Assembly (NCBI RefSeq): GCF_016903815.1 | Contig: NZ_CP069973.1 | Source: Escherichia coli | GTDB taxonomy: Bacteria > Pseudomonadota > Gammaproteobacteria > Enterobacterales > Enterobacteriaceae | Length of the DNA stretch: 64,000 bases | Direction: 5' to 3' (one strand) | In this document: positions 1 to 64,000 of the stretch, piece after piece | Layout of the letters: every line of letters starts with the position of its first letter | How positions within the stretch are numbered: the first letter of the stretch is position 1 | Program-made: the position numbers and the translations under genes | Notes under the pieces: model-generated | What the model saw: only the letters and a program-made list of their open reading frames with translations | Told to the model about the DNA's origin: nothing | The model's database searches: none

Positions 1-309
1 CATGCGGGTCTGAACGGCGATATTCTGGTATGGAACCCGGTACTGGAAGATGCGTTTGAGCTTTCTTCCATGGGGATCCGCGTGGATGCCGATACGTTGA
101 AGCATCAGCTGGCGCTGACCGGTGATGAAGATCGTCTGCAGCTGGAGTGGCATCAGGCGCTGCTGCGCGGTGAAATGCCGCAGACCATCGGCGGCGGTAT
201 CGGCCAGTCTCGTTTGACCATGCTGCTGCTGCAACTGCCGCATATCGGCCAGGTTCAGTGTGGTGTATGGCCGGCAGCTGTTCGCGAGAGCGTCCCTTCT
301 CTGCTGTAA
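1..309 (+). CDS. asnA: aspartate-ammonia ligase, 3' fragment (5' end lies outside the window)
   Basis: Reading frame is open from position 1 and ends at TAA 307..309; the translated C-terminus ([23 protein letters not shown]...[15 protein letters not shown]) is recognised as AsnA; position convergent with viaA as in K-12. Confidence 0.9.
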
Positions 310-313
310 TTGT

Positions 314-1765
314 TTATCGCCGCCAGCGTCTGAGCAGGCGGCTTCGCATCCCGGTATCAAAGCGCCAGATATGATCGAAAATGCGCATGATGCCGGGTTT
401 GCCATGTGCCGACATCGCCACGGCATGAAAGCGATGCTGATGTACCCGCTGCAACTCTTTCACTTTGCTCGTCACGTCGTCAGGCAACCGCTGGGCGATA
501 AAATCAGAAATCACCACCGCATCGGCGTCAAACCACTCCCGACTTTGCAAGCGTTCCATAATGGCGCGAAAACAACTGGCCAGATCGGTGCCGCCACGAA
601 ACTGCTGACTTAAAAAGCGGATCGCTTGTTCGATGCCTTGTGGGCCTGAAAGCTCATAACGGACGATCTCGGTGGAAAATAGCATAATATAGCAGCGCCG
701 GTTTTCAGCGAGAGCAATGCGCATCAAGGCCAGGCAGAACGCTTTCGCACACTGTTCATTAAAGCCGCCCATTGAGCCGGAAGTATCCACACAGACAATA
801 AACGGTCCGCGCGGCTGTTCGTCGTAATCTTTATGTACCACCGGACGTTCGATCACTTTTTCTCGCCACGACTCACCGTGCAGGCGATAGGTGAGCAACT
901 GTTTTTCCACCAGCCGACGGTAAAACTCATACTCCAGTTCTGTTATCCCTAGTGTCGCCAGTTCTGGCGGCAGGAGACGTAAAATATCATCGCTTTGTTG
1001 CAGACCATCAACCTGCTCAGGAACCGTCGCCGGTTCGCGCACCATGGTGCGGAAGGTTTCCATCTGCGCATCGTTGCGCGGTATTGATTTGGCTTCCCGG
1101 GAACGCCCCAGCTGTTCTGCCAGGCGTTTCAGTTCCGGCTGTTCGTTAAGAAATTCACCGTATTTCACAATCAACTGATAGTCGCCACGTTTAAGCTGAC
1201 CGGCGCTCATATCCCACAGACGACCAGCTGCGGTATTGTTATCTGCGAGAATCGGTTCAAGTTGTCCGCTCAGCGTCATGCGTTCCTGAACTTCACTCAA
1301 CAGTTGTTCGCGTTCTTCTTCTAATAGCTGTTGATTTAACGTCGTTGCTTGCACGATCAGACTTAAACGCCAACGCTGGAGAAAAAGCGTGTGTAACGCT
1401 GAAGTGATCGTGCTGTTAGCATCAACCAACTGTCGGGCTTGTTCTGCCCATGGGGAATTCAGACGATGCAGTAAGTCCAGGATCTGTGGTAGCTGCACAA
1501 TAAACTGCGGCGTGGAGAGGAGCTGGCTTTGCTGATAGCACATCACCTCTTCGGTGAGTTCCGGCGGGACTCGGGCATCTTTCAGCCGACTGCGCAGCGC
1601 CTCACGCCAGCGGGGAACATCATCAGTGATTGCCGCCTTCAGTCGTGGGAATTTTTCAAAGAAGACTGCCAGCTGCGGTGAGGCCAGCAGCGCGATGATC
1701 ATCTCTTCGATCAATCCCTCTTCGCTGACGGCCAGCATCACATTAAGCGTATCCAGCGTTAGCAT
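314..1765 (-). CDS. viaA: VWA-domain protein ViaA
   Basis: 483-aa ORF; overlaps the ravA stop by 7 bp (operon ravA-viaA); C-terminal half carries a von Willebrand A-like segment ([13 protein letters not shown]). Confidence 0.93.
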
Positions 1766-3255
1766 TGTTGTGCCTGGCGAATCTGTGCGCCGACATCCTG
1801 TAGGCTGGCTTCAATGCGACCTAACCAGTCGCCAGGGATAAACAGACATTTTTGCTGTTCGCTGAATAAAGCGTGTTGCTTGCGCCAGTCGCTTTCAAGC
1901 TCTTCCAGTTGTTGTTTTATTTCACCTGGCAGACCTTCAGCCGATGAACCGGGAAGTGCCAACGTACTGCCTTGTAAACTTACATCGCGTACAACAAGAT
2001 GTTGGGCGCTATCCACTTCCAGATTCAATTTCTGAGCAAAGCCGATACCGTTCAGTTTGCCGCGAATTTCACCACCTTTACTCAGCCACTGTTCCAGCGC
2101 GTTACGCTCAAAGGAGATATGAACCACTTCCATATCATGCAGTTTTAACGGTTTTTGCAGCAGCAGAGTCAGAGTGGAAGCAGTAACGTTAACAGGGAGT
2201 TGATACTGCTGACGACGGCTGAAAATGCCGCCCAGACGAATTACCGTTAAGGCTGTTTTATCGCTTTGTTGCTGCTGTAGTTGCAGGTGACGTTGCACAA
2301 TCGCGCCCAGGCGGGTCAACATCCCTTGCTGTTGCCAGGCATGACCGGTCATCAATACATCAATTTGTTGTTGTATCAAATTCAGGCTTTGCGCGTCATA
2401 CCACAGGCAATCTTTCAGCAAAATGAGATCAACCGGGGCAACAGCACTGCGACCGTTAAAAAAGGCGCTGGCCTGCAATAAGCGGATCGCTTTTTTCCAG
2501 CGACGATCCGAGACATAAGGCGCATCCGGTAATTTATCCAGTTGCTGGCGCAGCATAAAAATCAGCTCAAATACATGATCGGGCAGCGTAATTTCACCAA
2601 TCTCTTTCTGCCAGCGTTCATATTCTTCATCTGTGACCTGCAAGGAGGCAGGAACCGGATTGTCGTTTTCATCCTGTTGACTGGTCAGCATGGAGCGGAA
2701 ATTCGCTTTATCCTGCACTTTATCTAACCACAGACGAATCAGCATGCGGTCATATAACGCTTCCAGACTGCTGTCTGCTTCCGGCAGCTCGTTGGAGGCC
2801 GCCACCAGCAGGCGCATCGGGATTTTTTCTACGTGTGCACCGTTGCGGAACTGGCGCTCGTTAATGGCGGTGAGCAAGGTATTAAGAATTGCCGGGCCCG
2901 CTTTCCAGATCTCATCCAGAAAGACGATTTCTGCTTCCGGCAGGTAACCGCTGGTTAAACGTTCATAGCGCCCTTCATCTTTTAGCGCCTGAATAGAAAG
3001 GGGACCAAAAACCTCTTCCGGCGTGGAGAAGCGGGTCATCAGATATTCAAACGCGCGGGCATTCTGAAAGGCGAATTTTAAGCGCCGGGCGATCAAACTT
3101 TTGGCAATGCCTGGCGGGCCAAGGAGGAACACACTTTCACCACTTAATGCCGCTAATAAACACAAGCGGATGGCGTGGCTACGTTCATAAAGCCCCTTTT
3201 CCAACGAACTGCTCAGGCGGGAAATTCTTTCCGCTAATAAATGAGGGTGAGCCAT
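1759..3255 (-). CDS. ravA: AAA+ MoxR-family ATPase RavA
   Basis: ORF 1759..3279; Walker A motif GPPGIAKS; start placed at the internal ATG (3253..3255) giving [14 protein letters not shown], the recognised RavA N-terminus, 498 aa. Confidence 0.92.
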
Positions 3256-3477
3256 AATGAAGTGGCGTCCTTTCGTCAAAAGTTCTGCGTAAATTGCGAG
3301 TATAGACGTTTCTTGCTGGTGGCTAAAATAGTCTCAAAGGGGGGGTATTTTTCTTTGAGCCAGGTTAATGTGGCCGCATTTAGGAGTACGATTTTGCCGT
3401 TAATCGTGCATACTGTGCGCTTTTTTGTGGGCCAAGGGACTAAGCACACATTTCATATTTCAACGAAAGACTAGTCT

Positions 3478-5346
3478 ATGAGCACTGATAATAAGCAATC
3501 ATTGCCCGCGATTACCCTCGCGGCGATTGGAGTTGTCTACGGCGATATTGGTACCAGCCCGTTATATACACTTCGTGAATGTTTGTCCGGCCAGTTTGGT
3601 TTTGGCGTTGAACGCGATGCCGTGTTTGGCTTTTTATCGCTGATCTTCTGGCTGCTAATCTTTGTGGTTTCCATTAAATATCTCACCTTCGTGATGCGGG
3701 CAGATAACGCCGGTGAAGGGGGGATCCTGACGTTGATGTCGCTTGCCGGGCGTAATACGTCGGCGCGAACCACATCAATGCTGGTGATTATGGGGCTAAT
3801 CGGCGGCAGCTTTTTCTATGGTGAAGTCGTCATAACACCCGCTATTTCGGTGATGTCAGCCATTGAAGGTCTGGAAATCGTCGCCCCGCAGCTGGATACC
3901 TGGATAGTTCCCCTCTCAATCATCGTTCTCACTTTACTATTTATGATTCAAAAACATGGCACGGCTATGGTCGGTAAGCTGTTTGCGCCGATCATGCTGA
4001 CCTGGTTTTTGATTCTGGCAGTACTGGGGTTACGTAGCATTATTGCTAACCCGGAAGTGCTGCATGCGCTGAATCCGATGTGGGCGGTGCATTTCTTCCT
4101 TGAATACAAAACGGTTTCTTTTATTGCATTAGGGGCAGTGGTGCTGTCGATTACGGGGGTCGAGGCGCTGTATGCTGATATGGGGCACTTTGGTAAGTTC
4201 CCTATTCGCCTGGCGTGGTTCACCGTCGTATTACCTTCCTTGACCCTTAATTACTTCGGTCAGGGAGCGTTGTTGTTAAAGAACCCGGAAGCGATTAAGA
4301 ACCCGTTCTTCCTGTTGGCACCGGACTGGGCGCTGATCCCGCTGCTGATCATCGCCGCACTGGCGACGGTAATTGCCTCGCAGGCGGTTATCTCTGGCGT
4401 CTTCTCATTGACGCGTCAGGCGGTACGTCTGGGATATTTGTCGCCGATGCGCATTATTCACACCTCCGAAATGGAGTCAGGGCAAATCTATATTCCGTTT
4501 GTGAACTGGATGCTCTATGTCGCGGTCGTGATTGTGATTGTCAGCTTTGAGCACTCCAGCAACCTGGCGGCGGCGTACGGGATTGCGGTGACCGGAACCA
4601 TGGTGCTGACGTCTATTCTCTCGACTACCGTGGCGCGTCAGAACTGGCACTGGAATAAGTATTTTGTTGCGCTGATCCTGATTGCTTTCCTTTGTGTCGA
4701 TATTCCATTGTTCACCGCTAACCTCGATAAACTGCTCTCCGGCGGCTGGTTGCCATTGAGCCTCGGTACGGTGATGTTTATCGTGATGACCACCTGGAAG
4801 AGCGAACGTTTCCGTTTGCTGCGGCGGATGCATGAACATGGTAACTCTCTGGAGGCGATGATTGCTTCGCTGGAGAAATCACCGCCCGTTCGCGTGCCCG
4901 GGACCGCGGTGTATATGTCGCGTGCAATCAACGTCATTCCCTTTGCGCTGATGCATAACCTTAAACATAACAAGGTATTGCATGAGCGGGTGATTCTGTT
5001 AACTCTGCGCACCGAAGACGCGCCTTATGTCCATAACGTCCGTCGGGTACAGATTGAACAACTGTCGCCCACGTTCTGGCGCGTGGTGGCAAGTTATGGT
5101 TGGCGAGAAACGCCAAACGTGGAAGAAGTATTCCACCGCTGCGGTCTGGAAGGATTAAGTTGCCGGATGATGGAAACCTCCTTCTTTATGTCGCATGAGT
5201 CGTTGATCCTCGGCAAACGCCCGTGGTATTTGCGTCTGCGCGGCAAGCTGTACTTGCTGCTGCAACGTAATGCGCTGCGTGCGCCGGATCAATTTGAAAT
5301 CCCACCAAACAGGGTTATCGAACTGGGTACTCAGGTTGAAATCTAA
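3478..5346 (+). CDS. kup: KUP-family potassium uptake transporter
   Basis: 622-aa ORF rich in hydrophobic transmembrane segments; N-terminal [13 protein letters not shown] motif typical of Kup/TrkD. Confidence 0.96.
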
Positions 5347-5387
5347 CGCCAGACGCCTCCTTTCTCCATAAGGGGGCGTTTTTTGTG

Positions 5388-6095
5388 CACAGAAAACCCC
5401 CAGCTAGGCTGGGGGTTCCGGAAAGCTTTCAGCTTTGAGCCAGTTATTAAAACCCCTTTTGATTTGTTAAAACACCTTGCGGTCTGGCAACTGCAAGTGT
5501 CAAACAAGAAATCAAAAGGGGGTCCCAATGGGGAACGAAAAGAGCTTAGCGCACACCCGATGGAACTGTAAATATCACATAGTTTTTGCGCCAAAATACC
5601 GAAGACAGGTGTTCTACAGAGAGAAGCGTAGAGCAATAGGCAGTATTTTGAGAAAGCTGTGTGAGTGGAAAAGCGTACGGATTCTGGAAGCTGAATGCTG
5701 TGCAGATCATATCCATATGCTTGTGGAGATCCCGCCCAAAATGAGCGTATCCGGGTTTATGGGATATCTGAAAGGGAAAAGCAGTCTGATGCTTTACGAG
5801 CAGTTTGGTGATTTGAAATTCAAATACAGGAACAGGGAGTTCTGGTGCAGAGGGTACTACGTCGATACAGTGGGTAAGAACACGGCGAAGATACAGGATT
5901 ACATAAAGCACCAGCTTGAAGAGGATAAAATGGGAGAGCAGTTATCGATTCCCTATCCGGGCAGCCCGTTTACGGGCCGTAAGTAACGAAGTTGGATGCA
6001 AATGTCAGATCGTGTGCGCCTGTTAGGGCGCGGCTGGTAAGAGAGCCTTATAGGCGCATTTGAAAAACCTCCGGCTATGCCGGAGGATATTTATT
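5388..6095 (+). mobile_element. IS200 insertion sequence (IS200/IS605 family, tnpA-only); boundaries approximate
   Basis: Contains a Y1/HuH transposase gene; a perfect palindrome AAAACCCCCAGCTAGGCTGGGGGTT at 5392..5416 matches the characteristic IS200 left-end hairpin; kup-rbsD spacer is about 875 bp, far longer than expected for K-12; ends set by the expected ~0.7 kb size, not by exact repeat mapping. Confidence 0.7.
5528..5986 (+). CDS. tnpA: IS200 transposase TnpA (Y1 HuH transposase)
   Basis: 152-aa product from the internal ATG (MGNEKSLAHTRWNCKYHIVFAPKYRR...HIHMLVEIPPKMSVS...); HxH motif (HIHML) present; near-identical to the Salmonella IS200 TnpA as I recall it. Confidence 0.93.
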   Translation: MGNEKSLAHTRWNCKYHIVFAPKYRRQVFYREKRRAIGSILRKLCEWKSVRILEAECCADHIHMLVEIPPKMSVSGFMGYLKGKSSLMLYEQFGDLKFKYRNREFWCRGYYVDTVGKNTAKIQDYIKHQLEEDKMGEQLSIPYPGSPFTGRK

Positions 6096-6190
6096 TTCAT
6101 GGTTAATCACCATGTAAAACGTTTCGAGGTTGATCACATTTCCGTAACTTCACGATGGTTTTCCCAACTCAGTCAGGATTAAACTGCGGG

Positions 6191-6210
6191 TCAGCGAAAC
6201 GTTTCGCTGA
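6191..6210 (+). promoter_or_regulatory. RbsR operator (perfect 20-bp palindrome) at the rbsD promoter
   Basis: TCAGCGAAACGTTTCGCTGA is a perfect inverted repeat 12 bp upstream of the rbsD ATG; matches the known LacI-family RbsR operator position. Confidence 0.8.
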
Positions 6211-6221
6211 TGGAGAAAAAA

Positions 6222-6641
6222 ATGAAAAAAGGCACCGTTCTTAATTCTGATATTTCATCGGTGATCTCCCGACTGGGACATACCGATACGCTGGTGGTGT
6301 GTGATGCAGGTTTACCCATCCCCAAAAGTACAACGCGTATCGATATGGCATTAACCCAGGGTGTACCTTCTTTTATGCAGGTGCTGGGCGTCGTCACAAA
6401 TGAAATGCAGGTCGAGGCAGCCATTATCGCGGAAGAGATCAAACAACATAATCCGCAACTCCACGAAACGTTGCTCACTCACCTTGAGCAGCTGCAAAAA
6501 CACCAGGGAAATACCATTGAAATTCGTTACACCACGCATGAACAATTCAAACAACAAACCGCAGAAAGTCAGGCGGTAATTCGCAGCGGAGAATGTTCTC
6601 CGTATGCGAATATCATTCTCTGTGCTGGCGTGACGTTCTGA
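6222..6641 (+). CDS. rbsD: D-ribose pyranase
   Basis: ORF 6210..6641; start set at the ATG giving [22 protein letters not shown] (139 aa), the recognised RbsD N-terminus; first gene of the rbs operon. Confidence 0.93.
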
Positions 6642-6648
6642 GGCCGTC

Positions 6649-8154
6649 ATGGAAGCATTACTTCAGCTTAAAGGCATCGATAAAGCCTTCCCGGGCGTAA
6701 AAGCCCTCTCGGGTGCAGCGTTAAATGTCTATCCTGGCCGCGTGATGGCGCTGGTGGGCGAAAACGGTGCGGGTAAATCCACCATGATGAAAGTGCTTAC
6801 GGGTATCTATACTCGCGATGCCGGTACGCTTTTATGGCTGGGGAAAGAAACGACGTTTACCGGGCCGAAATCTTCCCAGGAAGCCGGGATTGGGATTATC
6901 CATCAGGAACTGAACCTGATCCCGCAGTTGACCATTGCCGAAAACATTTTCCTCGGTCGTGAGTTTGTTAATCGCTTTGGCAAAATTGACTGGAAAACCA
7001 TGTATGCCGAAGCGGATAAATTGCTGGCTAAACTTAACCTGCGCTTTAAAAGCGACAAGTTAGTGGGCGATCTTTCCATCGGTGACCAGCAAATGGTTGA
7101 AATAGCCAAAGTGCTGAGCTTTGAGTCGAAAGTCATCATTATGGATGAACCGACCGATGCGCTGACCGATACCGAAACCGAATCCTTGTTCCGCGTCATC
7201 CGCGAGCTGAAATCGCAAGGCCGCGGTATTGTCTATATTTCCCACCGCATGAAAGAAATCTTCGAGATTTGCGATGACGTTACCGTTTTTCGTGATGGGC
7301 AATTTATTGCTGAGCGTGAAGTAGCATCACTGACCGAAGATTCGCTGATTGAGATGATGGTGGGCCGCAAGCTGGAAGATCAATATCCGCACCTGGACAA
7401 AGCGCCAGGAGATATTCGCCTGAAAGTCGATAATCTCTGCGGACCTGGCGTTAACGATGTCTCTTTTACTTTACGCAAAGGCGAAATTCTTGGCGTCTCT
7501 GGTTTGATGGGCGCAGGTCGTACCGAACTGATGAAAGTGCTCTACGGCGCACTGCCGCGCACCAGCGGTTACGTCACCCTGGATGGGCATGAAGTTGTTA
7601 CCCGTTCACCGCAGGATGGCCTGGCAAACGGCATTGTGTATATCTCCGAAGACCGTAAACGTGACGGTTTAGTGCTGGGCATGTCAGTAAAAGAGAATAT
7701 GTCGCTGACCGCGCTGCGCTACTTCAGCCGCGCTGGCGGCAGTTTGAAGCATGCCGATGAACAGCAGGCAGTAAGTGATTTCATTCGTCTGTTTAATGTG
7801 AAAACGCCGTCGATGGAACAGGCAATTGGTCTGCTTTCCGGTGGCAATCAGCAAAAAGTGGCGATTGCCCGTGGTCTGATGACACGCCCCAAAGTGTTGA
7901 TCCTCGATGAGCCTACCCGTGGCGTAGATGTCGGCGCGAAAAAAGAGATCTATCAACTGATTAACCAGTTCAAAGCCGATGGCTTGAGCATCATTCTGGT
8001 GTCATCGGAGATGCCAGAAGTATTAGGCATGAGCGATCGCATCATCGTCATGCATGAAGGGCATCTCAGCGGGGAATTTACTCGTGAGCAGGCCACCCAG
8101 GAAGTGTTAATGGCTGCCGCTGTGGGCAAGCTTAATCGCGTGAATCAGGAGTAA
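6649..8154 (+). CDS. rbsA: ribose ABC transporter ATP-binding protein (duplicated ABC domains)
   Basis: 501-aa ORF with two Walker A sites (GENGAGKST; GLMGAGRTE) and ABC signature (LSGGNQQKV). Confidence 0.96.
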
Positions 8155-8158
8155 AAAA

Positions 8159-9124
8159 ATGACAACCCAGACTGTCTCTGGTCGCCGTTATTTCACGAAA
8201 GCGTGGCTGATGGAGCAGAAATCGCTTATCGCTCTGCTGGTGCTGATCGCGATTGTCTCGACGTTAAGCCCGAACTTTTTCACCATCAATAACTTATTCA
8301 ATATTCTCCAGCAAACCTCGGTGAACGCCATTATGGCAGTCGGGATGACGCTGGTGATCCTGACGTCGGGCATCGACTTGTCGGTAGGTTCTCTATTGGC
8401 GCTGACCGGCGCAGTTGCTGCATCTATCGTTGGCATTGAAGTCAATGCGCTGGTGGCTGTCGCTGCCGCTCTCGCGTTAGGTGCCGCAATTGGTGCGGTA
8501 ACCGGGGTGATTGTAGCGAAAGGTCGCGTCCAGGCGTTTATCGCTACGCTGGTTATGATGCTTTTACTGCGCGGCGTGACCATGGTTTATACCAACGGTA
8601 GCCCAGTGAATACCGGCTTTACTGAGAACGCCGATCTGTTTGGCTGGTTTGGGATCGGTCGTCCGCTGGGCGTACCGACGCCAGTCTGGATCATGGGGAT
8701 TGTGTTCCTCGCGGCCTGGTACATGCTGCATCACACGCGTTTGGGGCGTTACATCTACGCGCTGGGCGGCAACGAAGCGGCAACGCGTCTTTCTGGTATC
8801 AACGTCAATAAAATCAAAATCATCGTCTATTCTCTTTGTGGTCTGCTGGCATCGCTGGCCGGGATCATTGAAGTGGCGCGTCTCTCCTCCGCACAACCCA
8901 CGGCGGGGACTGGCTATGAGCTGGATGCTATTGCTGCGGTGGTTCTGGGCGGTACGAGTCTGGCGGGCGGAAAAGGTCGCATTGTTGGGACGTTGATCGG
9001 CGCATTAATTCTTGGCTTCCTTAATAATGGATTGAATTTGTTAGGTGTTTCCTCCTATTACCAGATGATCGTCAAAGCGGTGGTGATTTTGCTGGCGGTG
9101 CTGGTAGACAACAAAAAGCAGTAA
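8159..9124 (+). CDS. rbsC: ribose ABC transporter permease
   Basis: 321-aa hydrophobic ORF immediately after rbsA. Confidence 0.95.
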   Translation: MTTQTVSGRRYFTKAWLMEQKSLIALLVLIAIVSTLSPNFFTINNLFNILQQTSVNAIMAVGMTLVILTSGIDLSVGSLLALTGAVAASIVGIEVNALVAVAAALALGAAIGAVTGVIVAKGRVQAFIATLVMMLLLRGVTMVYTNGSPVNTGFTENADLFGWFGIGRPLGVPTPVWIMGIVFLAAWYMLHHTRLGRYIYALGGNEAATRLSGINVNKIKIIVYSLCGLLASLAGIIEVARLSSAQPTAGTGYELDAIAAVVLGGTSLAGGKGRIVGTLIGALILGFLNNGLNLLGVSSYYQMIVKAVVILLAVLVDNKKQ

Positions 9125-9148
9125 TAACGACTACAGGACATCTTGAAT

Positions 9149-10036
9149 ATGAACATGAAAAAACTGGCTACCCTGGTTTCCGCTGTTGCGCTAAGCGCCA
9201 CCGTCAGTGCGAATGCGATGGCAAAAGACACCATCGCGCTGGTGGTCTCCACGCTTAACAACCCGTTCTTTGTATCGCTGAAAGATGGCGCGCAGAAAGA
9301 GGCGGATAAACTTGGCTATAACCTGGTGGTGCTGGACTCCCAGAACAACCCGGCGAAAGAGCTGGCGAACGTGCAGGACTTAACCGTTCGCGGCACCAAA
9401 ATTCTGCTGATTAACCCGACCGACTCCGACGCAGTAGGTAATGCTGTGAAGATGGCTAACCAGGCGAACATCCCGGTTATCACTCTTGACCGCCAGGCAA
9501 CGAAAGGTGAAGTGGTGAGCCACATTGCATCTGATAACGTACTGGGCGGCAAAATCGCCGGTGATTACATCGCGAAGAAAGCGGGTGAAGGTGCCAAAGT
9601 TATCGAGCTGCAAGGCATTGCCGGTACATCCGCAGCCCGTGAACGTGGCGAAGGTTTCCAGCAGGCCGTTGCTGCTCACAAGTTTAATGTTCTTGCCAGC
9701 CAGCCTGCAGATTTTGATCGCACCAAAGGTTTGAACGTAATGCAGAACCTGTTGACCGCTCATCCGGATGTTCAGGCTGTATTCGCGCAGAATGATGAAA
9801 TGGCGCTTGGCGCGCTGCGCGCACTGCAAACTGCCGGTAAATCGGATGTGATGGTCGTCGGATTTGACGGTACACCGGATGGCGAAAAAGCGGTGAATGA
9901 TGGCAAACTAGCAGCGACTATCGCTCAGCTACCCGATCAGATTGGCGCGAAAGGCGTCGAAACCGCAGATAAAGTGCTGAAAGGCGAGAAAGTTCAGGCT
10001 AAGTATCCGGTTGATCTGAAACTGGTTGTTAAGTAG
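9149..10036 (+). CDS. rbsB: periplasmic ribose-binding protein
   Basis: ORF 9143..10036; signal peptide ([23 protein letters not shown]) followed by a periplasmic binding-protein fold sequence. Confidence 0.95.
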
Positions 10037-10164
10037 TAGTTTTAATCAGGTTGTATGACCTGATGGTGACATAAATACGTCATCGACAGATGAACGTGTA
10101 ATATAAAGAAAAGCAGGGCACGCGCCACCCTAACACGGTGGCGCATTTTATGGACATCCCGAAT

Positions 10165-11094
10165 ATGCAAAACGCAGGCAGCCTCGTTGTTCTTGGCAGC
10201 ATTAATGCTGACCACATTCTTAATCTTCAATCTTTTCCTACTCCAGGCGAAACCGTAACCGGTAACCACTATCAGGTTGCATTTGGCGGCAAAGGCGCTA
10301 ATCAGGCTGTGGCTGCTGGGCGTAGCGGTGCGAATATCGCGTTTATTGCCTGTACGGGTGATGACAGTATTGGTGAGAGCGTTCGCCAGCAGCTCGCCAC
10401 TGATAACATCGATATTACTCCGGTCAGCGTGATCAACGGCGAATCAACAGGTGTGGCGCTGATTTTTGTTAATGGCGAAGGTGAGAATGTCATCGGTATT
10501 CATGCCGGCGCTAATGCTGCCCTTTCCCCGGCGCTGGTGGAAGCGCAACGTGAGCGTATTGCCAACGCGTCAGCATTATTAATGCAGCTGGAATCACCAC
10601 TCGAAAGTGTGATGGCAGCGGCGAAAATCGCCCATCAAAATAAGACTATCGTTGCGCTTAACCCGGCTCCGGCTCGCGAACTTCCTGACGAACTGCTGGC
10701 GCTGGTGGACATTATTACGCCAAACGAAACGGAAGCAGAAAAGCTCACCGGTATTCGTGTTGAAAATGATGAAGATGCAGCGAAGGCGGCGCAGGTACTG
10801 CATGAAAAAGGTATCCATACTGTACTGATTACTTTAGGAAGTCGTGGTGTATGGGCTAGCGTGAATGGTGAAGGTCAGCGCGTTCCTGGATTCCGGGTGC
10901 AGGCTGTCGATACCATTGCTGCCGGAGATACCTTTAACGGCGCGTTAATCACGGCGTTGCTGGAAGAAAAACCATTGCCAGAGGCGATTCGGTTTGCCCA
11001 TGCTGCCGCTGCGATTGCCGTAACACGTAAAGGCGCACAACCTTCCGTACCGTGGCGTGAAGAGATCGACGCATTTTTAGACAGGCAGAGGTGA
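10165..11094 (+). CDS. rbsK: ribokinase
   Basis: ORF 10138..11094; start set at the ATG giving MQNAGSLVVLGSINADHIL; PfkB-family motifs (GGKGANQA; DTIAAGDTFNGA). Confidence 0.94.
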   Translation: MQNAGSLVVLGSINADHILNLQSFPTPGETVTGNHYQVAFGGKGANQAVAAGRSGANIAFIACTGDDSIGESVRQQLATDNIDITPVSVINGESTGVALIFVNGEGENVIGIHAGANAALSPALVEAQRERIANASALLMQLESPLESVMAAAKIAHQNKTIVALNPAPARELPDELLALVDIITPNETEAEKLTGIRVENDEDAAKAAQVLHEKGIHTVLITLGSRGVWASVNGEGQRVPGFRVQAVDTIAAGDTFNGALITALLEEKPLPEAIRFAHAAAAIAVTRKGAQPSVPWREEIDAFLDRQR

Positions 11095-11097
11095 TGC

Positions 11098-12090
11098 TTG
11101 GCTACAATGAAAGATGTTGCCCGCCTGGCGGGCGTTTCTACCTCAACAGTTTCTCACGTTATCAATAAAGATCGCTTCGTCAGTGAAGCGATTACCGCCA
11201 AAGTTGAAGCGGCGATTAAAGAACTCAATTACGCGCCATCAGCCCTGGCGCGTAGCCTCAAACTCAATCAAACACATACCATTGGCATGTTGATCACTGC
11301 CAGTACCAATCCTTTCTATTCAGAACTGGTGCGTGGCGTTGAACGCAGCTGCTTCGAACGCGGTTATAGTCTCGTCCTTTGCAATACTGAAGGCGATGAA
11401 CAGCGGATGAATCGCAATCTGGAAACGCTGATGCAAAAACGCGTTGATGGCTTGCTGTTACTGTGCACCGAAACGCATCAACCTTCGCGTGAAATCATGC
11501 AACGTTATCCGACAGTGCCTACTGTGATGATGGACTGGGCTCCGTTCGATGGCGACAGCGATCTTATTCAGGATAACTCGTTGCTGGGCGGAGACTTAGC
11601 AACGCAATATCTGATCGATAAAGGTCATACCCGTATCGCCTGTATTACCGGTCCGCTGGATAAAACTCCGGCGCGCCTGCGGTTGGAAGGTTATCGGGCG
11701 GCGATGAAACGTGCGGGTCTCAACATTCCTGATGGCTATGAAGTCACTGGTGATTTTGAATTTAACGGCGGGTTTGACGCCATGCGCCAACTGTTATCAC
11801 ATCCGCTGCGTCCTCAGGCCGTCTTTACCGGAAATGACGCTATGGCTGTTGGCGTTTACCAGGCGCTGTATCAGGCAGAGTTACAGGTTCCGCAGGATAT
11901 CGCGGTGATTGGCTATGACGATATCGAACTGGCAAGCTTTATGACGCCACCATTAACCACTATCCACCAACCGAAAGATGAACTGGGGGAGCTGGCGATT
12001 GATGTACTCATCCATCGGATAACCCAGCCGACCCTTCAGCAACAACGATTACAACTTACTCCGATTCTGATGGAACGCGGTTCGGCTTAG
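11098..12090 (+). CDS. rbsR: LacI-family ribose operon repressor
   Basis: 330-aa ORF; N-terminal HTH ([21 protein letters not shown]); last gene of the rbs operon. Confidence 0.95.
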
Positions 12091-26350: not shown

Positions 26351-28201
26351 ATGCCTAAGTACCGTTCCGCCACCACCACTCATGGTCGTAATATGGCGGG
26401 TGCTCGTGCGCTGTGGCGCGCCACCGGAATGACCGACGCCGATTTCGGTAAGCCGATTATCGCGGTTGTGAACTCGTTCACCCAATTTGTACCGGGTCAC
26501 GTCCATCTGCGCGATCTCGGTAAACTGGTCGCCGAACAAATTGAAGCGGCTGGCGGCGTTGCCAAAGAGTTCAACACCATTGCGGTGGATGATGGGATTG
26601 CCATGGGCCACGGGGGGATGCTTTATTCACTGCCATCTCGCGAACTGATCGCTGATTCCGTTGAGTATATGGTCAACGCCCACTGCGCCGACGCCATGGT
26701 CTGCATCTCTAACTGCGACAAAATCACCCCGGGGATGCTGATGGCTTCCCTGCGCCTGAATATTCCGGTGATCTTTGTTTCCGGCGGCCCGATGGAGGCC
26801 GGGAAAACCAAACTGTCCGATCAGATCATCAAGCTCGATCTGGTTGATGCGATGATCCAGGGCGCAGACCCGAAAGTATCTGACTCCCAGAGCGATCAGG
26901 TTGAACGTTCCGCGTGTCCGACCTGCGGTTCCTGCTCCGGGATGTTTACCGCTAACTCAATGAACTGCCTGACCGAAGCGCTGGGCCTGTCGCTGCCGGG
27001 CAACGGCTCGCTGCTGGCAACTCACGCCGACCGTAAGCAGCTGTTCCTCAATGCCGGTAAACGCATTGTTGAATTGACCAAACGTTACTACGAGCAAAAT
27101 GACGAAAGTGCACTGCCGCGTAATATCGCCAGTAAGGCGGCGTTTGAAAACGCCATGACGCTCGATATCGCGATGGGCGGCTCTACCAACACCGTACTTC
27201 ACCTGCTGGCGGCGGCGCAGGAAGCGGAAATCGACTTCACCATGAGTGATATCGATAAGCTTTCCCGCAAGGTTCCGCAGCTGTGTAAAGTTGCGCCGAG
27301 CACCCAAAAATACCATATGGAAGATGTTCACCGGGCTGGTGGTGTTATCGGTATTCTCGGCGAGCTGGATCGCGCGGGGTTACTGAACCGTGATGTGAAA
27401 AACGTACTTGGCCTGACGTTGCCGCAAACGCTGGAACAATACGACGTTATGCTGACTCAGGATGACGCGGTAAAAAATATGTTCCGCGCCGGCCCTGCGG
27501 GTATCCGTACCACCCAGGCATTCTCGCAAGATTGCCGTTGGGATACGCTGGACGACGATCGCGCCAATGGCTGTATCCGCTCGCTGGAACACGCCTATAG
27601 CAAAGACGGCGGCCTTGCGGTGCTGTACGGTAATTTCGCAGAAAACGGCTGCATCGTTAAAACCGCGGGCGTCGATGACAGCATCCTCAAATTCACCGGT
27701 CCGGCGAAAGTGTACGAAAGCCAGGACGACGCGGTAGAAGCGATTCTCGGCGGCAAAGTTGTCGCTGGCGATGTGGTGGTGATCCGTTACGAAGGCCCGA
27801 AAGGCGGCCCCGGCATGCAGGAAATGCTCTACCCAACCAGCTTCCTGAAATCAATGGGGCTCGGTAAAGCCTGCGCGCTGATCACCGACGGACGCTTCTC
27901 CGGCGGCACCTCTGGTCTTTCCATCGGCCACGTCTCGCCGGAAGCGGCAAGCGGCGGTAGCATTGGCCTGATTGAAGACGGCGACCTGATCGCTATCGAC
28001 ATTCCGAACCGTGGCATTCAGTTACAGGTAAGCGATGCCGAACTGGCGGCGCGTCGTGAAGCGCAGGAAGCTCGTGGCGACAAAGCCTGGACGCCGAAAA
28101 ACCGTGAACGCCAGGTTTCCTTTGCGCTGCGTGCCTACGCCAGCCTGGCAACCAGCGCCGACAAAGGCGCGGTGCGCGATAAATCGAAACTGGGGGGTTA
28201 A
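26351..28201 (+). CDS. ilvD: dihydroxy-acid dehydratase
   Basis: 616-aa ORF; Fe-S cluster cysteine motif (CPTCGSCSG). Confidence 0.96.
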
Positions 28202-28203
28202 TG

Positions 28204-29748
28204 ATGGCAGACTCACAACCCCTGTCCGGTGCCCCTGAAGGTGCCGAATATTTAAGAGCGGTGCTGCGCGCGCCGGTCTACGAAGCGGCGCAGGTCACGC
28301 CGCTACAGAAAATGGAAAAACTGTCGTCGCGTCTTGATAACGTGATTCTGGTGAAGCGCGAAGATCGCCAGCCAGTACACAGCTTTAAGCTGCGCGGCGC
28401 ATACGCCATGATGGCGGGCCTGACGGAAGAACAAAAAGCGCACGGCGTGATCACCGCTTCTGCGGGTAACCACGCGCAGGGCGTCGCGTTTTCTTCCGCA
28501 CGGTTAGGCGTGAAGGCGCTGATCGTCATGCCAACCGCCACCGCCGATATCAAAGTTGATGCGGTGCGCGGCTTTGGCGGCGAAGTGCTGCTTCATGGCG
28601 CGAACTTTGACGAAGCGAAAGCGAAAGCGATCGAACTGTCACAGCAGCAGGGCTTCACCTGGGTGCCGCCGTTCGACCATCCGATGGTGATCGCCGGGCA
28701 AGGCACGCTGGCGCTGGAACTGCTCCAGCAGGACGCCCATCTCGACCGCGTATTTGTACCGGTCGGCGGCGGCGGTCTGGCGGCGGGCGTCGCGGTACTT
28801 ATCAAACAACTGATGCCACAAATCAAAGTGATCGCCGTGGAAGCGGAAGATTCCGCCTGCCTGAAAGCGGCACTTGATGCAGGTCATCCCATTGATCTGC
28901 CCCGCGTGGGGCTGTTTGCTGAAGGCGTCGCGGTAAAACGCATCGGCGATGAAACCTTCCGTTTGTGCCAGGAGTATCTTGACGACATCATCACCGTCGA
29001 TAGCGATGCCATCTGTGCGGCGATGAAAGACCTGTTCGAAGATGTGCGCGCAGTGGCGGAACCCTCCGGCGCGCTGGCGCTGGCGGGGATGAAAAAATAC
29101 ATCGCCCAGCACAACATTCGCGGTGAACGGCTGGCGCATATTCTTTCCGGTGCCAACGTGAACTTTCACGGTCTGCGCTACGTCTCGGAACGCTGCGAAC
29201 TGGGCGAACAGCGTGAAGCGTTACTGGCGGTGACCATTCCGGAAGAAAAGGGCAGCTTCCTCAAATTCTGCCAGTTACTTGGTGGGCGCTCGGTCACCGA
29301 GTTCAACTACCGCTTTGCTGATGCCAAAAACGCCTGCATTTTTGTCGGCGTGCGCCTGAGCCGCGGTCTCGAAGAGCGCAAAGAAATTTTGCAGATGCTC
29401 AACGACGGTGGCTACAGCGTGGTTGATCTCTCCGACGACGAAATGGCGAAGCTGCATGTGCGCTATATGGTTGGCGGGCGTCCATCGCATCCGTTGCAGG
29501 AACGCCTCTACAGCTTCGAATTCCCGGAATCACCGGGCGCGCTGCTGCGCTTCCTCAACACGCTGGGTACGCACTGGAACATTTCTTTGTTCCATTATCG
29601 CAGCCATGGCACCGACTACGGGCGCGTACTGGCGGCGTTCGAGCTTGGCGATCATGAGCCGGATTTTGAAACCCGGCTGAATGAACTGGGCTACGATTGC
29701 CACGACGAAACCAATAACCCGGCGTTCAGGTTCTTTTTGGCGGGTTAG
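28204..29748 (+). CDS. ilvA: threonine deaminase (biosynthetic)
   Basis: ORF 28201..29748; start at the second ATG giving MADSQPLSGAPEGAEYL (514 aa); PLP-binding region SFKLRGA. Confidence 0.95.
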   Translation: MADSQPLSGAPEGAEYLRAVLRAPVYEAAQVTPLQKMEKLSSRLDNVILVKREDRQPVHSFKLRGAYAMMAGLTEEQKAHGVITASAGNHAQGVAFSSARLGVKALIVMPTATADIKVDAVRGFGGEVLLHGANFDEAKAKAIELSQQQGFTWVPPFDHPMVIAGQGTLALELLQQDAHLDRVFVPVGGGGLAAGVAVLIKQLMPQIKVIAVEAEDSACLKAALDAGHPIDLPRVGLFAEGVAVKRIGDETFRLCQEYLDDIITVDSDAICAAMKDLFEDVRAVAEPSGALALAGMKKYIAQHNIRGERLAHILSGANVNFHGLRYVSERCELGEQREALLAVTIPEEKGSFLKFCQLLGGRSVTEFNYRFADAKNACIFVGVRLSRGLEERKEILQMLNDGGYSVVDLSDDEMAKLHVRYMVGGRPSHPLQERLYSFEFPESPGALLRFLNTLGTHWNISLFHYRSHGTDYGRVLAAFELGDHEPDFETRLNELGYDCHDETNNPAFRFFLAG

Positions 29749-30635
29749 TGGTTCGGCAAAATCTTCCAGAATGCCTCAATCAGCGGCTCATGCAGCCGCT
29801 TTTTTTGCGCACACACGCCCAGCTCAAACGGCGTTTTTTCATCACTGCGCTCTAAAATCATCACGCGGTTACGCACCGGTTCCGGGCTGTTATCCAGCAC
29901 CACTTCCGGCAACAGCGCCACGCCACAGCCGAGCGCCACCATCGATACCATCGCTTCATGCCCGCCAACCGTGGCGTAAATCATTGGGTTGCTGATTTTG
30001 TTACGCCGAAACCACAGTTCAATGCGGCGGCGTACCGGTCCCTGATCGGCCATGATAAACGGCACTGTAGACCAGTCGGGCTTTTCGACAGATACCTGAT
30101 TACGCACCGGGCAGGGCAGCGCGGGAGCAATCAGCACCACCGCCAGATTCTCCAGCATCGAAAATGCCACCGCGCAGGGCAAGGTTTCCGGTTTTCCGGC
30201 AATCGCCAAATCTGCTTCGCCAGTGACCACCTTTTCCATTGCATCCGCCGCATCACCGGTAGTGAGTTTGATCTCCACTGACGGGTGTTCCGCGCGGAAG
30301 CGATCCAGAATCGGCGGCAGATGGCTGTAGGCAGCGGTCACCGAGCAGAAGATATGTAATTCGCCAGAGAGCGACGGCCCTTGCTGATCGATGGTGTGAC
30401 GCAATTGCTGATATTGCAACAGCGTTTGCTGGGCGAAAACGCGCAGTTCTTCGCCCGCTTCCGTCAGCGTTACCGTGCGGTTATCACGCACAAACAGCGG
30501 CTGACCGAGATCTTCTTCCAGGCGCTGTATTTGTCGCGAAAGCGTAGACGGGCTAACGTGCATTGCTCGCGCGCTACGGCCAAAATGGCGGCTTTCCGCC
30601 AGATGCAGGAAGGTTTTCAGATCGCGTAAATCCAA
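29745..30635 (-). CDS. ilvY: LysR-family regulator IlvY
   Basis: ORF 29745..30719; the recognised N-terminus (M)[39 protein letters not shown] is encoded from a TTG at 30633..30635, giving 297 codons; start-codon identity is uncertain. Confidence 0.85.
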
Positions 30636-30658
30636 TGGCGCAGCCCTCAATGTTGGCG

Positions 30659-30673
30659 TTGCAGAAATTGCAA
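30659..30673. promoter_or_regulatory. putative IlvY operator palindrome in the ilvY-ilvC divergent promoter region
   Basis: TTGCAGAAATTGCAA dyad in the 149-bp ilvY-ilvC intergenic region; LysR-type operators are dyads of this kind; exact site assignment is an inference. Confidence 0.5.
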
Positions 30674-30784
30674 TGTGATGTTGTGAATATATCAATTTCC
30701 GCAATGAATTTCCTGTCATATAGTGAATTCATTCTCGCAAACGCGAACCGAACAATAAGAAGCACAACATCACGAGGAATCACC

Positions 30785-32260
30785 ATGGCTAACTACTTCA
30801 ATACACTGAATCTGCGCCAGCAGCTGGCACAGCTGGGCAAATGTCGCTTTATGGGGCGCGATGAATTCGCCGATGGCGCGAGCTACCTTCAGGGTAAAAA
30901 AGTAGTCATCGTCGGTTGTGGTGCACAGGGTCTGAACCAGGGCCTGAACATGCGTGATTCTGGTCTGGATATTTCTTACGCTCTGCGTAAAGAAGCGATT
31001 GCCGAGAAGCGCGCATCCTGGCGTAAAGCGACCGAAAATGGTTTTAAAGTTGGTACTTACGAAGAACTGATCCCGCAGGCGGATCTGGTGGTTAACCTGA
31101 CGCCGGACAAGCAGCACTCTGATGTAGTGCGCACCGTACAGCCACTGATGAAAGACGGCGCGGCGCTGGGTTACTCGCACGGTTTTAACATCGTCGAAGT
31201 AGGCGAGCAGATCCGTAAAGACATCACCGTAGTAATGGTTGCGCCGAAATGCCCTGGCACCGAAGTGCGTGAAGAATACAAACGTGGATTCGGCGTACCG
31301 ACGCTGATTGCCGTTCACCCGGAAAACGATCCGAAAGGCGAAGGCATGGCGATCGCTAAAGCATGGGCGGCTGCAACCGGCGGTCACCGTGCGGGCGTGC
31401 TGGAATCCTCTTTTGTTGCGGAAGTGAAATCTGACCTGATGGGCGAGCAAACCATCCTGTGCGGTATGTTGCAGGCTGGTTCTCTGCTGTGCTTCGACAA
31501 ACTGGTGGAAGAAGGCACCGATCCGGCATACGCAGAAAAACTGATTCAGTTCGGTTGGGAAACCATCACCGAAGCGCTGAAACAGGGCGGCATCACCCTG
31601 ATGATGGACCGTCTTTCTAACCCGGCGAAACTGCGTGCTTACGCGCTGTCTGAACAGCTGAAAGAGATCATGGCACCGCTGTTCCAGAAACATATGGACG
31701 ACATCATCTCTGGCGAATTCTCCTCCGGCATGATGGCTGACTGGGCCAACGACGATAAGAAACTGCTGACCTGGCGTGAAGAGACCGGCAAAACCGCCTT
31801 CGAAACCGCGCCGCAGTATGAAGGCAAAATCGGCGAGCAGGAGTACTTCGATAAAGGCGTACTGATGATCGCGATGGTAAAAGCAGGCGTTGAGTTGGCG
31901 TTTGAAACCATGGTTGATTCCGGCATCATCGAAGAGTCTGCTTACTATGAATCACTGCACGAACTGCCGCTGATTGCCAACACTATCGCTCGTAAGCGTC
32001 TGTACGAAATGAACGTGGTTATCTCTGATACCGCCGAGTACGGTAACTATCTGTTCTCTTACGCTTGTGTGCCGCTGCTGAAACCGTTTATGGCAGAGCT
32101 GCAACCGGGCGACCTGGGTAAAGCTATTCCGGAAGGTGCGGTAGATAACGCGCAGTTGCGTGATGTGAACGAAGCGATTCGCAGCCATGCGATTGAGCAG
32201 GTAGGTAAGAAACTGCGCGGCTATATGACAGATATGAAACGCATTGCTGTTGCGGGTTAA
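30785..32260 (+). CDS. ilvC: ketol-acid reductoisomerase
   Basis: ORF 30563..32260; start set at the ATG giving [19 protein letters not shown] (491 aa); NADPH-binding GCGAQG motif. Confidence 0.96.
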
Positions 32261-32276
32261 GTGCGATTCAGAGTTC

Positions 32277-32301
32277 AAGGCCTTCTCCTGAAGAAGGCCT
32301 T
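32277..32301. terminator. stem-loop between convergent ilvC and ppiC (putative bidirectional terminator)
   Basis: AAGGCCTTCTCCTGAAGAAGGCCTT palindrome; no strong T-tract on either side. Confidence 0.5.
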
Positions 32302-32305
32302 GCTG

Positions 32306-32611
<306 letters not shown>

Positions 32612-32738
32612 TCAGTCAGGGAGGGGGGACATATATGGCAAAAGCCCGGAAAATCCGGGCTTCGCAGGTCCCTCAAGGGGAGAAAACTTAGGGCCTCTAT
32701 GGGCTACAGAGTCATTATCGGGGATGGTGATTTTATTG

Positions 32739-33188
32739 TCAATTTATGAGCGATATGGCATTGATTGACTTGATGACTGCCCTCTGTATGTCTGCAACCA
32801 ACTCATGTGGCAAACATTGATTAAGATACCCCCGATAAGTCCTTGCTCTGTTTAATCGGTTTCGACTGACTTGTTGTACCAGGTCGGCTTTAGCCCAACG
32901 TATCTGCTGATCAAAGAAATGCATGTCATTGATAACATTACTGGCTATTTCAACATGCATTCCACGATTTAACTTGTCATGGTCGCGAGTGGTTGATAAT
33001 GGAACGACGATACATGCGTTGCCATTAATTTTTCCGTTGAGCACGACAACCAACCTATTTTTTATCATCTCAGGTGGAATGCGGCCATCGTAATACGTCG
33101 TGCTGAACTGTCCATTCTGGCTAACAGGATAGTTACCAAAGTTGCATTCCAGTATTTCACCAACCTTGGGGCTGAAATTAATCGCCAC
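32739..33188 (-). CDS. yifN: PemK/MazF-like toxin-family protein YifN (standalone, no adjacent antitoxin)
   Basis: ORF 32739..33230; start placed at the GTG at 33186..33188 because a strong Shine-Dalgarno (TAAGGAGAGG) lies 7 nt upstream, giving 149 aa; intrinsic terminator hairpin GCCCGGAAAATCCGGGC at 32644..32660 just downstream on the coding strand; family assignment from remembered annotation and weak motif resemblance. Confidence 0.7.
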   Translation of the reverse strand: MAINFSPKVGEILECNFGNYPVSQNGQFSTTYYDGRIPPEMIKNRLVVVLNGKINGNACIVVPLSTTRDHDKLNRGMHVEIASNVINDMHFFDQQIRWAKADLVQQVSRNRLNRARTYRGYLNQCLPHELVADIQRAVIKSINAISLIN

Positions 33189-33405
33189 GAGTAAACCTCT
33201 CCTTAGTAAACTCTGAAAAAGTAATAACACAACGTTACGACCCGATATTTTCTAAGTCTAATGGATTCATGATGAACTCCGGTTTCGGCCTTCCCTCTCT
33301 GATTTAAACATCCGCAGCCATCCGGTTAGCGGTTTTCACTCGGTCACATTCAAATGCGATTCTGCTACAATCCTCCCCCCCGTTCGAAGATTGAGCAATA
33401 CACCT

Positions 33406-35427
33406 ATGCGTCTAAACCCCGGCCAACAACAAGCTGTCGAATTCGTTACCGGCCCCTGCCTGGTGCTGGCAGGCGCGGGTTCCGGTAAAACTCGTGTCAT
33501 CACCAATAAAATCGCCCATCTGATCCGCGGTTGCGGTTATCAGGCGCGACATATCGCGGCGGTGACCTTTACCAATAAGGCGGCGCGCGAGATGAAAGAG
33601 CGTGTCGGGCAGACGTTGGGTCGCAAAGAGGCGCGTGGGCTGATGATCTCCACCTTCCACACACTGGGGCTGGATATCATCAAACGCGAGTATGCGGCGC
33701 TTGGGATGAAAGCAAACTTCTCGTTGTTTGACGATACCGATCAGCTTGCTTTGCTTAAAGAGCTGACCGAGGGGCTGATTGAAGATGACAAAGTTCTCCT
33801 GCAACAGCTGATTTCGACCATCTCTAACTGGAAGAACGATCTCAAAACACCGTCCCAGGCGGCAGCCAGTGCGATTGGCGAGCGGGACCGTATTTTTGCC
33901 CATTGTTATGGGCTGTATGATGCACACCTGAAAGCCTGTAACGTTCTCGACTTCGATGATCTGATTTTATTGCCGACGTTGCTGCTGCAACGCAATGAAG
34001 AAGTCCGCGAGCGCTGGCAGAACAAAATTCGCTACCTGCTGGTGGATGAGTATCAGGACACCAACACCAGCCAGTATGAACTGGTGAAACTGCTGGTGGG
34101 CAGCCGCGCGCGCTTTACCGTAGTTGGCGATGACGACCAGTCGATCTACTCCTGGCGCGGTGCACGTCCGCAAAACCTGGTGCTGCTGAGTCAGGATTTC
34201 CCGGCACTGAAGGTGATTAAGCTTGAGCAGAACTACCGCTCTTCCGGACGTATTCTGAAAGCGGCGAACATCCTCATTGCCAATAACCCGCACGTCTTTG
34301 AAAAGCGTCTGTTCTCCGAACTGGGCTATGGCGCGGAGCTAAAAGTTTTAAGCGCGAATAACGAAGAACATGAAGCCGAGAGAGTCACCGGCGAGCTGAT
34401 CGCGCATCACTTCGTCAATAAAACGCAGTACAAAGATTACGCCATTCTTTATCGCGGTAACCATCAGTCGCGGGTGTTTGAAAAATTCCTGATGCAAAAC
34501 CGCATCCCGTACAAAATTTCTGGTGGTACGTCGTTTTTCTCTCGTCCTGAAATCAAGGATTTGCTGGCTTATCTGCGCGTGCTGACTAACCCGGACGATG
34601 ACAGCGCATTTCTGCGTATTGTTAACACGCCGAAGCGAGAGATTGGCCCGGCTACGCTGAAAAAGCTGGGTGAGTGGGCGATGACGCGCAATAAAAGCAT
34701 GTTTACCGCCAGCTTTGATATGGGCCTGAGTCAGACGCTTAGCGGACGTGGTTATGAAGCATTGACCCGCTTCACTCATTGGTTGGCAGAAATCCAGCGT
34801 CTGGCGGAGCGGGAGCCGATTGCCGCGGTACGCGATCTGATCCACGGCATGGATTATGAATCCTGGCTGTACGAAACATCGCCCAGCCCGAAAGCCGCCG
34901 AAATGCGCATGAAGAACGTCAACCAACTGTTTAGCTGGATGACGGAGATGCTGGAAGGTAGCGAACTGGATGAGCCGATGACGCTCACCCAGGTGGTGAC
35001 GCGCTTTACTCTGCGCGACATGATGGAGCGCGGCGAGAGTGATGAAGAGTTAGATCAGGTACAACTGATGACTCTGCACGCGTCGAAAGGGCTGGAGTTT
35101 CCTTATGTCTACATGGTCGGTATGGAAGAAGGGTTTTTGCCGCACCAGAGCAGTATCGATGAAGATAATATCGATGAGGAGCGGCGGCTGGCCTATGTCG
35201 GCATTACCCGCGCCCAGAAGGAATTGACCTTTACGCTGTGTAAAGAACGCCGTCAGTACGGCGAACTGGTGCGCCCGGAGCCGAGCCGCTTTTTGCTGGA
35301 GCTGCCGCAGGATGATCTGATTTGGGAACAGGAGCGCAAAGTGGTCAGCGCCGAAGAACGGATGCAGAAAGGGCAAAGCCATCTGGCGAATCTGAAAGCG
35401 ATGATGGCGGCAAAACGAGGGAAATAA
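33406..35427 (+). CDS. rep: ATP-dependent DNA helicase Rep (SF1)
   Basis: ORF 33391..35427; start at the ATG giving [31 protein letters not shown] (673 aa); UvrD/Rep motifs. Confidence 0.96.
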
Positions 35428-35432
35428 TCAAG

Positions 35433-35464
35433 GCCGGAAAAGATGCGTCAGCATCGCATCCGGC
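35433..35464. repeat. REP-like palindromic hairpin between convergent rep and gppA
   Basis: GCCGGAAAAGATGCGTCAGCATCGCATCCGGC imperfect dyad. Confidence 0.6.
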
Positions 35465-35473
35465 ACTTACTCA

Positions 35474-36958
35474 TTAATGCACTTCCAGCGGCCAGTGGAC
35501 ATAGCTCTGCCACTGGCTTTCCTGAGCAATAATCTCTTTACCCAGCGGATGTTGGGTTAGCCAACCTTGCGGAAGCGTCAAGGTCAACAGTTCATGGTTA
35601 GCCTGTAATGTCATCTCTGGCACGAGATCGTCACGGCGACGGCTGGCAAAAATGATGGCCAGGCGTAGTAAACGGCAGAGTTGTTCTGCGACGCGCGGCG
35701 GTACGGCATTTTGCTGATGCAGCGATGAGAGATCGACCGGATTCGTCTGGTTGAGCAGTAGCGTCGCCAGCAGTTTTTTCTGTGCGGGGGTAAAACCGGG
35801 AAGATCCAGATTACGTACCAGATAAGCAGCGTGTTGCGGCGCTTGTTTGAAGTCAACGCTCAGGCCGATTTCATGAAGCTGGCAGGCGCTGATGAGCAAA
35901 TCGCGGCTTATTGCTTCAAGATGCCATTCGTTTTTCACCTGATCGAAGAAGTTAGCCGCAACTTTGGCTACGCGCTGTGCCTGATCAATATCGATCATAA
36001 AGCGGCGCTGAATATTACGCAGCGTACGGCTGCGAATATCCTGCTCGACGGTCAGATGCAACATGCCGTAGACCAGGCCTTCACGCAGCGCACCACCCGC
36101 CAGGGTCATACACTGAATATTCAGTTCGGTAAAAATGGCTATCAGGATTGCCAGACCACTCGGGAACACTAACGCACGTTCCAGCGTCAGCCCGTCAATC
36201 TCCAGTTCCTCCAGCCGACCGCAATGAATGGCTCGCTGTTTCAGTTGCTGCAACTTTTCCAGGGTAATGCGTTCATCCATCCCCTGTGCCATCATGATTT
36301 CCTGTAACGCCTGCACGGTGCCGGAAGCGCCAACGCACACTTTCCAGCCGTGATACCGTAATTCATCGGCAACCGGACGTAACACTTCGCGTGCCGCTTT
36401 TTCTGCAGCATCAAAATTTTCCTGCCCCAGATTACGATCGGCAAAATAGCGTTCCAGCCAGGTGACACAGCCCATCGACAGGCTGAACAACGAGGTGGTT
36501 TGTGCACCCGTGCCGGTTACCAGTTCAGTACTGGCACCGCCTATATCCACCACCAGGCGCTGATCGGCACCGCCAGTTGTGTGAGCAACGCCCTGATAAA
36601 TCAGACGTGCTTCCTCTTCACCGCTGATCACCTGTACCGGACAACCGAGGATTTCCTGTGCTTTGGCAATAAAATCACCCGCATTGACGGCAAGTCGTAA
36701 TGTCGCCGTAGCGACAACGCGAATTTGCGAGGGAGGGATATCTTGCAGACGTTCAGCAAACAGGCGCAGACATTGCCAACCGCGCTCCATTGCTTCATTA
36801 GAGAGGGCATTTTCGCTATTCAGGCCAGCAGCCAGACGCACTTTGCGTTTAATTCGCGTCAGCGTCTGGATGCTTCCAGCCACCTCGCGCACAACCAGCA
36901 TATGAAAACTATTCGAACCGAGATCAATGGCTGCATACAGCGACGAGGTGGAACCCAT
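35474..36958 (-). CDS. gppA: guanosine pentaphosphate phosphohydrolase / exopolyphosphatase
   Basis: ORF 35474..36967; start at the ATG giving [22 protein letters not shown] (494 aa); Ppx/GppA family. Confidence 0.94.
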
Positions 36959-37093
36959 ACTCTTCATCCTTCAATCTGTCTCTGTGTTGGCTGCATTCTT
37001 TCACCTGAATCACTTACTACAGTAAGCTCATCGGGGTTCATTCTCTGGCCATCTTGATACAGTTTGAATGATTTTGAGTATGACATTTTTTAT

Positions 37094-38359
37094 TTAACCT
37101 GAACGACGACGATTACGCGGAGCACCAGTACGACGCGGACCATTGCCTGTGCGCGGGCGCGTGAGGCGCAGCGGTTTAGGCAGATCGGTCATCAATGCGT
37201 CCGGATTGTATTTGCTTACCGGAATTGAGTGACCAATATAGGTCTCAATAGCAGGCAAATTCAATGCATACTCTTCACATGCCAGGCTGATGGAATGACC
37301 ACTTGCGCCTGCACGACCTGTACGACCAATACGGTGAACGTAATCTTCACAGTCATCGGGTAAATCGTAGTTAAAGACGTGCGTTACAGCCGGGATATGC
37401 AGGCCACGCGCGGCAACGTCGGTGGCAACCAGAATATCCAGATCCCCACGGGTAAATTCATCAAGAATACGCAGACGTTTTTTCTGCGCGACATCGCCTG
37501 TCAACAAACCGACACGATGACCATCTGCCGCCAGGTGGCCCCAGATCTCTTCACAACGGTGTTTGGTGTTGGCGAAAATAATCGCTCTGTCTGGCCACTC
37601 TTCTTCGATCAGCGTTTGCAGCAAACGCATTTTTTCTTCGTTAGAAGGGTAGAAAAGCTCTTCTTTAATACGGTGGCCCGTTTTCTGTTCCGGTTCCACT
37701 TCAATATATTCGGCATTGTTCATCTGCTCGAACGCCAGTTCACGTACCCGGTACGAAAGCGTGGCGGAGAACAGCATGTTGAGGCGCTGGTTTGCAGGCG
37801 GCATACGGCGGAACAGCCAGCGGATATCTTTAATAAAGCCCAGATCGTACATACGATCGGCTTCGTCCAGTACCACTACCTGAATGGCACCGAGGTTAAT
37901 GTGGTTCTGCTTGGTGTAGTCAATTAAACGCCCCGTGGTGCCAATCAGAATGTCAACGCCGCTTTCCAGCACTTTCAGCTGTTTGTCGTAGCCATCACCA
38001 CCGTAAGCCAGACCCAGCTTCAGGCCGGTTGCATCCGCCAGCGGTTCCGCGTCGGCGTGGATCTGCACGGCAAGTTCACGCGTCGGTGCCATAATTAAGG
38101 CACGCGGTTGATTCACCTTGCGATCGGCAATCGCGGGATGAGAGAGAAGATAATGAAACGTTGACGTAAGAAACGCCATCGTTTTCCCGGTACCGGTTTG
38201 CGCCTGCCCGGCTACGTCACGACCCGCCAGCGTCAACGGAAGGGCCAGTGCCTGAATGGGCGTACAGTTATGAAACCCTTTTTTTTCAAGGGCTTCTACA
38301 ACCTTCGGATGCAGGGCGAAGTCGGAAAACTTCTGTTCTGTTAAATGTGTTTTGCTCAT
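37094..38359 (-). CDS. rhlB: DEAD-box RNA helicase RhlB
   Basis: 421-aa ORF with Q-motif, Walker A (AQTGTGKT), DEAD box (VLDEADRM), SAT and HRIGRTGR motifs; Arg-rich C-terminus. Confidence 0.96.
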
Positions 38360-38489
38360 AGTGTGGTAGAATATCAGCTTACTATTGCTTTACGAAAGCG
38401 TATCCGGTGAAATAAAGTCAACCTTTAGTTGGTTAATGTTACACCAACAACGAAACCAACACGCCAGGCTTATTCCTGTGGAGTTATAT

Positions 38490-38819
38490 ATGAGCGATAA
38501 AATTATTCACCTGACTGACGACAGTTTTGACACGGATGTACTCAAAGCGGACGGGGCGATCCTCGTCGATTTCTGGGCAGAGTGGTGCGGTCCGTGCAAA
38601 ATGATCGCCCCGATTCTGGATGAAATCGCTGACGAATATCAGGGCAAACTGACCGTTGCAAAACTGAACATCGATCAAAACCCTGGCACTGCGCCGAAAT
38701 ATGGCATCCGTGGTATCCCGACTCTGCTGCTGTTCAAAAACGGTGAAGTGGCGGCAACCAAAGTGGGCGCACTGTCTAAAGGTCAGTTGAAAGAGTTCCT
38801 CGACGCTAACCTGGCGTAA
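38490..38819 (+). CDS. trxA: thioredoxin 1
   Basis: ORF 38385..38819; start at the ATG giving [38 protein letters not shown] (109 aa); WCGPC active site. Confidence 0.97.
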
Positions 38820-38959
38820 GGGAATTTCATGTTCGGGTGCCCCGTCGCTAAAAACTGGACGCCCGGCGTGAGTCATGCTAACTTAGTGTTGACTTCGTAT
38901 TAAACATACCTTATTAAGTTTGAATCTTGTAATTTCCAACGCTTCCCGTTTTATCTTAA

Positions 38960-39061
38960 ATGCGAAGTGAACAGATTTCTGGCTCGTCACTCAATCCGTC
39001 TTGTCGTTTCAGTTCTGCGTACTCTCCTGTGACCAGGCAGCGAAAAGACATGAGTCGATGA
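38960..39061 (+). CDS. rhoL: rho operon leader peptide
   Basis: 33-codon ORF MRSEQISGSSLNPSCRFSSAYSPVTRQRKDMSR immediately upstream of rho. Confidence 0.7.
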   Translation: MRSEQISGSSLNPSCRFSSAYSPVTRQRKDMSR

Positions 39062-39145
39062 CCGTAAACAGGCATGGATGATCCTGCCATACCATTCACA
39101 ACATTAAGTTCGAGATTTACCCCAAGTTTAAGAACTCACACCACT

Positions 39146-40405
39146 ATGAATCTTACCGAATTAAAGAATACGCCGGTTTCTGAGCTGATCACTCTCGGCG
39201 AAAATATGGGGCTGGAAAACCTGGCTCGTATGCGTAAGCAGGACATTATTTTTGCCATCCTGAAGCAGCACGCAAAGAGTGGCGAAGATATCTTTGGTGA
39301 TGGCGTACTGGAGATATTGCAGGATGGATTTGGTTTCCTCCGTTCCGCAGACAGCTCCTACCTCGCCGGTCCTGATGACATCTACGTTTCCCCTAGCCAA
39401 ATCCGCCGTTTCAACCTCCGCACTGGTGATACCATCTCTGGTAAGATTCGCCCGCCGAAAGAAGGTGAACGCTATTTTGCGCTGCTGAAAGTTAACGAAG
39501 TTAACTTCGACAAACCTGAAAACGCCCGCAACAAAATCCTCTTTGAGAACTTAACCCCGCTGCACGCAAACTCTCGTCTGCGTATGGAACGTGGTAACGG
39601 TTCTACGGAAGATTTAACCGCTCGCGTACTGGATCTGGCATCACCTATCGGTCGTGGTCAGCGTGGTCTGATTGTGGCACCGCCGAAAGCCGGTAAAACC
39701 ATGCTGCTGCAGAACATTGCTCAGAGCATTGCTTACAACCACCCGGATTGCGTACTGATGGTTCTGCTGATCGACGAACGTCCGGAAGAAGTAACCGAGA
39801 TGCAGCGTCTGGTTAAAGGTGAAGTTGTTGCTTCTACCTTTGACGAACCCGCATCTCGCCACGTTCAGGTTGCGGAAATGGTGATCGAGAAGGCGAAACG
39901 CCTGGTTGAGCACAAGAAAGACGTTATCATTCTGCTCGACTCCATCACTCGTCTGGCGCGCGCTTACAACACCGTTGTTCCGGCGTCAGGTAAAGTGCTG
40001 ACCGGTGGTGTGGATGCCAACGCCCTGCATCGTCCGAAACGCTTCTTCGGTGCGGCGCGTAACGTGGAAGAGGGCGGCAGCCTGACCATCATCGCTACCG
40101 CGCTTATCGATACCGGTTCCAAGATGGACGAAGTTATCTACGAAGAGTTTAAAGGTACAGGCAACATGGAACTGCACCTCTCTCGTAAGATCGCTGAAAA
40201 ACGCGTCTTCCCGGCAATCGACTACAACCGTTCCGGTACCCGTAAAGAAGAGCTGCTCACTACTCAGGAAGAACTGCAGAAAATGTGGATCCTGCGCAAA
40301 ATCATTCACCCGATGGGCGAAATCGATGCAATGGAATTCCTCATTAATAAACTGGCAATGACCAAGACCAATGACGATTTCTTCGAAATGATGAAACGCT
40401 CATAA
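39146..40405 (+). CDS. rho: transcription termination factor Rho
   Basis: ORF 39074..40405; start at the ATG giving [24 protein letters not shown] (419 aa); Walker A PPKAGKT. Confidence 0.98.
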
Positions 40406-40420
40406 ATTTGTCTTATGCCA

Positions 40421-40448
40421 AAAACGCCACGTGTTTACGTGGCGTTTT
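40421..40448 (+). terminator. intrinsic terminator downstream of rho
   Basis: AAAACGCCACGTGTTTACGTGGCGTTTT hairpin followed by GTTTTTAT. Confidence 0.85.
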
Positions 40449-40632
40449 GTTTTTATATCTGTAATCTTAACGGCGTTATAACAAATACGAGTTATGTTTG
40501 TTTATTGCGCATAACACGAATCACGTGGTTGTTTTTTGCACAAGGTTGGTGGGTTCAGAGCAGAGTTTCCCTTCTGAATAATGGCCTTCGTGGTTATACT
40601 TCTGCTAATAATTTTCTCTGAGAGCATGCATT

Positions 40633-41736
40633 GTGAATTTACTGACAGTGAGTACTGATCTCATCAGTATTTTTTTATTCACGACACTGTTTCTGTTTTT
40701 TGCCCGTAAGGTGGCAAAAAAAGTCGGTTTAGTGGATAAACCTAACTTCCGCAAACGTCACCAGGGATTGATACCTCTCGTTGGGGGGATTTCGGTTTAC
40801 GCAGGGATTTGCTTCACGTTCGGAATTGTCGATTACTATATTCCGCATGCATCTCTCTATCTCGCTTGTGCCGGTGTGCTTGTTTTCATTGGCGCGCTGG
40901 ATGACCGTTTTGATATCAGCGTAAAAATCCGTGCCACCATACAGGCCGCTGTTGGCATTGTTATGATGGTGTTCGGCAAACTTTATCTCAGTAGCCTGGG
41001 TTATATCTTTGGCTCCTGGGAGATGGTGCTCGGACCGTTTGGCTACTTCCTGACGCTATTTGCCGTCTGGGCGGCCATTAATGCGTTCAACATGGTTGAT
41101 GGCATTGATGGCTTGCTGGGCGGGTTGTCCTGCGTCTCGTTTGCAGCAATCGGTATGATTTTGTGGTTCGACGGGCAAACCAGCCTTGCAATCTGGTGTT
41201 TTGCGATGATCGCCGCCATCCTGCCATACATCATGCTTAACCTTGGTATCCTGGGTCGCCGCTACAAAGTCTTTATGGGTGATGCGGGCAGTACGCTGAT
41301 TGGTTTTACCGTTATCTGGATCCTGCTCGAAACGACCCAGGGCAAAACCCATCCCATCAGCCCGGTTACCGCTTTGTGGATAATCGCCATTCCGCTAATG
41401 GATATGGTGGCGATTATGTACCGTCGCCTGCGTAAAGGCATGAGTCCGTTCTCTCCTGATCGCCAGCATATTCACCATTTGATCATGCGTGCCGGGTTTA
41501 CTTCCCGCCAGGCGTTTGTGCTGATTACCCTTGCCGCAGCTCTGCTCGCCTCCATTGGGGTGCTGGCAGAATATTCTCATTTTGTCCCGGAGTGGGTCAT
41601 GCTGGTGCTCTTTTTGCTAGCATTCTTCCTCTATGGATATTGCATTAAGCGTGCCTGGAAAGTTGCTCGCTTTATTAAGCGCGTAAAACGCAGACTGCGT
41701 AGAAATCGTGGTGGCAGCCCCAATTTAACCAAATAA
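40633..41736 (+). CDS. wecA: UDP-GlcNAc:undecaprenyl-phosphate GlcNAc-1-phosphate transferase
   Basis: 367-aa polytopic membrane ORF with GTG start; first gene of the ECA cluster. Confidence 0.95.
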   Translation: MNLLTVSTDLISIFLFTTLFLFFARKVAKKVGLVDKPNFRKRHQGLIPLVGGISVYAGICFTFGIVDYYIPHASLYLACAGVLVFIGALDDRFDISVKIRATIQAAVGIVMMVFGKLYLSSLGYIFGSWEMVLGPFGYFLTLFAVWAAINAFNMVDGIDGLLGGLSCVSFAAIGMILWFDGQTSLAIWCFAMIAAILPYIMLNLGILGRRYKVFMGDAGSTLIGFTVIWILLETTQGKTHPISPVTALWIIAIPLMDMVAIMYRRLRKGMSPFSPDRQHIHHLIMRAGFTSRQAFVLITLAAALLASIGVLAEYSHFVPEWVMLVLFLLAFFLYGYCIKRAWKVARFIKRVKRRLRRNRGGSPNLTK

Positions 41737-41747
41737 ATGAGGATGTG

Positions 41748-42794
41748 ATGACACAACCAATGCCTGGGAAACCGGCCGAAGACGCTGAAAATGAACTGGA
41801 TATTCGTGGGTTGTTTCGTACCTTGTGGGCTGGGAAGCTATGGATTATTGGCATGGGGCTGGCGTTTGCGTTAATCGCGCTGGCGTATACGTTTTTTGCT
41901 CGTCAGGAGTGGAGCTCGACGGCGATTACCGATCGTCCAACGGTGAATATGCTGGGGGGATATTACTCGCAGCAGCAATTTTTGCGTAACCTGGATGTCC
42001 GTTCAAACATGGCTTCTGCCGACCAACCATCGGTCATGAACGAAGCCTATAAAGAGTTTGTTATGCAACTGGCCTCGTGGGATACCCGCAGAGAGTTCTG
42101 GCTGCAAACCGACTATTACAAGCAGCGGATGGTGGGCAACAGCAAAGCCGATGCGGCGTTGCTGGATGAAATGATTAACAACATCCAGTTTATCCCCGGA
42201 GACTTTACCCGCGCGGTCAATGACAGCGTGAAGCTGATTGCCGAAACCGCGCCTGACGCTAATAACCTGTTACGTCAGTATGTTGCTTTTGCCAGCCAGC
42301 GTGCAGCCAGCCATCTGAATGATGAGCTGAAAGGTGCATGGGCGGCACGTACCATCCAGATGAAAGCTCAGGTGAAGCGTCAGGAAGAGGTGGCGAAAGC
42401 TATCTACGACCGCCGGATGAACAGTATTGAACAGGCGCTGAAAATTGCTGAGCAGCATAATATTTCGCGCAGTGCGACAGATGTGCCTGCCGAGGAATTA
42501 CCTGATTCAGAAATGTTCCTGCTTGGGCGTCCAATGCTCCAGGCTCGACTGGAAAATTTACAGGCCGTCGGTCCGGCCTTTGATCTCGACTATGATCAGA
42601 ATCGGGCCATGTTAAACACCCTGAATGTTGGTCCAACCCTGGATCCGCGTTTTCAGACCTATCGCTATTTGCGTACGCCGGAAGAACCGGTAAAACGCGA
42701 TAGCCCACGTCGTGCCTTCCTGATGATTATGTGGGGCATTGTCGGGGGGCTGATCGGGGCTGGTGTCGCATTAACCCGCCGTTGCTCGAAATAG
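41748..42794 (+). CDS. wzzE: ECA polysaccharide chain-length modulation protein
   Basis: 348-aa ORF (start at ATG 41748) with N- and C-terminal transmembrane segments flanking a periplasmic domain. Confidence 0.94.
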
Positions 42795-42849
42795 CAACAC
42801 TGCTGCGGTGAGCGCAAAGGCGCTCGCCGCTTATTCGAAGAGAATCGAT

Positions 42850-43980
42850 GTGAAAGTACTGACTGTATTTGGTACGCGCCCGGAAGCCATCAAGATGGCG
42901 CCGTTGGTGCATGCGTTGGCAAAAGATCCTTTTTTTGAGGCTAAAGTTTGCGTCACTGCGCAGCATCGGGAGATGCTCGATCAGGTGCTGAAACTCTTTT
43001 CCATTGTACCTGACTACGATCTCAACATAATGCAGCCAGGACAGGGCCTGACAGAGATAACCTGTCGGATTCTGGAAGGGCTAAAACCAATTCTTGCCGA
43101 GTTCAAACCAGACGTCGTGCTGGTTCACGGCGATACTACTACAACGCTGGCAACCAGCCTGGCGGCGTTTTATCAGCGTATTCCTGTTGGTCACGTTGAG
43201 GCTGGTCTGCGCACGGGCGATCTCTATTCGCCGTGGCCGGAAGAGGCTAACCGTACATTGACCGGGCATCTGGCGATGTATCACTTCTCTCCAACCGAAA
43301 CTTCCCGGCAAAACTTGCTGCGTGAAAATGTTGCTGACAGCCGAATCTTCATTACCGGTAATACAGTTATTGATGCACTGTTATGGGTGCGTGACCAGGT
43401 GATGAGCAGCGATACGCTGCGTTCAGAACTGGCGGCAAATTACCCGTTTATCGACCCCAATAAAAAAATGATTCTGGTGACCGGTCACAGGCGTGAGAGC
43501 TTCGGTCGTGGCTTTGAAGAAATCTGCCATGCGCTGGCAGACATCGCCACCACGCACCAGGACATCCAGATTGTCTATCCAGTGCATCTCAACCCGAACG
43601 TCAGAGAGCCGGTCAATCGCATTCTGGGGCACGTGAAAAATGTCATTCTGATCGATCCCCAGGAGTATTTACCGTTTGTCTGGCTGATGAACCACGCCTG
43701 GCTGATTTTGACCGACTCAGGCGGCATTCAGGAAGAAGCGCCTTCGCTGGGGAAACCGGTGCTGGTAATGCGCGATACCACTGAGCGTCCGGAAGCGGTG
43801 ACGGCGGGTACGGTGCGTCTGGTAGGCACGGATAAGCAGCGAATTGTCGAGGAAGTGACGCGTCTTTTAAAAGACGAAAACGAATATCAAGCTATGAGCC
43901 GCGCCCATAACCCGTATGGTGATGGTCAGGCATGCTCTCGCATTCTGGAAGCGTTAAAAAATAATCGGATATCACTATGA
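42850..43980 (+). CDS. wecB: UDP-N-acetylglucosamine 2-epimerase
   Basis: ORF 42808..43980; N-terminus (M)[22 protein letters not shown] begins at an in-frame GTG (42850); 376 aa. Confidence 0.94.
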
Positions 43981-45239
43981 GTTTTGCGACCATTTCTGTT
44001 ATCGGACTGGGTTACATCGGGCTGCCTACAGCAGCTGCGTTTGCCTCTCGGCAAAAACAGGTGATTGGTGTCGATATCAACAAACATGCGGTTGATACCA
44101 TCAATCGTGGCGAAATCCATATCGTCGAACCTGATTTGGCGAGCGTAGTAAAAACTGCCGTAGAAGGCGGTTTTTTACGAGCGAGCACGACGCCAGTTGA
44201 AGCGGATGCCTGGCTGATTGCTGTACCCACGCCGTTTAAAGGCGATCATGAGCCAGATATGACCTACGTTGAATCGGCTGCTCGCTCCATTGCGCCAGTG
44301 CTGAAAAAAGGCGCGCTGGTGATCCTTGAATCCACCTCGCCGGTGGGGTCAACCGAGAAGATGGCAGAATGGTTAGCAGAGATGCGTCCAGATCTCACTT
44401 TCCCGCAGCAGGTGGGCGAGCAGGCGGACGTCAACATTGCTTACTGCCCGGAACGCGTGTTACCGGGCCAGGTAATGGTCGAGCTGATTAAAAACGATCG
44501 CGTGATTGGTGGTATGACGCCGGTTTGTTCGGCCCGCGCCAGCGAACTGTACAAAATTTTCCTCGAAGGTGAGTGTGTCGTCACTAACTCGCGGACGGCG
44601 GAAATGTGTAAGCTCACCGAAAACAGCTTCCGCGATGTGAATATCGCTTTTGCTAACGAACTGTCGCTGATTTGTGCCGATCAGGGAATTAACGTCTGGG
44701 AACTGATTCGCCTGGCGAATCGCCACCCTCGCGTCAATATTCTTCAGCCTGGCCCTGGCGTGGGCGGTCACTGCATCGCTGTTGATCCGTGGTTTATCGT
44801 GGCACAGAACCCCCAGCAGGCGCGGCTTATCCGTACTGCGCGCGAAGTGAACGATCACAAACCGTTCTGGGTTATCGATCAGGTGAAAGCGGCGGTTGCC
44901 GACTGCCTTGCTGCTACCGATAAACGCGCCAGTGAACTGAAAATCGCCTGCTTTGGTCTGGCGTTTAAACCGAATATTGATGACCTGCGCGAAAGCCCGG
45001 CGATGGAAATCGCTGAACTGATCGCCCAGTGGCATAGCGGCGAAACGCTGGTTGTTGAGCCTAACATCCACCAGTTGCCGAAAAAACTGACCGGGCTTTG
45101 TACTCTGGCGCAGCTTGACGAGGCGCTGGCAACGGCAGACGTGCTGGTGATGCTGGTCGATCATATCCAGTTCAAAGCCATCAGCGGCGACAACGTTCGT
45201 CAGCAATATGTCGTCGATGCTAAAGGAGTCTGGCGCTGA
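43977..45239 (+). CDS. wecC: UDP-N-acetyl-D-mannosamine dehydrogenase
   Basis: 420-aa ORF; NAD-binding GLGYIGLP; start overlaps the wecB stop (ATGA). Confidence 0.95.
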
Positions 45240-45279
45240 TACTGATTACCGTGAATGACTGTTTTGAGGGAGTCACACA

Positions 45280-45954
45280 ATGCCCGTCCGCGCCAGTATT
45301 GAGCCACTAACCTGGGAAAACGCCTTCTTTGGTGTTAACAGCGCCATTGTGCGCATTACGTCTGAAGCACCGCTCCTGACGCCAGACGCGTTAGCGCCGT
45401 GGTCACGGGTGCAGGCCAAAATTGCGGCATCAAATACGGGTGAACTGGATACCCTGCAACAGCTGGGATTCTCCCTGGTAGAAGGTGAAGTTGATTTGGC
45501 GCTACCCGTGAACAATGTCGGTGATAGCGGCGCAGAAGTGGCACAAGAGACAGATATTCCCGCATTACGTCAGTTAGCCAGCGCCGCATTTGCGCAAAGC
45601 CGTTTTCGTGCGCCGTGGTATGCGCCTGACGCCAGCGGTCGCTTTTATGCACAGTGGATTGAAAATGCCGTGCGCGGCACCTTTGATCATCAATGTCTGA
45701 TTTTACGTGCGGCGTCCGGCGCTATTCGCGGCTATGTCTCTTTACGGGAACTCAATGCGACAGATGCGCGAATTGGCCTGCTGGCTGGACGCGGTGCAGG
45801 TGCTGAGCTGATGCAAACGGCGCTAAACTGGGCGTATGCTCGCGGTAAAACAACTTTGCGGGTGGCGACCCAGATGGGCAACACCGCCGCGCTTAAACGA
45901 TACATACAAAGTGGTGCGAATGTAGAAAGCACCGCGTACTGGTTATACAGGTGA
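45280..45954 (+). CDS. wecD: dTDP-fucosamine acetyltransferase (GNAT family)
   Basis: 224-aa [29 protein letters not shown]...; begins only 40 bp after the wecC stop, with no rffG or rffH between them. Confidence 0.92.
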
Positions 45955-45958
45955 TCAC

Positions 45959-47089
45959 ATGATTCCATTTAACGCACCGCCGGTGGTGGGAACCGAACTC
46001 GACTATATGCAGTCGGCAATGGGTAGCGGCAAACTGTGTGGCGATGGCGGTTTTACCCGTCGCTGCCAGCAGTGGCTGGAGCAACGTTTTGGCAGCGCCA
46101 AAGTGTTACTGACGCCGTCCTGCACCGCTTCGCTGGAGATGGCGGCGCTGCTGCTCGATATCCAGCCTGGCGATGAAGTGATCATGCCGAGCTACACCTT
46201 TGTCTCCACTGCCAATGCCTTTGTGCTGCGTGGCGCAAAAATCGTTTTTGTGGATGTTCGCCCGGACACCATGAACATCGACGAAACGTTGATTGAAGCA
46301 GCGATCACCGACAAAACGCGCGTTATCGTGCCGGTCCATTACGCGGGTGTGGCCTGCGAAATGGACACCATTATGGCGTTGGCGAAAAAGCATAATCTGT
46401 TTGTGGTGGAAGATGCTGCTCAGGGCGTGATGTCCACTTACAAAGGGCGTGCACTGGGAACCATTGGTCATATTGGCTGCTTTAGCTTCCATGAAACCAA
46501 AAACTACACGGCGGGCGGTGAAGGCGGCGCGACGCTGATTAACGATAAAGCGTTGATCGAACGAGCCGAGATCATCCGTGAAAAAGGCACAAACCGCAGC
46601 CAGTTCTTCCGTGGTCAGGTCGATAAATATACCTGGCGCGATATCGGCTCCAGCTATTTGATGTCCGATCTGCAAGCTGCGTACCTGTGGGCGCAACTGG
46701 AAGCAGCAGATCGTATCAATCAGCAACGTCTGGCGCTGTGGCAAAACTACTACGATGCGTTAGCACCTCTGGCGAAAGCCGGGCGTATCGAGCTGCCGTC
46801 GATTCCCGATGGCTGCGTGCAGAACGCGCATATGTTCTACATTAAACTGCGGGATATTGATGACCGGAGCGCGTTGATTAACTTTCTGAAAGAAGCGGAA
46901 ATCATGGCGGTGTTCCATTACATTCCGCTGCACGGTTGCCCTGCGGGGGAACGCTTTGGTGAGTTCCACGGTGAAGATCGCTACACCACCAAAGAGAGTG
47001 AGCGCCTGCTGCGCCTGCCGCTGTTCTACAACCTGTCGCCCGTCAATCAGCGTACGGTAATTGCGACTTTGTTGAACTACTTCTCCTGA
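45959..47089 (+). CDS. wecE: dTDP-4-amino-4,6-dideoxygalactose transaminase
   Basis: 376-aa ORF of the DegT/ArnB aminotransferase family. Confidence 0.95.
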   Translation: MIPFNAPPVVGTELDYMQSAMGSGKLCGDGGFTRRCQQWLEQRFGSAKVLLTPSCTASLEMAALLLDIQPGDEVIMPSYTFVSTANAFVLRGAKIVFVDVRPDTMNIDETLIEAAITDKTRVIVPVHYAGVACEMDTIMALAKKHNLFVVEDAAQGVMSTYKGRALGTIGHIGCFSFHETKNYTAGGEGGATLINDKALIERAEIIREKGTNRSQFFRGQVDKYTWRDIGSSYLMSDLQAAYLWAQLEAADRINQQRLALWQNYYDALAPLAKAGRIELPSIPDGCVQNAHMFYIKLRDIDDRSALINFLKEAEIMAVFHYIPLHGCPAGERFGEFHGEDRYTTKESERLLRLPLFYNLSPVNQRTVIATLLNYFS

Positions 47090-47090
47090 T

Positions 47091-48341
47091 ATGTCGTTGG
47101 CAAAAGCGTCCTTGTGGACGGCGGCCAGTACACTGGTCAAGATTGGTGCCGGGTTACTGGTCGGTAAGTTGCTGGCGGTGTCATTTGGTCCGGCGGGGCT
47201 TGGGCTGGCGGCAAATTTCCGCCAGTTGATTACCGTGCTCGGCGTGCTTGCCGGGGCTGGCATCTTTAATGGCGTAACCAAATACGTTGCTCAGTACCAT
47301 GATAATCCCCAACAGCTGCGCCGCGTGGTCGGCACTTCATCAGCGATGGTACTTGGCTTCTCTACGCTAATGGCGCTGGTTTTTGTGCTGGCAGCAGCGC
47401 CAATCAGCCAGGGATTGTTTGGTAATACCGACTATCAGGGACTGGTGCGTTTAGTGGCGCTGGTGCAAATGGGGATTGCCTGGGGCAACCTGTTACTGGC
47501 GTTGATGAAAGGCTTTCGCGATGCCGCAGGTAATGCGTTATCCCTGATTGTCGGCAGCTTGATTGGCGTTTTTGCGTACTACGTCAGTTACCGTTTGGGC
47601 GGTTATGAAGGGGCGTTGCTGGGTCTGGCGCTGATTCCCGCGCTGGTGGTGATTCCTGCCGTCATCATGCTAATTAAGCGTGGTGCAATCCCGTTAAGCT
47701 ATCTGAAACCCAGCTGGGATAACGGCCTGGCAGGGCAGTTGAGCAAATTTACGCTCATGGCGTTGATTACGTCGGTGACCTTGCCTGTTGCTTACATCAT
47801 GATGCGTAAACTGCTGGCGGCGCAGTATAGCTGGGATGAGGTGGGGATCTGGCAAGGGGTGAGCAGTATTTCCGATGCCTACCTGCAATTTATTACGGCA
47901 TCGTTCAGCGTATATTTGCTGCCCACGTTGTCGCGGCTAACGGAAAAGCGCGATATCACCCGGGAAGTGGTTAAATCGCTGAAATTCGTCTTACCGGCAG
48001 TGGCGGCGGCGAGTTTTACCGTCTGGTTGCTGCGTGATTTTGCTATCTGGCTGCTGTTGTCGAATAAATTTACCGCTATGCGCGATCTCTTTGCCTGGCA
48101 GTTAGTGGGTGATGTGTTAAAAGTGGGCGCTTATGTCTTTGGTTATCTGGTGATCGCCAAAGCGTCACTGCGGTTTTATATTCTGGCGGAAGTCAGCCAG
48201 TTCACTTTATTGATGGTATTTGCCCACTGGCTAATCCCTGCGCATGGTGCACTGGGCGCGGCGCAGGCCTATATGGCAACCTATATCGTCTATTTTTCTC
48301 TTTGTTGTGGCGTGTTTTTACTCTGGCGTAGGCGGGCATGA
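47091..48341 (+). CDS. wzxE: ECA lipid III flippase
   Basis: 416-aa polytopic membrane ORF. Confidence 0.94.
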
Positions 48342-49417
48342 CTGTACTGATTCACGTACTGGGATCGGATATCCCTCACCATAACCGAACCGTTCTGCGG
48401 TTTTTCAACGACGCGCTGGCCGCGACGAGCGAGCACGCGCGCGAGTTTATGGTTGTTGGCAAGGACGACGGCTTAAGTGATAGCTGTCCGGCGCTTTCTG
48501 TGCAATTTTTCCCTGGGAAAAAATCGCTGGCGGAAGCGGTCATCGCGAAAGCAAAAGCTAACCGTCAGCAGCGTTTTTTCTTCCACGGTCAGTTCAATCC
48601 CACACTGTGGCTGGCTCTGCTGAGTGGTGGCATTAAGCCCAGCCAGTTTTACTGGCATATCTGGGGGGCAGACCTGTACGAGCTTTCCAGTGGCTTGAGA
48701 TATAAGCTTTTTTACCCACTACGTCGCCTGGCGCAAAAGCGAGTCGGCTGTGTATTTGCCACCCGCGGCGATTTGAGCTTTTTTGCCAAAACGCATCCAA
48801 AGGTGCGGGGCGAACTGCTGTACTTCCCGACGCGGATGGACCCTTCACTCAATATGATGGCGAATGATCGGCAACGTAAAGGGAAAATGACCATTCTGGT
48901 GGGGAACTCCGGCGACCGCAGCAATGAGCATATTGCTGCCTTGCGCGCCGTTCATCAGCAATTTGGCGATACGGTAAAAGTGGTGGCGCCGATGGGATAT
49001 CCGCCTAATAACGAAGCGTACATCGAGGAAGTTCGTCAGGCGGGGCTGGCGTTATTCAGCGAAGAAAATCTGCAAATTCTGAACGAAAAACTGGAATTTG
49101 ACGCCTATCTGGCGCTACTTCGTCAGTGCGATCTTGGTTACTTTATTTTTGCCCGCCAGCAGGGCATTGGTACGCTGTGCTTACTAATTCAGGCGGGCAT
49201 TCCTTGTGTGCTTAACCGGGAAAATCCGTTCTGGCAGGATATGACGGAACAGCATTTGCCGGTGCTGTTTACTACCGACGATCTCAACGAGGATATTGTG
49301 CGTGAAGCGCAGCGCCAGTTGGCGTCGGTGGATAAAAACACCATTGCCTTCTTTAGCCCGAACTATCTGCAAGGCTGGCAGCGGGCGTTGGCGATTGCCG
49401 CCGGGGAGGTTGCATGA
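48338..49417 (+). CDS. wecF: TDP-Fuc4NAc:lipid II Fuc4NAc transferase
   Basis: 359-aa ORF overlapping the wzxE stop by 4 bp. Confidence 0.94.
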
Positions 49418-50766
49418 GTCTGCTGCAATTCAGTGGCCTGTTTGTTGTCTGGCTGCTCTGCACGCTGTTTATTGCCACGCTGACCTGGTTTGAGTTTCGC
49501 CGTGTGCGTTTTAACTTCAATGTCTTCTTTTCATTGCTGTTTTTGCTCACCTTTTTCTTCGGCTTCCCGCTGACCAGCGTGCTGGTATTTCGCTTTGATG
49601 TTGGTGTCGCGCCGCCAGAAATCTTGTTGCAGGCGTTGCTTTCTGCGGGCTGCTTCTACGCGGTTTACTACGTCACCTACAAAACCCGCCTACGCAAACG
49701 CGTTGCCGATGTACCGCGCCGTCCGCTGTTTACCATGAACCGCGTGGAGACCAATCTCACGTGGGTGATCCTGATGGGCGTCGCGCTGGTAAGCGTCGGC
49801 ATCTTCTTCATGCACAACGGCTTTTTGCTGTTCCGGCTTAACTCCTACAGTCAGATCTTCTCCAGTGAAGTCTCCGGCGTGGCGTTAAAACGCTTCTTTT
49901 ACTTTTTCATCCCGGCGATGCTGGTGGTCTACTTTCTGCGCCAGGACAGCAAAGCGTGGCTGTTTTTCCTCGTCAGCACGGTCGCCTTTGGCTTGCTGAC
50001 TTATATGATTGTCGGCGGCACTCGCGCCAATATCATCATCGCATTCGCTATCTTCCTGTTTATTGGCATTATTCGCGGCTGGATTTCGTTGTGGATGCTG
50101 GCGGCGGCGGGCGTGCTGGGGATTGTGGGCATGTTCTGGCTGGCGCTAAAACGCTATGGAATGAATGTGAGCGGTGATGAAGCGTTCTATACGTTTCTCT
50201 ATCTCACCCGCGATACCTTTTCGCCGTGGGAGAATCTGGCATTGCTGTTGCAGAACTACGACAACATCGACTTCCAGGGTCTGGCTCCCATTGTCCGCGA
50301 TTTCTATGTCTTTATCCCTTCCTGGCTGTGGCCGGGTCGCCCGAGTATGGTACTGAACACCGCCAACTACTTTACCTGGGAAGTGCTGAATAACCACTCC
50401 GGGCTGGCGATCTCGCCTACGCTTATAGGCTCACTGGTGGTGATGGGCGGCGCGTTGTTCATCCCGCTCGGGGCGATTGTGGTTGGCCTGATCATCAAAT
50501 GGTTCGACTGGCTGTATGAGCTGGGCAACCGCGAGACTAATCGCTATAAGGCTGCGATATTGCACAGTTTCTGCTTCGGGGCGATCTTCAATATGATCGT
50601 GCTGGCACGTGAAGGGCTGGATTCGTTTGTCTCACGCGTGGTCTTTTTTATCGTGGTCTTCGGCGCATGTCTGATGATCGCAAAACTGTTGTACTGGCTT
50701 TTTGAAAGCGCCGGACTCATTCATAAACGAACAAAATCATCGCTCCGGACGCAGGTTGAAGGATAA
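49414..50766 (+). CDS. wzyE: ECA polymerase
   Basis: 450-aa polytopic membrane ORF overlapping the wecF stop by 4 bp. Confidence 0.94.
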
Positions 50767-50768
50767 CA

Positions 50769-51509
50769 ATGAATAACAACACCACGGCACCGACCTATAC
50801 GCTGCGTGGCTTACAGTTGATCGGTTGGCGTGATATGCAGCACGCCCTCGATTATCTGTTCGCTGACGGGCAGCTTAAGCAGGGAACGCTGGTTGCCATT
50901 AATGCTGAAAAAATGCTGACCATTGAAGATAACGCCGAGGTCAGGGAGTTAATTAACGCTGCCGAATTTAAATATGCGGATGGCATCAGCGTTGTACGTT
51001 CAGTACGTAAAAAGTACCCGCAGGCGCAGGTTTCCCGCGTTGCCGGGGCGGATCTCTGGGAAGAGCTGATGGCGCGCGCAGGCAAAGAAGGGACACCGGT
51101 ATTTCTTGTGGGCGGTAAACCTGAAGTGCTGGCGCAAACTGAAGCTAAACTGCGCAACCAGTGGAATGTGAATATCGTTGGCAGCCAGGATGGTTATTTT
51201 AAACCCGAGCAGCGTCAGGCGCTGTTTGAACGCATTCATGCCAGCGGAGCGCAAATCGTCACCGTTGCGATGGGATCGCCAAAGCAGGAGATCTTCATGC
51301 GCGACTGCCGTCTGGTGCATCCAGATGCGCTGTATATGGGCGTTGGCGGGACTTACGATGTTTTCACCGGTCACGTGAAACGCGCACCGAAAATCTGGCA
51401 AACGCTGGGGCTGGAGTGGCTCTACCGCCTGCTTTCGCAGCCGAGCCGCCTTAAGCGTCAGCTTCGTTTGCTGCGTTATTTACGCTGGCATTACACCGGC
51501 AACCTCTGA
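50769..51509 (+). CDS. wecG: UDP-ManNAcA transferase
   Basis: 246-aa ORF; last gene of the ECA cluster. Confidence 0.94.
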
Positions 51510-51699
51510 TTTTCCTCTCTCTGTAAAGCGACGGAGTGGTCACTTCGTCGCCTTCCTGCTTTTTTATTACACAAAGCATTCAAATTTTTAATGCTTTATT
51601 TGCCATTTCTCCTGAATTACGAAAACATTCGCAACACTCGATGTACCCATAACGATAACCGGTAACACCGGAAAGCATGCAAACACAACACGAGGATTT

Positions 51700-53085
51700 A
51701 TGGCAGATAACAAACCAGAGCTACAGCGTGGGCTGGAAGCTCGACATATCGAACTCATCGCCCTGGGGGGCACCATTGGCGTCGGCCTGTTTATGGGGGC
51801 CGCCAGTACCCTGAAATGGGCCGGGCCATCCGTATTGTTGGCCTATATCATCGCCGGGCTGTTCGTCTTTTTCATCATGCGTTCAATGGGCGAAATGTTA
51901 TTCCTCGAACCGGTTACCGGTTCGTTCGCCGTTTATGCGCATCGTTATATGAGCCCGTTCTTTGGCTATCTCACAGCCTGGTCTTACTGGTTTATGTGGA
52001 TGGCGGTGGGGATCTCAGAAATCACCGCCATTGGCGTTTATGTCCAGTTCTGGTTCCCGGAGATGGCGCAGTGGATACCCGCATTGATCGCGGTGGCGCT
52101 GGTGGCGTTGGCGAATCTGGCGGCGGTGCGGTTGTACGGCGAAATCGAGTTCTGGTTCGCGATGATCAAAGTCACCACGATTATCGTGATGATTGTCATT
52201 GGCCTGGGCGTGATTTTCTTTGGCTTTGGCAATGGCGGGCAGTCGATTGGTTTTAGCAATCTCACAGAGCATGGCGGTTTCTTTGCGGGGGGCTGGAAAG
52301 GGTTCCTGACCGCGCTGTGTATTGTGGTGGCGTCCTACCAGGGCGTGGAGCTGATTGGCATTACTGCCGGTGAAGCGAAGAATCCGCAGGTGACGCTGCG
52401 CAGTGCCGTAGGCAAGGTGCTGTGGCGAATCCTGATTTTCTACGTAGGCGCGATTTTCGTTATCGTCACCATCTTCCCGTGGAATGAAATAGGCAGCAAC
52501 GGCAGCCCGTTCGTACTGACTTTCGCCAAAATCGGCATTACCGCAGCGGCGGGCATTATCAACTTTGTGGTGCTGACGGCTGCGCTCTCTGGCTGTAACA
52601 GCGGCATGTACAGTTGCGGACGTATGCTCTACGCACTGGCGAAAAACCGTCAGTTACCGACGGCGATGGCGAAAGTTTCCCGTCACGGCGTACCGGTTGC
52701 GGGTGTGGCAGTATCTATTGCTATCCTGTTAATTGGCTCATGCCTGAACTACATCATTCCCAATCCGCAGCGTGTGTTTGTCTACGTCTACAGTGCCAGC
52801 GTGCTTCCGGGGATGGTGCCATGGTTTGTGATATTGATAAGCCAGCTGCGTTTTCGTCGTGCGCATAAAGCGGCGATTGCCAGCCATCCGTTCCGCTCAA
52901 TCCTGTTCCCGTGGGTCAACTACGTAACAATGGCATTCCTGATTTGCGTTTTGATCGGCATGTACTTTAATGAAGATACGCGTATGTCGCTGTTTGTCGG
53001 CATCATCTTTATGCTGGCGGTGACGGCGATTTATAAAATTTTTGGGCTTAATCGCCACGGTAAAGCGCATAAACTGGAGGAATAA
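51700..53085 (+). CDS. yifK: APC-family amino acid permease YifK
   Basis: 461-aa ORF with 12 predicted transmembrane segments. Confidence 0.92.
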
Positions 53086-53137
53086 GCAGCAAAACGCACA
53101 AACCGTAACCAAACGCGCAATTTATTTAAAAAGGGAC

Positions 53138-53166
53138 TAGACAGAGGGGTGGGAAGTCCGTATTAT
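53138..53166 (+). promoter_or_regulatory. promoter of the tRNA operon
   Basis: TAGACA (-35, 53138..53143), 17-bp spacer, TATTAT (-10, 53161..53166), GC-rich discriminator CCACCCCCGC; AT-rich UP-like tract upstream. Confidence 0.7.
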
Positions 53167-53187
53167 CCACCCCCGCAACGGCGCTAA

Positions 53188-53264
<77 letters not shown>

Positions 53265-53321
53265 TTTAGTCCCGGCGCTTGAGCTGCGGTGGTAGTAATA
53301 CCGCGTAACAAGATTTGTAGT

Positions 53322-53398
53322 GGTGGCTATAGCTCAGTTGGTAGAGCCCTGGATTGTGATTCCAGTTGTCGTGGGTTCGAATCCCATTAGCCACCCCA
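53322..53398 (+). tRNA. hisR: tRNA-His (with extra 5' G-1)
   Basis: GGTGGCTATAGCTCAGTTGGTAGAGCCCTGGATTGTGATTCCAGTTGTCGTGGGTTCGAATCCCATTAGCCACCCCA; anticodon GTG. Confidence 0.97.
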
Positions 53399-53418
53399 TT
53401 ATTAGAAGTTGTGACAAT

Positions 53419-53505
53419 GCGAAGGTGGCGGAATTGGTAGACGCGCTAGCTTCAGGTGTTAGTGTCCTTACGGACGTGGGGGTTCAAGTCCCCCCCCTCG
53501 CACCA
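53419..53505 (+). tRNA. leuT: tRNA-Leu (long variable arm)
   Basis: GCGAAGGTGGCGGAATTGGTAGACGCGCTAGCTTCAGGTGTTAGTGTCCTTACGGACGTGGGGGTTCAAGTCCCCCCCCTCGCACCA; anticodon CAG. Confidence 0.97.
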
Positions 53506-53547
53506 CGACTTTAAAGAATTGAACTAAAAATTCAAAAAGCAGTATTT

Positions 53548-53624
53548 CGGCGAGTAGCGCAGCTTGGTAGCGCAACTGGTTTGGGACCAGTGGGTCGGAG
53601 GTTCGAATCCTCTCTCGCCGACCA
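53548..53624 (+). tRNA. proM: tRNA-Pro
   Basis: CGGCGAGTAGCGCAGCTTGGTAGCGCAACTGGTTTGGGACCAGTGGGTCGGAGGTTCGAATCCTCTCTCGCCGACCA; anticodon TGG. Confidence 0.97.
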
Positions 53625-53630
53625 ATTTTG

Positions 53631-53656
53631 AACCCCGCTTCGGCGGGGTTTTTTGT
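53631..53656 (+). terminator. intrinsic terminator of the tRNA operon
   Basis: AACCCCGCTTCGGCGGGGTT hairpin followed by TTTTGTTTT. Confidence 0.85.
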
Positions 53657-53770
53657 TTTCTGTGCATTTCGTCACTTTCCCTTCGCAATAAACGCCCGTA
53701 ATAACTCATTGCGCCACGGTATGATTTCGCCCTTAACTTATTGAAGGATGACTTCAGGCAAGGAGCGACC

Positions 53771-55006
53771 ATGCTGCAACAGGTTCCAACGCGTGCTTTT
53801 CATGTGATGGCGAAACCGAGCGGTTCCGATTGTAATCTGAACTGTGACTACTGTTTTTATCTCGAAAAACAATCCCTTTACCGCGAAAAGCCAGTCACGC
53901 ATATGGACGATGACACGCTGGAAGCGTATGTCCGTCACTATATCGCTGCCAGCGAAACCCAAAACGAAGTGGCTTTTACCTGGCAGGGCGGCGAACCAAC
54001 GTTACTCGGGCTGGATTTTTACCGCCGAGCCGTGGCGCTACAGGCGAAATATGGTGCTGGCAGGAAGATAAGTAACAGCTTCCAGACTAACGGCGTTCTG
54101 CTTGATGACGAATGGTGTGCATTTCTGGCAGAAAATCATTTTCTTGTTGGGTTATCGCTGGATGGTCCGGCTGAGATCCATAATCAATATCGCGTGACCA
54201 AAGGCGGCAGACCAACGCATAAGCTGGTGATGCGTGCCCTGACGCTCCTGCAAAAACATCATGTCGACTATAACGTGCTGGTCTGCGTAAATCGCACCAG
54301 TGCGTTACAACCTTTGCAAATCTATGATTTTCTGTGTGATGCAGGCGTTGAGTTTATCCAGTTTATTCCTGTGGTCGAACGCCTGGCTGATGAAACGGCT
54401 GTTCATGCTGGACTTAAGCTACATGGTCCCGGCGATATTCAGGGCGAACTGACGGAATGGTCGGTACACCCCGAGGAGTTCGGTGAATTTTTGGTGGCGA
54501 TATTCGACCACTGGATCAAACGCGACGTCGGCAAGATTTTCGTGATGAATATCGAATGGGCGTTTGCCAATTTTGTCGGTGCGCCAGGAGCGGTTTGCCA
54601 TCATCAGCCAACCTGTGGGCGCTCGGTGATTGTTGAACACAACGGCGACGTTTACGCCTGCGATCACTATGTTTATCCGCAATATCGACTGGGGAATATG
54701 CTTCAGCAGACAATTGCAGAAATGGTAGATTCCCCGCAACAGCAGGTGTTTGGTGAAGATAAATTTAAGCAGTTACCGGCGCAGTGTCGCAGTTGTAATG
54801 TGTTAAAAGCGTGCTGGGGAGGCTGTCCGAAACACCGCTTTATGCTCGATGCCAGCGGCAAACCGGGACTGAATTATTTGTGTGCCGGGTATCAGCGTTA
54901 TTTCCGCCATCTACCGCCATATCTAAAAGCAATGGCTGATTTGCTGGCGCACGGTCGTCCGGCCAGCGACATTATGCAGGCGCATTTGATGGTGGTGAAT
55001 AAGTAA
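53771..55006 (+). CDS. aslB: anaerobic sulfatase-maturating enzyme homologue (radical SAM/SPASM)
   Basis: ORF 53741..55006; start at ATG 53771 giving MLQQVPTRAFHVMAKPSGSDCNLNCDYCFY (CxxxCxxC radical-SAM motif); 411 aa. Confidence 0.93.
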   Translation: MLQQVPTRAFHVMAKPSGSDCNLNCDYCFYLEKQSLYREKPVTHMDDDTLEAYVRHYIAASETQNEVAFTWQGGEPTLLGLDFYRRAVALQAKYGAGRKISNSFQTNGVLLDDEWCAFLAENHFLVGLSLDGPAEIHNQYRVTKGGRPTHKLVMRALTLLQKHHVDYNVLVCVNRTSALQPLQIYDFLCDAGVEFIQFIPVVERLADETAVHAGLKLHGPGDIQGELTEWSVHPEEFGEFLVAIFDHWIKRDVGKIFVMNIEWAFANFVGAPGAVCHHQPTCGRSVIVEHNGDVYACDHYVYPQYRLGNMLQQTIAEMVDSPQQQVFGEDKFKQLPAQCRSCNVLKACWGGCPKHRFMLDASGKPGLNYLCAGYQRYFRHLPPYLKAMADLLAHGRPASDIMQAHLMVVNK

Positions 55007-55041
55007 AAAAGCGGCCATTTTGTGGCCGCCTGCGGTTGATT

Positions 55042-55071
55042 GCCGGATAAGGCGTTCACGCCGCATCCGGC
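55042..55071. repeat. REP (repetitive extragenic palindromic) element
   Basis: GCCGGATAAGGCGTTCACGCCGCATCCGGC, the canonical E. coli REP palindromic unit, between convergent aslB and aslA. Confidence 0.85.
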
Positions 55072-55107
55072 AAGGTCAGTGTGGCCCGATGTAGCGATAG
55101 CGCCGGC

Positions 55108-56763
55108 TTAATCAGATTTAATCTGCGCGCGTGGTGGATATTTTTTCAGGATCTCCATATACGCGTGCATTTCGGTCTGTAGCGGTACACCCATTGGGAT
55201 ATGGCGCACGCCGATAGAGTCGCTTTCCTGCGGATCGGTGTACAGGTTAAACACCGACGATCCCGCCGTTTGCATTACTGTGCCGGTGAATCCACCCTGA
55301 TACCCGCTCTGGGTATACGCGTACGGTTGCTGGATCAGTACGTGATACTTGAACTCATCCATACGCACAGCAGCGAGTTTACCGTTGAGGAAGTAGTGCT
55401 CGGCCTTACGGTTAGACTGACCATTTGTTCCCAGGAAGAAAGATGTCTGGTCCACACCATCGATAAAGGTGGTTTTCGGTACTAAATTCGCTACTTTCGC
55501 CCCAGGATGCCCCGCCAGATCCAGTGCCGTAGGGAAGAGATCCGCCAGATCGACAATGCCGTCAGATTTACGCGGTTGGATCATGCCTTTCCAGTAAACG
55601 AAGGTTGGCACACGAACGCCGCCTTCCCATGTAGAACCTTTCGCACCGCGGAACGGCGTGCGACCGTGCGGCGGAACTTCGGCTTCCGGACCGTTATCAG
55701 AGGTGAACACAATCAGCGTGTTATCAAGCTGACCGTTTTTCTCCAGTGCTTTATACAGATTGGCGAAGATATCGTTCATCTCCACCATGCAGTCGCCGTA
55801 AGAGGTGCGCGCCGGAGAGCTACCCGCATATTTCGCATTTGGGTAGTTATCGAAGTGACAGCCGCGAGTGCCGTAGTAGAGGAAGAAAGGCTTATCGCTC
55901 TTCGCCATCTTGTCGAGGAACTTAACGCCATATTCCATCCAGCGTTGATCCAGGTCTTCCATATATTTCGGCGTAATGTCGGCAATGGCTTCCTGTTCAC
56001 CGCCGCGCACGGCATGAACGTCATCTTTGCTGAACGGCAGTTTTTGGATGTATTGAGAACGATCCGGGCTCAGGGCGACTTCCGGGTTGACGTGAACATC
56101 ACGCCATTCGGTATACATATCGGATACCGAGTTAAAGCCGCGGAAATCATCAAAGCCAACGTTCTGCGGCTGCGACTCTTTGTTTTCCCCCATATGCCAT
56201 TTCCCGATGGCCTGAGTGACGTAGCCCTGATCGTGCAGCAACTGCGGCAGAGTGGTTAACCCTTGCAGACCGCCCGGTTGCCCGTACATTGGCGGCATCA
56301 GAATGCCGTGGTGGATGGAGTATTGTCCGGTAAGAATCGTGGCGCGGGTTGGGGAAGAACTCGGTTGAGAATACGCCGAAGTTAAAATCAGCCCCTGGCT
56401 GGCAACGGCGTCGATATCTGGTGTAGGGTTACCCACCGCCACGCCGCCGCCGTTAAAGCCAACATCCATCCAGCCCACATCATCCAGCAAGAAAACAACC
56501 ACGTTCGGTTTCTTACCGGTTTTTTTCTCAAGTTCTGCCAGCTTCTGCTGGGTTTCTTTGTCTTGTGCAGGATGCTGCATCACCGGCATCATGTTGTCGG
56601 CAATAGTGGTCGCCGGTTTAACCAGATACTGGTTTGGGTGATCGTATCCGGCAAAGCCTTTGCGTGCGGTGGCGGTTGACGGGGTATCTGCTGCGTTGGC
56701 CATGAGTGGAAGAGCGGCGGCGACAGCCACAACAAGAAGTTTGGGTGAAAACGAAAATTCCAT
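55108..56763 (-). CDS. aslA: arylsulfatase-like protein
   Basis: 551-aa ORF with signal peptide and the sulfatase-family region near the N-terminus. Confidence 0.93.
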
Positions 56764-57187
56764 GCAAAATGCTCCGGTTTCATGTCGTCAAAATGTTGAC
56801 GTAATTAAGCATTGATAATTGAGATCCCTCTCCCTGACAGGATGATTGCATAAATAATAGTGATGAAAATAAATTATTTATTTATCCAGATAATGAATTG
56901 GAAAATCAGGAGAGCGTTTTCAATCCTACCTCTGGCGCAGGTGATATGTAAGGCGGTGATGTTATATCGCGTTGATTATTGATGCTGTTTTTAGTTTTAA
57001 CGGCAATTAATATATATGTTATTAATTGAATGACTTTTATTATTCATTATATATATGTGTAGAATCGTGCGCAGGAGAAATATTCACTCAGGAAGTTATT
57101 ACTCAGGAAGCAAAGAGGATTACAGAATTATCTCATAACAAGTGTTAAGGGATGTTATTTCCCGGTTCTCTGTGGCATAATAAACGA

Positions 57188-57394
57188 GTAGATGCTCATT
57201 CCATCTCTTATGTTCGCCTTAGAGCCTCATAAACTCCGGAATGACGCAGAGCCGTTTACGGTGCTTATCGTCCACTGACAGATGTCGCTTATGCCTCATC
57301 AGACACCATGGACACAACGTTGAGTGAAGCACCCACTTGTTGTCATACAGACCTGTTTTAACGCCTGCTCCGTAATAAGAGCAGGCGTTTTTTT
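57188..57394 (+). ncRNA. glmZ: GlmZ small regulatory RNA
   Basis: Sequence GTAGATGCTCATTCCATCTCTTATGTTCGCC...ends in hairpin ACGCCTGCTC...GAGCAGGCGT plus T-run; recognised as GlmZ; lies between aslA and hemY as in K-12. Confidence 0.9.
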
Positions 57395-57441
57395 ATGTAT
57401 CAGAAAGGTCCCGGAGGAGCTTGCCTCCGGGTGAGAAAGAA

Positions 57442-58638
57442 CTACTGTGGCGGGTTGTTCTGCAACGTTAACATCAAACCGTCGCGGCGCATCGCTGCAG
57501 CTTCTTCTGGTTTGTGCAGTCTGTCCAGCGCGTCGGCAAGCCATGCGTAATCGTAGGCGTCCGGACGTTGTTTCAGCGCTGCGCGGAAGGCGAGCGATGC
57601 TTCCTGCCATTCTCCGTGCTTCATCAGCGACTGACCCAGTGTGCTCCACAACAGCGGGCGATCGCCGACGTTTTTGATTTGCTGGCGCAGCACTTTTTCA
57701 AGCTGTTCCGGGTTATTGGTTTTCAGACGCGGGATCGGCAGCAGTAGGCGATCGTCATACTGGCGTTTCAGGCCGTCGATGATAATTTGCTGGGCAGTAT
57801 CATGATCGTCACATTCAATAAGATGTTCCGCCATTGCCACCTGCAACGCCACCTGATGACGCGTTTTCCGGCTTTGGTTTTTCCACCAGTTACGCAAACC
57901 TTCGCTACCGTTATCGGCACGCGCCTGATCCATCAGGCCAATCCATGCCTGTTGTTCCAGCATTGCACGATGTTCTTCATCACCAACATGGGCTTTCGCC
58001 ATTGATGGGATGATATCCAGCAGCGAACTCCATGCACCTGTGCGGATATACGCCTGTTCCGCCAGACGTAATACTTCCGGATGGCGTGGCGTAACTTCCA
58101 GCAGCTTATCCACGCCGTGGCGTGCAGCATGGTTTTCATTACGGGCCAGTTGCAGACGTACACGGGTGATTTCTACCGGAATGGTGTCATTGCCGGCCAG
58201 CTCCGCTGCGCGTTCCAGATGTTGGTTGGCGCGTGCTTCATCACCACGTTGTTGCGCGGCTTCGGCAGCCAGTAGATAGTTCACCACCGGTTGTTCAGCG
58301 TGATCGGCATTTTTCGCCATCAGCTTTTCAACTTGCTGATAATCGCCTTCCGCTAGTTTCAGCAGCGCCTGTTCGGTCTGCTTACGGGCACGGCGACGCT
58401 TACGTCCGACAAACCACCCACGGGTGTGTGCGCCTGTGCGGAAGATCCGCCGCAGTAGCCACTCAATGGCAAACAGCACTACCATCGCCAGAATCAAAAT
58501 AATCGCCAGGCCAGTGACGCTGGTTTCAATATTGTAGTTGTCGGTCTGAATCAATACGTAACCCTGATGACCGGCAATCATCGGGCCAACCACTATCCCC
58601 GCAATCAGCAAAACAAAGAGCAATAACACTTTTAGCAT
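57442..58638 (-). CDS. hemY: HemY (TPR-containing inner-membrane protein of the hem operon)
   Basis: 398-aa ORF with two N-terminal transmembrane segments; last gene of hemCDXY. Confidence 0.93.
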   Translation of the reverse strand: MLKVLLLFVLLIAGIVVGPMIAGHQGYVLIQTDNYNIETSVTGLAIILILAMVVLFAIEWLLRRIFRTGAHTRGWFVGRKRRRARKQTEQALLKLAEGDYQQVEKLMAKNADHAEQPVVNYLLAAEAAQQRGDEARANQHLERAAELAGNDTIPVEITRVRLQLARNENHAARHGVDKLLEVTPRHPEVLRLAEQAYIRTGAWSSLLDIIPSMAKAHVGDEEHRAMLEQQAWIGLMDQARADNGSEGLRNWWKNQSRKTRHQVALQVAMAEHLIECDDHDTAQQIIIDGLKRQYDDRLLLPIPRLKTNNPEQLEKVLRQQIKNVGDRPLLWSTLGQSLMKHGEWQEASLAFRAALKQRPDAYDYAWLADALDRLHKPEEAAAMRRDGLMLTLQNNPPQ

Positions 58639-58640
58639 GG

Positions 58641-59840
58641 TTATTCTCCTTGCGGCGCGGCTGCCGGAGTATCAGCTTGCGGTGCAGGTGCAGGTGCAGG
58701 TGCAGGTGCAGGTTTAGCTTCCGTTGTCCCCGCTGCCGGTTGTGCCAACAGGTTACGCACGCGAGTCTGCATCAGTTTTTCCAGCATCGCCTGGCTTTGC
58801 AGGGTTTCCGGGAGATCCATCGAGATATTTTGCTGGCTTAACTGGTCCACCTCGTTGAGGAACGCTTTGGTGGTGGCATCATCAGTATCGTAGTAAGCAC
58901 GTACCCAGGTGGAGACGTTCTCCAGCGCCTGGCGATAAGTCTCTTCCTGATGACGCGGTACGGCTTGTGCCGCGACCAGCAGGCGAGAGCGAATATTTTC
59001 GCGCAGATAGATATCCTGATTTGGCGCTAACAGCGGTACGGCGGTGTCATCACGACGGCGAATCGTAATGAAGTTGTCCATAAAGTTCTGCCAGCTTTTT
59101 TGTAGATTGATACGCCATTCGCTGATGGAACTGGAAAGCTCTTCACCGTCGGAATCCATCGGCGAACCATCGCTGTCATTATCGGCCAGACGCAGGTTAT
59201 CTACCTGATTTGAAAGCTGATTAAGCTTAAGGATGATGCCGTCATAATCCACCTGCGATACCGCAGAAAGGCTGGCGATATCATCGGTAATTGCCCGACG
59301 AACGGTAATCAGACTCGGGTCATTCATATCCGCCAGGCTGGCATCTGCACTTTTCAGCAACGCTGCAGCGGTCGTGACGTCTTGATCGCTCCACAGCTTC
59401 CGTCCTGCGAGTTTCACCAGAAAATCGGCCTGAGCCAGCAGCCAGGTTTTAGCATCGCTGCCGGAAATGGTGGCGACCTTTTGTTGGACTTCATCCAACT
59501 GTTTTGCCAGCGTTTCTTGCTGACGATTCGCCTGCTCAAGCTGTACAGCTTGTTGCTTGATAATGCCTTCCAGCTCAGCTTTTTGGCTCTCCTGGGCTTT
59601 TTGCAGTGCCGTCAGTTGATTAGCCAGGGCATCGCTGGTGGCAGTCTGATTGACGGCCTGTTGTTTACCCCAGCCATACAAACCGACGCCCGCCGCCAGA
59701 GCAATAGCAATAGCCACCGCGCTGAGAATCAATGCGGTATTGTTCTTACTCTTTTTTTCTGTTGCGACAGGTTGTGACGTGGTGTCCACGGCCTCCCTGG
59801 TCTCTTCAACCACGGCGGAGGTTTTTTCTTGTTCCGTCAT
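58641..59840 (-). CDS. hemX: HemX (putative uroporphyrinogen-III methyltransferase-like membrane protein)
   Basis: 399-aa ORF with an N-terminal transmembrane anchor, coiled-coil-like region and a C-terminal (Pro-Ala) repeat. Confidence 0.92.
58681..58713. repeat. tandem hexanucleotide repeat (GGTGCA)x5 inside the hemX 3' end
   Basis: GGTGCAGGTGCAGGTGCAGGTGCAGGTGCAGGT on the + strand encodes [10 protein letters not shown] in HemX on the - strand. Confidence 0.9.
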
Positions 59841-59861
59841 TATGGCTTCCTGTTATGAGAG

Positions 59862-60602
59862 TTATTGTAATGCCCGTAAAAGCGCATCGTTGTCAGCGTT
59901 ATCGGCGACCTTAATGTCTTGCCAGCCCAGTTCCCGGGCGAGTTTCGCCAAACGCTCACTGACGACCAATAGTCGACAGTGTAGTAACCAGTGCTCACGA
60001 TACCATTGTGGGATCAGCGACCAGAGTTGCTGCAACATTTCACCGCTGGTAACAACGACCGTCGTCACCTCGCGGGATTGCCAGCGCATCGCTTCTTCTG
60101 CACCATCGTAATGGATTGCGCATCGTTGATAACATTCACAAAAAGTGACCTCAGCACCGCGCGCCGTCAGGGTATCCCCAATTAGCTCACGACCGCCATT
60201 GCCACGTAATATCAGCGCACGTTTGCCCGCAATATTTTGTAATTCAGGTAATTGTAGCAAGACTTCGCTGATTTCCCGATCCTGCGGGTAGAGAATCTTC
60301 TGTCCGCTTACGGTATGTAGCGCCAGTGCGGTGGTGCGTCCAATGGCGAAATAATCAGGTAGTCGGGGCCATTTACGATCTTGCTGATGCAGCTGTGATT
60401 GGGCAAAAGCAACCGCGTGTTGCGAGAGGGCAAACAACAGATCCCTCTCCCCCAGCGCTGCAAGTTGATCAGCAAGTTGCGGTAATTGTCGACCCGGAGA
60501 AAACTCAATCAGCGGAAAATGCCAGGCCACCTGCCCCAGTGTGCGCAGACGGCTCACTAACTCTTCTCCAGCGGGAGACGGGCGGGTGACCAAGATACTC
60601 AT
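59862..60602 (-). CDS. hemD: uroporphyrinogen-III synthase
   Basis: 246-aa ORF; start overlaps the hemC stop by 4 bp. Confidence 0.94.
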
Positions 60603-61540
60603 GCCGGGGCGTCTCCGTTATAGACTTCAGCAAGGATCTCGCGCGCGCCGTTATTCAGTAGCTCTTCTGCCAGCGAAATCCCCATTTGTTCGGCATCTTG
60701 CGGCGCACCGCGGCGTTCACCGCGAATAATCTGCGAACCGTCCGGCGCGCCGACCAGCGCACGCAGCCAGATTTCGCCATCAATAAGCTCGGCGTAGCTA
60801 CCAATTGGTACCTGACATCCGCCTTCGAGACGGGTATTCATGGCGCGTTCTGCGGTAACGCGCAGTGCAGTTTCGTGGTGATTCAGCGCGGCAAGCAGCT
60901 CGCGAGTGCGTGTATCATCAAGGCGGCATTCAATGCCCACCGCACCTTGTCCTACCGCCGGAAGAGAAATCTCGGGTGGCAACGCGGCGCGAATGCGTGA
61001 CTCCAGACCTAAACGTTTTAGTCCGGCTACGGCAAGAATGATGGCATCGTATTCGCCGTTATCCAGTTTGCTCAGGCGAGTGCCGACGTTGCCGCGCAGG
61101 GAGCGGATAATCAGATCCGGGCGGCGTTCAGCCAGTTGGCACTGGCGACGTAAACTGGACGTCCCGACGATACTGCCTGCCGGTAACGCATCCAGACTGT
61201 CATAGTTATTGGACACAAAGGCATCGCGAGGATCTTCACGCTCACAAATAGTGACCAGTCCCAGACCTTGCGGGAATTCAACCGGCACATCTTTCATTGA
61301 ATGTACGGCGATATCGGCGCGATTTTCGAGGAGCGCGACTTCCAGCTCTTTTACAAATAAGCCTTTTCCGCCTACTTTCGCCAGCGGCGTATCAAGAATC
61401 ACATCGCCGCGCGTCACCATCGGTACCAGTTCAACGACCAGGCCCGGATGGCTCGCCATCAACTTGTCTTTGACATAGTGTGCCTGCCAGAGTGCAAGTG
61501 GGCTTTGGCGTGTGGCAATTCTTAAAACATTGTCTAACAT
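60599..61540 (-). CDS. hemC: porphobilinogen deaminase (hydroxymethylbilane synthase)
   Basis: ORF 60599..61561; start at the ATG giving [23 protein letters not shown] (313 aa). Confidence 0.95.
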
Positions 61541-61927
61541 GCTTGTTACCGTCATTATCATCCGTGGTCCATCCTAACATCCTTGCCAGAGCGATGTCAG
61601 TGTTGTGGTGAAACGTAGACGCCTGCGCAAACCGTAAAATGAGGTCTGGCAGTGGATCCTGACAGGAGTTTCACGCCGTCGTAATAAGGAATTTACAGAG
61701 AATAAACGGTGCTACACTTGTATGTAGCGCATCTTTCTTTACGGTCAATCAGCAAGGTGTTAAATTGATCACGTTTTAGACCATTTTTTCGTCGTGAAAC
61801 TAAAAAAACCAGGCGCGAAAAGTGGTAACGGTTACCTTTGACATACGAAATATCCCGAATGCCGCGTGTTACCGTTGATGTTGGCGGAATCACAGTCATG
61901 ACGGGTAGCAAATCAGGCGATACGTCT

Positions 61928-64000
61928 TGTACCTCTATATTGAGACTCTGAAACAGAGACTGGATGCCATAAATCAATTGCGTGTGGATCGCGCGCTTGC
62001 TGCTATGGGGCCTGCATTCCAACAGGTCTACAGTCTACTGCCGACATTGTTGCACTATCACCATCCGCTAATGCCGGGTTACCTTGATGGTAACGTTCCC
62101 AAAGGCATTTGCCTTTACACGCCTGATGAAACTCAACGCCACTACCTGAACGAGCTTGAACTGTATCGTGGAATGTCAGTACAGGATCCGCCGAAAGGTG
62201 AGCTTCCAATTACTGGTGTATACACCATGGGCAGCACCTCGTCCGTAGGGCAAAGTTGTTCCTCTGACCTGGATATCTGGGTCTGTCATCAATCCTGGCT
62301 TGATAGCGAAGAGCGCCAGTTACTACAACGTAAATGCAGCCTGCTGGAAAGCTGGGCCGCCTCGCTGGGCGTGGAAGTTAGCTTCTTCCTGATTGATGAA
62401 AATCGCTTCCGTCATAATGAAAGCGGCAGCCTGGGGGGCGAAGATTGTGGCTCCACCCAGCATATACTGCTGCTTGACGAATTTTACCGTACCGCCGTGC
62501 GTCTCGCTGGTAAGCGTATTCTGTGGAATATGGTGCCGTGCGACGAAGAAGAGCATTACGACGACTATGTGATGACGCTTTACGCGCAGGGCGTGCTGAC
62601 GCCAAATGAATGGCTGGATCTCGGTGGTTTAAGCTCACTTTCTGCTGAAGAGTACTTTGGTGCCAGCCTTTGGCAGCTCTACAAGAGTATTGATTCCCCA
62701 TACAAAGCGGTGCTGAAAACACTGCTGCTGGAAGCCTATTCCTGGGAATACCCGAACCCACGTCTGCTGGCGAAAGATATCAAACAGCGTTTGCACGACG
62801 GCGAGATTGTATCGTTTGGCCTCGACCCGTACTGCATGATGCTGGAGCGTGTTACTGAATACCTGACGGCGATTGAAGATTTCACCCGTCTGGATTTAGT
62901 GCGTCGCTGCTTCTATTTAAAAGTGTGCGAAAAGCTCAGCCGTGAACGCGCCTGCGTAGGCTGGCGTCGTGAAGTGCTAACCCAGTTAGTGAAAGAGTGG
63001 GAATGGGACGATGCTCGTCTGGCAATGCTCGATAACCGCGCTAACTGGAAGATTGATCAGGTGCGTGAGGCGCACAACGAGCTGCTCGATGCAATGATGC
63101 AGAGCTACCGTAATCTGATCCGCTTTGCGCGTCGCAATAACCTGAGCGTCTCCGCCAGTCCGCAGGATATCGGCGTGCTGACGCGTAAACTGTACGCCGC
63201 GTTTGAAGCATTGCCAGGTAAAGTGACGCTGGTAAACCCGCAGATTTCGCCCGATCTCTCGGAACCGAATCTGACCTTTATTTATGTGCCGCCGGGCCGG
63301 GCTAACCGTTCAGGTTGGTATCTGTATAACCGCGCGCCAAATATTGAGTCGATCATCAGCCATCAGCCGCTGGAATATAACCGTTACCTGAATAAACTGG
63401 TGGCGTGGGCATGGTTTAACGGCCTGCTGACCTCGCGTACCCGCTTGTATATTAAAGGCAACGGCATTGTCGATTTGCCTAAGTTGCAGGAGATGGTCGC
63501 CGATGTGTCACACCATTTCCCGCTGCGCCTGCCTGCACCGACGCCAAAAGCGCTCTACAGCCCGTGTGAAATTCGCCATCTGGCGATTATCGTTAACCTG
63601 GAATATGACCCGACAGCTGCGTTCCGCAATCAGGTGGTGCATTTCGATTTCCGTAAGCTGGATGTCTTCAGCTTTGGCGAGAATCAAAATTGCCTGGTAG
63701 GTAGCGTGGACCTGCTGTATCGCAACTCGTGGAACGAAGTGCGTACGCTGCACTTCAACGGCGAGCAGTCGATGATCGAAGCCCTGAAAACTATTCTCGG
63801 CAAAATGCATCAGGACGCCGCACCGCCAGATAGCGTGGAAGTCTTCTGCTACAGCCAGCATCTGCGCGGATTAATCCGTACTCGCGTGCAGCAACTGGTT
63901 TCTGAGTGCATTGAACTGCGTCTTTCCAGCACCCGCCAGGAAACCGGGCGCTTCAAGGCGCTGCGCGTTTCTGGTCAAACCTGGGGCTTATTCTTCGAGC
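61928..64000 (+). CDS. cyaA: adenylate cyclase, 5' portion (runs past the window end)
   Basis: TTG start at 61928 followed by [38 protein letters not shown], the recognised CyaA N-terminus; frame open to position 64000; absent from the ORF track because no stop codon falls in the window. Confidence 0.93.

What the first reader, a model, noticed from the sequence alone, without database searches (positions are those of the whole stretch)
5388..6095. IS200 copy inserted between the kup terminator and the rbsD promoter/operator
An intact 152-codon IS200-type Y1 transposase gene (5528..5986) with the characteristic left-end perfect hairpin (5392..5416) occupies the kup-rbsD spacer. The element ends roughly 95 bp upstream of the RbsR operator palindrome (6191..6210), so it lies where the rbsD promoter-upstream sequences are expected and could alter ribose-operon expression or supply read-through transcription. 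tnpA reads in the same direction as rbsD. IS200 is rare or absent in K-12 lineages, so this also marks the strain as a non-K-12 E. coli.
Basis: partly seen in the sequence, partly recalled or inferred. Interest (0 to 1): 0.45.

Follow-up and report, generated by a model that had tools for sequence, protein, structure and literature searches.

The report
Ordinary IS200C copy behind kup terminator
This is a normal, intact copy of the well-known small insertion sequence IS200 (variant IS200C) sitting in the tail of the kup terminator upstream of the ribose operon; it marks the E. coli ST405 lineage, and nothing in the sequence suggests it changes ribose-operon control.

Summary
Window 5385..6095 is a complete IS200C element. 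It has an intact Y1/HUH transposase gene (5528..5986), the left-end terminator hairpin (5395..5417), the SD-sequestering 5'UTR stem-loop, and a right-end hairpin (6068..6086).

K-12 and 5310 of 5426 complete E. coli genomes have an uninterrupted 166-bp kup-rbsD spacer. Ninety-three genomes carry this insertion, including the published ST405 strain WCHEC96200.

The element sits inside the T tract of the kup intrinsic terminator, 3' of TT. Ten of ten independent IS200C copies examined lie in the same kind of place, directly after a GC hairpin and T run. The window's left junction lacks 2 bp compared with the clean-insertion form found in most carriers.

All 126 bp between the IS and rbsD, including the RbsR operator, are identical to IS-free relatives. 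No outward promoter was found. The element is bracketed by terminator-like hairpins, so read-through into rbsD is unlikely, though this was not tested.

IS200 is not rare in E. coli: 38% of complete genomes hold a near-full-length copy.

Verdict: an already known element in a lineage-specific position, of low interest. The terminator targeting and the high copy number in ST405 (12-35 matching places per genome) are the only mildly interesting side points.

The parts
3478..5346 (+). kup (low-affinity K+ transporter), the upstream neighbour
   Evidence: Pfam K_trans 1.2e-186. RefSeq annotation of the identical region in strain 7/2.
5353..5384 (+). kup intrinsic terminator: hairpin 5353..5379 and T tract 5379..5384. 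The IS is inserted in this T tract.
   Evidence: Terminator-like site. Fold -8.6 kcal/mol, z=-3.2. The empty site GGGGGCGTTTTTGTTTTCATGG in K-12 and close relatives shows the T tract was split by the insertion.
5385..6095 (+). IS200C element: G|TGCACAG...ATATTTA|TT. It is 711 bp if the 3' TT belongs to the IS, or 709 bp with a TT duplication.
   Evidence: Boundaries come from 10 independent copies and K-12 empty sites. 100% identity over 709 bp to other copies.
5395..5417 (+). Left-end perfect hairpin (AACCCCCAGC-TAG-GCTGGGGGTT), the bidirectional terminator of IS200 (nt 12-34 in the Salmonella numbering)
   Evidence: I9; -11.7 kcal/mol, z=-4.35. Function taken from PMC4513863 and PMC5435999.
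5395..5518 (+). Match to Rfam RF01405 (STnc490, the IS200 left-end RNA region)
   Evidence: 146.4 bits against a gathering score of 56, full model length. The literature places STnc490/art200 on the opposite strand, so the strand of the Rfam model is unresolved.
5453..5521 (+). [quoted passage not shown]
   Evidence: Inverted repeat I2, 16 nt, 94% complementary. Fold of 5424..5535 gives -24.4 kcal/mol, z=-4.2. Role taken from PMC4513863.
5528..5986 (+). tnpA, an intact Y1/HUH transposase of 152 aa (H61-I-H63, Tyr125)
   Evidence: Pfam PF01797. Alignment to IS608 TnpA 2a6m at 3.9e-19; offsets read from that alignment place H61/H63/Y125 opposite chain residues 64/66/127, which are the IS608 catalytic residues H64/H66/Y127 as I recall them.
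6068..6086 (+). Right-end subterminal hairpin (CCTCCGGC-TAT-GCCGGAGG), followed by ATATTTATT to the IS end. Terminator-like on both strands.
   Evidence: I8, D2; -10 kcal/mol, z=-4.3.
6096..6221 (+). Native rbsD upstream region, unchanged. It includes a CRP-like site (TTCGA-N6-TCACA, about 6120..6141, inferred) and a candidate -10.
   Evidence: Identical to IS-free relatives L009 and L010. It differs from K-12 by 2 SNPs. The CRP and -10 assignments are my reading of the sequence, not tested.
6191..6210 (+). Perfect 20-bp palindrome TCAGCGAAACGTTTCGCTGA (RbsR operator)
   Evidence: Read directly and conserved in K-12. The operator identity is from established knowledge (Mauzy & Hermodson 1992) and was not tested.
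6222..6641 (+). rbsD, first gene of an intact rbsDACBKR operon
   Evidence: Pfam RbsD_FucU 4.8e-46. All six rbs genes are annotated without pseudogene flags.

Best explanation
A full-length, potentially autonomous IS200C inserted once, in an ancestor of the E. coli ST405 lineage. IS200C belongs to the IS200 group of the IS200/IS605 family, which uses a Y1/HUH transposase and single-strand 'peel-and-paste' transposition.

It inserted into the T tract of the kup intrinsic terminator, 3' of a TT dinucleotide. Its top strand lies on the strand that GC skew marks as the lagging-strand template. The position is typical for this element, which lands directly after a GC-rich hairpin and T run.

In a sub-clade that includes the window's strain, 2 bp (GT) of the terminator tail were later lost at the left junction.

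The element is transcriptionally insulated. The kup terminator and the IS left-end terminator lie upstream, the tnpA promoter is weak and its translation repressed, and a terminator-like right-end hairpin lies downstream. The rbsD promoter, CRP-like site and RbsR operator are untouched. The insertion is therefore most likely a neutral lineage marker with no effect, or only a marginal one, on ribose-operon expression.

Shown here: identity, boundaries, distribution, the intact promoter region and the target pattern. Inferred: mechanism, strand logic and neutrality.
For: **Identity**
- Pfam Y1_Tnp; HUH motif and Tyr aligned to IS608 TnpA.
- Rfam STnc490 at 146 bits.
- 100% identity over 709 bp to other copies annotated IS200C (RefSeq names).
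- Subterminal hairpins at both ends, no terminal inverted repeats.

**Insertion**
- K-12 has a 166-bp spacer.
- 5310 of 5426 genomes have the uninterrupted site; 93 carry the IS.

**Single event**
- 14 kb around the copy in strain PEC011 is identical to the window apart from the 2-bp gap.
- PEC011's junctions equal a clean insertion into the empty site.
- 34 genomes show the window's junction at 100%. The other 59 do not; the 26 of them that were listed all align at 98.8%.

**Lineage**
- WCHEC96200 is 100% identical here and is published as ST405, phylogroup D.

**Target pattern**
- 10 of 10 independent sites sit after a hairpin and T tract.
- A preprint reports terminator-like sequences over-represented upstream of IS200/IS605 elements.
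- In Yersinia, IS1541 sits between pheL, whose leader ends in a terminator hairpin and U run in E. coli, and pheA.

**Insulation**
- No promoter-like site; right-end and kup terminator-like sites found.
- Literature on the weak promoter and the left-end terminator that stops about 85% of transcripts.

**Promoter and operon**
- The rbsD upstream region is identical to IS-free relatives.
- The rbs operon is annotated intact.

**Strand**
- GC skew is positive across the window.
Against: - No expression data exist for this locus, so neutrality is an inference.
- The simple promoter scan also misses the native CRP-dependent rbsD promoter. Its silence therefore does not exclude weak outward promoters.
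- The TT at both junctions leaves the exact ends ambiguous: 711 bp with no duplication, or 709 bp with a 2-bp duplication.
- The target pattern rests on 10 sites taken from a similarity ranking, not on a full census.
- Monophyly of the 93 carriers and of the 34 with the 2-bp deletion was not shown by a phylogeny.
Confidence: 0.92

Rival explanations
1. The IS200C copy alters ribose-operon expression. It could supply read-through or outward transcription into rbsD, or it could change the DNA upstream of the CRP site. Because rbsD mRNA has been reported to lower RpoS translation, it might thereby also affect RpoS.
For: - tnpA is co-oriented with rbsD, and the IS end lies about 96 bp upstream of the operator.
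- The native IS200 3' terminator is described as weak.
- rbsD mRNA is reported to lower RpoS translation, so small expression changes could matter.
- The insertion is retained in all 93 carriers.
Against: - No promoter-like site was found in 5250..6300, and the right-end hairpin plus T-rich tail scores as terminator-like.
- The tnpA promoter is weak and the left-end hairpin stops about 85% of incoming transcripts.
- The 126 bp upstream of rbsD, including the CRP-like site and the operator, are identical to IS-free relatives.
- In the empty site the same position is already occupied by the kup terminator, so no promoter-upstream element is displaced.
Confidence: 0.06
2. The kup-rbsD site is a recurrent insertion hot spot. 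On this view the 93 genomes, or the two junction variants, reflect independent IS200C insertions rather than one inherited event followed by a 2-bp deletion.
For: - IS200C repeatedly chooses terminator T tracts.
- Two different left junctions exist.
- E. coli B independently carries an IS150 next to the rbs operon.
Against: - The right junction is identical in both variants.
- The flanking 14 kb are identical between the PEC011 copy and the window apart from the 2-bp gap.
- The window's left flank (GCGTTTTTT) cannot be derived from the known empty site by a simple insertion, but it follows from the other variant by deleting GT.
Confidence: 0.02

Closest known systems
IS200 of Salmonella enterica / IS200C of E. 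coli (ISfinder; IS200 group of the IS200/IS605 family)
   Same: - Length is about 707-711 bp, with a single tnpA gene encoding a Y1/HUH transposase.
- The left-end terminator hairpin lies at nt ~11-33 and the SD-sequestering stem-loop at nt ~69-137.
- The STnc490/art200 region is present.
- There is a right-end hairpin and there are no terminal inverted repeats.
- RefSeq names the protein an IS200C family transposase.
   Different: Nothing about the element itself differs. Only its location is particular: the kup terminator tail, specific to 93 of 5426 complete genomes, with a 2-bp deletion at the left junction in 34 of them.
IS608 (Helicobacter pylori) and ISDra2 (Deinococcus), the mechanistic models of the family
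   Same: - The TnpA is homologous (2a6m 3.9e-19, 2xm3 1.9e-16), with aligned HUH and Tyr.
- Both ends carry subterminal hairpins, and insertion occurs 3' of a short target without obvious duplication.
- The top strand lies on the inferred lagging-strand template.
   Different: - There is no tnpB.
- The target appears to be TT within a T tract after a hairpin, rather than TTAC or TTGAT.
- The guide/cleavage-site pairing for IS200 was not tested here.
IS150 adjacent to the rbs operon in E. coli B (REL606)
   Same: An IS sits next to the rbs operon in a particular E. coli lineage.
   Different: - It belongs to a different IS family (IS3).
- IS150 drives high-frequency rbs deletions in the long-term evolution experiment.
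- In the strain 7/2 annotation of this region all six rbs genes are intact, and IS200 is reported to transpose very rarely.

Membership tests
IS200/IS605 family, IS200 group (IS200C) | Encodes a Y1 (HUH) transposase, Pfam PF01797, with an HUH motif and a catalytic tyrosine | tested here: met
   PF01797 E=3.8e-38, covering profile positions 2-121 of 121. Offsets in the alignment place H61-I-H63 and Y125 opposite residues 64/66/127 of IS608 TnpA 2a6m.
IS200/IS605 family, IS200 group (IS200C) | Nucleotide identity to IS200 over the whole element, including the non-coding ends | tested here: met
   709 of 709 bp identical to other copies annotated IS200C. Rfam STnc490 (IS200 left end) at 146 bits against a gathering score of 56.
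IS200/IS605 family, IS200 group (IS200C) | No terminal inverted repeats; subterminal imperfect or perfect hairpins at the left and right ends | tested here: met
   Left-end hairpin 5395..5417 and right-end hairpin 6068..6086, both with z about -4.3. The two hairpin regions are direct repeats of each other at 78% identity (D2), not inverted termini.
IS200/IS605 family, IS200 group (IS200C) | Insertion 3' of a short target sequence without target-site duplication | tested here: inconclusive
   Five filled sites were compared with empty sites. All fit insertion 3' of TT with no duplication if the IS ends in ...ATATTTATT; one of them (L008) additionally needs one extra T. A 709-bp element with a 2-bp TT duplication fits equally well.
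IS200/IS605 family, IS200 group (IS200C) | Size about 0.7 kb, tnpA only (no tnpB) | tested here: met
   709-711 bp, with tnpA as the only credible ORF.
IS200/IS605 family, IS200 group (IS200C) | Single-strand 'peel-and-paste' transposition coupled to the lagging-strand template | not testable with these tools
   The only available observation is consistent: the IS top strand lies on the + strand, and GC skew is positive across the window.
IS elements that activate a neighbouring gene (outward or hybrid promoter, read-through) | An outward-facing promoter, or unterminated transposase transcription reaching the neighbouring gene | tested here: not met
   No promoter-like site in 5250..6300, and a terminator-like hairpin plus T-rich tail at the right end. 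This is a sequence-only test; transcription was not measured.

The most novel reading that the evidence does not exclude
IS200C, usually described as essentially immobile, has been active recently in the ST405 lineage. Carriers hold 12-35 matching places per genome, and at least one other copy in the same genome is identical to this one.

It may choose its targets by structure. It inserts 3' of TT in the T tract that follows a GC-rich terminator hairpin. That arrangement (hairpin, then 5-9 T-rich nt ending in TT) resembles its own right end (hairpin, then ATATTTATT). The kup copy would be one product of this terminator-mimicry targeting, which also shields tnpA from incoming transcription.
Probability: 0.35. 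Interest if true: 0.4.

Novelty: already known. Interest (0 to 1): 0.15.

Why it matters
The finding matters little by itself. It is a correctly recognised copy of a long-known IS in a lineage-specific site, usable as a marker for ST405-type strains. The 2-bp junction variant could mark a sub-clade.

It would matter more under two conditions:
- The insertion measurably changed rbs operon or rbsD-mRNA levels. No sequence evidence points that way.
- The consistent insertion into terminator T tracts were developed into a defined target rule for IS200. That rule would explain why IS200 copies are so well insulated and so rarely harmful.

Tried and rejected
- **Ends from K-12 alone.** The K-12 alignment left the ends ambiguous, because the window's T tract differs from the empty site. 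Ten other copies and K-12 or near-relative empty sites resolved this.
- **Ysr202 hit.** The Rfam match at 6063..6117 on the - strand scores 28.5 bits against a gathering score of 315. It is only the right-end hairpin matching a terminator. Rejected.
- **Other ORFs.** The longer TTG-initiated ORF (5477..5986, 169 aa) and the antisense ORF 5546..5911 (121 aa) were rejected. RefSeq uses ATG 5528, which has a GGGGG Shine-Dalgarno sequence upstream, and the Pfam domain starts at residue 11 of the 152-aa product.
- **Independent insertions.** Independent events for the two junction variants were rejected because the flanks and the right junction are identical.
- **Promoter scan.** It found nothing. 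It also misses the native rbsD promoter, so this is weak evidence only.
- **Literature searches.**
  - No explicit statement that K-12 lacks IS200 was found.
  - No prior description of IS200 in ST405 or at kup-rbsD was found.
  - K-12's lack of IS200 therefore rests on established knowledge (Lam & Roth 1983; the K-12 IS inventory of Blattner et al. 1997), not on a test here.
- **rbsD promoter coordinates.** The papers searched did not give the rbsD transcription start or CRP site positions. Those assignments are my own reading of the sequence.

Full report
**What is in the sequence**

The kup stop codon ends at 5346 and rbsD starts at 6222, leaving an 875-bp spacer. The corresponding K-12 spacer is 166 bp.

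The extra DNA contains one credible ORF, 5528..5986 on the + strand (152 codons). It matches Pfam Y1_Tnp, 'Transposase IS200 like', over the whole profile at E=3.8e-38. RefSeq annotates the same ORF in identical genomes as an IS200/IS605-like element IS200C family transposase, WP_000526135.1.

The protein aligns to the solved TnpA proteins of IS608 (2a6m, 3.9e-19) and ISDra2 (2xm3, 1.9e-16). The offsets in that alignment place its H61-I-H63 motif and Tyr125 opposite residues 64, 66 and 127 of IS608 TnpA, the catalytic residues as I recall them. The gene therefore looks intact.

**Non-coding parts**

- A perfect hairpin, AACCCCCAGC-TAG-GCTGGGGGTT, lies at 5395..5417. No shuffle contained it. 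It folds at -11.7 kcal/mol with z=-4.35.
- A long stem-loop at 5453..5521 pairs the region just upstream of the start codon.
- These correspond to the two left-end inverted repeats described for Salmonella IS200: the terminator at nt 12-34 and the SD-sequestering stem-loop at nt 69-138 (PMC4513863).
- Rfam RF01405 (STnc490) matches 5395..5518 over its full length at 146 bits, against a gathering score of 56.
- Near the other end a second hairpin, CCTCCGGC-TAT-GCCGGAGG, lies at 6068..6086 and is followed by ATATTTATT.
- The two hairpin regions are direct repeats of each other at 78% identity (D2). There are no terminal inverted repeats. This is the architecture of the IS200/IS605 family.

**It is an insertion, and where it ends**

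A 380-bp query made of the two flanks joined together is matched as one uninterrupted piece in 5310 of 5426 complete E. coli genomes. The insertion with both flanks is present in 93 genomes.

The 709-bp core is 100% identical to copies elsewhere, including another copy in the same genome as the best match (H31).

To fix the ends I took copies at ten independent sites and, for five of them, the empty site in K-12 or in IS-free relatives. Every copy reads ...TT|GTGCACAGAAAACCCCC...GGAGGATATTTA|TT.... The empty sites fit either of two descriptions:
- a 711-bp element, G...ATATTTATT, inserted 3' of TT with no duplication;
- a 709-bp element with a 2-bp TT duplication.

The sequence cannot separate these two. 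In window coordinates the element is 5385..6095, or 5385..6093 under the second description.

**A wrinkle at the left junction**

The empty site is GGGGGCG-TTTTTGTTTT-CATGG in K-12 and in two close IS-free relatives.
- Strain PEC011 has GCGTTTTTGTT|IS|TTCATGG, a clean insertion.
- The window has GCGTTTTTT|IS|TTCATGG, which is the same minus GT.

The 14 kb around the PEC011 copy are otherwise identical to the window. This is therefore one insertion event followed by a 2-bp deletion, not two events.

Of the 93 carriers, 34 have the window's junction at 100%. The other 59 do not, and the 26 of them that were listed all align at 98.8%. At least 25 genomes match the PEC011 form exactly.

**Lineage**

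The region is 100% identical in strains such as WCHEC96200 and WCHEC4533. WCHEC96200 is published as ST405, phylogroup D (PMC5762679). The window is collinear with strain 7/2: asnA-viaA-ravA-kup-IS200C-rbsDACBKR-mdtD-yieP-rrn operon-ilv-rep-rho-ECA cluster-hemYXDC-cyaA.

**Why it is at this spot**

The insertion lies inside the T tract of the kup intrinsic terminator (hairpin 5353..5379). The same holds for all ten independent sites examined: the sites next to pheP/ybdG, rplT, ymgL, ldrD/bcsG, brnQ-proY, yfeX, an integrase gene, hypT and sbcB, plus kup. In each, the left end abuts the T run of a strong GC hairpin (predicted -17 to -24 kcal/mol for the nine sites that were folded), 5-9 nt after the hairpin foot.

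This agrees with two published observations:
- In Yersinia the ortholog IS1541 sits between pheL and pheA. In E. coli the pheL leader ends in a terminator hairpin and a run of Us.

The target (hairpin, then a T-rich tail ending in TT) resembles the element's own right end (hairpin, then ATATTTATT). Both IS hairpins are preceded by AAAA, which could pair with T-rich cleavage sites as the guide sequences do in IS608. This is my inference and was not tested.

GC skew is positive across the window. The + strand, which carries the IS top strand, is therefore the lagging-strand template. That is the orientation the family prefers, according to established knowledge of IS608 and ISDra2.

**Effect on the ribose operon**

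- The 126 bp between the IS and rbsD (6096..6221) are identical to those of IS-free relatives. They differ from K-12 at two positions unrelated to the IS.
- This stretch holds the perfect palindrome TCAGCGAAACGTTTCGCTGA at 6191..6210 and, by my reading, a CRP-like site at about 6120..6141 and a -10-like TAAACT at 6180..6185.
- In the empty site the position now occupied by the IS was directly next to the kup terminator. No promoter-upstream element has been displaced.
- The kup terminator keeps its hairpin and six T's.
- The IS left-end hairpin is reported to be a bidirectional terminator that stops about 85% of incoming transcripts. The tnpA promoter is weak, and tnpA is further repressed by art200, Hfq and the 5'UTR structure.
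- The right-end hairpin with its T-rich tail scores as terminator-like on both strands, and no sigma-70-like promoter was found in 5250..6300. The scan also misses the native rbsD promoter, so this is weak evidence.
- All six rbs genes are annotated intact. This contrasts with E. coli B, where an adjacent IS150 promotes rbs deletions.

I conclude that read-through or activation is unlikely. This remains an inference, because no expression data could be consulted.

**Frequency of IS200**

Any part of the element is found in 3096 of 5426 complete genomes. A copy covering at least 80% is found in 2063 of them, or 38%. IS200 is therefore common in the species.

Genomes with any IS200 match hold a median of one matching place. 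The kup-insertion carriers listed hold 12-35 places each, and at least one other copy in strain 7/2 is identical to this one. The literature calls IS200 essentially immobile. It also records high copy numbers of identical paralogs in S. Typhi (26 copies) and Y. pestis (more than 50 copies), so the ST405 numbers are within the known range.

I could not test K-12 directly. Its lack of IS200 rests on established knowledge.

**Verdict**

The core interpretation, an IS200 copy inserted between the kup terminator hairpin and the rbsD promoter in a non-K-12 strain, is right. The regulatory speculation is not supported by the sequence, and the remark that IS200 is rare is inaccurate for the species. 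This is a known element in a lineage-specific place. Interest is low.

Noticed in passing
window 5379..5386; L004 (strain PEC011) 50..62: The left junction is polymorphic among carriers. 34 of 93 genomes, including the window, read GCGTTTTTT|G. The rest do not; those examined read GCGTTTTTGTT|G, the clean-insertion form. This is a 2-bp GT deletion in the kup terminator tail and a possible sub-clade marker.
   Followed up: yes
loci L003-L008 and L016-L020, first 60-70 bases; window 5353..5384: Ten of ten independent IS200C copies abut the T tract of a strong GC-rich terminator-like hairpin, 5-9 nt from its foot and always 3' of TT. The target resembles the element's own right end (hairpin plus ATATTTATT).
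   Followed up: partly
E. coli genome hits (for example NZ_CP173528.1 with 35 places, NZ_CP023820.1 with 22): Genomes carrying the kup insertion (the ST405 type) hold 12-35 IS200C-matching places. The median is 1 among genomes with any match. At least one other copy in strain 7/2 is 100% identical, and counts differ between close relatives. This suggests recent or continuing transposition of an IS usually called immobile.
   Followed up: partly
window 45239..45280: In the enterobacterial common antigen cluster, wecC is followed directly by rffC. The rffG-rffH genes that lie between them in K-12 (from memory) are missing. Only 116 of 5426 complete genomes share this junction; in the others listed, a thymidylyltransferase gene precedes rffC.
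   Followed up: partly
window 5395..5518: The Rfam STnc490 model matches the tnpA-sense (+) strand, with the terminator hairpin at its 5' end. The literature describes STnc490/art200 as antisense to the tnpA 5'UTR. On the - strand the hairpin is followed by TTTTCTGTG, as expected for the 3' end of an sRNA. The Rfam model may be built in the reverse orientation.
   Followed up: no
window 32739..33188 (- strand): A PemK/MazF-family toxin gene is annotated as intact between ppiC and rep. From memory, K-12 has only a pseudogene (yifN) at this position.
   Followed up: no
one search counts: About 8 genomes match the kup-rbsD flanks but have neither the uninterrupted spacer nor the IS200C insertion. 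The site is disrupted in some other way there. One candidate is the IS150 reported next to the rbs operon in E. coli B, but this was not checked.
   Followed up: no

Follow-up and report, generated by a model that had tools for sequence, protein, structure and literature searches.

The coding ends of the convergent genes rbsR and hsrA share 35 bp (12056..12090) in the window, the 64,000-nucleotide stretch of Escherichia coli DNA analysed here, and with a probability of about 80% we regard this overlap as a by-product of gene packing and not as a dedicated device. The overlap itself is genuine, conserved and already present in the reference annotation. On comparison of sequences across the Enterobacteriaceae, the long tail of HsrA is a lineage-specific extension laid over a tight, family-wide tail-to-tail packing of the two genes. 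We infer that the overlap has no dedicated regulatory role, and its significance outside its own locus is little.

The rbsR gene lies on the plus strand at 11098..12090, starts with TTG and encodes the ribose operon repressor of 330 aa; it is the last gene of rbsDACBKR (ORF list and RefSeq annotation). The hsrA gene (yieO) is an ORF on the minus strand at 12056..13483 and encodes a DHA2-type MFS transporter of 475 aa. It comes second in the yieP-hsrA operon (PMC11340327), whose upstream gene yieP (13506..14198, minus strand; ORF and annotation) encodes a GntR/FadR-type regulator. The ORF list and a direct reading of the sequence agreed on the shared stretch, with the rbsR stop codon TAG at 12088..12090 on the plus strand and the hsrA stop codon TAA at 12056..12058 on the minus strand, where it appears as tta on the plus strand. 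The hsrA stop is built from positions 2 and 3 of the rbsR codon L320 (CTT) and position 1 of T321 (ACT). The shared 35 bp comprise, for rbsR, its stop, ten complete codons (T321-A330) and two bases of L320 and, for hsrA, its stop, ten complete codons (K466-E475) and two bases of S465. The two frames stand in phase (123:132), in which codon position 1 of rbsR lies opposite position 1 of hsrA, position 2 opposite position 3, and position 3 opposite position 2. An earlier note on this DNA had described a 35-bp convergent overlap with the rbsR stop inside the last 11 codons of hsrA. The overlap was borne out by the ORF coordinates, both stops and the RefSeq and MG1655 annotations, and the location of the stop was accurate, with TAG straddling the hsrA codons S465 and K466.

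The RefSeq annotation of strain 7/2, to which the window is 100% identical over 2.6 kb, has the identical overlap, and so does that of K-12 MG1655 (rbsR at 3938227..3939219, hsrA at 3939185..3940612). The junction, searched with a 125-nt probe at 95% identity or more, is carried by 5393 of 5426 complete E. coli genomes. The probe matched E. coli 1162C (NZ_CP051659.1) only from window position 12058 on, at two places in the genome, which suggests a rearrangement or insertion breakpoint exactly at the hsrA stop in this strain.

Both genes are genuine and not chance ORFs, as judged from family profiles and PDB matches. RbsR matched the NCBIfam equivalog NF007743 with 697 bits over residues 1-330 of 330, its Pfam Peripla_BP_3 match extended to residue 329, and the chain named ‘Ribose operon repressor’ in PDB 9ny7 has the same length of 330 aa. 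For HsrA, the Pfam MFS_1 and NCBIfam NF007799 (459 bits) matches covered residues 13-465 only, and the nearest solved structure was EmrB (8zal). The stretch of HsrA beyond the NF007799 profile coincides with its ten fully overlapped codons, and the end of RbsR lies within its profiles. In most E. coli genomes, hsrA carries the PGAP name ‘multidrug transporter subunit MdtD’ (‘mdtD’), since the protein scores above the cut-off of the NF007799 subfamily (458.6 vs 426 bits). In the K-12 record it appears as ‘putative transporter HsrA’, and the MdtD name is likely misleading.

An annotation or sequencing error, with one of the two genes in fact ending earlier and no coding overlap, would be the simplest way to explain the overlap away. 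Since each gene ends where its first in-frame stop lies, the overlap cannot be an annotation artefact. In addition, strong homology anchors both frames (that of hsrA up to residue 465), thousands of independent assemblies carry the same sequence, and the hsrA frame is open across 40 species. We therefore consider the probability of such an error to be negligible. An alternative C-terminus of hsrA obtained by re-annotation was likewise found to be inapplicable, the 3′ end being the first in-frame stop of a frame anchored by homology to residue 465.

The overlap's length is not unusual. In the antisense frame of the same phase, the 45 annotated genes of the window showed a stop about every 22 codons, and reading from the 3′ end of a gene in that frame gave a median of 16 codons, with at least 11 codons in 60% of the genes. 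Hence, the idea that a 35-bp overlap is improbably long was rejected; an antisense run of 11 codons is the chance expectation once the frame has been entered. Convergent overlaps form a known background in E. coli, where Lillo & Krakauer 2007 (PMC2174442) counted 58 of them. Their lengths have a mode of 4 nt, which arises from the tetramers TTAA, CTAA, TTAG or CTAG, the phase (123:132) is the commonest among those of at least 5 nt, and their usual origin is mutation or bypass of a stop codon (PMC2174442). The window has eight convergent pairs, two of which overlap, namely rbsR/hsrA and ilvA/ilvY. The ilvA (plus strand) and ilvY (minus strand) genes share 4 nt at 29745..29748 through joined stop codons, a typical minimal convergent overlap, and asnA and viaA, which are also convergent (309 and 314), are spaced by 4 nt.

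To place the junction in its family, one genome per species was scanned, which gave 80 Enterobacteriaceae loci. The two genes were convergent and end to end in 80/80 species, with a gap of at most 3 bp. From the exact stop positions, seven junction states were distinguished, with overlaps of -3, -2, 4, 9, 24, 35 or 53 bp. A gap of 2-3 bp was seen in Phytobacter and Kluyvera, and the 4-bp overlap of the stops in Buttiauxella, Franconibacter, Siccibacter, Raoultella, Pluralibacter, Trabulsiella, Yokenella, Pseudocitrobacter and others. Kosakonia has a 9-bp overlap, and Kosakonia oryzendophytica one of 24 bp. The 35-bp overlap was found in Escherichia, Salmonella, Citrobacter, Intestinirhabdus, Enterobacter and Leclercia, and the 53-bp overlap in Lelliottia and Huaxiibacter; beyond E. 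coli, these two states account for 35 and 5 species, respectively. The length of HsrA follows the junction state: the protein has 461-467 aa with overlaps of at most 9 bp, 472 aa in the one species whose genes share 24 bp, and 475-477 aa in the 35- and 53-bp forms. The tail extension of the E. coli protein, residues 466-475, is encoded at 12059..12088 on the minus strand and is absent from the orthologues of 461-467 aa. The rbsR stop was TAG in every species with the 35-bp overlap. In the 53-bp form (loci L030, L033, L034, L036 and L044, from Lelliottia, Huaxiibacter and an Enterobacter MAG) this TAG is changed to TCG or TTG, and RbsR gains six codons antisense to hsrA and reaches 336 aa, so that both RbsR and HsrA are extended.

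The long and short forms differ by a net 1 nt. When 82 junctions were anchored on the stop, this difference was located in the first 1-3 nt past the rbsR stop, and alignment to the short-form orthologues places the frame change of the window at approximately 12089..12093 on the minus strand. As an example, the short-form locus L049 reads CAC AAA GCT TAA where the long-form locus L051 reads CAC AAA CCT AAA CCG. The change shifts hsrA out of the 4-nt phase and into phase (123:132), where the frame stays open until the TTA provided by rbsR L320-T321 (CTT ACT).

A neighbour-joining tree of the two genes, built with the junction left out, was used to address the polarity of this change. The outgroups in the tree, Buttiauxella, Franconibacter and Siccibacter, have the 4-bp state, and therefore the short form with its 4-nt joined stops is probably ancestral. 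The long-form clade of Escherichia, Salmonella and Citrobacter received a bootstrap support of 79-82%, and that of Enterobacter, Leclercia and Lelliottia 100%. Joint monophyly of both long-form clades was recovered in 1-8% of the bootstraps of this tree, in which the deep nodes are weak. The grouping of all long-form species into one clade was thus unsupported. With the long-form clades placed apart in this tree, the extension may have arisen once or twice, or reversions may have occurred.

Taken together, the by-product reading would run as follows. The rbsDACBKR and yieP-hsrA operons appear to have abutted without a spacer throughout the Enterobacteriaceae since before the family diversified, and the ancestral junction was likely a 4-nt overlap of both stops (TTAA, CTAA, TTAG or CTAG). 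A net 1-nt frame change beside the old hsrA stop, in the lineage or lineages that gave rise to Escherichia, Salmonella and Citrobacter as well as Enterobacter, Leclercia and Lelliottia, would have brought hsrA into a different antisense frame. Translation of hsrA would then run for ten more codons, up to the TAA supplied by L320-T321 of rbsR. The last residues of RbsR, which lie within LacI-type family profiles, would largely dictate the shared sequence, and the extra residues of HsrA would form a hydrophilic tail past the last membrane helix, presumably in the cytoplasm. The tail and the position of its stop may now be weakly constrained by purifying selection, and both transcripts presumably terminate within the opposite coding region, either through Rho or diffusely. 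On this account, the folded end of RbsR dictates a short add-on tail of HsrA, which then gains a weak constraint of its own.

It could be argued that the ten extra residues of HsrA are translated without any selective value, and that their conservation mirrors the C-terminus of RbsR. The extra residues lie outside the transporter family profile, orthologues of many genera do without them, and the length of the tail is what chance predicts. Residues 468, 469, 470 and 474 are freely variable (N/T/S, R/P/H, V/A and S/Q/P/R, respectively) and vary with synonymous or conservative changes in rbsR, all of which agrees with a neutral tail. However, the synonymous sites of rbsR point the other way. Because of the (123:132) phase, every synonymous third-position change in rbsR alters a second codon position of hsrA. 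Parsimony changes were therefore counted at the 4-fold degenerate third positions of rbsR on the neighbour-joining gene tree. In the 40 long-form species, the seven 4-fold sites in rbsR codons 320-329 showed 2, 1, 6, 0, 7, 10 and 3 changes, with a mean of 4.1, while the 132 upstream 4-fold sites averaged 8.5 changes; for these seven sites only, the permutation p was 0.0015 and the codon-family-matched p was 0.0003. In the 40 short-form species, the same codons showed 10, 5, 13, 8, 15 and 15 changes, and the mean of 11.0 was comparable to the upstream mean of 10.3 (p 0.67). The synonymous sites of rbsR in the overlap are thus about twice as conserved, and only in the species that bear the overlap.

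The positions of the near-fixed bases are also at odds with a neutral tail. The third base of L320 was T or C, both of which keep the hsrA stop, in 40/40 long-form species, whereas it was G in 17, C in 11, T in 7 and A in 1 of the short-form species. Nearly invariant third bases were those that set the hsrA stop (T38/C2), the terminal E475 (T39/C1) and E/K473 (T37), and the near-fixed bases of the overlap maintain these three features and P467. Loss of the hsrA stop would add 15 further codons, and loss of the rbsR stop would extend RbsR by 5. Since fewer synonymous changes were found in the overlap, and only where the overlap is present, the tail would be weakly constrained; in this small test (seven sites, neighbour-joining gene tree) the data hint that the HsrA tail and its end point are under weak purifying selection. 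We consider a tail of no selective value rather unlikely on these grounds. A constraint at the RNA level instead of the protein level could yield the same synonymous pattern.

No terminator-like site was detected by a consensus scan near 12056-12090 on either strand. Over 11000-13700, the scan returned four sites, all of them away from the junction, and this number equals the expectation from shuffled sequence. There were no inverted repeats in 11950-12250, neither 3′ extension had a folding advantage over shuffled sequence (z -1.47 and -0.32), and no Rfam family was matched at the junction. A bidirectional intrinsic terminator between rbsR and hsrA was rejected, as no G+C-rich hairpin with A and T runs was observed. 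Modest stretches with C in excess of G occur 100-240 nt past each stop and are compatible with Rho loading, though not diagnostic of it. Since the junction has no intrinsic terminator, each transcript must run into the opposite gene, and because each mRNA must reach its own stop, the two RNAs are complementary over at least 35 nt when both operons are transcribed. The claim in the earlier note that the transcripts of each gene necessarily extend into the other therefore holds. It also agrees with published data: ExcludonFinder (2025, PMC12288877, Table 1) has rbsR-hsrA among 165 convergent pairs, each with overlapping transcripts in no fewer than half of the 58 MG1655 RNA-seq samples. The overlap of the two transcripts has thus already been published as a convergent excludon. 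Transcriptional interference, which the earlier note had raised, or antisense control of rbsR or hsrA is possible but drew no support from the sequence or from the papers found.

The transcript overlap opens the question of whether the spacer-free arrangement has been kept as a functional excludon, in which transcribing one operon would hold down the other. Under ribose induction of rbsDACBKR, for instance, polymerases would enter hsrA in the antisense direction and lower the output of yieP-hsrA, either through polymerase collision or through RNase III cleavage of the RNA duplex, at least 35 bp long. Such a role would fit the unavoidable transcript overlap and the place of the pair among the 165 convergent excludons of MG1655 (PMC12288877), the lower co-expression of excludon pairs as a class in single cells (PMC12288877), and the retention of the genes end to end without a terminator in 80/80 species. 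However, our literature search returned nothing specific to this pair on interference, RNase III cleavage, reciprocal expression, Rho or bicyclomycin, or Term-seq, nor on yieO, and no mutational evidence was found. With values from -3 to 53 bp, the coding overlap shows no conservation of its exact length. Closely packed convergent pairs are frequent, with the 58 overlaps of E. coli (PMC2174442) and two in the window, and ribose use has no known functional connection with HsrA, which is an uncharacterised transporter (PMC11340327). We consider a functional excludon improbable, and the by-product reading is preferred.

Against the by-product reading, the lack of a spacer across the family could itself reflect selection for transcript overlap. 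That the absent spacer and terminator were selected as a switch, in which ribose-induced rbs transcription silences the YieP-HsrA module or the reverse, seems to us very doubtful. We would give equally little credence to the suggestion that such a switch works through collision and cleavage of duplex RNA, with the constraint in the overlap acting both on RNA pairing and on the HsrA tail. If an excludon of this kind were real, ribose availability would be linked to an uncharacterised efflux-type transporter, and nothing points there yet.

Several other features of the window were observed. A copy of IS200C lies at approximately 5384..6092, with tnpA at 5528-5986 and a match to Rfam STnc490 at 5395-5518. 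It is inserted about 37 nt into what in K-12 is the 166-nt kup-rbsD spacer, just past the kup terminator hairpin, and 128 nt upstream of rbsD are kept despite the insertion. In the K-12 annotation, the small RNA RbsZ covers the 3′ end of rbsB and the rbsB-rbsK spacer, corresponding to approximately 9913..10146 of the window, and no Rfam family was matched at that position. A CDS for a PemK/MazF-family toxin is annotated at 32739..33188, between ppiC and rep. In the enterobacterial common antigen cluster, wecC is followed by rffC after 40 nt (45239..45280), and the rffG and rffH genes of K-12 are absent; this wecC-rffC junction is contiguous in just 116 of 5426 complete E. coli genomes.

The rbsR/hsrA pair resembles the excludons described in PMC12288877 in being convergent, in having an unavoidable transcript overlap and in its short (negative) intergenic distance. 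The excludon concept rests on mutually exclusive expression and RNase III dependence, and the likeness of rbsR/hsrA to it concerns the transcript overlap alone; moreover, the overlap of this pair includes coding sequence and not UTRs only. Within the window, the closest counterpart is ilvA/ilvY, which is also a convergent pair of the last gene of an operon and a regulator gene with common stop regions and no spacer. Unlike rbsR/hsrA, it has only 4 nt in common, and therefore no amino acids are encoded on both strands. Compared to the convergent overlaps surveyed in PMC2174442, rbsR/hsrA likewise lies on opposite strands with common 3′ ends and in the commonest phase for overlaps of at least 5 nt. 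Its probable ancestral state is the typical 4-nt tetramer of joined stops in that survey, and it would have arisen in a similar way, by one gene running on to the next antisense stop. It differs from the surveyed overlaps in that the stop appears to have been bypassed by a 1-nt frame change and not by a point mutation in the stop codon, and in the reciprocal extension of rbsR by six codons in Lelliottia and Huaxiibacter. It differs further in that a single pair displays seven states and all three phases across genera, which makes rbsR/hsrA a tidy, textbook-scale case of convergent overlaps arising and drifting within one bacterial family.

Follow-up and report, generated by a model that had tools for sequence, protein, structure and literature searches.

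ilvY very probably starts at TTG, its most frequent natural allele in Escherichia coli

The 64,000-nucleotide stretch of E. coli DNA analysed here (the window) carries ilvY, encoding the LysR-type regulator of ilvC, between the convergent ilvA and the divergently transcribed ilvC (Table 1). The gene is marked as ilvY by its divergent arrangement with ilvC and by the two operators, O1 and O2, that lie in tandem in the 149-bp intergenic region. Its product matches the Pfam profiles HTH_1 at residues 3-62 (E = 3e-23, profile positions 1-60) and LysR_substrate at residues 89-293 (E = 6e-36), and an HTH_1 domain that begins at residue 3 is the customary LysR layout. Read directly from the window, the first codon of ilvY is TTG, at 30635..30633 of the minus strand, in the context ...gagggctgcgcca TTG gat tta cgc gat ctg aaa...; over a longer stretch, the strand 5' of this TTG reads ...caacattGAGGGctgcgcca. 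The TTG is in frame with GAT TTA CGC GAT CTG (DLRDLK...), with no codon between, so that an earlier note on this DNA was right in seeing an in-frame TTG, and not ATG, before the recognised N-terminus.

Table 1. Features of the ilvA-ilvY-ilvC region in the window
Feature	Position	Strand	Remark
ilvA	28204..29748	+	
ilvY CDS, 296 aa + stop	29745..30635	-	ORF; LysR-type regulator of ilvC
ilvY initiation codon TTG (very probable)	30633..30635	-	frequent allele in E. coli; GTG in K-12
Probable ilvY 5' untranslated leader, ~47 nt	30636..30682	-	O1 position mapped onto the window, from a secondary account of K-12
Shine-Dalgarno-like GAGGG	30644..30648	-	8 nt 5' of TTG
IlvY operator O1 (ACATTGCAATTTCTGCAACGC)	30656..30676	-	2 differences from the K-12 O1 21-mer
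IlvY operator O2 (TCATTGCGGAAATTGATATAT)	30687..30707	-	1 difference from K-12; overlaps ilvY -10/-35 and ilvC -35
Upstream in-frame ATG, very probably not a start codon	30717..30719	-	within ATGACA, a -35-like hexamer
ilvC, divergently transcribed target gene	30785..32260	+	separated from the start codon of ilvY by 149 bp

At the other end of the gene, ilvA and ilvY converge, and their stop codons share 4 bp (TTAG, 29745-29748). In K-12 the two stops (positions 2377-2427 of the K-12 locus L001) are kept apart by a 58-bp insertion that includes a REP-like palindrome (GCCTGATAGCGCTTCGCTTATCAGGCCTAC) and extends IlvY by a C-terminal Lys, giving a protein of 297 aa as against 296 aa in the window; both forms of the CDS, 891 nt and 894 nt, occur among the strains sampled. 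Just 3' of ilvA and within the 3' end of ilvY, the sequence at 29782-29800 (+) resembles a terminator, with a hairpin and then a T-run (AGCGGCTCATGCAGCCGCT TTTTTTG). This hairpin would fit an overlapping, convergent termination of ilvA and ilvY, as was reportedly described by Sameshima et al. in 1989.

The intergenic region can be read against what is known of K-12. In the account given by PMC5002191, which cites Wek & Hatfield 1988, operator O1 (ACgTTGCAAaaaTTGCAAtGT) is centred at +17 from the K-12 ilvY transcription start, and O2 overlaps the ilvY -10/-35 and ilvC -35 boxes. According to the K-12 literature, the same account included, IlvY represses its own promoter via O1, and its activation of ilvC is described there as inducer-dependent. 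If these second-hand K-12 data carry over to the window, O1 at 30676..30656, centred at +17, would therefore put the ilvY transcription start at about 30682 (to within a few nucleotides), between the upstream in-frame ATG and the TTG. The leader would then begin within the divergent ilvY/ilvC promoter. The supplementary data of the Cappable-seq and SMRT-Cappable-seq papers gave nothing on the ilvY transcription start, and a strict sigma-70 consensus scan of 29600-30850 returned no promoter, a result that is uninformative where a promoter pair is activator-dependent or overlapping. A predicted long-range pairing of positions -13..-1 with +50..+60 was dismissed as chance because it is not conserved in K-12.

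The evidence for the TTG as a start codon is largely comparative. A protein-guided search through 100,044 species genomes yielded 80 Enterobacteriaceae ilvY loci, in which the codon before GAT TTA CGC is GTG in 65 species, ATG in 14 (Kosakonia, Phytobacter, Pluralibacter and relatives) and TTG in one, E. albertii. In none of the 80 species is this position taken by a synonymous Val, Leu or Met codon that is no initiator. Because the codon is always an initiator, which would not be predicted of an internal codon, it is best understood as the start codon. A core Shine-Dalgarno 4-mer lies in the -20..-4 region of 74 of the 80 species, at a modal spacing of 8 nt, and the remaining six have G-rich runs there; for the GAGGG of the window, the predicted duplex with the anti-Shine-Dalgarno 3' end of the 16S rRNA has an energy of -6.1 kcal/mol. 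In strain 7/2, which is 100% identical to the window across the 321 bp tested, the RefSeq annotation (PGAP) places the start of the ilvY CDS at exactly the TTG base. Thus the TTG at 30635..30633 is very probably the real ilvY start, which bears out its placement by gene callers. The feature is ordinary, is annotated already and would not surprise a specialist. Our search found no published direct mapping of the ilvY initiation site or 5' end in any strain; ilvY (b3773) was absent from the TetRP and TRAINSPOTTER supplementary data, where evidence on initiation sites was sought, and a literature search on the N-terminus of purified IlvY returned nothing relevant.

Within E. coli, the start codon is polymorphic. 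Allele frequencies were obtained by megablast with 41-mer queries designed so that every 28-base seed includes the start codon, and a word-11 search with three fetched examples revealed two extra haplotypes that the first three queries had missed. The TTG haplotype of the window matched 3,364 genomes, the GTG haplotype of K-12 matched 1,854, a TTG AAT variant (D2N, Asp2Asn) matched 127, and gcgcctGTG with codon 4 silently changed to CGT matched 75; the ATG version matched none. In all, TTG is found in ~3,491 (64%) and GTG in ~1,929 (36%) of the 5,425 complete E. coli genomes with the locus, and ~5 were left unassigned, these counts being drawn from RefSeq complete genomes, a biased sample in which a few matches are plasmid copies. 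Carriers of TTG include O104:H4, O26, O145:H28, ST131 O25:H4 and the mouse commensal 8178, and carriers of GTG include K-12, DH5a, BL21(DE3) and O157:H7. Two haplotypes dominate, gcgccaTTG and gtccctGTG, which differ at 4 of 7 adjacent bases. Variation also touches the Shine-Dalgarno element: strain 8178 has AAGGG in place of GAGGG together with the TTG start, and genomes whose match to the TTG 41-mer begins at query position 2 (for example ST131 O25:H4) are judged, from where the match begins, to differ at the same base that is changed in 8178.

TTG is thus the commonest natural form of ilvY within E. coli, and this bears on how the codon had been viewed. The earlier note offered two options, of which a genuine start is upheld by the comparative evidence and a strain-specific substitution is contradicted by the majority status of the allele. 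The expectation, implied in the note, that the reference has ATG here also fails, as K-12 MG1655 reads GTG. Translation from the upstream ATG, which the note named as a finding that would refute its view, is not borne out: that ATG is not conserved as an open extension and lies 5' of the reported K-12 transcription start. The note held further that a reference reading TTG would make the codon unremarkable; the reference does not read TTG, but since K-12 too has a weak non-ATG start, the TTG of the window is unremarkable all the same.

As to the origin of the polymorphism, GTG prevails across the family and is also found in other Escherichia (E. whittamii and two further lineages). The haplotype gcgcctGTG of 75 E. 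coli genomes differs from the gcgccaTTG of the window solely by an adjacent tG->aT change at positions -1/+1, and E. whittamii, with cagcgcctGTG, is nearly identical to it; the K-12 haplotype has changed at -6/-5 (cg->tc) and kept GTG. From this comparison of haplotypes, made in place of a tree, GTG looks ancestral and TTG looks derived by the tG->aT change. Strain XJ34 has the TTG start, yet its CDS is 98.2% identical to that of K-12, and O157:H7 and O145:H28 also differ. The start-codon allele is unlinked to the CDS haplotype, which points to recombination.

We put at about 90% the probability that ilvY is translated from this TTG into a 296-aa IlvY, behind a GAGGG element 8 nt 5' and a leader of ~47 nt, and that TTG is a derived, near-neutral allele of an ancestral GTG. 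The ribosome would be placed by the Shine-Dalgarno element, the TTG would be read as fMet, and the product would be a LysR-type regulator with the normal N-terminus MDLRDLK.... AUG, GUG and UUG are the three strong, efficient start codons of E. coli, at 10-100% of AUG, and GTG or TTG typically lies ~8- to 12-fold below ATG (PMC11445065). A switch from GTG to TTG would barely alter the level of IlvY, given that both are weak initiators and that IlvY represses itself through O1; because of this autorepression, a modest change in translation would be partly compensated at transcription.

Alternatively, TTG may represent an adaptive tuning of IlvY dosage that is kept by selection against GTG in some lineages, with the linked changes at -6, -5 and -1 as part of the tuning. 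The dominance of two haplotypes that differ at several adjacent bases could be understood in this way, and the lack of ATG in all 5,425 E. coli genomes suggests that weak initiation is selected for. A precedent exists in the GTG start of lacI, whose effect on regulator level and on fitness in the gut has been measured (PMC11445065). The predicted energies for opening the ribosome-binding site are also ~2 kcal/mol apart between the haplotypes (11.3 vs 9.2 kcal/mol); when the leader plus 60 nt was folded in natural and swapped haplotypes, the differences were small. Against this notion, the negative autoregulation of ilvY should buffer modest changes in translation, GUG and UUG belong to one efficiency class, and strain XJ34, with TTG before a K-12-like CDS, fits the recombination of neutral variants. 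Adaptive tuning therefore strikes us as unlikely. We hold it improbable as well that the GTG/TTG dimorphism is selectively maintained, with different doses of IlvY by lineage and with avoidance of ATG as selection for weak translation; if this were true, lineages would differ in ilvC inducibility or noise via the dose of IlvY, and the alleles may have been exchanged by recombination, E. albertii included. Our preferred reading is of a near-neutral GTG/TTG polymorphism in a recombining locus. The absence of ATG from E. coli and its restriction to 14 of 80 species would nonetheless be compatible with selection for weak initiation, as has been shown for lacI.

A start at some other in-frame codon is very improbable. 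Three more in-frame TTG codons lie 3' of the upstream ATG and before the proposed start, at codons -23, -20 and -5, and the last of these (30650..30648) is present in the haplotype of the window and could in principle initiate; it overlaps the Shine-Dalgarno element, however, has no such element upstream of itself, reads TCG in K-12 and O26 strains, and is missing as TTG in most species. Downstream, Met24 is the earliest in-frame ATG of the CDS, but a start there would remove about one-third of the HTH_1 domain.

The upstream ATG has a still smaller claim, and we regard initiation there as exceedingly improbable. The longest ORF of the ilvY frame runs over 29745..30719 and would give 324 aa from the ATG at 30719..30717, which is 28 residues more than the TTG-initiated product, just as the earlier note had reckoned for the closest upstream in-frame ATG. 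This extension does enter the ilvC promoter region, as was also noted: the ATG falls within the divergent promoter region, and 66 bp separate it from the ATG of ilvC (30785). What favours such a start is that ATG is the strongest initiator codon and that the frame is open from it in the window, in K-12 and in 12 of 80 species. Yet in 57 of the 80 species an in-frame stop occurs at most 16 codons upstream of the start (at the seventh codon in 47), and the 28-residue extension is therefore not conserved. The ATG is without a preceding Shine-Dalgarno-like motif, would leave the HTH_1 domain to start only at residue 31, and is used as a start neither by PGAP nor by the K-12 annotation. A transcription start near 30682, following the cited account of K-12, would moreover put this ATG at about -37..-35 and so off the mRNA; the ATGACA hexamer that contains it looks like the -35 box of ilvY itself.

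The pattern of substitution between the window and K-12 is consistent with this assignment. Across codons 2-296, 58 of 295 codons differ, 56 of them silently and 2 with a change of amino acid, whereas 7 of the 28 codons upstream of the start differ and 6 of these replace the amino acid, as would be expected of non-coding DNA. The replacement fractions, 6/7 upstream and 2/58 inside the CDS, are significantly different (Fisher p = 2.3e-6). Judged by silent against replacement changes, the coding boundary falls at the TTG/GTG codon, and ilvY illustrates how such substitutions can mark a boundary of this kind.

Finally, that the TTG is a sequencing error or the sign of a decaying ilvY in this strain, for which the non-ATG codon by itself could be adduced, is refuted by the identical 41-mer in 3,276 complete genomes and by an intact ORF that encodes a protein 99% identical to K-12 IlvY, with changes that are almost all silent.

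The surroundings of ilvY have a varied history of their own. Most of the window is 98-99% identical to K-12, and identity falls to 94-96% at ~27000-34000, a segment that comprises the ilvD 3' end, ilvA, ilvY, ilvC and ppiC and is flanked on both sides by DNA of 98-99% identity. In nucleotide identity to the window or K-12, the ilvY genes of E. coli strains (92-98%) come close to those of E. albertii and E. whittamii (~90-91%). The segment has the look of a recombining mosaic. On the chromosome of E. coli N96, the 40 nt 5' of the ilvY start are identical to those of Pseudocitrobacter vendiensis, and E. coli CT01 has a 58-kb plasmid with a second, foreign ilvY-ilvC pair (86% identity) that has a GTG start; as far as sequence comparison can tell, both loci suggest interspecies transfer of the ilvY locus. 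Elsewhere in the window, ~700 bp between kup and rbsD (5383-6090) are missing from K-12 and include a 169-aa ORF (5477..5986, +) whose putative product, judged by eye, looks like an IS200/IS605-type TnpA transposase. Conversely, ~1.9 kb of K-12 with two genes of the enterobacterial common antigen cluster, rffG and rffH, have no counterpart in the window at 45240-45281, where rffC follows ~40 bp after wecC.

The wider bearing of these findings is slight. With ~64% of genomes carrying TTG, K-12 and its GTG do not represent E. coli at this codon, and a TTG start is to be expected where ilvY/PilvC biosensors are engineered from non-K-12 strains. In broader terms, ilvY is a regulator gene that was never found to start with ATG in E. 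coli and rarely does so in the family.

These features can be set against three known systems. The closest is ilvY of K-12 MG1655 (b3773, NP_418221.1, NC_000913.3), which has its annotated start at the homologous base, but as GTG, in the context gggctgtccctGTGgattta (gtccctGTG, compared with gcgccaTTG in the window). The two loci share the 149-bp divergent intergenic region to ilvC, their O1 and O2 operators are alike except for 3 substitutions, and their IlvY proteins are identical at 294 of 296 residues, with a 6.7% nucleotide difference between the coding sequences. UUG-initiated genes make up ~3% of E. coli genes. With these, ilvY shares the NTG initiator, its decoding by fMet-tRNA and a Shine-Dalgarno element at standard spacing, and the sole extra of ilvY is the GTG/TTG polymorphism within the species. 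The third system is lacI with its GTG start (Cherrak et al. 2024, PMC11445065), likewise a regulator of a metabolic operon with a conserved weak non-ATG codon, for which ATG is avoided across the Enterobacteriaceae. Unlike lacI, ilvY is autoregulated and is dimorphic, as GTG or TTG, within a single species.

What the first reader, a model, noticed from the sequence alone, without database searches (positions are those of the whole stretch)
32739..33188. Standalone PemK/MazF-like yifN with its own RBS and terminator and no antitoxin partner
The 149-codon gene (GTG start preceded by TAAGGAGAGG; terminator hairpin 32644..32660) is monocistronic, sitting between ppiC and the rep promoter. Inspection of both flanks (32588..32738 and 33189..33405) shows no small ORF that could encode a cognate antitoxin. 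If the product is an active endoribonuclease toxin, its neutralisation would need a trans-encoded or non-proteinaceous partner; otherwise it is a domesticated or inactive member of the family. I recall this locus as annotated degenerate in K-12, so an intact copy may be informative.
Basis: partly seen in the sequence, partly recalled or inferred. Interest (0 to 1): 0.4.

Follow-up and report, generated by a model that had tools for sequence, protein, structure and literature searches.

The report
Orphan MazF-like toxin has RNA partner
The "antitoxin-less" MazF-like gene yifN of E. coli is real and looks enzymatically intact, and it is always followed by a conserved small RNA gene, overlooked until now, that is the likely missing partner.

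Summary
Window 32739..33188 (minus strand) is an intact 149-codon gene with a GTG start, the SD TAAGGAGAGG and a downstream hairpin, and no protein antitoxin ORF sits beside it. It passes Pfam PemK_toxin, its model matches MazF structures, and the MazF catalytic Arg/Ser-Thr pair (R45/S65) is invariant in 48 relatives. K-12 and BL21 carry a 1-bp frameshift.

The gene is not standalone. The "terminator" is the 3' end of a 79-nt sRNA gene (32708->32630) with its own near-consensus sigma-70 promoter, which overlaps the yifN stop codon. This RNA was detected in K-12 in 2014 by RNA-seq and northern blot, but it was never linked to yifN.

A covariance model finds this RNA beside every closer YifN homologue that has downstream sequence: 38 of 38 species-representative loci, plus plasmid, metagenome and prophage-like loci. 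Distant homologues carry a related downstream element.

In E. coli, 4015 of 5426 genomes carry the cassette. The RNA is full-length in all 4015, whereas yifN is often frameshifted or split. Two plasmids carry the RNA alone.

Best reading: a toxin-antitoxin-like pair in which the sRNA neutralises a MazF-fold RNase, probably by direct binding. Function is inferred, not shown.

The parts
32739..33188 (-). yifN coding sequence: 149 codons, GTG start, TGA stop. A MazF/PemK-fold protein.
   Evidence: ORF and translation. Pfam PF02452 at E=1.5e-10, above the gathering cut-off. RefSeq CDS WP_000996699.1. AF2 model matched to MazF structures at probability 1.0. R45 and S65 align with MazF R29/T52. dN/dS 0.06.
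33196..33205 (-). Shine-Dalgarno sequence TAAGGAGAGG, 7 nt upstream of the GTG.
   Evidence: Read from the sequence. Purine-rich SDs sit at the same place in homologues. Ribo-RET initiation signals at yifN are reported in 10.1101/520783.
33228..33230 (-). Alternative in-frame upstream GTG, giving a 163-aa form.
   Evidence: the ORF listing. The Ribo-RET paper reports an upstream in-frame start for yifN in addition to the annotated one. The extension is not conserved in homologues.
32714..32742 (-). Promoter of the sRNA: -35 TTGACA (32742..32737, containing the yifN TGA stop), 17-nt spacer, -10 GATAAT (32719..32714).
   Evidence: 11 of 12 consensus matches. TTGACA-like and -10-like hexamers are kept upstream of the RNA in most homologue loci. 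The mapped K-12 5' end lies 6-7 nt downstream.
32630..32708 (-). 79-nt sRNA gene, called 'ecr3777(d+)' in K-12. It has a conserved single-stranded 5' GUAGCCCAU, a hairpin with a U/C-rich loop, and a terminator hairpin.
   Evidence: Covariance-model hit of 96 and 79.6 bits. The fold has MFE -27.8 kcal/mol and z -2.3. Covariation is shown. RNA-seq and northern detection in K-12 at matching coordinates (PMC4681348). There is no Rfam family. It lies next to YifN homologues in 38 of 38 species loci and in further loci.
32641..32663 (-). Intrinsic-terminator hairpin (AAGCCCGG-AUUUU-CCGGGCUU, then UUUGCC). It is shared by the sRNA and, presumably, by yifN read-through transcripts.
   Evidence: Sequence. 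This helix has 7 of 10 pairs with compensatory changes and 99.4% of cells paired. The 3' end of the K-12 RNA maps here.
32601..33350 (.). Approximate extent of the yifN-sRNA cassette, an indel polymorphism in E. coli. Genomes without it have an 86-bp ppiC-rep spacer.
   Evidence: Alignment with the empty sites of strains 536 and GPEC1337. About 4010-4016 of 5426 genomes carry the cassette. Imperfect 21-nt direct repeats lie at 32598-32618 and 33300-33320.

Best explanation
yifN and the sRNA gene immediately downstream of it form one two-gene module that behaves like a toxin-antitoxin pair with an RNA antitoxin.

Shown:
- YifN is an intact protein under purifying selection. It has the MazF/PemK fold, the catalytic Arg/Ser pair of MazF endoribonucleases, and an 18-residue insertion in the beta1-beta2 loop.
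- A 79-nt structured RNA is transcribed from its own near-consensus promoter, which starts inside the yifN stop codon. It ends at the hairpin that also follows yifN.
- Protein and RNA are co-inherited across Gamma- and Betaproteobacteria, on chromosomes, plasmids and prophage-like contigs. No protein partner is conserved.

Inferred:
- YifN is an endoribonuclease that would be harmful on its own.
- The sRNA keeps it harmless. It is made in excess from the strong promoter and is also carried as the 3' end of every yifN transcript.
- Direct RNA-protein binding (type III-like, pseudo-substrate) is more likely than antisense pairing, because no consistently placed complementarity to yifN mRNA was found.

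Loss of the module, or a block of host transcription (for example plasmid loss or phage infection), would then free the nuclease.
For: Toxin side:
- Pfam PemK_toxin scores 41.7 bits against a cut-off of 23.1.
- Foldseek top hits are MazF-mt1, B. subtilis MazF and S. aureus MazF at probability 1.0 and target-normalised TM of about 0.7; the type III toxin CptN (E=1e-2) and CcdB also appear.
- R45 and S65 are invariant in 48 relatives and align with MazF R29/T52, BsMazF R25/T48 and Kid.
- dN/dS is 0.06.

No protein partner:
-.

RNA side:
- The RNA was detected in K-12 by RNA-seq and northern blot at coordinates equal to the model hit.
- Its promoter matches consensus at 11 of 12 positions.
- Structure covariation is shown.
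- The 5' 47 nt are 70-96% identical between genera, while third codon positions of yifN are 28-55% identical.

Linkage:
- The RNA lies 22-60 nt after the stop codon on the same strand in nearly all loci.
- It is present in 38 of 38 species-representative loci with YifN of at least about 38% identity.
- It is also present in pCAR1, an ETEC plasmid, the P. savastanoi 1448A plasmid and a Klebsiella plasmid, in metagenome loci and in two prophage-like contigs.
- It is absent from empty-site E. coli.
- In three loci the RNA sits elsewhere or on the other strand (L036, L043, L046), so it acts as a separate gene.
- Distant homologues (27-35% identity) carry a related downstream element in 11 loci.

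Asymmetry expected of an antitoxin:
- The RNA is full-length in 4015 of 4015 cassette-bearing E. coli genomes.
- yifN is split in 15 of them, and 7 of 24 sampled alleles carry the 1-bp frameshift. K-12 and BL21 are among the frameshifted strains.
- Broken YifN with retained RNA occurs in L051 and L054.
- Orphan RNA copies occur on a Yersinia ruckeri plasmid and a P. aeruginosa plasmid.
- No intact YifN without the RNA was found.
Against: - No experiment shows that YifN is toxic or a nuclease, or that the RNA binds or neutralises it.
- The asymmetry is only weakly significant. The toxin gene is a 4-5 times larger mutational target, and the frameshift allele is probably one inherited event. For the 15 large disruptions against none in the RNA, P is about 0.03, assuming independence.
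- Co-occurrence shows a functional link, not its direction. An RNA cofactor would give the same pattern.
- The RNA is not repetitive and lies downstream, unlike every characterised type III antitoxin.
- PADLOC and NCBIfam have no model for the protein.
- The AF2 model is of moderate confidence (pLDDT 73), and the insertion loop is unmodelled.
- The weakest model hits (L041, L042, L044, L049, L050) draw part of their score from the terminator alone.
Confidence: 0.55

Rival explanations
1. Type I-like control. The sRNA is the antitoxin, but it works by base-pairing with yifN mRNA (at the SD or early codons) to block translation or trigger decay, not by binding the protein.
For: - The hairpin loop is U/C-rich (UUUUCUCCCC) and can pair with purine-rich SDs such as AAGGAGAGG.
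- In Photorhabdus akhurstii, Superficieibacter, the ETEC plasmid and a gammaproteobacterial MAG locus (L035), the best complementarity falls at codons 5-14.
- Because the RNA is also the 3' end of yifN transcripts, pairing in cis is possible.
Against: - The best-pairing site differs between orthologues, and scores are no better than elsewhere in the mRNA or than shuffles in most cases.
- SD-loop pairing is weak in the Pseudomonas group.
- The match between the 5' GUAGCCCA and the WAK codons is at chance level and is not kept.
- The RNA sequence is far more conserved than an antisense regulator of a diverging target needs to be.
Confidence: 0.12
2. Ribonucleoprotein, not a toxin-antitoxin pair. 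The RNA is an obligatory cofactor, guide or substrate of YifN, for example setting its target specificity or being processed by it. The pair would have another role, such as defence or plasmid establishment.
For: - The co-occurrence is strict.
- Single-stranded stretches of the RNA are invariant.
- Many copies lie on conjugative plasmids or ICE-like arrays, and near SSB or replication genes.
- The family is small and well separated from canonical MazF: 30 clusters at E<=1e-30 among 1.84 billion representatives.
Against: - RNA-only states are common and RNA-less intact YifN was never seen. This fits 'RNA protects' better than 'RNA helps'.
- The variable part of the RNA is short, and no target complementarity is evident.
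Confidence: 0.15
3. YifN is a domesticated or inactive solitary family member that needs no neutralisation, and the sRNA is an unrelated neighbour or merely a 3' UTR and terminator element.
For: - No toxicity data exist.
- Many E. coli carry broken alleles without consequence.
- The module sits at a fixed chromosomal site in E. coli and Superficieibacter.
Against: - The catalytic dyad is invariant and purifying selection is strong.
- The RNA has its own conserved promoter and travels with YifN through unrelated genomic contexts. In three loci it is on the other strand or upstream.
- The patchy, mobile-element-rich distribution is that of an accessory selfish or defence module.
Confidence: 0.08
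4. A protein antitoxin encoded elsewhere (for example MazE, ChpBI or another AbrB/RHH protein) neutralises YifN in trans.
For: - Split and cross-reacting toxin-antitoxin pairs are described in the literature (discussion in PMC10790755).
- E. coli encodes MazE and ChpBI. This rests on established knowledge and was not tested here.
Against: - YifN homologues occur on plasmids and in very different hosts, and the RNA is the only conserved companion.
- A trans partner would not explain the strict RNA linkage.
Confidence: 0.05

Closest known systems
MazF / PemK(Kid) / ChpBK type II endoribonuclease toxins (Pfam PF02452)
   Same: Same Pfam family above threshold, same fold, and the same catalytic Arg plus Thr/Ser positions. 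The C-terminal helix and the G10/E40/R111 equivalents are also kept.
   Different: There is no upstream MazE/PemI-type protein antitoxin and no operon. The protein is 149 aa with an 18-residue insertion in the beta1-beta2 loop. It forms a small, well-separated clade. Its only conserved companion is an sRNA gene.
Type III toxin-antitoxin systems (ToxIN, CptIN, TenpIN)
   Same: A protein endoribonuclease of a MazF/Kid-related fold is paired with a non-coding RNA. CptN appears among the fold hits. The RNA is produced in excess over the toxin, and the systems are frequent on plasmids and linked to phage defence (reviews PMC5086642 and PMC3401426, listed).
   Different: Type III antitoxins are tandem repeats upstream of the toxin gene, separated from it by a terminator and processed by the toxin. 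Here the RNA is single-copy and downstream, has its own promoter, and shows no tandem repeat. The 79-nt species exists in K-12, where the toxin is dead. The toxin is not a ToxN-family protein by sequence; PemK_toxin was the only Pfam family above its cut-off.
AvcID (type III-like pair of a deaminase toxin and the sRNA AvcI)
   Same: It is a precedent for a single sRNA that neutralises a protein toxin post-translationally and is lost on transcription shut-off (abstract of PMC10511110, seen).
   Different: The toxin is an unrelated enzyme (a deoxycytidylate deaminase), and the RNA is unrelated. The relative gene arrangement of avcI and avcD was not examined here.
Type I systems with non-membrane toxins and trans-acting sRNAs (for example RalR/RalA and SymE/SymR; from my own knowledge, not tested here)
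   Same: A small RNA encoded beside a soluble nuclease-type toxin.
   Different: Those RNAs act through defined antisense complementarity. No conserved complementarity was found here.
sRNA 'ecr3777(d+)' of E. coli K-12 (Romero et al. 2014, PMC4681348; also credited there to Conway et al. 2014)
   Same: It is the same RNA: 79 nt, same strand, and coordinates 3957925-3958004 (the older K-12 genome version), which shifted by +1977 equal the covariance-model hit in NC_000913.3.
   Different: It was reported only as an uncharacterised transcript between ppiC and yifN/yifO. No family, structure or link to the toxin gene was described, and it is absent from Rfam 15 and from the RefSeq annotation.

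Membership tests
PemK/MazF toxin family (PF02452) | Sequence match to the family profile above the curated threshold | tested here: met
   41.7 bits against a gathering score of 23.1, E=1.5e-10, covering residues 37-141.
PemK/MazF toxin family (PF02452) | MazF/Kid/CcdB SH3-like barrel fold | tested here: met
   AF2 model (pLDDT 73). The Foldseek PDB top 40 are MazF structures at probability 1.0 and target-normalised TM of 0.66-0.80.
PemK/MazF toxin family (PF02452) | Catalytic Arg (MazF R29) and Thr/Ser (MazF T52) | tested here: met
   R45 and S65 align to them and are invariant in 48 homologues.
PemK/MazF toxin family (PF02452) | Sequence-specific endoribonuclease activity and growth inhibition | not testable with these tools
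   No experimental data were found. K-12 and BL21 carry frameshifted alleles, and no functional study appeared in the searched literature.
Type II toxin-antitoxin system (the RefSeq label) | Adjacent, co-transcribed protein antitoxin gene (MazE/PemI type) | tested here: not met
   No suitable ORF lies in the flanks. No neighbouring protein family is conserved across 48 loci. Plasmid copies are solitary.
Type III toxin-antitoxin system | Non-coding RNA genetically linked to an endoribonuclease toxin | tested here: met
   The RNA is found beside YifN in 38 of 38 species loci and in further loci. It is expressed in K-12.
Type III toxin-antitoxin system | The antitoxin is an array of tandem repeats upstream of the toxin gene, with an intervening terminator | tested here: not met
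   No tandem repeats. The RNA is single-copy, downstream, and has its own promoter. Only L046 has two separate copies.
Type III toxin-antitoxin system | The toxin belongs to the ToxN, CptN or TenpN families | tested here: not met
   Pfam returned only PemK_toxin above its cut-off, plus a sub-threshold DUF7401 match (E=0.09). CptN appears only as a distant fold match (E=1e-2).
Type III toxin-antitoxin system | The RNA binds and inhibits the toxin protein directly | not testable with these tools
   This needs binding and activity assays or a complex structure.
Type I toxin-antitoxin system | Antisense complementarity between the RNA and the toxin mRNA that is conserved | tested here: inconclusive
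   Some orthologues pair well at codons 5-14 or at the SD, but the site is not consistent and scores are at background level.
Known RNA families (Rfam 15) | Match to a curated covariance model | tested here: not met
   Only noise below E=0.5, and nothing near any gathering score, in 32200-33600.

The most novel reading that the evidence does not exclude
YifN and its sRNA are not a toxin-antitoxin pair in the usual sense but a minimal ribonucleoprotein. In this reading a MazF-fold nuclease needs the structured RNA as a specificity or activation cofactor, for example recognising invader or ribosomal RNA through the RNA's variable U/C-rich loop. That would make it a new kind of RNA-dependent RNase carried by plasmids and by three quarters of E. 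coli strains.
Probability: 0.12. Interest if true: 0.9.

Novelty: new variant of a known kind. Interest (0 to 1): 0.72.

Why it matters
MazF/PemK toxins are the textbook type II toxins, defined by a protein antitoxin. A clade that has replaced the protein with a single structured sRNA would bridge type II and type III systems. It would also show that 'orphan' toxins in genome surveys can have RNA partners that no annotation pipeline sees.

The module is present in about 74% of complete E. coli genomes and on conjugative plasmids of Pseudomonas, Klebsiella and ETEC. It has probably been overlooked because K-12 and BL21 both carry a dead toxin next to a live RNA.

The hypothesis is directly testable with one intact allele, one sRNA clone and two point mutants. 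It also gives a candidate function to a K-12 sRNA that has been uncharacterised since 2014.

Tried and rejected
- **Protein antitoxin in the flanks or in homologue loci.** None was found. Crude gene calls around 48 loci, with all-against-all BLAST of the neighbours, gave only within-genus synteny. Recurrent neighbours were SSB, Rep3 and HTH_36/DnaD-like replication proteins, not antitoxins.
- **NCBIfam and PADLOC.** No model matched. A PDB sequence search gave only a noise hit.
- **Rfam.** No family matched the RNA.
- **Antisense pairing.** I tested unrestricted duplex folding against shuffles, visual comparison of the reverse-complemented sRNA with the 5' mRNA, and sliding-window complementarity along the whole mRNA. 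I also tested the 5' GUAGCCCA against the WAK codons with a covariation check at the Ala wobble position. No consistent site emerged. One search left out the first 9 nt of the RNA; one search covered them.
- **RNA-first scan of metagenomes with a 19-mer.** 21 of the 24 hits were chance matches by the covariance model. The 3 true hits gave 2 with YifN and 1 cut locus, so this adds little power.
- **Profile-profile alignment of the family against a single BsMazF sequence.** It was weak and partial. A MAFFT alignment with four canonical toxins was used instead.
- **Broad alignment of the downstream elements of distant homologues.** It did not give a consensus structure. Only a shared motif could be counted.
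- **Resemblance of the RNA to the 3' end of 16S rRNA.** I considered this from memory and dropped it. The shared 7-mer is expected by chance and the order of elements is reversed. It was not tested.
- **Literature.** Eight full-text searches found no paper that links yifN or its family to an RNA partner.

Full report
**1. What is at the coordinates**

The window is E. coli chromosome with the gene order ilvC(+), ppiC(-, 32306..32587), yifN(-, 32739..33188), rep(+, from 33407). The 149-codon ORF starts at a GTG preceded by TAAGGAGAGG (33205->33196) with a 7-nt spacer, and it ends at a TGA. RefSeq annotates the identical CDS in strain 7/2, which is 100% identical over the region, as 'type II toxin-antitoxin system PemK/MazF family toxin'.

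K-12 MG1655 has the same gene as pseudogene b3777. It is 449 bp long because one base is missing. BL21(DE3) is also annotated as frameshifted.

**2. The protein**

- Pfam PemK_toxin matches above the curated cut-off (41.7 bits against 23.1). NCBIfam and PADLOC have no model for it.
- Homologues are called 'YifN (PemK superfamily)' by JGI. They occur in Enterobacterales, Pseudomonas, Aeromonas, Shewanella, Legionellaceae, Xanthomonas and Betaproteobacteria.
- An alignment of 48 full-length relatives has 17 invariant residues, including R45, S65, H78, K100 and R111.
- An AlphaFold2 model (pLDDT 73; residues 32-38 below 50) matches MazF structures from M. tuberculosis, B. subtilis and S. aureus at Foldseek probability 1.0. 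The type III toxin CptN and CcdB appear further down the list.
- Aligned with E. coli MazF, B. subtilis MazF, Kid and ChpBK, YifN R45 falls on the catalytic Arg (MazF R29) and S65 on the catalytic Thr (MazF T52). YifN also carries an 18-residue insertion in the beta1-beta2 loop.
- dN/dS against the Superficieibacter orthologue is 0.06.
- The family is small. Of 1.84 billion representatives, 30 clusters at 50% identity reach E<=1e-30 and 517 reach E<=1e-3.

So the fold relationship is real, and the intact allele looks like an active enzyme. That it is a nuclease remains an inference.

**3. No protein partner**

The flanks hold no credible antitoxin ORF. In 48 homologue loci the neighbouring genes are conserved only within genera. 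The few cross-genus neighbours are SSB and replication proteins. Copies on pCAR1, an ETEC haemolysin plasmid, the P. savastanoi 1448A plasmid and a Klebsiella plasmid are all solitary.

**4. The gene is not alone: a conserved sRNA**

The promoter scan found a TTGACA-17-GATAAT promoter (11 of 12 consensus matches) on the minus strand at 32742..32714. Its -35 hexamer contains the yifN stop codon.

A published E. coli transcriptome map lists an sRNA, ecr3777(d+), between ppiC and yifO/yifN on the same strand. It is 79 nt long, was verified by northern blot, and sits at 3957925-3958004 in the older K-12 genome version (PMC4681348). Adding the 1977-bp offset gives exactly the stretch that corresponds to window 32708->32630.

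Aligning the region downstream of yifN in E. coli, Superficieibacter, Pantoea dispersa and Chimaeribacter showed a nearly invariant RNA, a conserved -10 box, and compensatory changes in the terminator stem.

Covariance models built from 4 and then 35 sequences find the RNA in the following places:
- all 38 species-representative loci whose YifN is at least about 38% identical (L014-L051);
- the plasmid loci;
- the contigs retrieved through identical proteins;
- two metagenome loci found from the RNA side;
- two prophage-like contigs.

It lies on the same strand, 22-60 nt after the stop codon, with its own TTGACA-like promoter. In Shewanella it is convergent. In Massilia and one Herbaspirillum it is upstream on the other strand, in the latter in two copies. 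It therefore works as a separate gene rather than only as a 3' UTR.

Structure support is as follows. The terminator helix has 7 of 10 pairs with compensatory changes. The first hairpin is 79% paired, with 5 of 8 pairs changing on both sides. The observed values exceed all 500 shuffles and all slid controls.

The 5' 47 nt stay 70-96% identical between genera whose synonymous sites are saturated. Rfam 15 has no matching family, and the region has no tandem repeats.

Distant homologues (27-35% identity; Alphaproteobacteria, a planctomycete, three viral contigs) lack this exact RNA. In 11 loci they carry a related motif, GCYTYAAGWCC, 45-85 nt after the stop codon, followed by a terminator.

**5. 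Population picture in E. coli**

The cassette (about 32601..33350) is an indel polymorphism. About 4010-4016 of 5426 complete genomes carry it. The rest, for example strains 536 and SF-468, have an 86-bp ppiC-rep spacer with neither gene.

The 121-nt sRNA-plus-promoter segment is full-length and at least 95% identical in all 4015 carriers. The yifN CDS is split in 15 genomes, and 7 of 24 sampled full-length alleles are the 449-bp frameshift type.

Elsewhere, broken YifN with retained RNA occurs in Rahnella woolbedingensis and a Photorhabdus strain. RNA copies without any YifN within 2.5 kb occur on a Yersinia ruckeri conjugative plasmid (91 bits) and a P. aeruginosa megaplasmid. I found no intact YifN without the RNA.

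**6. Mechanism**

The pattern has four features:
- an enzyme-like toxin under selection;
- no protein partner;
- a strictly linked RNA with a strong promoter;
- an RNA that is retained when the toxin decays, and that occurs alone on plasmids.

This is what a toxin-antitoxin pair with an RNA antitoxin would produce. I tested the antisense (type I-like) version. The U/C-rich loop can pair with purine-rich SDs, and some orthologues pair well at codons 5-14. However, the best site moves between orthologues, scores are at background level, and the 5'-tail/WAK-codon match does not covary.

By elimination, and because MazF-fold and ToxN-type toxins are structurally related, direct RNA-protein inhibition is the more likely mechanism. 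This step is inferred.

The asymmetry argument is only moderately strong, because the toxin gene is the larger mutational target and the frameshift is probably one inherited event. A cofactor or guide role for the RNA is not excluded.

**7. Comparison and novelty**

YifN is a member of the PemK/MazF family by sequence, fold and catalytic residues. It fails the defining feature of a type II system, which is a protein antitoxin. It resembles type III systems in logic but fails their defining architecture: upstream tandem-repeat RNA, an intervening terminator, and a ToxN, CptN or TenpN toxin. The RNA itself was seen in K-12 in 2014 but was left uncharacterised.

Eight full-text searches found no paper that connects the two. 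The library covers open-access papers and bioRxiv only.

I therefore class it as a new variant of a known kind: a MazF-fold toxin with a single-copy, downstream, independently transcribed sRNA partner.

**8. Verdict**

The real finding is the yifN-sRNA module. My confidence is about 0.85 that the two are functionally linked and about 0.55 that the RNA is the antitoxin. The mode of action is open.

Noticed in passing
L002:3263-4110 (E. coli HH97, NZ_CP116409.1): In this assembly the whole yifN-sRNA cassette is replaced, position for position, by a C-rich degenerate version in which many A, G and T read as C. No gene is annotated there. It looks like a local assembly or basecalling artefact rather than biology.
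   Followed up: no
window 32598-32618 and 33300-33320: An imperfect 21-nt direct repeat (TGAATTAAACATTGTCAGTCA / TGATTTAAACATCCGCAGCCA, 76% identity, 702 bp apart) brackets the sRNA-yifN cassette. It could be a remnant of the insertion event or chance.
   Followed up: no
L003:2833-2876 (K-12), against window about 32605: K-12 and many other lineages have an extra 44 bp between the sRNA terminator and ppiC that the window strain lacks. It partly duplicates the AATTGTCAG motif.
   Followed up: no
L101:2500-2583 (Yersinia ruckeri plasmid NZ_CP133441.1); L102:2500-2581 (P. aeruginosa megaplasmid NZ_CP095921.1): High-scoring copies of the sRNA (91 and 73 bits) occur with no YifN within 2.5 kb. In Y. 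ruckeri the copy is divergent from a plasmid replication-initiator gene. They may be 'anti-addiction' antitoxin-only copies.
   Followed up: partly
L053, L055, L056, L059, L061, L063, L064, L066, L107, L108, L109 (45-85 nt after the YifN-like stop codon): Distant YifN-like proteins (27-35% identity) are followed by a longer conserved element (GUAGUGCGCCUCAAGUCCAC..., then an intrinsic terminator). It shares a GCC-Y-AAG core with the E. coli-type RNA and may be a second class of the same partner RNA.
   Followed up: partly
L071 (pCAR1, 80-92 kb); L021, L026, L027; L036; L043, L046: Many homologues sit in mobile-element settings. In pCAR1 the gene lies in a long one-directional array of small unknown ORFs with an orphan N6-methylase, a GNAT and phosphatases. 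In Xenorhabdus and Pseudomonas it is near an SSB gene. In Shewanella it lies directly after a Rep3 initiator on a 2.2-kb contig. In Massilia and Herbaspirillum it lies after an HTH_36/DnaD-like gene.
   Followed up: partly
L046:3975-4061 and 4132-4220 (Herbaspirillum sp. Sphag64): Two tandem copies of the sRNA, each with its own terminator, lie on the opposite strand upstream of the YifN homologue. This is the only locus seen with more than one copy.
   Followed up: no
window 33189-33215 (minus strand): The yifN SD is flanked by a short direct repeat (GAGTTTACT AAGGAGAG GTTTACTC). It is largely kept in Superficieibacter, which suggests a conserved element in the translation-initiation region.
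   Followed up: no
L034:4435-4803(+) and 5616-5954(-); same in L037 (Rahnella): In Rahnella the YifN-sRNA module is flanked by two inverted paralogous ORFs of unknown function (122 and 112 aa, no Pfam match).
   Followed up: no
L076 (Vibrio phage 10N.239.311.D05_PE001, 12713-13132): Eleven small Vibrio tectivirus-like elements encode a distant PemK-like protein (27% identity) at one genome end, directly after a LexA/S24-like repressor gene. The locus ends at the gene, so a downstream RNA could not be checked.
   Followed up: partly
window 32586-32615 (minus strand): A second promoter-like site (CTGACA-18-GATCAT) lies between the sRNA terminator and ppiC. It matches the constitutive RpoD promoter assigned to ppiC by genomic SELEX (PMC3946193). 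A 2008 array study listed yifN/yifO among the transcripts rising fastest after acid shift in K-12.
   Followed up: no

What the first reader, a model, noticed from the sequence alone, without database searches (positions are those of the whole stretch)
35433..35464. REP-type palindromes at convergent gene junctions
GCCGGA...TCCGGC-type palindromic units occur between rep and gppA (35433..35464) and between aslB and aslA (55042..55071, canonical REP). These are typical of E. coli core intergenic regions and may act as mRNA 3'-stabilisers or gyrase/IHF sites; noted for completeness.
Basis: partly seen in the sequence, partly recalled or inferred. Interest (0 to 1): 0.1.

Follow-up and report, generated by a model that had tools for sequence, protein, structure and literature searches.

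The report
Two ordinary single REP elements
Both palindromes are genuine copies of E. coli's well-known REP repeat, each sitting alone between two convergent genes, so the finding is correct but ordinary.

Summary
Confirmed and ordinary. The window is E. coli chromosome. Both palindromes lie exactly where stated, between rep/gppA and between aslB/aslA.

I trained a covariance model on 35 REPs from 300 kb of K-12 DNA outside this locus. It finds exactly two REPs in the 64 kb:
- Site 2 (55037-55072): 46 bits, E 5e-10. It matches the y-type palindrome 30/30.
- Site 1 (35428-35465): 27 bits, E 5.5e-5. It is a divergent z2-length variant, and a y-only model misses it.

Both are single REPs, not BIMEs. 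Both lack the conserved GTAG, and no IHF consensus is nearby. The gyrase/IHF suggestion is therefore unsupported. A transcript 3'-end hairpin is the best functional reading, but it is inferred.

Site 1 is present in 5417 of 5426 complete genomes, and orthologous REPs occupy the same spot in Escherichia albertii, Citrobacter and Enterobacter. In one strain the REP-specific IS1397 has inserted into its loop. It lies 5 and 9 nt from the two stop codons.

Site 2's allele occurs in only 642 genomes. K-12 carries a two-REP BIME at that position.

Nothing here is new in kind.

The parts
35428..35465 (-). REP site 1, a single REP. The core palindrome is 35433-35464 and the predicted loop is GUCA at 35447-35450. 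On the - strand it reads TGCCGGATGCGATGCTGACGCATCTTTTCCGGCCTTGA. It has a y-type head (GCCGGAT) and a z2-length body. The tail is CTTG instead of CTAC, which on the + strand reads CAAG instead of GTAG.
   Evidence: CM R1 27.0 bits, E 5.5e-5, full length. z2-type HMM E 9.8e-6. The y-only HMM gives no hit. Fold -21.6/-21.3 kcal/mol, z -5.9/-4.3. IS1397 is inserted in the loop in strain JNE25-005.
35425..35427 (+). rep stop codon (TAA). The REP core starts 5 nt downstream.
35474..35476 (-). gppA stop codon (TAA on the - strand). The REP core starts 9 nt downstream on that strand.
55037..55072 (-). REP site 2, a single y-type REP. The core palindrome is 55042-55071. On the - strand it reads TGCCGGATGCGGCGTGAACGCCTTATCCGGCAATCA, with tail AATC instead of CTAC.
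   Evidence: CM R1 46.1 bits, E 5.2e-10. y HMM E 7.5e-11. 30/30 to the published consensus palindrome. Fold -22.8/-23.8 kcal/mol, z -5.0/-5.4.
55003..55031 (-). Intrinsic-terminator-like hairpin (55009-55031) followed by a T6 run. It lies downstream of the REP for aslA transcription and overlaps the aslB stop codon (55004-55006).
   Evidence: fold. Absent from K-12 and BL21 because of a 9-bp indel.
55108..55110 (-). aslA stop codon, 35 nt from the REP. The aslB stop at 55004-55006 is also 35 nt from the REP core.

Best explanation
Both features are single copies of the E. coli REP (palindromic unit) repeat family.

Site 2 is a y-type REP. Site 1 is an old, diverged REP with a y-type head and a z2-length body.

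They are best read as immobilised relics of the REP/RAYT selfish-repeat system. They lodged in the one kind of spacer where insertion does little harm, the 3' ends of convergent genes. Both lack the GTAG that the TnpA(REP) enzyme needs, and neither has an inverted partner REP.

Because each REP is palindromic, it folds into a hairpin of about -22 kcal/mol in the transcripts of both flanking genes. The most likely activity (inferred, not shown) is to act as a barrier to 3'->5' exonucleases. Such a barrier sets and protects the steady-state 3' end after read-through or Rho-dependent termination.

Site 1 lies 5 nt from the rep stop codon and 9 nt from the gppA stop codon. It therefore also meets the published positional rule (15 nt or less) for REPs that stall terminating ribosomes and lower translation. 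Site 2, at 35 nt from both stops, does not.

What is shown: identity, structure potential, genomic context, conservation, and recognition by IS1397. What is inferred: any effect on RNA stability or translation, and the loss of mobility.
For: Family membership:
- Models trained only on K-12 DNA outside this locus (35 REPs) hit both sites full-length and nothing else in the window.
- The 40-nt site-1 sequence has a median of 18 BLAST places per E. coli genome. The site-2 query has a median of 14.
- The REP-specific insertion sequence IS1397 sits in the site-1 loop in strain JNE25-005, with a 4-bp GTCA duplication. Its REP specificity is documented in PMC1525189.

Structure:
- Stable hairpins form on both strands.
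- Across 15 orthologous junction REPs the outer stem is 97% paired, and 3 of its 7 pairs change on both sides.

Context:
- 10 of 18 REP-bearing spacers in the training DNA are also convergent junctions.
- No intrinsic terminator is called at site 1.

Age and conservation:
- Site 1 is in 5417 of 5426 genomes.
- REPs with the same orientation occupy the same junction in E. albertii, Citrobacter, Enterobacter and Lelliottia.

Mechanism from the literature:
- REP hairpins resist exonucleases and mark the 3' ends of Rho-terminated transcripts (PMC6061677).
- REPs within 15 nt of a stop codon stall ribosomes (Liang et al. 2015, as quoted in PMC12306157).
- GTAG and the stem mismatch are required for TnpA(REP) binding and cleavage (PMC3333891).
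Against: - No transcript, half-life or protein data for rep, gppA, aslB or aslA were available, so the functional part is inference.
- Several Enterobacteriaceae have only 1-8 nt between rep and gppA and no hairpin at all. A hairpin at this junction is therefore dispensable.
- Site 2 is replaced by other REP arrangements in most E. coli genomes, which argues against strong selection on that copy.
- Some natural site-1 variants break a stem pair, for example G35463A.
- Both copies lack GTAG, a highly conserved family feature. So do 6 of the 35 independent training REPs.
Confidence: 0.88

Rival explanations
1. The REPs are neutral selfish-DNA relics with no effect on the flanking genes. They persist only because the spacers between convergent genes tolerate them.
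For: - Site 2's locus is highly polymorphic: single REP, BIME, deletion hybrid, and aslA-truncated alleles.
- Relatives with 1-8 nt rep-gppA spacers have no hairpin.
- GTAG is lost at both sites.
Against: - Site 1 is kept in 99.8% of E. coli genomes, 4238 of them at 99% identity or more.
- A REP in the same orientation is kept at the junction across several genera, with paired-stem covariation.
- The literature shows that transcribed REPs do affect decay and translation.
Confidence: 0.35
2. They are DNA-level sites for DNA gyrase and/or IHF that organise the nucleoid.
For: REPs bind gyrase in vitro, and gyrase cleavage favours y-type REPs. Site 2 is y-type (PMC6379681).
Against: - Published enrichment is for BIME-2 arrays of y and z2 REPs, and the IHF site lies in the BIME-1 L linker.
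- The window has one REP per locus.
- There is no WATCARNNNNTTR match within 40-45 bp of either site.
Confidence: 0.07
3. They are ordinary bidirectional intrinsic terminators that only resemble REPs.
For: - Both sit at convergent gene ends.
- Serratia species have a GC hairpin flanked by A/T runs at the rep-gppA junction.
- The - strand tail after site 1 (CUUGAUUAUUU) is moderately U-rich.
Against: - The terminator scan calls nothing at site 1.
- At site 2 it calls only a separate neighbouring hairpin, not the REP.
- Both sites match the REP family model over its full length and belong to multi-copy families.
Confidence: 0.05

Closest known systems
E. coli REP / palindromic units (y, z1, z2 types; Stern 1984, Gilson/Bachellier; reviewed in PMC3333891)
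   Same: - A 30-40 nt imperfect palindrome, extragenic and multi-copy.
- Site 2 equals the y consensus palindrome 30/30.
- Site 1 aligns without gaps to z2 REPs, with a compensatory C-G to U-A pair change.
   Different: - Both lack the conserved GTAG/CTAC tetranucleotide (CAAG and GATT).
- Both are single occurrences, a minority class: 84 of 584 in K-12 according to PMC3333891.
- Site 1 mixes a y head with a z2-length body and has TTTTC instead of TTATC, which opens one A-U pair.
BIME-1 / BIME-2 mosaic elements
   Same: Built from the same REP units. K-12, BL21 and 2229 genomes carry a two-REP BIME, with an L-like linker, at the aslB-aslA position.
   Different: The window strain has one REP at each locus. 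It has no inverted partner, no linker and no IHF motif.
REPIN/RAYT (TnpA-REP) mobile doublets
   Same: The REP sequence family is the one associated with TnpA(REP).
   Different: There is no doublet and no GTAG, which is required for TnpA(REP) binding and cleavage. The two copies are therefore predicted to be immobile.
Stop-codon-proximal REPs that down-regulate translation (Liang, Rudd & Deutscher 2015, as quoted in PMC12306157)
   Same: Site 1 is 5 nt from the rep stop and 9 nt from the gppA stop, within the 15-nt rule for both.
   Different: The effect on Rep or GppA was not measured. Site 2 is 35 nt from both stops and falls outside the rule.

Membership tests
E. coli REP (palindromic unit) repeat family | Imperfect palindrome of 30-40 nt able to form a stem-loop | tested here: met
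   Arms of 14 nt (79%) and 16 nt (88%). MFE -21 to -24 kcal/mol on both strands, z -4.3 to -5.9.
E. coli REP (palindromic unit) repeat family | Sequence and structure match to the family consensus, judged by a model built from independent REPs | tested here: met
   CM R1, built from 35 K-12 REPs outside the locus, gives site 2 46.1 bits (E 5e-10) and site 1 27.0 bits (E 5.5e-5). HMMs: site 2 E 7.5e-11 (y model) and site 1 E 9.8e-6 (z2 model). Site 1 fails the y-only model.
E. coli REP (palindromic unit) repeat family | Many copies per genome | tested here: met
   Median of 18 places per genome for the 40-nt site-1 query. Median of 14 for the site-2 query.
E. coli REP (palindromic unit) repeat family | Extragenic location | tested here: met
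   Both lie wholly between annotated stop codons.
E. coli REP (palindromic unit) repeat family | Used as a target by the REP-specific insertion sequence IS1397 | tested here: met
   For site 1 only: IS1397 sits in the loop with a GTCA duplication in NZ_AP045057.1. Specificity is documented in PMC1525189. Not observed for site 2.
TnpA(REP)/RAYT-competent REP or REPIN | Conserved GTAG 5' of the palindrome foot (CTAC on the other strand) | tested here: not met
   Site 1 has CAAG and site 2 has GATT. Of the 35 training REPs, 29 have CTAC and 6 do not. GTAG is required for TnpA(REP) binding and cleavage.
TnpA(REP)/RAYT-competent REP or REPIN | Inverted partner REP (doublet) | tested here: not met
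   Only one CM hit per locus in the window.
BIME-1 (IHF-binding RIP/RIB element) | y plus z1 REPs in inverse orientation, joined by the L linker that carries an IHF site | tested here: not met
   Single REPs. No IHF consensus near either site.
BIME-2 (gyrase-associated) | Tandem y/z2 REP pairs with short linkers | tested here: not met
   Single REPs. Gyrase enrichment is reported for BIME-2.
Intrinsic (Rho-independent) terminator | GC-rich stem directly followed by a U run | tested here: not met
   No call at site 1. At site 2 the call is for a separate hairpin at 55009-55031 plus T6, not the REP.
Translation-attenuating stop-proximal REP (Liang 2015) | REP begins 15 nt or less after the stop codon | tested here: met
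   Site 1 is 5 nt from the rep stop and 9 nt from the gppA stop. Site 2 is 35 nt from both stops, so the feature is not met there.
Translation-attenuating stop-proximal REP (Liang 2015) | Ribosome stalling, tmRNA tagging, or reduced protein output | not testable with these tools
   Needs experiments. The primary paper is not in the held library.

The most novel reading that the evidence does not exclude
One REP hairpin serves both convergent mRNAs at once. It protects the 3' ends of rep and of a possible rhlB-gppA transcript, for which no terminator or promoter consensus separates rhlB from gppA. Being within 15 nt of both stop codons, it also dampens translation of both Rep and GppA.

RhlB is the degradosome helicase needed to clear REP-stabilised decay intermediates (reference title listed). 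A REP at the end of an rhlB-gppA message could therefore give RhlB negative feedback on its own operon.

Retention of a same-orientation REP at this junction from Escherichia to Enterobacter would then reflect selection rather than inertia.
Probability: 0.08. Interest if true: 0.35.

Novelty: already known. Interest (0 to 1): 0.07.

Why it matters
It matters little for discovery, because REPs are among the longest-known bacterial repeats.

The practical value is for annotation:
- The window holds exactly two REPs, both single and both lacking GTAG.
- The gyrase/IHF reading should not be attached to them.
- Site 1 is a fixed, ancient landmark within 15 nt of two stop codons.
- Site 2 marks a spacer where REP content turns over between strains. 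That makes it useful as a strain marker and as an example of BIME polymorphism.

Tried and rejected
- **Rfam scan of the whole window.** No family hit at either site. This is uninformative, because I know of no curated E. coli REP family in Rfam.
- **Loose GCC[GT]GA..TC[AC]GGC skeleton.** It also hit 2987-3022 and 26754-26785. Neither is palindromic or matched by the CM, so both were rejected as chance.
- **Local alignment to the published y consensus alone.** Site 1 scored 36 against a random maximum of 34, and the y-only HMM missed it. A y-only view would wrongly reject site 1. Seeding on the z2 type resolved this.
- **Literature.** The Liang 2015 paper and its follow-up are not in the held library. 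The four held supplements of PMC12306157 do not mention these genes. PMC6061677 and PMC3333891 have no supplements held as text. One literature search on the species specificity of palindromic units returned nothing useful.
- **IHF consensus search.** It found no match, even in the K-12 BIME linker. My recollection that this linker is an IHF-binding L motif is therefore unverified.
- **RefSeq K-12 annotation tables.** They list no repeat features, so prior annotation of these two REPs could not be confirmed with the tools. That EcoCyc and GenBank U00096 annotate REPs is from memory.

Full report
**What is there.**
The window is E. coli chromosome. A 901-nt stretch around site 1 is 100% identical to several complete genomes, where it is annotated rep / gppA. 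The region around site 2 is annotated aslB / aslA. The K-12 equivalents are b3778/b3779 and b3800/b3801.

- Site 1, 35433-35464, reads GCCGGAAAAGATGCGTCAGCATCGCATCCGGC. It lies in a 46-nt spacer between the rep stop (35425-35427, + strand) and the gppA stop (35474-35476, - strand).
- Site 2, 55042-55071, reads GCCGGATAAGGCGTTCACGCCGCATCCGGC. It lies in a 101-nt spacer between the aslB stop (55004-55006) and the aslA stop (55108-55110).

**Is it more than chance?**
- The arms are 14 nt (79% complementary) and 16 nt (88%).
- All four strands fold at -21.3 to -23.8 kcal/mol, with z-scores of -4.3 to -5.9 against dinucleotide shuffles.
Two of those hits are not REPs, so the skeleton alone is not a sufficient test.

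**The consensus-model test.**
To keep it independent, I fetched six 50-kb K-12 regions far from this locus. I collected REPs from them by iterative nhmmer, seeded in two ways:
- with the published consensus GCCGGATGCGGCGTGAACGCCTTATCCGGCCTACGA (quoted in PMC12306157);
- with the classical malE-malF z-type REP.

This gave 35 REPs of the y, z1 and z2 types, aligned. A covariance model with 12 base pairs was built from them.

Run over the whole window without filters, the model gives site 2 46.1 bits (E 5.2e-10) and site 1 27.0 bits (E 5.5e-5). Both matches are full-length and on the - strand. The only other hit below E 0.4 is the opposite strand of site 2 (E 0.052).

The window therefore holds exactly two REPs at two loci. 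The training DNA has 18 REP-bearing loci per 300 kb, about 3.8 per 64 kb, so two is unremarkable.

**Subtype.**
Site 2 matches the y palindrome 30/30 (y HMM E 7.5e-11).

Site 1 is not found by the y-only HMM. It matches the z2-type HMM over its full length (E 9.8e-6). On the - strand it aligns without gaps to z2 REPs:
- site 1: TGCCGGATGCGATGCTGACGCATCTTTTCCGGCCTTGA
- z2: TGCCTGATGCGACGCTGACGCGTCTTATCAGGCCTACA

Compared with z2, site 1 has the y-type G/C at the fifth pair and a compensatory C-G to U-A change in the inner stem. It also has TTATC changed to TTTTC, which opens one A-U pair, and a degenerate tail.

Its 40-nt sequence finds a median of 18 places per E. coli genome, so it belongs to a multi-copy family.

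**Features it lacks.**
PMC3333891 defines E. coli REPs as 30-40 nt imperfect palindromes with a highly conserved GTAG 5' of the foot. That paper shows GTAG and the stem mismatch are required for TnpA(REP) binding and cleavage.

Neither site has GTAG: site 1 has CAAG and site 2 has GATT. Six of my 35 training REPs also lack an exact CTAC. This does not exclude the two sites from the repeat family, but it predicts they are not TnpA(REP) substrates.

Each is also a single REP, a class that PMC3333891 puts at 84 of 584 in K-12. Neither is a BIME.

IHF binding belongs to the BIME-1 L linker, and gyrase enrichment belongs to BIME-2 arrays (PMC6379681). No IHF consensus lies near either site.

**Independent biological recognition.**
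In strain JNE25-005 an IS1397 is inserted inside the site-1 REP.
- Left junction: ...GGCCGGAAAAGATGCGTCA|TGAACTGAACC...
- Right junction...GGGGTGCAGTTCA|GTCAGCATCGCATCCGGCA

The 4-bp duplication GTCA is exactly the predicted hairpin loop. IS1397 is documented to insert specifically into E. coli REPs (PMC1525189).

**Conservation of site 1.**
- It is present full-length in 5417 of 5426 complete genomes, 4238 of them at 99% identity or more. It is identical in K-12.
- Sampled variants are a wobble-preserving C35446T, two changes in the A-rich internal loop, and one pair-breaking G35463A.

A scan of species-representative genomes, anchored on the Rep C-terminus, shows the rep -> <- gppA arrangement across Enterobacterales.
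- A REP sits at the same junction in E. albertii, an outlying 'E. coli' lineage, several Citrobacter, Kluyvera, Pseudocitrobacter, Enterobacter, Lelliottia and Pseudescherichia.
- Eight of these hit the E. coli-trained model, all with the canonical strand antisense to rep, as in the window.
- Each carries its own lineage's REP flavour, for example GCCGGGT...ACCCGGC in Enterobacter. The outer stem is 97% paired, and 3 of its 7 pairs change on both sides.
- That REPs are species-specific in sequence is an old observation (Gilson et al. 1987). This citation is from memory and was not verified here.
- Cedecea, Shimwellia, Pluralibacter and some Klebsiella and Enterobacter have only 1-8 nt between the two genes. 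Serratia has a plain GC hairpin instead. A REP at this junction is therefore old and persistent, but not indispensable.

**Conservation of site 2.**
The opposite holds here. The window's allele, tested with a 49-nt probe covering the REP right arm plus the flank, occurs in 642 of 5426 genomes.

K-12, BL21 and others carry a BIME at this position. It consists of:
- a y REP in the opposite orientation, at the same left junction;
- a 32-nt linker;
- a second REP.

This arrangement covers at least 80% of a 106-nt probe in 2229 genomes. Another allele (L009) looks like a deletion between the GATGCG repeats of the two REPs. In strain M3 aslA is truncated.

BIME polymorphism between E. coli strains is already described (PMC3333891).

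**How it most likely works.**
Shown here: family identity, hairpin potential on both strands, position at convergent 3' ends, and conservation. Ten of the 18 training REP loci are also at convergent junctions.

Inferred from the literature:
- Transcribed REPs resist 3' exonucleases and mark the steady-state ends of Rho-terminated transcripts (PMC6061677).
- REPs within 15 nt of a stop codon stall ribosomes and lower translation (Liang 2015, as quoted).

Site 1 has no intrinsic terminator and is 5 and 9 nt from the two stops. It is therefore a candidate for both effects on both genes.

Site 2 is 35 nt from both stops. On the aslA strand it is followed by a separate hairpin plus T6 terminator (55009-55031) that K-12 lacks. 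The REP is thus probably internal to the aslA 3' UTR and a possible 3' barrier for aslB.

I put identity as REPs at about 0.97, any measurable RNA-level effect at about 0.5-0.6, and a gyrase/IHF role below 0.1.

**Verdict.**
This is already-known biology of low interest.

Noticed in passing
window 55004-55110; L002 4192-4355; L009-L014: The aslB-aslA spacer is a REP turnover site. The window strain has one y REP. K-12, BL21 and others have a y REP in the opposite orientation at the same left junction, plus a linker and a second REP. L009 has a hybrid palindrome consistent with a deletion between GATGCG repeats of the two REPs. The window allele is in 642 of 5426 genomes, and the K-12-type arrangement is in about 2229.
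   Followed up: partly
window 55003-55031 (- strand): A hairpin plus T6 intrinsic-terminator-like site overlaps the aslB stop codon and lies downstream of aslA. A 9-bp indel removes it in K-12, BL21 and TUM9812. It is present in the window, L009, L010, L012 and L014.
   Followed up: partly
L139 90-230 and L140 100-251 (NZ_AP045057.1); window 35447-35450: IS1397 is inserted in the loop of the rep-gppA REP in E. coli JNE25-005, with a 4-bp GTCA target duplication.
   Followed up: yes
window 35440-35465; L002 4300-4325 (K-12 3,984,299-3,984,324): The rep-gppA REP and the second REP of the K-12 aslB-aslA BIME lie 21.6 kb apart and share an identical 26-nt core, AAGATGCGTCAGCATCGCATCCGGCA. The 19-mer core was found nowhere else in the 300 kb of K-12 DNA examined. 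This may reflect gene conversion or copying between nearby REPs.
   Followed up: partly
L015-L134 (rep-gppA junction in other genera): The same junction carries lineage-specific REP variants in the same orientation in Citrobacter, Enterobacter, Lelliottia, Pseudescherichia and Pseudocitrobacter (two REPs in the last). Serratia has a plain GC hairpin. Cedecea, Shimwellia and Pluralibacter have only 1-8 nt.
   Followed up: partly
L070 1843-1963 ('E. coli' SCPM-O-B-8794): This outlying Escherichia lineage has a 116-nt rep-gppA spacer with a near-perfect palindrome, GCCGGATGCGTTAGCATCGCATCCGGC, and an extra upstream GCCGGAT-containing segment.
   Followed up: no
L012 (strain M3) and L013 (strain TUM9812): aslA is truncated in strain M3 and annotated as frameshifted in TUM9812, which suggests aslA decays in some lineages.
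   Followed up: no
window 36968-37093: No terminator-like or sigma-70-like site is found between rhlB and gppA, so the two may be co-transcribed and end at the REP. RhlB is the degradosome helicase implicated in clearing REP-stabilised decay intermediates.
   Followed up: partly
L008 40156-40193 (K-12 4,240,156-4,240,193): A single REP lies between the divergently annotated yjbT and psiE. It is the only one of the 18 training REP loci that is not downstream of a gene.
   Followed up: no
window 23122-23411, 5395-5518, 38420-38519, 57188-57394, 14679-19901: Rfam gathering-level hits elsewhere in the window: Rev39 5' UTR, STnc490, TrxA thermometer, GlmZ, an rRNA operon with StyR-44 and tRNAs, and a four-tRNA cluster at 53188-53621.
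   Followed up: no

Follow-up and report, generated by a model that had tools for sequence, protein, structure and literature searches.

In the canonical ECA cluster, wecA-wzzE-wecB-wecC-rffG-rffH-wecD-wecE-wzxE-wecF-wzyE-wecG, wecC and wecD are separated by two genes, whose products are a dTDP-glucose 4,6-dehydratase (RffG) and a glucose-1-phosphate thymidylyltransferase (RffH). In the window (the whole 64-kb stretch of E. coli DNA analysed here), wecD follows wecC almost immediately. The locus therefore raises the question of whether this arrangement is natural, how it arose, and which enzymes would supply ECA synthesis with its dTDP-sugar precursor.

The wec operon of the window

The operon and its junction comprise the following features.

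40633..41736, + strand: wecA, first gene of the ECA operon (TIGR02380, 575 bits; PGAP annotation of the identical region in strain 7/2)
41748..42794, + strand: wzzE (NF008645, 692 bits; start according to PGAP)
42850..43980, + strand: wecB (TIGR00236, 618 bits; start according to PGAP)
43977..45239, + strand: wecC, 420 aa, stop codon TGA at 45237..45239 (NF008286, 856 bits over residues 1-420)
45240..45279, + strand: wecC-wecD spacer, 40 bp, in place of about 1.95 kb of rffG-rffH (sequence and K-12 alignment)
45266..45272, + strand: Shine-Dalgarno-like GAGGGAG, its 3' end 7 nt before the wecD ATG (direct sequence reading)
45280..45954, + strand: wecD (rffC), 224 aa, ATG start at 45280 (NF008212, 355 bits over residues 1-224; PGAP agrees)
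45959..47089, + strand: wecE (rffA) (TIGR02379, 737 bits)
47091..48341, + strand: wzxE (NF011679, 809 bits)
48338..49417, + strand: wecF (rffT), Fuc4NAc transferase (NF002752, 850 bits)
49414..50766, + strand: wzyE (NF002820, 868 bits)
50769..51509, + strand: wecG (rffM), last gene of the operon (NF002980, 445 bits)

A first-pass annotation had placed 40 bp between the wecC stop codon and the wecD ATG and had claimed that rffG and rffH are missing from this position. The sequence, the open reading frames and the family matches confirmed the gap. The gene content was checked against K-12 MG1655, where wecC and wecD flank rffG (1068 bp) and rffH (882 bp). Alignment showed that homology to K-12 breaks exactly at the wecC stop and at the wecD start, and tblastn with the K-12 RffG and RffH proteins found no match in the 64-kb window (best E-value 0.15), so that the claimed absence holds. 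The wecC gene is intact and has the length of its K-12 counterpart. The wecD gene starts with ATG, whereas the K-12 gene starts with a GTG embedded in rffH.

The spacer reads TACTGATTACCGTGAATGACTGTTTTGAGGGAGTCACACA. Promoter-like and terminator-like sites were looked for within it and none were found; it had no match in Rfam at E-values up to 1, and its folding was not unusual (z-score -1.32). Its Shine-Dalgarno-like motif stands at the same distance from the ATG of wecD as GGAGT does from the GTG start in K-12. Judged by these properties, the spacer simply links the two cistrons and provides the GAGGGAG Shine-Dalgarno sequence before the wecD ATG. The operon remains one uninterrupted unit, in which wecD has its own GGAG ribosome-binding site and ATG start.

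The ten wec genes are co-oriented and contiguous, as they are in the PGAP annotation of the identical region, and all ten products gave full-length matches above the curated cut-offs (NCBIfam equivalog or exception models). The operon lies downstream of rho and upstream of thrP (yifK), in agreement with the annotation of strain 7/2, and the window is collinear with K-12 positions 3966000-3982000. The 12-gene wec (rfe-rff) operon of K-12 occupies the same rho-thrP site and has the ten genes in the same order and orientation, with 96-100% nucleotide identity. The two operons differ in that the window has a 40-bp linker in place of rffG-rffH and a rare haplotype in the last 75 bp of wecC. With gene order and flanks collinear from rho to thrP, the suggestion that no rearrangement took place was borne out.

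When the stretch from wecB to wzxE was compared with that of ST2747, an E. coli lineage with the same junction, there were 48 synonymous and 11 non-synonymous codon differences and no stop codons. PGAP flagged none of the wec genes as a pseudogene in two lineages. These codon differences indicate purifying selection on the wec genes after the loss of rffG and rffH (hereafter rffGH). Separately, the rho-wecA intergenic region (window positions 40329-40729) was only 85-90% identical to that of K-12, compared with 98-100% for neighbouring genes; as this region holds the wec promoter, a regulatory difference is possible.

Distribution of the junction in E. coli

We searched 5426 complete RefSeq genomes of E. 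coli, amounting to 28 Gb. A 1.6-kb query spanning the junction had a contiguous match in 116 genomes, and the 44-nt junction was 100% identical in exactly those 116 and present nowhere else in this sequence. The K-12 rffG-rffH pair was matched in 5309 of the 5426 genomes, so rffGH absence in E. coli is essentially one allele. The annotation had allowed that reference E. coli genomes might also have wecD directly after wecC, which is not the case: K-12 and the 5309 matched genomes carry the two genes.

The carriers were isolated on several continents, from humans, pigs and cattle as well as from dogs, a cat, wild birds and surface water. Over 24 kb, clinical strains that include 2779, 5283 and KY 1497 matched the window at 100%, and 113 genomes were at least 99% identical to it over this stretch. 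The label "strain 405" appears in several of the matching records, whose O-antigen genes are annotated as O102; from these labels we infer that the matching lineage is ST405. Bovine isolate EE72d and dog isolate PEC011 both belong to this O102 lineage. The junction was also carried by porcine O139:H1 (ETEC) strains and by ST2747 strains. In the three ST2747 genomes the spacer was identical, while the flanking wec genes differed by about 1% from those of the window. Thus, rffGH loss happened once within E. coli and predates the split of the carrier lineages, and the rffGH-less state has become fixed in a clade to which the O102 clinical lineage, porcine O139:H1 and ST2747 belong.

An odd gene order could also result from an assembly mis-join, which the first-pass annotation had mentioned, or from a laboratory-engineered deletion, and nothing beyond the odd order itself speaks for either. 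The junction was base-identical in 116 independent complete assemblies from various laboratories, hosts and countries, which excludes a mis-joined contig. The exact WecD protein was found in 2031 blocks of public assemblies, thousands more assemblies encode the same WecD allele, and all contigs examined have the same neighbours, with wecC 40 bp upstream. On direct reading, the spacer has neither an FRT nor a lox sequence, as had been noted earlier; such a site takes up 34 bp and would leave no room for primer scars within 40 bp, and the junction is shared by natural isolates. We consider the probability of either artefact to be negligible.

Loss of rffG and rffH across Enterobacteriaceae

We assembled a comparative set by a WecD-based scan with one genome per species, which gave 80 Enterobacteriaceae loci (L005-L084, with the wecC-wecD interval at about 3000-5000 in each), and sorted these by tblastn. 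Considering the wecC-wecD locus only, the order wecC-rffG-rffH-wecD was found in 44 of the 80 species representatives, and wecC was followed directly by wecD, with a gap of 0-82 bp, in 34. The 34 included members of Enterobacter (with Enterobacter cloacae), Leclercia, Lelliottia, Kosakonia, Silvania, Pseudescherichia, Yokenella and Franconibacter, as well as several Citrobacter species (C. sedlakii/youngae among them), Raoultella planticola and terrigena, Klebsiella michiganensis and Pseudocitrobacter faecalis. Only rffH was missing at the locus in the remaining two, Citrobacter amalonaticus (L017) and Kluyvera genomosp. 3 (L036), which may represent intermediate or separate states of decay. 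The wecC match in L036 was partial (query residues 12-264).

The rffGH-less loci had at least five types of junction. The 82-bp spacer of Raoultella and K. michiganensis is a visible fusion of the start of rffG (TGAGAACGGTTCTGGTCACCGG...) and the end of rffH, and the 82-bp remnant of rffG 5' and rffH 3' sequence was also present in two "Enterobacter sp." genomes. The spacer of P. faecalis is 37 bp long and shares CT.TTT.GAGGG.GT and the ATG start with the window. These operons thus resemble that of the window in that wecC abuts wecD, some rffG-5'/rffH-3' remnants persist, and wecD often starts with ATG; they differ in junction sequence, none being equal to the window spacer. In these taxa the rffGH-less state extends to whole species or genera; within E. 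coli, only a 2% minority clade shows it. As far as these loci can tell, rffGH loss from the wec operon is recurrent and common in the family.

Remnants in the spacer and origin of the junction

The first-pass annotation had read the spacer as the scar of a clean internal deletion, with the N-terminus of an RffG-type dehydratase at its left and possibly a retained RffH C-terminus at its right. Two further features bear on this reading.

45238..45251, + strand: rffG-type 5' remnant GATACTGATTACCG, reading ILIT in the rffG frame with ATA for ATG (match to rffG of other genera)
45166..45221, + strand: minority wecC 3' haplotype, 11 differences from K-12 in 56 bp (K-12 comparison)

The frame that starts at 45239 runs, as stated in the annotation, through the wecD start to a TAA at 45308..45310. 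ILIT corresponds to residues 4-7 of K-12 RffG (MRKILITGG...), and the ATA at 45239 occupies the place of the K-12 rffG ATG, which overlaps the wecC stop. Of the left 14 nt, 13 agreed with rffG of other genera (loci L055 and L049). Agreement with E. coli rffG was 10 of 12 bases, and this requires leaving out the rffG stretch that separates the match from the wecC stop; the ILIT codons are thus closer to rffG of other genera than to that of E. coli. At its left end the spacer therefore looks like a genuine remnant at the rffG start position, in line with the earlier reading. The tail did not fare likewise. RffH ends in ...LLELLRARPRQY (...ARPRQY), which corresponds to a different frame in the spacer, and likeness to the rffH 3' end is limited to GGAGTxAC..TG, that is, to the ribosome-binding site and start of wecD.

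If E. coli rffG-rffH had been removed in one clean step, the first rffG codons would be fused to the last rffH codons. The ILIT codons in the rffG frame at the rffG start position, the GGAGTxAC...TG before wecD at the K-12 distance and the unchanged flanking gene order are all in keeping with such an event. However, the best chimera of an E. coli rffG prefix and rffH suffix (from K-12 or GF4-3) had 22-23 mismatches to the 40 positions of the spacer, hardly better than shuffled spacers (mean 27.4, p ~0.06), and no spacer k-mer of 9 or more bases was present in rffG-rffH. In addition, the ILIT codon match needs three substitutions besides the skipped rffG sequence, the tail is in the wrong frame for RffH, and the flanks differ by only 1-2% from other E. 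coli, which leaves too little time for a scar divergence of about 50%. Of the clean deletion proposed initially, the disappearance of rffG-rffH and the ILIT remnant stand, and the clean fusion does not. These comparisons show that the scar is not E. coli-like and that the junction did not arise by clean deletion, in one step, from the species' own sequence; we accordingly give such an event a low probability.

The junction thus derives either from an older, decayed rffG/rffH scar that was imported by recombination, or from an in-situ deletion with filler. In the case of import, the junction would have come ready-made from an enterobacterial lineage that had long been rffGH-less, with crossovers in the last ~30 bp of wecC and the first ~30 bp of wecD. 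The 34 rffGH-less species representatives with their decayed scars of 0-82 bp provide potential sources, the left end of the spacer matches rffG of other genera over a longer stretch than that of E. coli, and the shared motif and ATG of P. faecalis point in the same direction. Moreover, conservation across genera is nearly complete at the end of wecC and in the rffH/wecD overlap, both of which could serve as crossover anchors. Against import, a BLAST search of the junction tract against the 80 Enterobacteriaceae wec loci, a set without E. fergusonii, E. marmotae and E. ruysiae, found the spacer in none of them; two exact 22-mer scans of metagenome contigs gave zero matches; and there is no foreign SNP footprint unique to the junction, as the neighbouring wecC haplotype also occurs in E. 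coli GF4-3, whose rffGH is normal. We regard import as plausible, if short of probable.

An in-situ deletion with filler or secondary changes is likewise a serious possibility without being the expected outcome, its strictly clean version being improbable at best. No IS end, inverted repeat or target-site duplication was found at the junction, and the spacer was unmatched elsewhere in the 28 Gb of E. coli sequence. We also considered filler copied from nearby DNA and rejected it, since the spacer shares only chance 11-mers with the window.

The end of wecC next to the spacer was examined separately. The minority haplotype, which falls within the last 75 bp of the gene, entails four amino-acid changes (S397I, V401A, N403S and H408R). 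It was present in 117 of the 5426 genomes, namely the 116 rffGH-less ones and GF4-3, a guinea-fowl isolate (NZ_CP053258.1; L086, 4100-4221) in which the haplotype is followed by ordinary rffG-rffH and whose flanking sequence is unrelated to the rffGH-less clade. The tract was tried as the footprint of an import and discarded, because GF4-3 combines it with normal rffGH. Site by site, the wecC variants of the window are common to two other Escherichia species representatives and those of K-12 to E. albertii. Since each haplotype is also present in other Escherichia species, both are segregating variants of long standing, and the wecC tract therefore says little about how the deletion arose. More generally, wecC was strongly mosaic among E. 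coli lineages, with haplotypes common to several Escherichia species.

Supply of the dTDP-sugar precursor

Two consequences of the missing genes had been envisaged in the annotation: supply of the dTDP-sugar by rmlB/rmlA paralogues in an O-antigen cluster, or loss of Fuc4NAc incorporation into ECA. In the pathway that makes dTDP-L-rhamnose for the O-antigen, RmlA and RmlB (RfbA and RfbB) carry out the two reactions that RffH and RffG perform. RmlA and RmlB are a back-up in K-12 and would be the sole source in the rffGH-less clade. According to two reviews (PMC7439462 and PMC12212991, which cite Marolda and Valvano 1995), RmlA/RmlB partly substitute for RffH/RffG in K-12. ECA has been assayed in a delta-rfbA delta-rffH E. 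coli strain, which has neither thymidylyltransferase, and expression of an RmlA variant in this strain gave detectable ECA (PMC12773781).

The rfb genes were read in four genomes that represent three O-antigen types. An intact rfbB-rfbD-rfbA-rfbC cluster was located next to galF in the O102 strains 7/2 and PEC011, in O139:H1 strain P15-25 and in ST2747, which has the third O-type. Strain 7/2 has exactly one rfbA-type and one rfbB-type copy. Across the population, 5425 of the 5426 genomes had a homologue of rfbA, and likewise 5425 one of rfbB, that matched over at least 80% of the query length, a count that reflects BLAST coverage and not gene-by-gene integrity. Given that 116 genomes are without rffH and rffG, at least 115 of the 116 must carry rml-type rfbA and rfbB. 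Counts of places suggest that roughly half of E. coli have both paralogue pairs, that most others have rffGH only, that about 2% have rmlBA only, and that at most one genome has neither pair. One genome of the 5426 was unmatched in each of the wecC-wecD, rfbA and rfbB searches, not necessarily the same one each time.

Together, the intact clusters in the genomes inspected and the retention of both gene types in at least 115 of the 116 carriers favour the first consequence, supply through rmlB/rmlA. The second would mean that the Fuc4NAc branch is dead and that the clade makes no ECA or a truncated form. The loss of the dedicated precursor genes would fit this; against it, wecD, wecE, wecF, wzxE, wzyE and wecG are full length, above curated cut-offs and free of pseudogene flags, the synonymous to non-synonymous ratio of 48:11 speaks for purifying selection on genes including wecD, wecE and wecF, and rfbA and rfbB are present. 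In K-12, a block of ECA synthesis after lipid II is deleterious. A dead branch should therefore select for loss of wecA-wecG function, which is not seen. We judge a dead Fuc4NAc branch to be very unlikely.

The best explanation overall, which we hold with good confidence, is a natural ten-gene wec operon with the rml genes supplying the ECA precursor. The operon is a heritable form in which the 40-bp linker takes the place of rffH and rffG, the dedicated dTDP-glucose branch. RmlA and RmlB would provide dTDP-4-keto-6-deoxy-glucose for WecE, WecD and WecF, and to judge by the intact wecD, wecE and wecF and the presence of rfbA and rfbB, ECA with its Fuc4NAc-ManNAcA-GlcNAc repeat would probably still be made. 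Its synthesis would then depend on the O-antigen locus and on RmlA, which is feedback-regulated. As RmlA is inhibited by dTDP-L-rhamnose (PMC12773781), supply of the ECA precursor would come under control of the O-antigen pathway.

Implications

The ECA and O-antigen loci may thus be coupled. A more far-reaching version is that both ECA synthesis and the avoidance of a toxic lipid II-ECA build-up are tied to the O-antigen locus, with the clade locked into rml O-types and flux under dTDP-rhamnose/RmlA control, and that this rewiring is recurrent (34 of 80 species representatives), the scar perhaps being mobile via the invariant wecC and wecD ends. We put this version forward tentatively and think it rather doubtful. 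If it were true, the 12-gene operon would not be the only common state but would stand beside a second one, and the evolution of ECA would be coupled to that of the O-antigen. The rffGH loss predicts an epistatic constraint on O-antigen switching. The three O-types observed may be too few independent lineages to show such a constraint, because about half of all E. coli carry rml anyway.

The 12-gene operon is given as the Enterobacterales standard in ECA reviews and Tn-seq work (PMC7439462, PMC12212991 and PMC11376589). In the literature we found only this canonical operon and no description of a natural absence of rffG/rffH. In contrast to the standard, both precursor genes are missing from the locus in 2% of the complete E. 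coli genomes and in 34 of the 80 related species: the canonical form is not universal. At the same time, the rffGH-less arrangement is plainly annotated in many RefSeq genomes and widespread in other genera, and it is a minor variant explained by known redundancy. At least one thymidylyltransferase and at least one dehydratase are kept in all but at most one of the 5426 genomes, which illustrates at population level that the paralogue pairs are redundant and the function is kept. The loss is real and natural, and the result is a fairly ordinary operon variant of modest interest.

The carriers include a globally sampled multidrug-resistant clinical lineage. Because rfbA and rfbB are single-copy (strain 7/2), inhibitors of RmlA/RmlB or mutations in them should remove O-antigen rhamnose and ECA together. 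A block of RmlA/RmlB would also be expected to cause Und-P sequestration stress, as suggested by K-12 work. The clade could thus serve as a natural test bed for RmlA-targeted anti-virulence ideas.

Other observations at polysaccharide loci

The searches for rfb homologues also returned a few dozen E. coli plasmid records (38 places; e.g., NZ_CP139197.1, NZ_CP081325.1 and NZ_LR890610.1) with genes of the rfbB and rfbA types, so that plasmids, too, carry dTDP-sugar precursor genes in E. coli. In EE72d (L090, NZ_CP065136.1, ~22400-50000), a Mu-like prophage lies in the colanic-acid cluster after cpsG; its genes include those for tail, baseplate, DUF935 portal and transglycosylase proteins. A copy of IS200C was found beside the O-antigen region both in strain 7/2, between ugd and gnd (L003, 43387-43845), and in ST2747, between hisI and wzzB (L088, 756-1214).

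Follow-up and report, generated by a model that had tools for sequence, protein, structure and literature searches.

The small RNA gene glmZ of Escherichia coli is preceded by a perfect 10-bp direct repeat, and the question raised by this locus is whether the repeat takes part in the control of glmZ or simply lies in its upstream DNA. An earlier note on this sequence had reported AT tracts consistent with IHF sites, had stated that glmZ depends on an upstream activator assisted by IHF, and had taken the whole for probably ordinary regulatory DNA. We examined the locus within a 64,000-nucleotide stretch of E. coli DNA (hereafter the window). The last of these suppositions is the one that held: the promoter and the spacer are already known and characterised, and the repeat, although real, stands in known, ordinary DNA and gave no evidence of a function. 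Very probably we are dealing with an ordinary σ70-dependent glmZ spacer, in which the repeat is an incidental by-product of mutation rather than an operator.

The aslA–glmZ spacer and its repeat

The spacer extends between two divergent genes (Table 1), as the earlier note had read it. On the left, the open reading frame is annotated as aslA both in strain 7/2, where it is identical, and in K-12; on the right, the Rfam match defines glmZ, which ends with an intrinsic terminator detected by a terminator scan (stem at 57360-57389, then a T run) and is followed in 3' by hemY on the minus strand. The strong AT-richness claimed for the spacer was also confirmed, its GC content being 0.34 (34%) against 0.52 (52%) for the whole window. 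The spacer is 100% identical to that of E. coli strain 7/2, and 5,422 of the 5,426 complete E. coli genomes carry it once. An Rfam E-value scan of positions 56650-57250 recovered no RNA family besides glmZ, so that an additional sRNA or structured RNA in the spacer was rejected.

Table 1. Features of the aslA–glmZ locus (window coordinates; negative positions are counted from the glmZ start, 57188)
Feature	Position	Strand	Description
aslA (arylsulfatase-like) CDS	55108..56763	-	551-aa ORF; the spacer begins on the left at its start codon
aslA–glmZ divergent intergenic spacer	56764..57187		424 bp, AT-rich
Least conserved spacer part, holding the repeat	56996..57125		mean pairwise identity 0.67-0.68
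Repeat copy 1, ACTCAGGAAG	57086..57095	+	−102..−93
Repeat copy 2, ACTCAGGAAG	57101..57110	+	−87..−78
Genus-conserved block	57126..57163	+	−62..−25; mean pairwise identity 0.93 in 6 Escherichia species
−35 hexamer ATGTTA	57152-57157	+	within the genus-conserved block; mutagenesis in PMC3045617
Extended −10, TGG + CATAAT	57173..57181	+	−15..−7; matches the published motif; invariant in the genus
glmZ sRNA gene	57188..57394	+	Rfam RF00083, 218 bits, E 9e-57, full length

A sequence search found the direct repeat exactly where it had been described: the two ACTCAGGAAG copies are exact and have a period of 15 bp. The same 10-mer occurs exactly at 40262 in the window, a copy unrelated to the pair of the spacer. 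When the spacer was shuffled 1000 times with its dinucleotides preserved, an exact direct repeat of at least 10 bp within 30 bp arose in 29 shuffles (2.9%) and, at any distance, in 160; two comparable near repeats exist elsewhere in the 64-kb window (24548 and 55512). On its own the repeat is thus only mildly unusual. The 53-nt segment that contains it occupies a median of one place per E. coli genome and a maximum of two, and a dispersed repeat element (REP/BIME, ERIC, MITE) was rejected on this single-copy state. Among the papers searched, none contains the sequence, and the earlier opinion that the repeat is not an assignable motif still stands. A second 10-bp direct repeat, ATATATATGT, is present at 57010-57019 and 57049-57058, 39 bp apart; it is of low complexity and limited to the haplotype of the window, both copies being substituted in K-12.

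The glmZ promoter and the history of its upstream DNA

In E. coli K-12, glmZ has just one promoter, constitutive and dependent on σ70, with the sequence ATGTTA-N15-tggCATAAT (Göpel et al. 2011, Nucleic Acids Res 39:1294; PMC3045617). In the window this published promoter lies at 57152-57181: ATGTTA, a 15-nt gap and TGG CATAAT, ending 6 nt before the +1 at 57188. The locus is the same in K-12, with a spacer likewise of 424 bp and identical −35 and −10 motifs. MG1655 carries ACTCAGGAAGTTATTACTCAGGAAG at the same −102 position, so that the repeat is identical to that of the window and lies at the same −102/−87 positions. Between −115 and −1 the two sequences differ by three substitutions, none in the repeat or the hexamers; position 57165, between the two promoter elements, is G in the window and A in K-12.

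The experiments published for K-12 leave little role for the DNA where the repeat lies. Mutations of the −35 or of the −10 abolish the promoter, while a −40..+32 fusion has full activity, DNA upstream of −40 being dispensable (PMC3045617); these truncations were plasmid fusions assayed under standard laboratory conditions and medium. In the same work purified GlrR did not bind a glmZ fragment covering −424..+32 in EMSA, and neither ΔglrR nor ΔrpoN changed glmZ expression (PMC3045617). A 2014 review termed the Escherichia glmZ promoter 'apparently unregulated' (PMC4152352), and our literature search for later work on the E. coli promoter found nothing past Göpel 2011 and this review. Control by an activator and IHF applies to glmZ in Yersinia, Salmonella and the majority of other genera, and also to glmY of E. 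coli (PMC3045617, PMC4152352).

Our scans for GlrR, σ54 and IHF elements agree with these data. No GlrR site (TGTC-N10-GACA) was found at two mismatches or fewer between 56700 and 57200, and near glmZ there is neither a σ54 element TGGCAC-N5-TTGCW nor a TGG-N9-TGC; the sole σ54-like matches, with 2-3 mismatches, are at 56835 (+) and 57109 (-), both far from +1. The exact IHF consensus WATCARNNNNTTR is absent from the spacer, where five one-mismatch matches were counted against 1.9 +/- 1.4 expected from shuffles, one of them overlapping copy 1. The proposed IHF sites are therefore not borne out, and the dependence on an upstream activator and IHF, as stated in the earlier note, is wrong for E. 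coli: in this species glmZ escapes GlrR/IHF control, unlike glmY and most other enterobacterial glmZ. This corrects a tempting mis-annotation, that of assigning GlrR/IHF control to E. coli glmZ.

How Escherichia came to differ can be approached by comparing the window with promoters of the GlrR/QseF, IHF and σ54 type, which drive glmY in all Enterobacteriaceae and glmZ in Yersinia, Salmonella, Citrobacter and Enterobacter. The sRNA is homologous and starts at the same nucleotide, and the two kinds of promoter are still recognisably related at −16..−7 (TGTGCAATAAT in the window against TGTGGCATAAT). However, the window lacks a −24 element, TGTC-N10-GACA sites and an IHF consensus. Similarity to the Salmonella glmZ promoter is kept only from about −16 downstream; upstream of this point the sequence is unrelated to the σ54-type promoters and belongs to an insertion carrying aslB and aslA. 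Among the 120 glmZ loci found by scanning species-representative genomes for the glmZ start, aslA and aslB flank glmZ, as they do in the window, solely in five non-coli Escherichia loci (E. albertii, E. whittamii, Escherichia sp. E1V33 and two GTDB species representatives labelled E. coli). In Klebsiella oxytoca, Raoultella, Salmonella arizonae and Citrobacter koseri, it is a tRNA operon (Arg-His-Leu-Pro) that lies directly upstream of glmZ; in the window this operon is at 53188-53621, ahead of aslB. Since aslBA is next to glmZ in Escherichia alone, and the tRNA operon abuts glmZ elsewhere, aslB–aslA and the AT-rich spacer are an Escherichia-specific insertion between the tRNA operon and glmZ, which would have displaced the ancestral GlrR/IHF/σ54 control region. 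We also note that in K. oxytoca, Raoultella, S. arizonae and C. koseri the tRNA-Pro gene and its terminator lie upstream of glmZ at a distance of a few hundred bp at most, and that the loss of the σ54/GlrR region, which coincides with the insertion in Escherichia, occurred in K. oxytoca and Raoultella in its absence.

Such an origin would also account for the composition of the spacer. Low GC and a lineage-restricted insertion, the two features of an acquired spacer of the H-NS type, are both found here, and the K-12 aslA–glmZ spacer was identified by Genomic SELEX as a site for the RpoD holoenzyme and H-NS (PMC3946193). The spacer would be AT-rich because it was brought in with aslBA, and it is a published target of H-NS; IHF is not needed to explain its composition. 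On the aslA side, Shimada et al. 2014 gave TTAACA-18-TGTAAT as the best-match leftward promoter of the spacer. In the window these hexamers are at 57146-57141 and 57122-57117 on the minus strand, with a predicted start at about copy 2; the candidate −10, TGTAAT, departs from the consensus at position 2, where the conserved A is missing, and the outgroups show a weaker form of the motif.

Origin and loss of the second copy

Conservation within the genus is lowest in two parts of the spacer, and the repeat falls in one of them. Over six Escherichia species, the mean pairwise identity of the segment −115..−63, which holds it, is 0.68, near the minimum, against 0.90-0.91 for the aslA-proximal blocks and 0.99 for glmZ; the lowest 25-column windows (identity 0.45) are at 57057-57081, just upstream of the repeat. 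Within E. coli, the K-12-like and O157:H7 spacers are about 6% different overall from that of the window but keep the repeat unchanged. When the window is compared with K-12, the proximal 116 bp are 2.6% divergent and the flank made of glmZ and hemY 2.5%: the divergence next to the promoter equals that of the flank, therefore the invariance of the repeat does not need any special constraint. The distal spacer (56764-57072) is 7.1% different from K-12, in clustered patches, and aslA 4.5%. The conserved blocks, at 56907-56936 (0.91), 56937-56995 (0.83) and 57126-57163 (0.93), are dispensable for the glmZ promoter; they may serve the expression of aslA or the binding of H-NS or RNA polymerase.

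The five non-coli Escherichia spacers align with the window end to end, from aslA to glmZ, so that each copy of the repeat can be compared position by position. Copy 1 is partly ancestral, CTCAGG being present in four of the five outgroups (GCTCAGGAAAC, GCTCAGGTAAT). At the opposite, copy 2 is absent from all five lineages, the length of the segment being the same within 1 nt. At its position the outgroups have sequences unrelated to it (GTGTGTGAAG, GCGAACGAAA and similar; GTGTGTGAAGGG, GCGAACGAAAGA, GCGAGCGAGAGA, GCAAGTGCATGA). As five outgroups have an unrelated sequence at this place, copy 2 is derived and specific to E. coli. The earlier note had asked whether the repeat is conserved in relatives and acts on glmZ expression, and in essence both answers are negative: it is absent in related Escherichia, and its region is dispensable for the expression of K-12 glmZ.

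Compared with every outgroup, copy 2 shows 5-6 adjacent substitutions, each toward the sequence of copy 1, and these substitutions are in register with the shared flanks TATT and GAAG. In this comparison of six species, copy 2 looks like a templated, length-neutral replacement from copy 1, and it resembles the patches produced by templated multi-nucleotide mutation; such an origin is to be preferred because the changes are clustered and all match copy 1, unlike independent chance mutations. A search of RefSeq E. coli for the outgroup-type allele, which would date the origin of copy 2, gave no match.

Once formed, the pair is nearly fixed. With its two copies, the 53-nt segment shows 100% identity in 4,896 of the 5,426 genomes and coverage of at least 80% in 5,183; the 10-mers themselves form a perfect pair in about 90% of E. 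coli genomes. One exception is a loss of exactly one 15-bp unit, as in strain Z226-7. This one-unit deletion exists in about 180 of the 5,426 genomes and on two haplotype backgrounds: the exact one-copy allele is found in about 165 genomes with the haplotype of the window, including SMS-3-5 and strain ST648, and in at least 10 with the K-12-type haplotype. Because the one-copy allele occurs on two haplotypes, the deletion either arose at least twice or spread by recombination. TTATT, the stretch that separates the copies, is shared with the outgroups and is thus ancestral, therefore the two-copy form is older than the one-copy form. No three-copy allele was found among the 5,426 genomes.

The loss is exact to one unit, bounded by the repeat and recurrent, as for short direct repeats that are substrates of slippage. 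The locus differs in this from contingency loci, since it has just two copies and no expansion alleles in the 5,426 genomes. The loss of 15 bp turns the upstream DNA by 1.5 helical turns relative to the promoter; that successful lineages have kept the one-copy form speaks against an upstream activator dependent on helical phase. The one-copy allele could be used as a minor lineage marker. In E. coli FLI21 an IS1 stands in the spacer at about −135 from glmZ, directly upstream of the repeat; neither the proximal 134 bp nor glmZ is affected.

Competing explanations and neighbouring observations

Taken together, these data lead us to favour the following course of events. The AT-rich spacer would have arrived with the aslB–aslA insertion, displacing the ancestral GlrR/IHF/σ54 region and leaving glmZ to one σ70 extended −10 promoter that presumably needs nothing upstream of −40. 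In the stem lineage of E. coli, copy 2 would then have formed by a short, length-neutral templated replacement, likely through a template switch or a micro-conversion anchored on the flanks TATT...GAAG. From then on the pair may have behaved as a slippage substrate, one 15-bp unit being lost at least twice and the shortened form kept in whole lineages. Neutrality of the repeat is part of this reading; selection could also have produced its near-fixed identity, though the divergence equals that of the flanks. That the repeat owes nothing to templating, and is a non-functional coincidence of independent point mutations, seems to us quite improbable. Certainly a 10-bp near repeat appears in 2.9% of the spacer shuffles, two others exist in the 64-kb window, and the segment evolves fast; on the other hand, 5-6 adjacent changes relative to every outgroup, all exact to copy 1 and with the flanks in register, would require each independent change to hit the right base.

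If the repeat had a function, the 10-mers might be a tandem operator for some transcription factor, an E. coli innovation for the conditional control of glmZ or of the divergent aslA. We consider this unlikely. In its favour, the perfect pair is close to fixation in E. coli, an upstream activator could plausibly act from −102/−87, no allele with three copies was seen, the sequence does not recur in the genome (median of one place), and truncation data obtained with plasmid fusions under standard conditions leave room for a conditional regulation. However, all five sister lineages lack copy 2, and few parts of the spacer are as poorly conserved as this segment; a spacing of 15 bp places the copies on opposite faces of the helix, and about 180 genomes, of two backgrounds, tolerate the loss of one unit, a shift of 1.5 turns. 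Direct repeats of the OmpR/PhoB type are phased at 10-11 bp; here the period is 15 bp, and copy 2 does not occur in the five sister lineages. Besides, the −40 truncation is fully active (PMC3045617), and the literature search found no paper with the sequence. The related idea of a recent, E. coli-specific platform on which a factor would bind to control glmZ or aslA conditionally is very unlikely. Were it true, the one-copy lineages, e.g. SMS-3-5 and strain ST648, would be natural regulatory variants, and the reason why Escherichia glmZ appears unregulated would be reopened; nothing here points so. As for a GlrR (QseF)-type activating region with IHF bending on a σ54 glmZ promoter, its probability is next to nil. 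Such an arrangement does exist at glmZ in Yersinia and Salmonella and at E. coli glmY, and the one-mismatch IHF-like matches exceed expectation (five vs 1.9, one of them over copy 1), but the GlrR and σ54 motifs are not found near glmZ, the ancestral control region would have been displaced by the aslBA insertion, and the hypothesis was already refuted by the negative EMSA, the lack of effect of ΔglrR and ΔrpoN and the dispensability of the upstream DNA (PMC3045617).

Two further candidates were rejected. A small ORF of 40 aa with a TTG start (57026-57148) covers the repeat but is broken in K-12 and O157, where its frame meets stops (TAA TAA, then TAA) before reaching the repeat and no start codon follows them. 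The possibility that the spacer is a decayed copy of glmZ came from a 9-nt match, ACTCAGGAA, to +45 of glmZ in many other species; the local alignment is at the level of chance, 93-106 of 300 shuffles being equal or better.

The region +45..+55 of glmZ itself (57232-57242), in the first stem-loop, carries a lineage-specific substitution: E. coli reads ACTCCGGAATG, most Enterobacteriaceae including E. albertii ACTCAGGAATG, and four of the five non-coli Escherichia lineages, all except E. albertii, ACTTAGGAATG. In the search for the glmZ start, the pattern also matched contigs labelled Nostoc, Bacteroidetes, Lachnospiraceae, Dysgonomonas and Anaerolineaceae. A 279-bp contig of an Alkalicoccobacillus porphyridii assembly corresponds in essence to the E. 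coli glmZ promoter, both copies of the repeat included, and is probably an E. coli contamination. Finally, hemX (ORF 58641-59840, minus strand) contains within its coding sequence a hexanucleotide tandem repeat, GGTGCA x 4.5, at 58681-58707.

What the first reader, a model, noticed from the sequence alone, without database searches (positions are those of the whole stretch)
58681..58713. In-frame (GGTGCA)5 microsatellite encoding a Pro-Ala repeat in HemX
A perfect tandem hexanucleotide repeat lies inside the hemX coding sequence near its 3' end. Such repeats are prone to slipped-strand gain or loss of units, which stays in frame and would produce length variants of the HemX C-terminal linker between strains.
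Basis: seen in the sequence. Interest (0 to 1): 0.25.

Follow-up and report, generated by a model that had tools for sequence, protein, structure and literature searches.

The report
Known variable Pro-Ala repeat in hemX
A perfect six-base repeat near the end of the E. coli hemX gene really does gain and lose units between strains, always in frame, but it is the already well-known CVN014 strain-typing marker and looks like an ordinary, tolerated length polymorphism.

Summary
Window 58681-58713 is a perfect (GGTGCA)5.5 array. On the minus strand it reads (CCT GCA)5 and encodes (Pro-Ala)5, residues 377-386 of the 399-aa HemX. It ends 37 nt before the hemX stop and 42 nt before the hemY start.

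The prediction also holds. Across 5,425 complete E. coli genomes the locus is always present, and its length differs only in multiples of 6. Three systematic samples gave pure arrays of 2 to 23 units, with Nei diversity about 0.9. One strain has lost the whole array in frame. Genomes with 2 kb of flank identical to the window carry 4, 5, 6 or 7 units, so the array changes faster than point substitutions accumulate.

The locus is not new. The published primers for CVN014, a marker of the generic E. coli MLVA typing scheme (Lindstedt 2007), match exactly on either side of the array, giving a 141-bp amplicon and allele 5. Papers call CVN014 the most variable locus of that assay.

The repeat lies in a poorly conserved Ala/Pro-rich C-terminal tail beyond the Pfam HemX domain. 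It is a tail, not an inter-domain linker. The best explanation is replication slippage producing near-neutral in-frame length variants. Interest is low.

The parts
58681..58713 (-). Perfect hexanucleotide array, (GGTGCA)5.5 on the + strand and (CCTGCA)5+CC on the coding strand. It encodes (Pro-Ala)5, HemX residues 377-386. This is the variable part of the locus.
   Evidence: Copy number 2-23 in other genomes.
58641..59840 (-). hemX coding sequence (399 aa including the repeat). The Pfam HemX domain covers residues 130-363, and residues 366-399 are a low-complexity Ala/Pro/Thr-rich tail.
   Evidence: ORF. Pfam PF04375 E=3.6e-108. RefSeq annotation under the match. Tail variability.
58596..58619 (+). 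Binding site of the published forward primer for MLVA locus CVN014 (TCCCCGCAATCAGCAAMACAAAGA), exact match. It lies in the first codons of hemY.
   Evidence: Primer sequence from PMC8143711 Table 1. Match.
58717..58736 (-). Binding site of the published reverse primer for CVN014 (GCAGCRGGGACAACGGAAGC), exact match. With the forward primer it gives a 141-bp amplicon, allele (141-111)/6 = 5.
   Evidence: Primer and size formula from PMC8143711. Match. In-silico amplicons.
58646..58651 (-). AAGGAG Shine-Dalgarno-like hexamer for hemY, inside the last hemX codons (Q-G-E) and 7 nt upstream of the hemY ATG. It lies downstream of the repeat, so its spacing to the start codon does not change with copy number.
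   Evidence: Sequence. The same CAA/CAG GGA GAA TAA nn ATG arrangement is found in E. coli, two Citrobacter species and Salmonella. Its function is inferred from the consensus, not tested.
57442..58638 (-). hemY coding sequence (398 aa; HemY_N plus TPR). It starts 2 nt after the hemX stop codon, 42 nt downstream of the repeat.
   Evidence: ORF. Pfam PF07219 E=2e-35.

Best explanation
This is an ordinary polymorphic coding microsatellite, the MLVA marker CVN014. During replication the nascent and template strands of the perfect (CCTGCA)n array misalign, which adds or removes whole 6-nt units. One unit is exactly two codons (Pro-Ala), so every change stays in frame. The only effect is to lengthen or shorten a poorly conserved, probably unstructured C-terminal tail of the inner-membrane protein HemX, beyond its conserved domain. 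The variants appear to be tolerated (near-neutral), so many alleles accumulate in the species. Shown here: the array, its reading frame, 6-nt-step length variation with pure arrays, variation among genomes with identical flanks, and identity with CVN014. Inferred: slippage as the mutational process, near-neutrality, and disorder and periplasmic location of the tail.
For: (1) All length differences among 5,425 genomes are multiples of 6.
(2) All eight alleles read in full are uninterrupted (GGTGCA)n with n = 2-23. Every Pro is CCT and every Ala is GCA, as expected from DNA-level unit duplication rather than selection on the protein.
(3) Both flanking SNP haplotypes (GCAATAAC..CAGCTTGC and GTAATAAC..CACCTTGC) carry wide allele ranges, 2-10 and 3-23.
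(4) Among genomes with flanks identical to the window, at least 59 have n=5 over 10 kb. Over 2 kb, 10 have n=6, 5 have n=7 and 1 has n=4. These are single-step neighbours of the main allele.
(5) Two O157:H7 genomes carry n=4 and n=9.
(6) hemX is annotated intact in every genome fetched, and NCTC11023 has lost the entire array in frame.
(7) The tail lies outside the Pfam domain. It is the least conserved part of the protein among 17 enterobacterial HemX sequences: between residues 369 and 391 only P385 is invariant.
(8) The CVN014 primers match exactly. The published CVN014 allele spectrum (2:13%, 5:13%, 6:20%, 9:17%, up to 12) resembles my genome sample (2:17%, 5:13%, 6:15%, 9:7%, up to 17-23).
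(9) Papers call CVN014 the most variable or most polymorphic locus of the assay and report alleles 2-11 within ST131.
Against: No mutation rate was measured, and no deep-read data were available, so ongoing slippage within a population is inferred from comparisons between genomes. Neutrality is untested. An identical (GCACCT)5 array at the orthologous site in Citrobacter gillenii, and alleles as long as 23 units, could mean the array is maintained by selection. Laboratory lineages show no change: all listed K-12-named strains have n=2, both B derivatives n=6, and both MRE162 substrains n=8. The rate is therefore not extreme, at least for short alleles. The AlphaFold model was too poor (mean pLDDT 44.8) to establish that the tail is disordered.
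Confidence: 0.88

Rival explanations
1. The repeat is an adaptive tuning knob. Tail length of HemX, a single-pass inner-membrane protein reported as a distant Mic60 homologue, would be under diversifying or lineage-specific selection. It might set the reach of the C-terminus across the periplasm or modulate an interaction. Slippage would supply the variants and selection would sort them.
For: The allele range is very wide (0-23 units) with high diversity. The same CCTGCA array is kept pure in a Citrobacter lineage, and a different 9-nt Ala-Ala-Pro array sits at the same place in C. sedlakii. HemX knock-down or deletion changes gentamicin and anaerobic fitness (PMC12282077), so the protein has a phenotype that could in principle be tuned.
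Against: The tail lies outside the conserved domain and is the least conserved segment. Salmonella has no repeat at all. Complete loss of the array occurs in a natural isolate with hemX otherwise intact. The allele spectrum is broad and roughly stepwise, as expected for a neutral VNTR. No phenotype has been linked to CVN014 alleles in the typing papers read.
Confidence: 0.07
2. The repeat acts at the RNA level. It lies 42 nt upstream of the hemY start codon, so copy number might change local mRNA structure (the unit contains the palindrome UGCA) and thereby hemY translation or hemX-hemY coupling.
For: hemY starts 2 nt after the hemX stop, and its AAGGAG hexamer lies within the last hemX codons. 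Long alleles can fold into an imperfect hairpin: for n=23 as single-stranded DNA, -36 kcal/mol with z = -3.1.
Against: For the window's allele (n=5) the fold is no better than shuffled sequence (z = -0.4). The array does not alter the spacing between the Shine-Dalgarno hexamer and the ATG. Ribosomes translating hemX would unwind the region. No expression data exist.
Confidence: 0.03
3. The length differences are sequencing or assembly artefacts in a low-complexity region, or they reflect only recombinational exchange of old alleles rather than mutation at the locus.
For: Short tandem repeats can be miscalled by some long-read assemblers. E. coli recombines, and different lineages do carry different flanking haplotypes.
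Against: All differences are exact multiples of 6 with pure arrays. Independent PCR fragment-length studies give a similar allele spectrum. Alleles n = 4-7 occur on 2 kb of identical flank, which import of diverged alleles does not explain.
Confidence: 0.02

Closest known systems
CVN014, a 6-bp VNTR locus of the generic E. coli MLVA scheme (GECM-7/GECM-10; Lindstedt et al. 2007, Lobersli et al. 2012, as cited in PMC8143711, PMC3877011, PMC5217547)
   Same: It is the same locus. Both published primers match exactly at 58596-58619 and 58717-58736, flanking the array. The unit is 6 bp, and the amplicon is 141 bp = 111-bp offset + 5 x 6. The published allele spectrum and the 'most variable locus' status agree with the genome survey.
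   Different: Nothing differs at the sequence level. None of the open-access papers that mention CVN014 also mentions hemX. The coding consequence, a Pro-Ala tail of HemX 42 nt upstream of hemY, is therefore not spelled out in the papers I could search. The original 2007 description is not held, so I could not check whether it names the gene. Allele numbering differs between papers: ST131 and ST10-complex alleles in PMC3407997 are one lower than the (size-111)/6 count.
Hexanucleotide VNTRs used for E. coli O157:H7 MLVA (TR, Vhec and O157-n loci)
   Same: They are 6-bp units that change by gain or loss of units. Serial-passage experiments measured roughly 4e-5 to 1e-4 mutations per locus for most of these loci, mostly single-unit steps (PMC3777172). 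This is the same kind of process inferred here.
   Different: They are different loci. A VNTR-19/TR7 primer that I recalled from memory has no match in the window, which is weak evidence that CVN014 is not that locus. No rate has been measured for CVN014 in the papers read.
Orthologous tail repeats in Citrobacter HemX
   Same: C. gillenii carries (GCA CCT)5 at the same position with the same codons, and close relatives have 3-5 units. C. sedlakii carries (GCA CCT GCC)3, with 394-, 397- and 400-aa variants.
   Different: These are other genera, and C. sedlakii has a different unit (9 nt, Ala-Pro-Ala). Salmonella enterica has only a single CCT GCC at this site, with no array.
Phase-variable contingency loci (simple-sequence repeats that switch genes on and off)
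   Same: A perfect short tandem repeat inside a gene, mutable by slippage.
   Different: The unit length is a multiple of three, so there is no frameshift and no on/off switch. All alleles seen leave hemX intact. The array is not in a promoter, nor between a ribosome-binding site and a start codon.

Membership tests
MLVA locus CVN014 | Both published CVN014 primers anneal on opposite strands flanking a tandem array | tested here: met
   Primers from PMC8143711 Table 1. Exact matches at 58596-58619 (+) and 58717-58736 (-), each unique in the window.
MLVA locus CVN014 | 6-bp repeat unit and a 111-bp non-repeat offset in the amplicon | tested here: met
   The formula (PS-111)/6 comes from PMC8143711. 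In-silico amplicons of 123-249 bp give whole numbers equal to the counted (GGTGCA)n in all 9 sequences where both primers match.
MLVA locus CVN014 | Copy number polymorphic among E. coli strains, with high diversity | tested here: met
   n ranges from 2 to 23, plus one deletion allele. Nei diversity is about 0.90 from a 60-row systematic sample of 5,425 genomes and 0.89 from a 40-row sample. Published values: 0.83 in non-O157 STEC and 'largest variation'.
Microsatellite/VNTR evolving by replication slippage | Length changes in whole units, arrays stay pure, and alleles differ among otherwise identical haplotypes | tested here: met
Microsatellite/VNTR evolving by replication slippage | Elevated per-generation rate of unit gain or loss, and within-population heterogeneity | not testable with these tools
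   This needs mutation-accumulation lines or deep amplicon reads. Only comparisons between genomes were possible.
Phase-variable contingency locus | Repeat changes shift the reading frame or the promoter/RBS spacing, switching expression on and off | tested here: not met
   The unit is 6 nt (two codons). hemX is intact at n = 2-23 and even with the array deleted. The array lies upstream of the hemY Shine-Dalgarno hexamer and start codon and does not change their spacing.
Pro/Ala-rich inter-domain linker (as in OmpA hinge or E2 lipoyl linkers; recalled from general knowledge) | Connects two folded domains | tested here: not met
   Only 13 residues follow the (PA)5 run ([13 protein letters not shown]). 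The Pfam domain ends at residue 363. The last predicted helix ends at residue 365, in a low-confidence model.
HemX family (Pfam PF04375) | Significant match to the family profile above the gathering threshold | tested here: met
   361 bits against a 25.9-bit cut-off, residues 130-363. The gene lies between hemD and hemY, as in RefSeq annotation.

The most novel reading that the evidence does not exclude
The length of HemX's Pro-Ala tail may not be neutral. In a protein reported to be a distant, mitofilin-less relative of Mic60, the slippage-prone array would act as a heritable, reversible tuning knob. It could tune the reach or interactions of the HemX C-terminus in the periplasm, or hemY expression. 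That would explain why a pure array is maintained at the same site in E. coli and in some Citrobacter.
Probability: 0.06. Interest if true: 0.45.

Novelty: already known. Interest (0 to 1): 0.1.

Why it matters
In practice the locus already matters as a typing marker. CVN014 is the most discriminating locus of the generic E. coli MLVA, and this window carries allele 5. Its flanks match those of genomes that appear to belong to the ST405 / O102:H6 lineage. This work adds a plain statement of what the marker is in gene terms: an in-frame Pro-Ala dipeptide repeat in the non-conserved C-terminal tail of HemX, just upstream of hemY. It also adds a survey of 5,425 complete genomes showing 2-23 units, one complete in-frame loss, and changes on identical flanks. 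Biologically it is an example of a tolerated coding microsatellite, not a regulatory switch. It would become interesting only if tail length turned out to affect HemX or HemY function.

Tried and rejected
1. I tested whether the locus is also one of the O157:H7 MLVA loci (TR7 / VNTR-19). A primer recalled from memory has no match in the window with up to 3 mismatches. The recollection is unverified, so this is weak, and I make no claim from it.
2. Full-text searches for hemX plus VNTR or tandem repeat found nothing relevant. The one hit was a hemX point mutation in Salmonella. A search for GGTGCA plus MLVA was uninformative.
3. The original CVN014 description (Lindstedt 2007) is not held, so I could not see whether it names hemX.
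4. I looked for hairpin formation by the TGCA-containing unit. It is not distinguishable from shuffles at n=5 on either strand (z about -0.4) and is significant only for n=23. I rejected it as an explanation for this allele and keep it only as a possible contributor in long alleles.
5. AlphaFold2 on a 17-sequence alignment gave a poor model (mean pLDDT 44.8, pTM 0.32). It shows the tail as coil with the lowest confidence but cannot establish disorder. I therefore did not run a fold search.
6. No solved structure shares detectable sequence similarity with HemX.
7. The short 141-nt query truncated alignments for alleles that differ by more than one unit, so it gave only allele classes. I replaced it with an engineered 32-unit query whose match span reads out n directly.
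8. I rejected a phase-variation (on/off) reading because the unit is two codons and all alleles are in frame.

Full report
**Observation**

The window holds a perfect tandem array at 58681-58713: period 6, 5.5 copies, 100% matches, consensus GGTGCA. None of 100 dinucleotide-preserving shuffles of the window contains the 33-mer, even with three mismatches allowed. It is the only period-6 array with TRF score >=40 in the 64 kb.

The array lies in a minus-strand ORF, 58641..59840, of 399 aa. That ORF matches Pfam PF04375 (HemX) at E = 3.6e-108 over residues 130-363 and is annotated hemX in RefSeq genomes. On the coding strand the array reads AAA (CCT GCA)5 CCG CAA, which is K-(Pro-Ala)5-P-Q. The (PA)5 run occupies residues 377-386.

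hemY (57442..58638, minus strand) starts 2 nt after the hemX stop. An AAGGAG hexamer for hemY sits in the last hemX codons, at 58646-58651. The repeat lies 42 nt upstream of the hemY ATG.

**Variation between E. coli genomes**

A 281-nt query around the array matched 5,425 of 5,426 complete E. coli genomes. The length of the matched stretch differed only in steps of 6, from 263 nt (K-12) to 389 nt.

I fetched eight genomes and counted units between the flanks. All arrays are pure (GGTGCA)n:

| Strain | Units (n) |
|---|---|
| K-12 MG1655 | 2 |
| FAM21845 | 3 |
| Window | 5 |
| O157:H7 Balcarce_14.2 | 9 |
| MSB1_7C | 10 |
| SW07099 | 12 |
| 05-3629 | 21 |
| 2017.20.01CC | 23 |

hemX is annotated intact in every one of these, at 393 to 435 aa. 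Strain NCTC11023 has an in-frame deletion that removes the whole array plus 15 adjacent bases, leaving a 384-aa HemX.

For a frequency estimate I built a query of window flanks plus 32 units, so that the match span equals 300 + 6n. I then listed 60 genomes taken at even steps down the ranking:

| n | Genomes in sample |
|---|---|
| 2 | 10 |
| 3 | 3 |
| 4 | 4 |
| 5 | 8 |
| 6 | 9 |
| 7 | 6 |
| 8 | 5 |
| 9 | 4 |
| 10 | 3 |
| 11 | 3 |
| 12 | 1 |
| 13 | 1 |
| 15 | 1 |
| 17 | 1 |
| Array deleted | 1 |

This gives a Nei diversity of about 0.90. Two other systematic samples agree.

**Variation on identical flanks**

The window's 10-kb neighbourhood is 100% identical, with n=5, in at least 59 genomes. 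These include an O102:H6 strain and a strain named '405', so the window probably comes from the ST405 lineage (the lineage assignment is an inference from strain names).

I then searched with window flanks of 1 kb each side joined to engineered arrays of 6 or 4 units.
- Ten genomes matched the 6-unit construct at 100%.
- Five more differed from it only by one extra unit (n=7).
- One genome matched the 4-unit construct exactly.

So the array has changed several times while 2 kb of flank accumulated no substitution. Both local SNP haplotypes carry wide allele ranges. Two O157:H7 genomes carry 4 and 9 units.

By contrast, laboratory lineages are uniform in the rows listed: K-12-named strains all have n=2, two B derivatives n=6, and two MRE162 substrains n=8.

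**What it is**

The published primers for CVN014, a locus of the generic E. coli MLVA typing scheme, are TCCCCGCAATCAGCAAMACAAAGA and GCAGCRGGGACAACGGAAGC (PMC8143711 Table 1). They match the window exactly and uniquely at 58596-58619 (+) and 58717-58736 (-), on either side of the array.

The in-silico amplicon is 141 bp. The published formula (size - 111)/6 gives allele 5. The same formula returns the counted n for every fetched genome in which both primers match.

The typing literature describes CVN014 as follows:
- It is 'the most polymorphic locus', with Nei index 0.83 and a range of 4-15 repeats in non-O157 STEC (PMC3519732).
- It shows 'the largest variation', with an allele spectrum of 2-12 repeats that resembles mine (PMC5217547 Table 3).
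- It takes alleles 2-11 within ST131 (PMC3407997).

**Where it sits in the protein**

The Pfam domain ends at residue 363. In an alignment of 17 enterobacterial HemX proteins, almost every column up to residue 368 is invariant. Between residues 369 and 391 only P385 is invariant. The last residues, P-x-x-P-Q-G-E, are conserved again, and these codons overlap the hemY ribosome-binding region.

The tail is Ala/Pro/Thr-rich in all genera, but its content differs:
- Salmonella has no Pro-Ala run.
- C. koseri has two units.
- C. gillenii has the same (GCA CCT)5 array, with relatives at 3-5 units.
- C. sedlakii has a 9-nt (GCA CCT GCC)3 array, with 394-, 397- and 400-aa variants.

Only 13 residues follow the E. 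coli (PA)5 run, so it is a C-terminal tail and not a linker between domains.

An AlphaFold2 model was poor overall (mean pLDDT 44.8). It places the last helix at residues 343-365 and shows 366-399 as coil with the lowest confidence. That is compatible with disorder but does not prove it. No solved structure shares detectable sequence similarity.

From the literature, HemX is described as a distant Mic60 homologue that lacks the mitofilin domain (bioRxiv 10.1101/2022.06.14.496148). A Keio hemX deletion is viable and less sensitive to gentamicin (PMC12282077). The RefSeq product name 'uroporphyrinogen-III C-methyltransferase' is only 'putative' in Pfam's own description.

**Mechanism**

The best-supported mechanism is replication slippage in a perfect hexanucleotide array. 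Each event adds or removes a Pro-Ala dipeptide in a tail that tolerates any length from 0 to 23 units.

The supporting evidence is strict 6-nt steps, pure arrays with a single codon pair (CCT GCA), single-step neighbours on identical flanks, and intact hemX in every allele.

The unit contains the palindrome TGCA, so long arrays can fold into imperfect hairpins. For n=23 the fold is -36 kcal/mol with z = -3.1. At n=5 the fold is no better than shuffled sequence.

The locus is not a phase-variation switch. The unit is two codons, and the array does not alter the hemY ribosome-binding spacing. An adaptive role for tail length, or an RNA-level effect on hemY, is not excluded, but nothing found here supports either.

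**Verdict**

The feature is already known as CVN014, and interest is low. The marginal additions are the explicit gene-level description of the marker, a survey of 5,425 complete genomes, the natural array-deletion allele, and the parallel arrays in Citrobacter.

Noticed in passing
window 57188-57394 (+): The small RNA GlmZ (Rfam RF00083, 218 bits, full length) lies in the aslA-hemY intergenic region, on the strand opposite to hemY. TRF also reports a 15-16-nt near-duplicate (TATTCACTCAGGAAGT x1.9) at 57081-57110, just upstream of it.
   Followed up: partly
L003 (E. coli NCTC11023, NZ_LS483297.1 4601050-4601885), corresponding to window ~58666-58710: A natural in-frame deletion, 45 nt relative to the window and 27 nt relative to K-12, removes the whole Pro-Ala array plus the adjacent GGAGTATCAGCTTGC. 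HemX is left at 384 aa and annotated intact. The CVN014 reverse-primer site carries a mismatch.
   Followed up: yes
L009 (Citrobacter gillenii CP151088.1) and L010 (C. sedlakii contig), 3' end of hemX: Parallel microsatellites occur at the orthologous site. C. gillenii has (GCA CCT)5, and close relatives encode 3-5 units. C. sedlakii has (GCA CCT GCC)3, with 394-, 397- and 400-aa protein variants. Salmonella (L011) has no array.
   Followed up: partly
protein P0001 (485 aa, ENA metagenome assembly): This HemX variant is 99% identical to the query. It has an internal duplication of about 86 aa in the C-terminal part of the HemX domain and an interrupted array (PAPAPAPTPAPAPAP). It could be a real tandem duplication or an assembly artefact.
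   Followed up: no
hit H101, NZ_CM192137.1 (strain Ec-U14-1) 600856-611568, matching window 52700-62700: The 10,001-nt window segment matches at 100% but in two pieces spanning 10,713 nt. This strain therefore carries an insertion of about 712 nt somewhere in the aslB-aslA-hemYXDC region.
   Followed up: no
E. coli genome searches: One of the 5,426 genomes has no match to the hemX-hemY junction. One extra copy of the region lies on a record classed as a plasmid, and a few genomes have two places.
   Followed up: no
window 58641-59840 (-): RefSeq names the hemX product 'uroporphyrinogen-III C-methyltransferase'. Pfam calls that function only 'putative', and a preprint treats HemX as a distant Mic60 homologue without the mitofilin domain. 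The product name is probably a legacy label rather than a tested function.
   Followed up: partly
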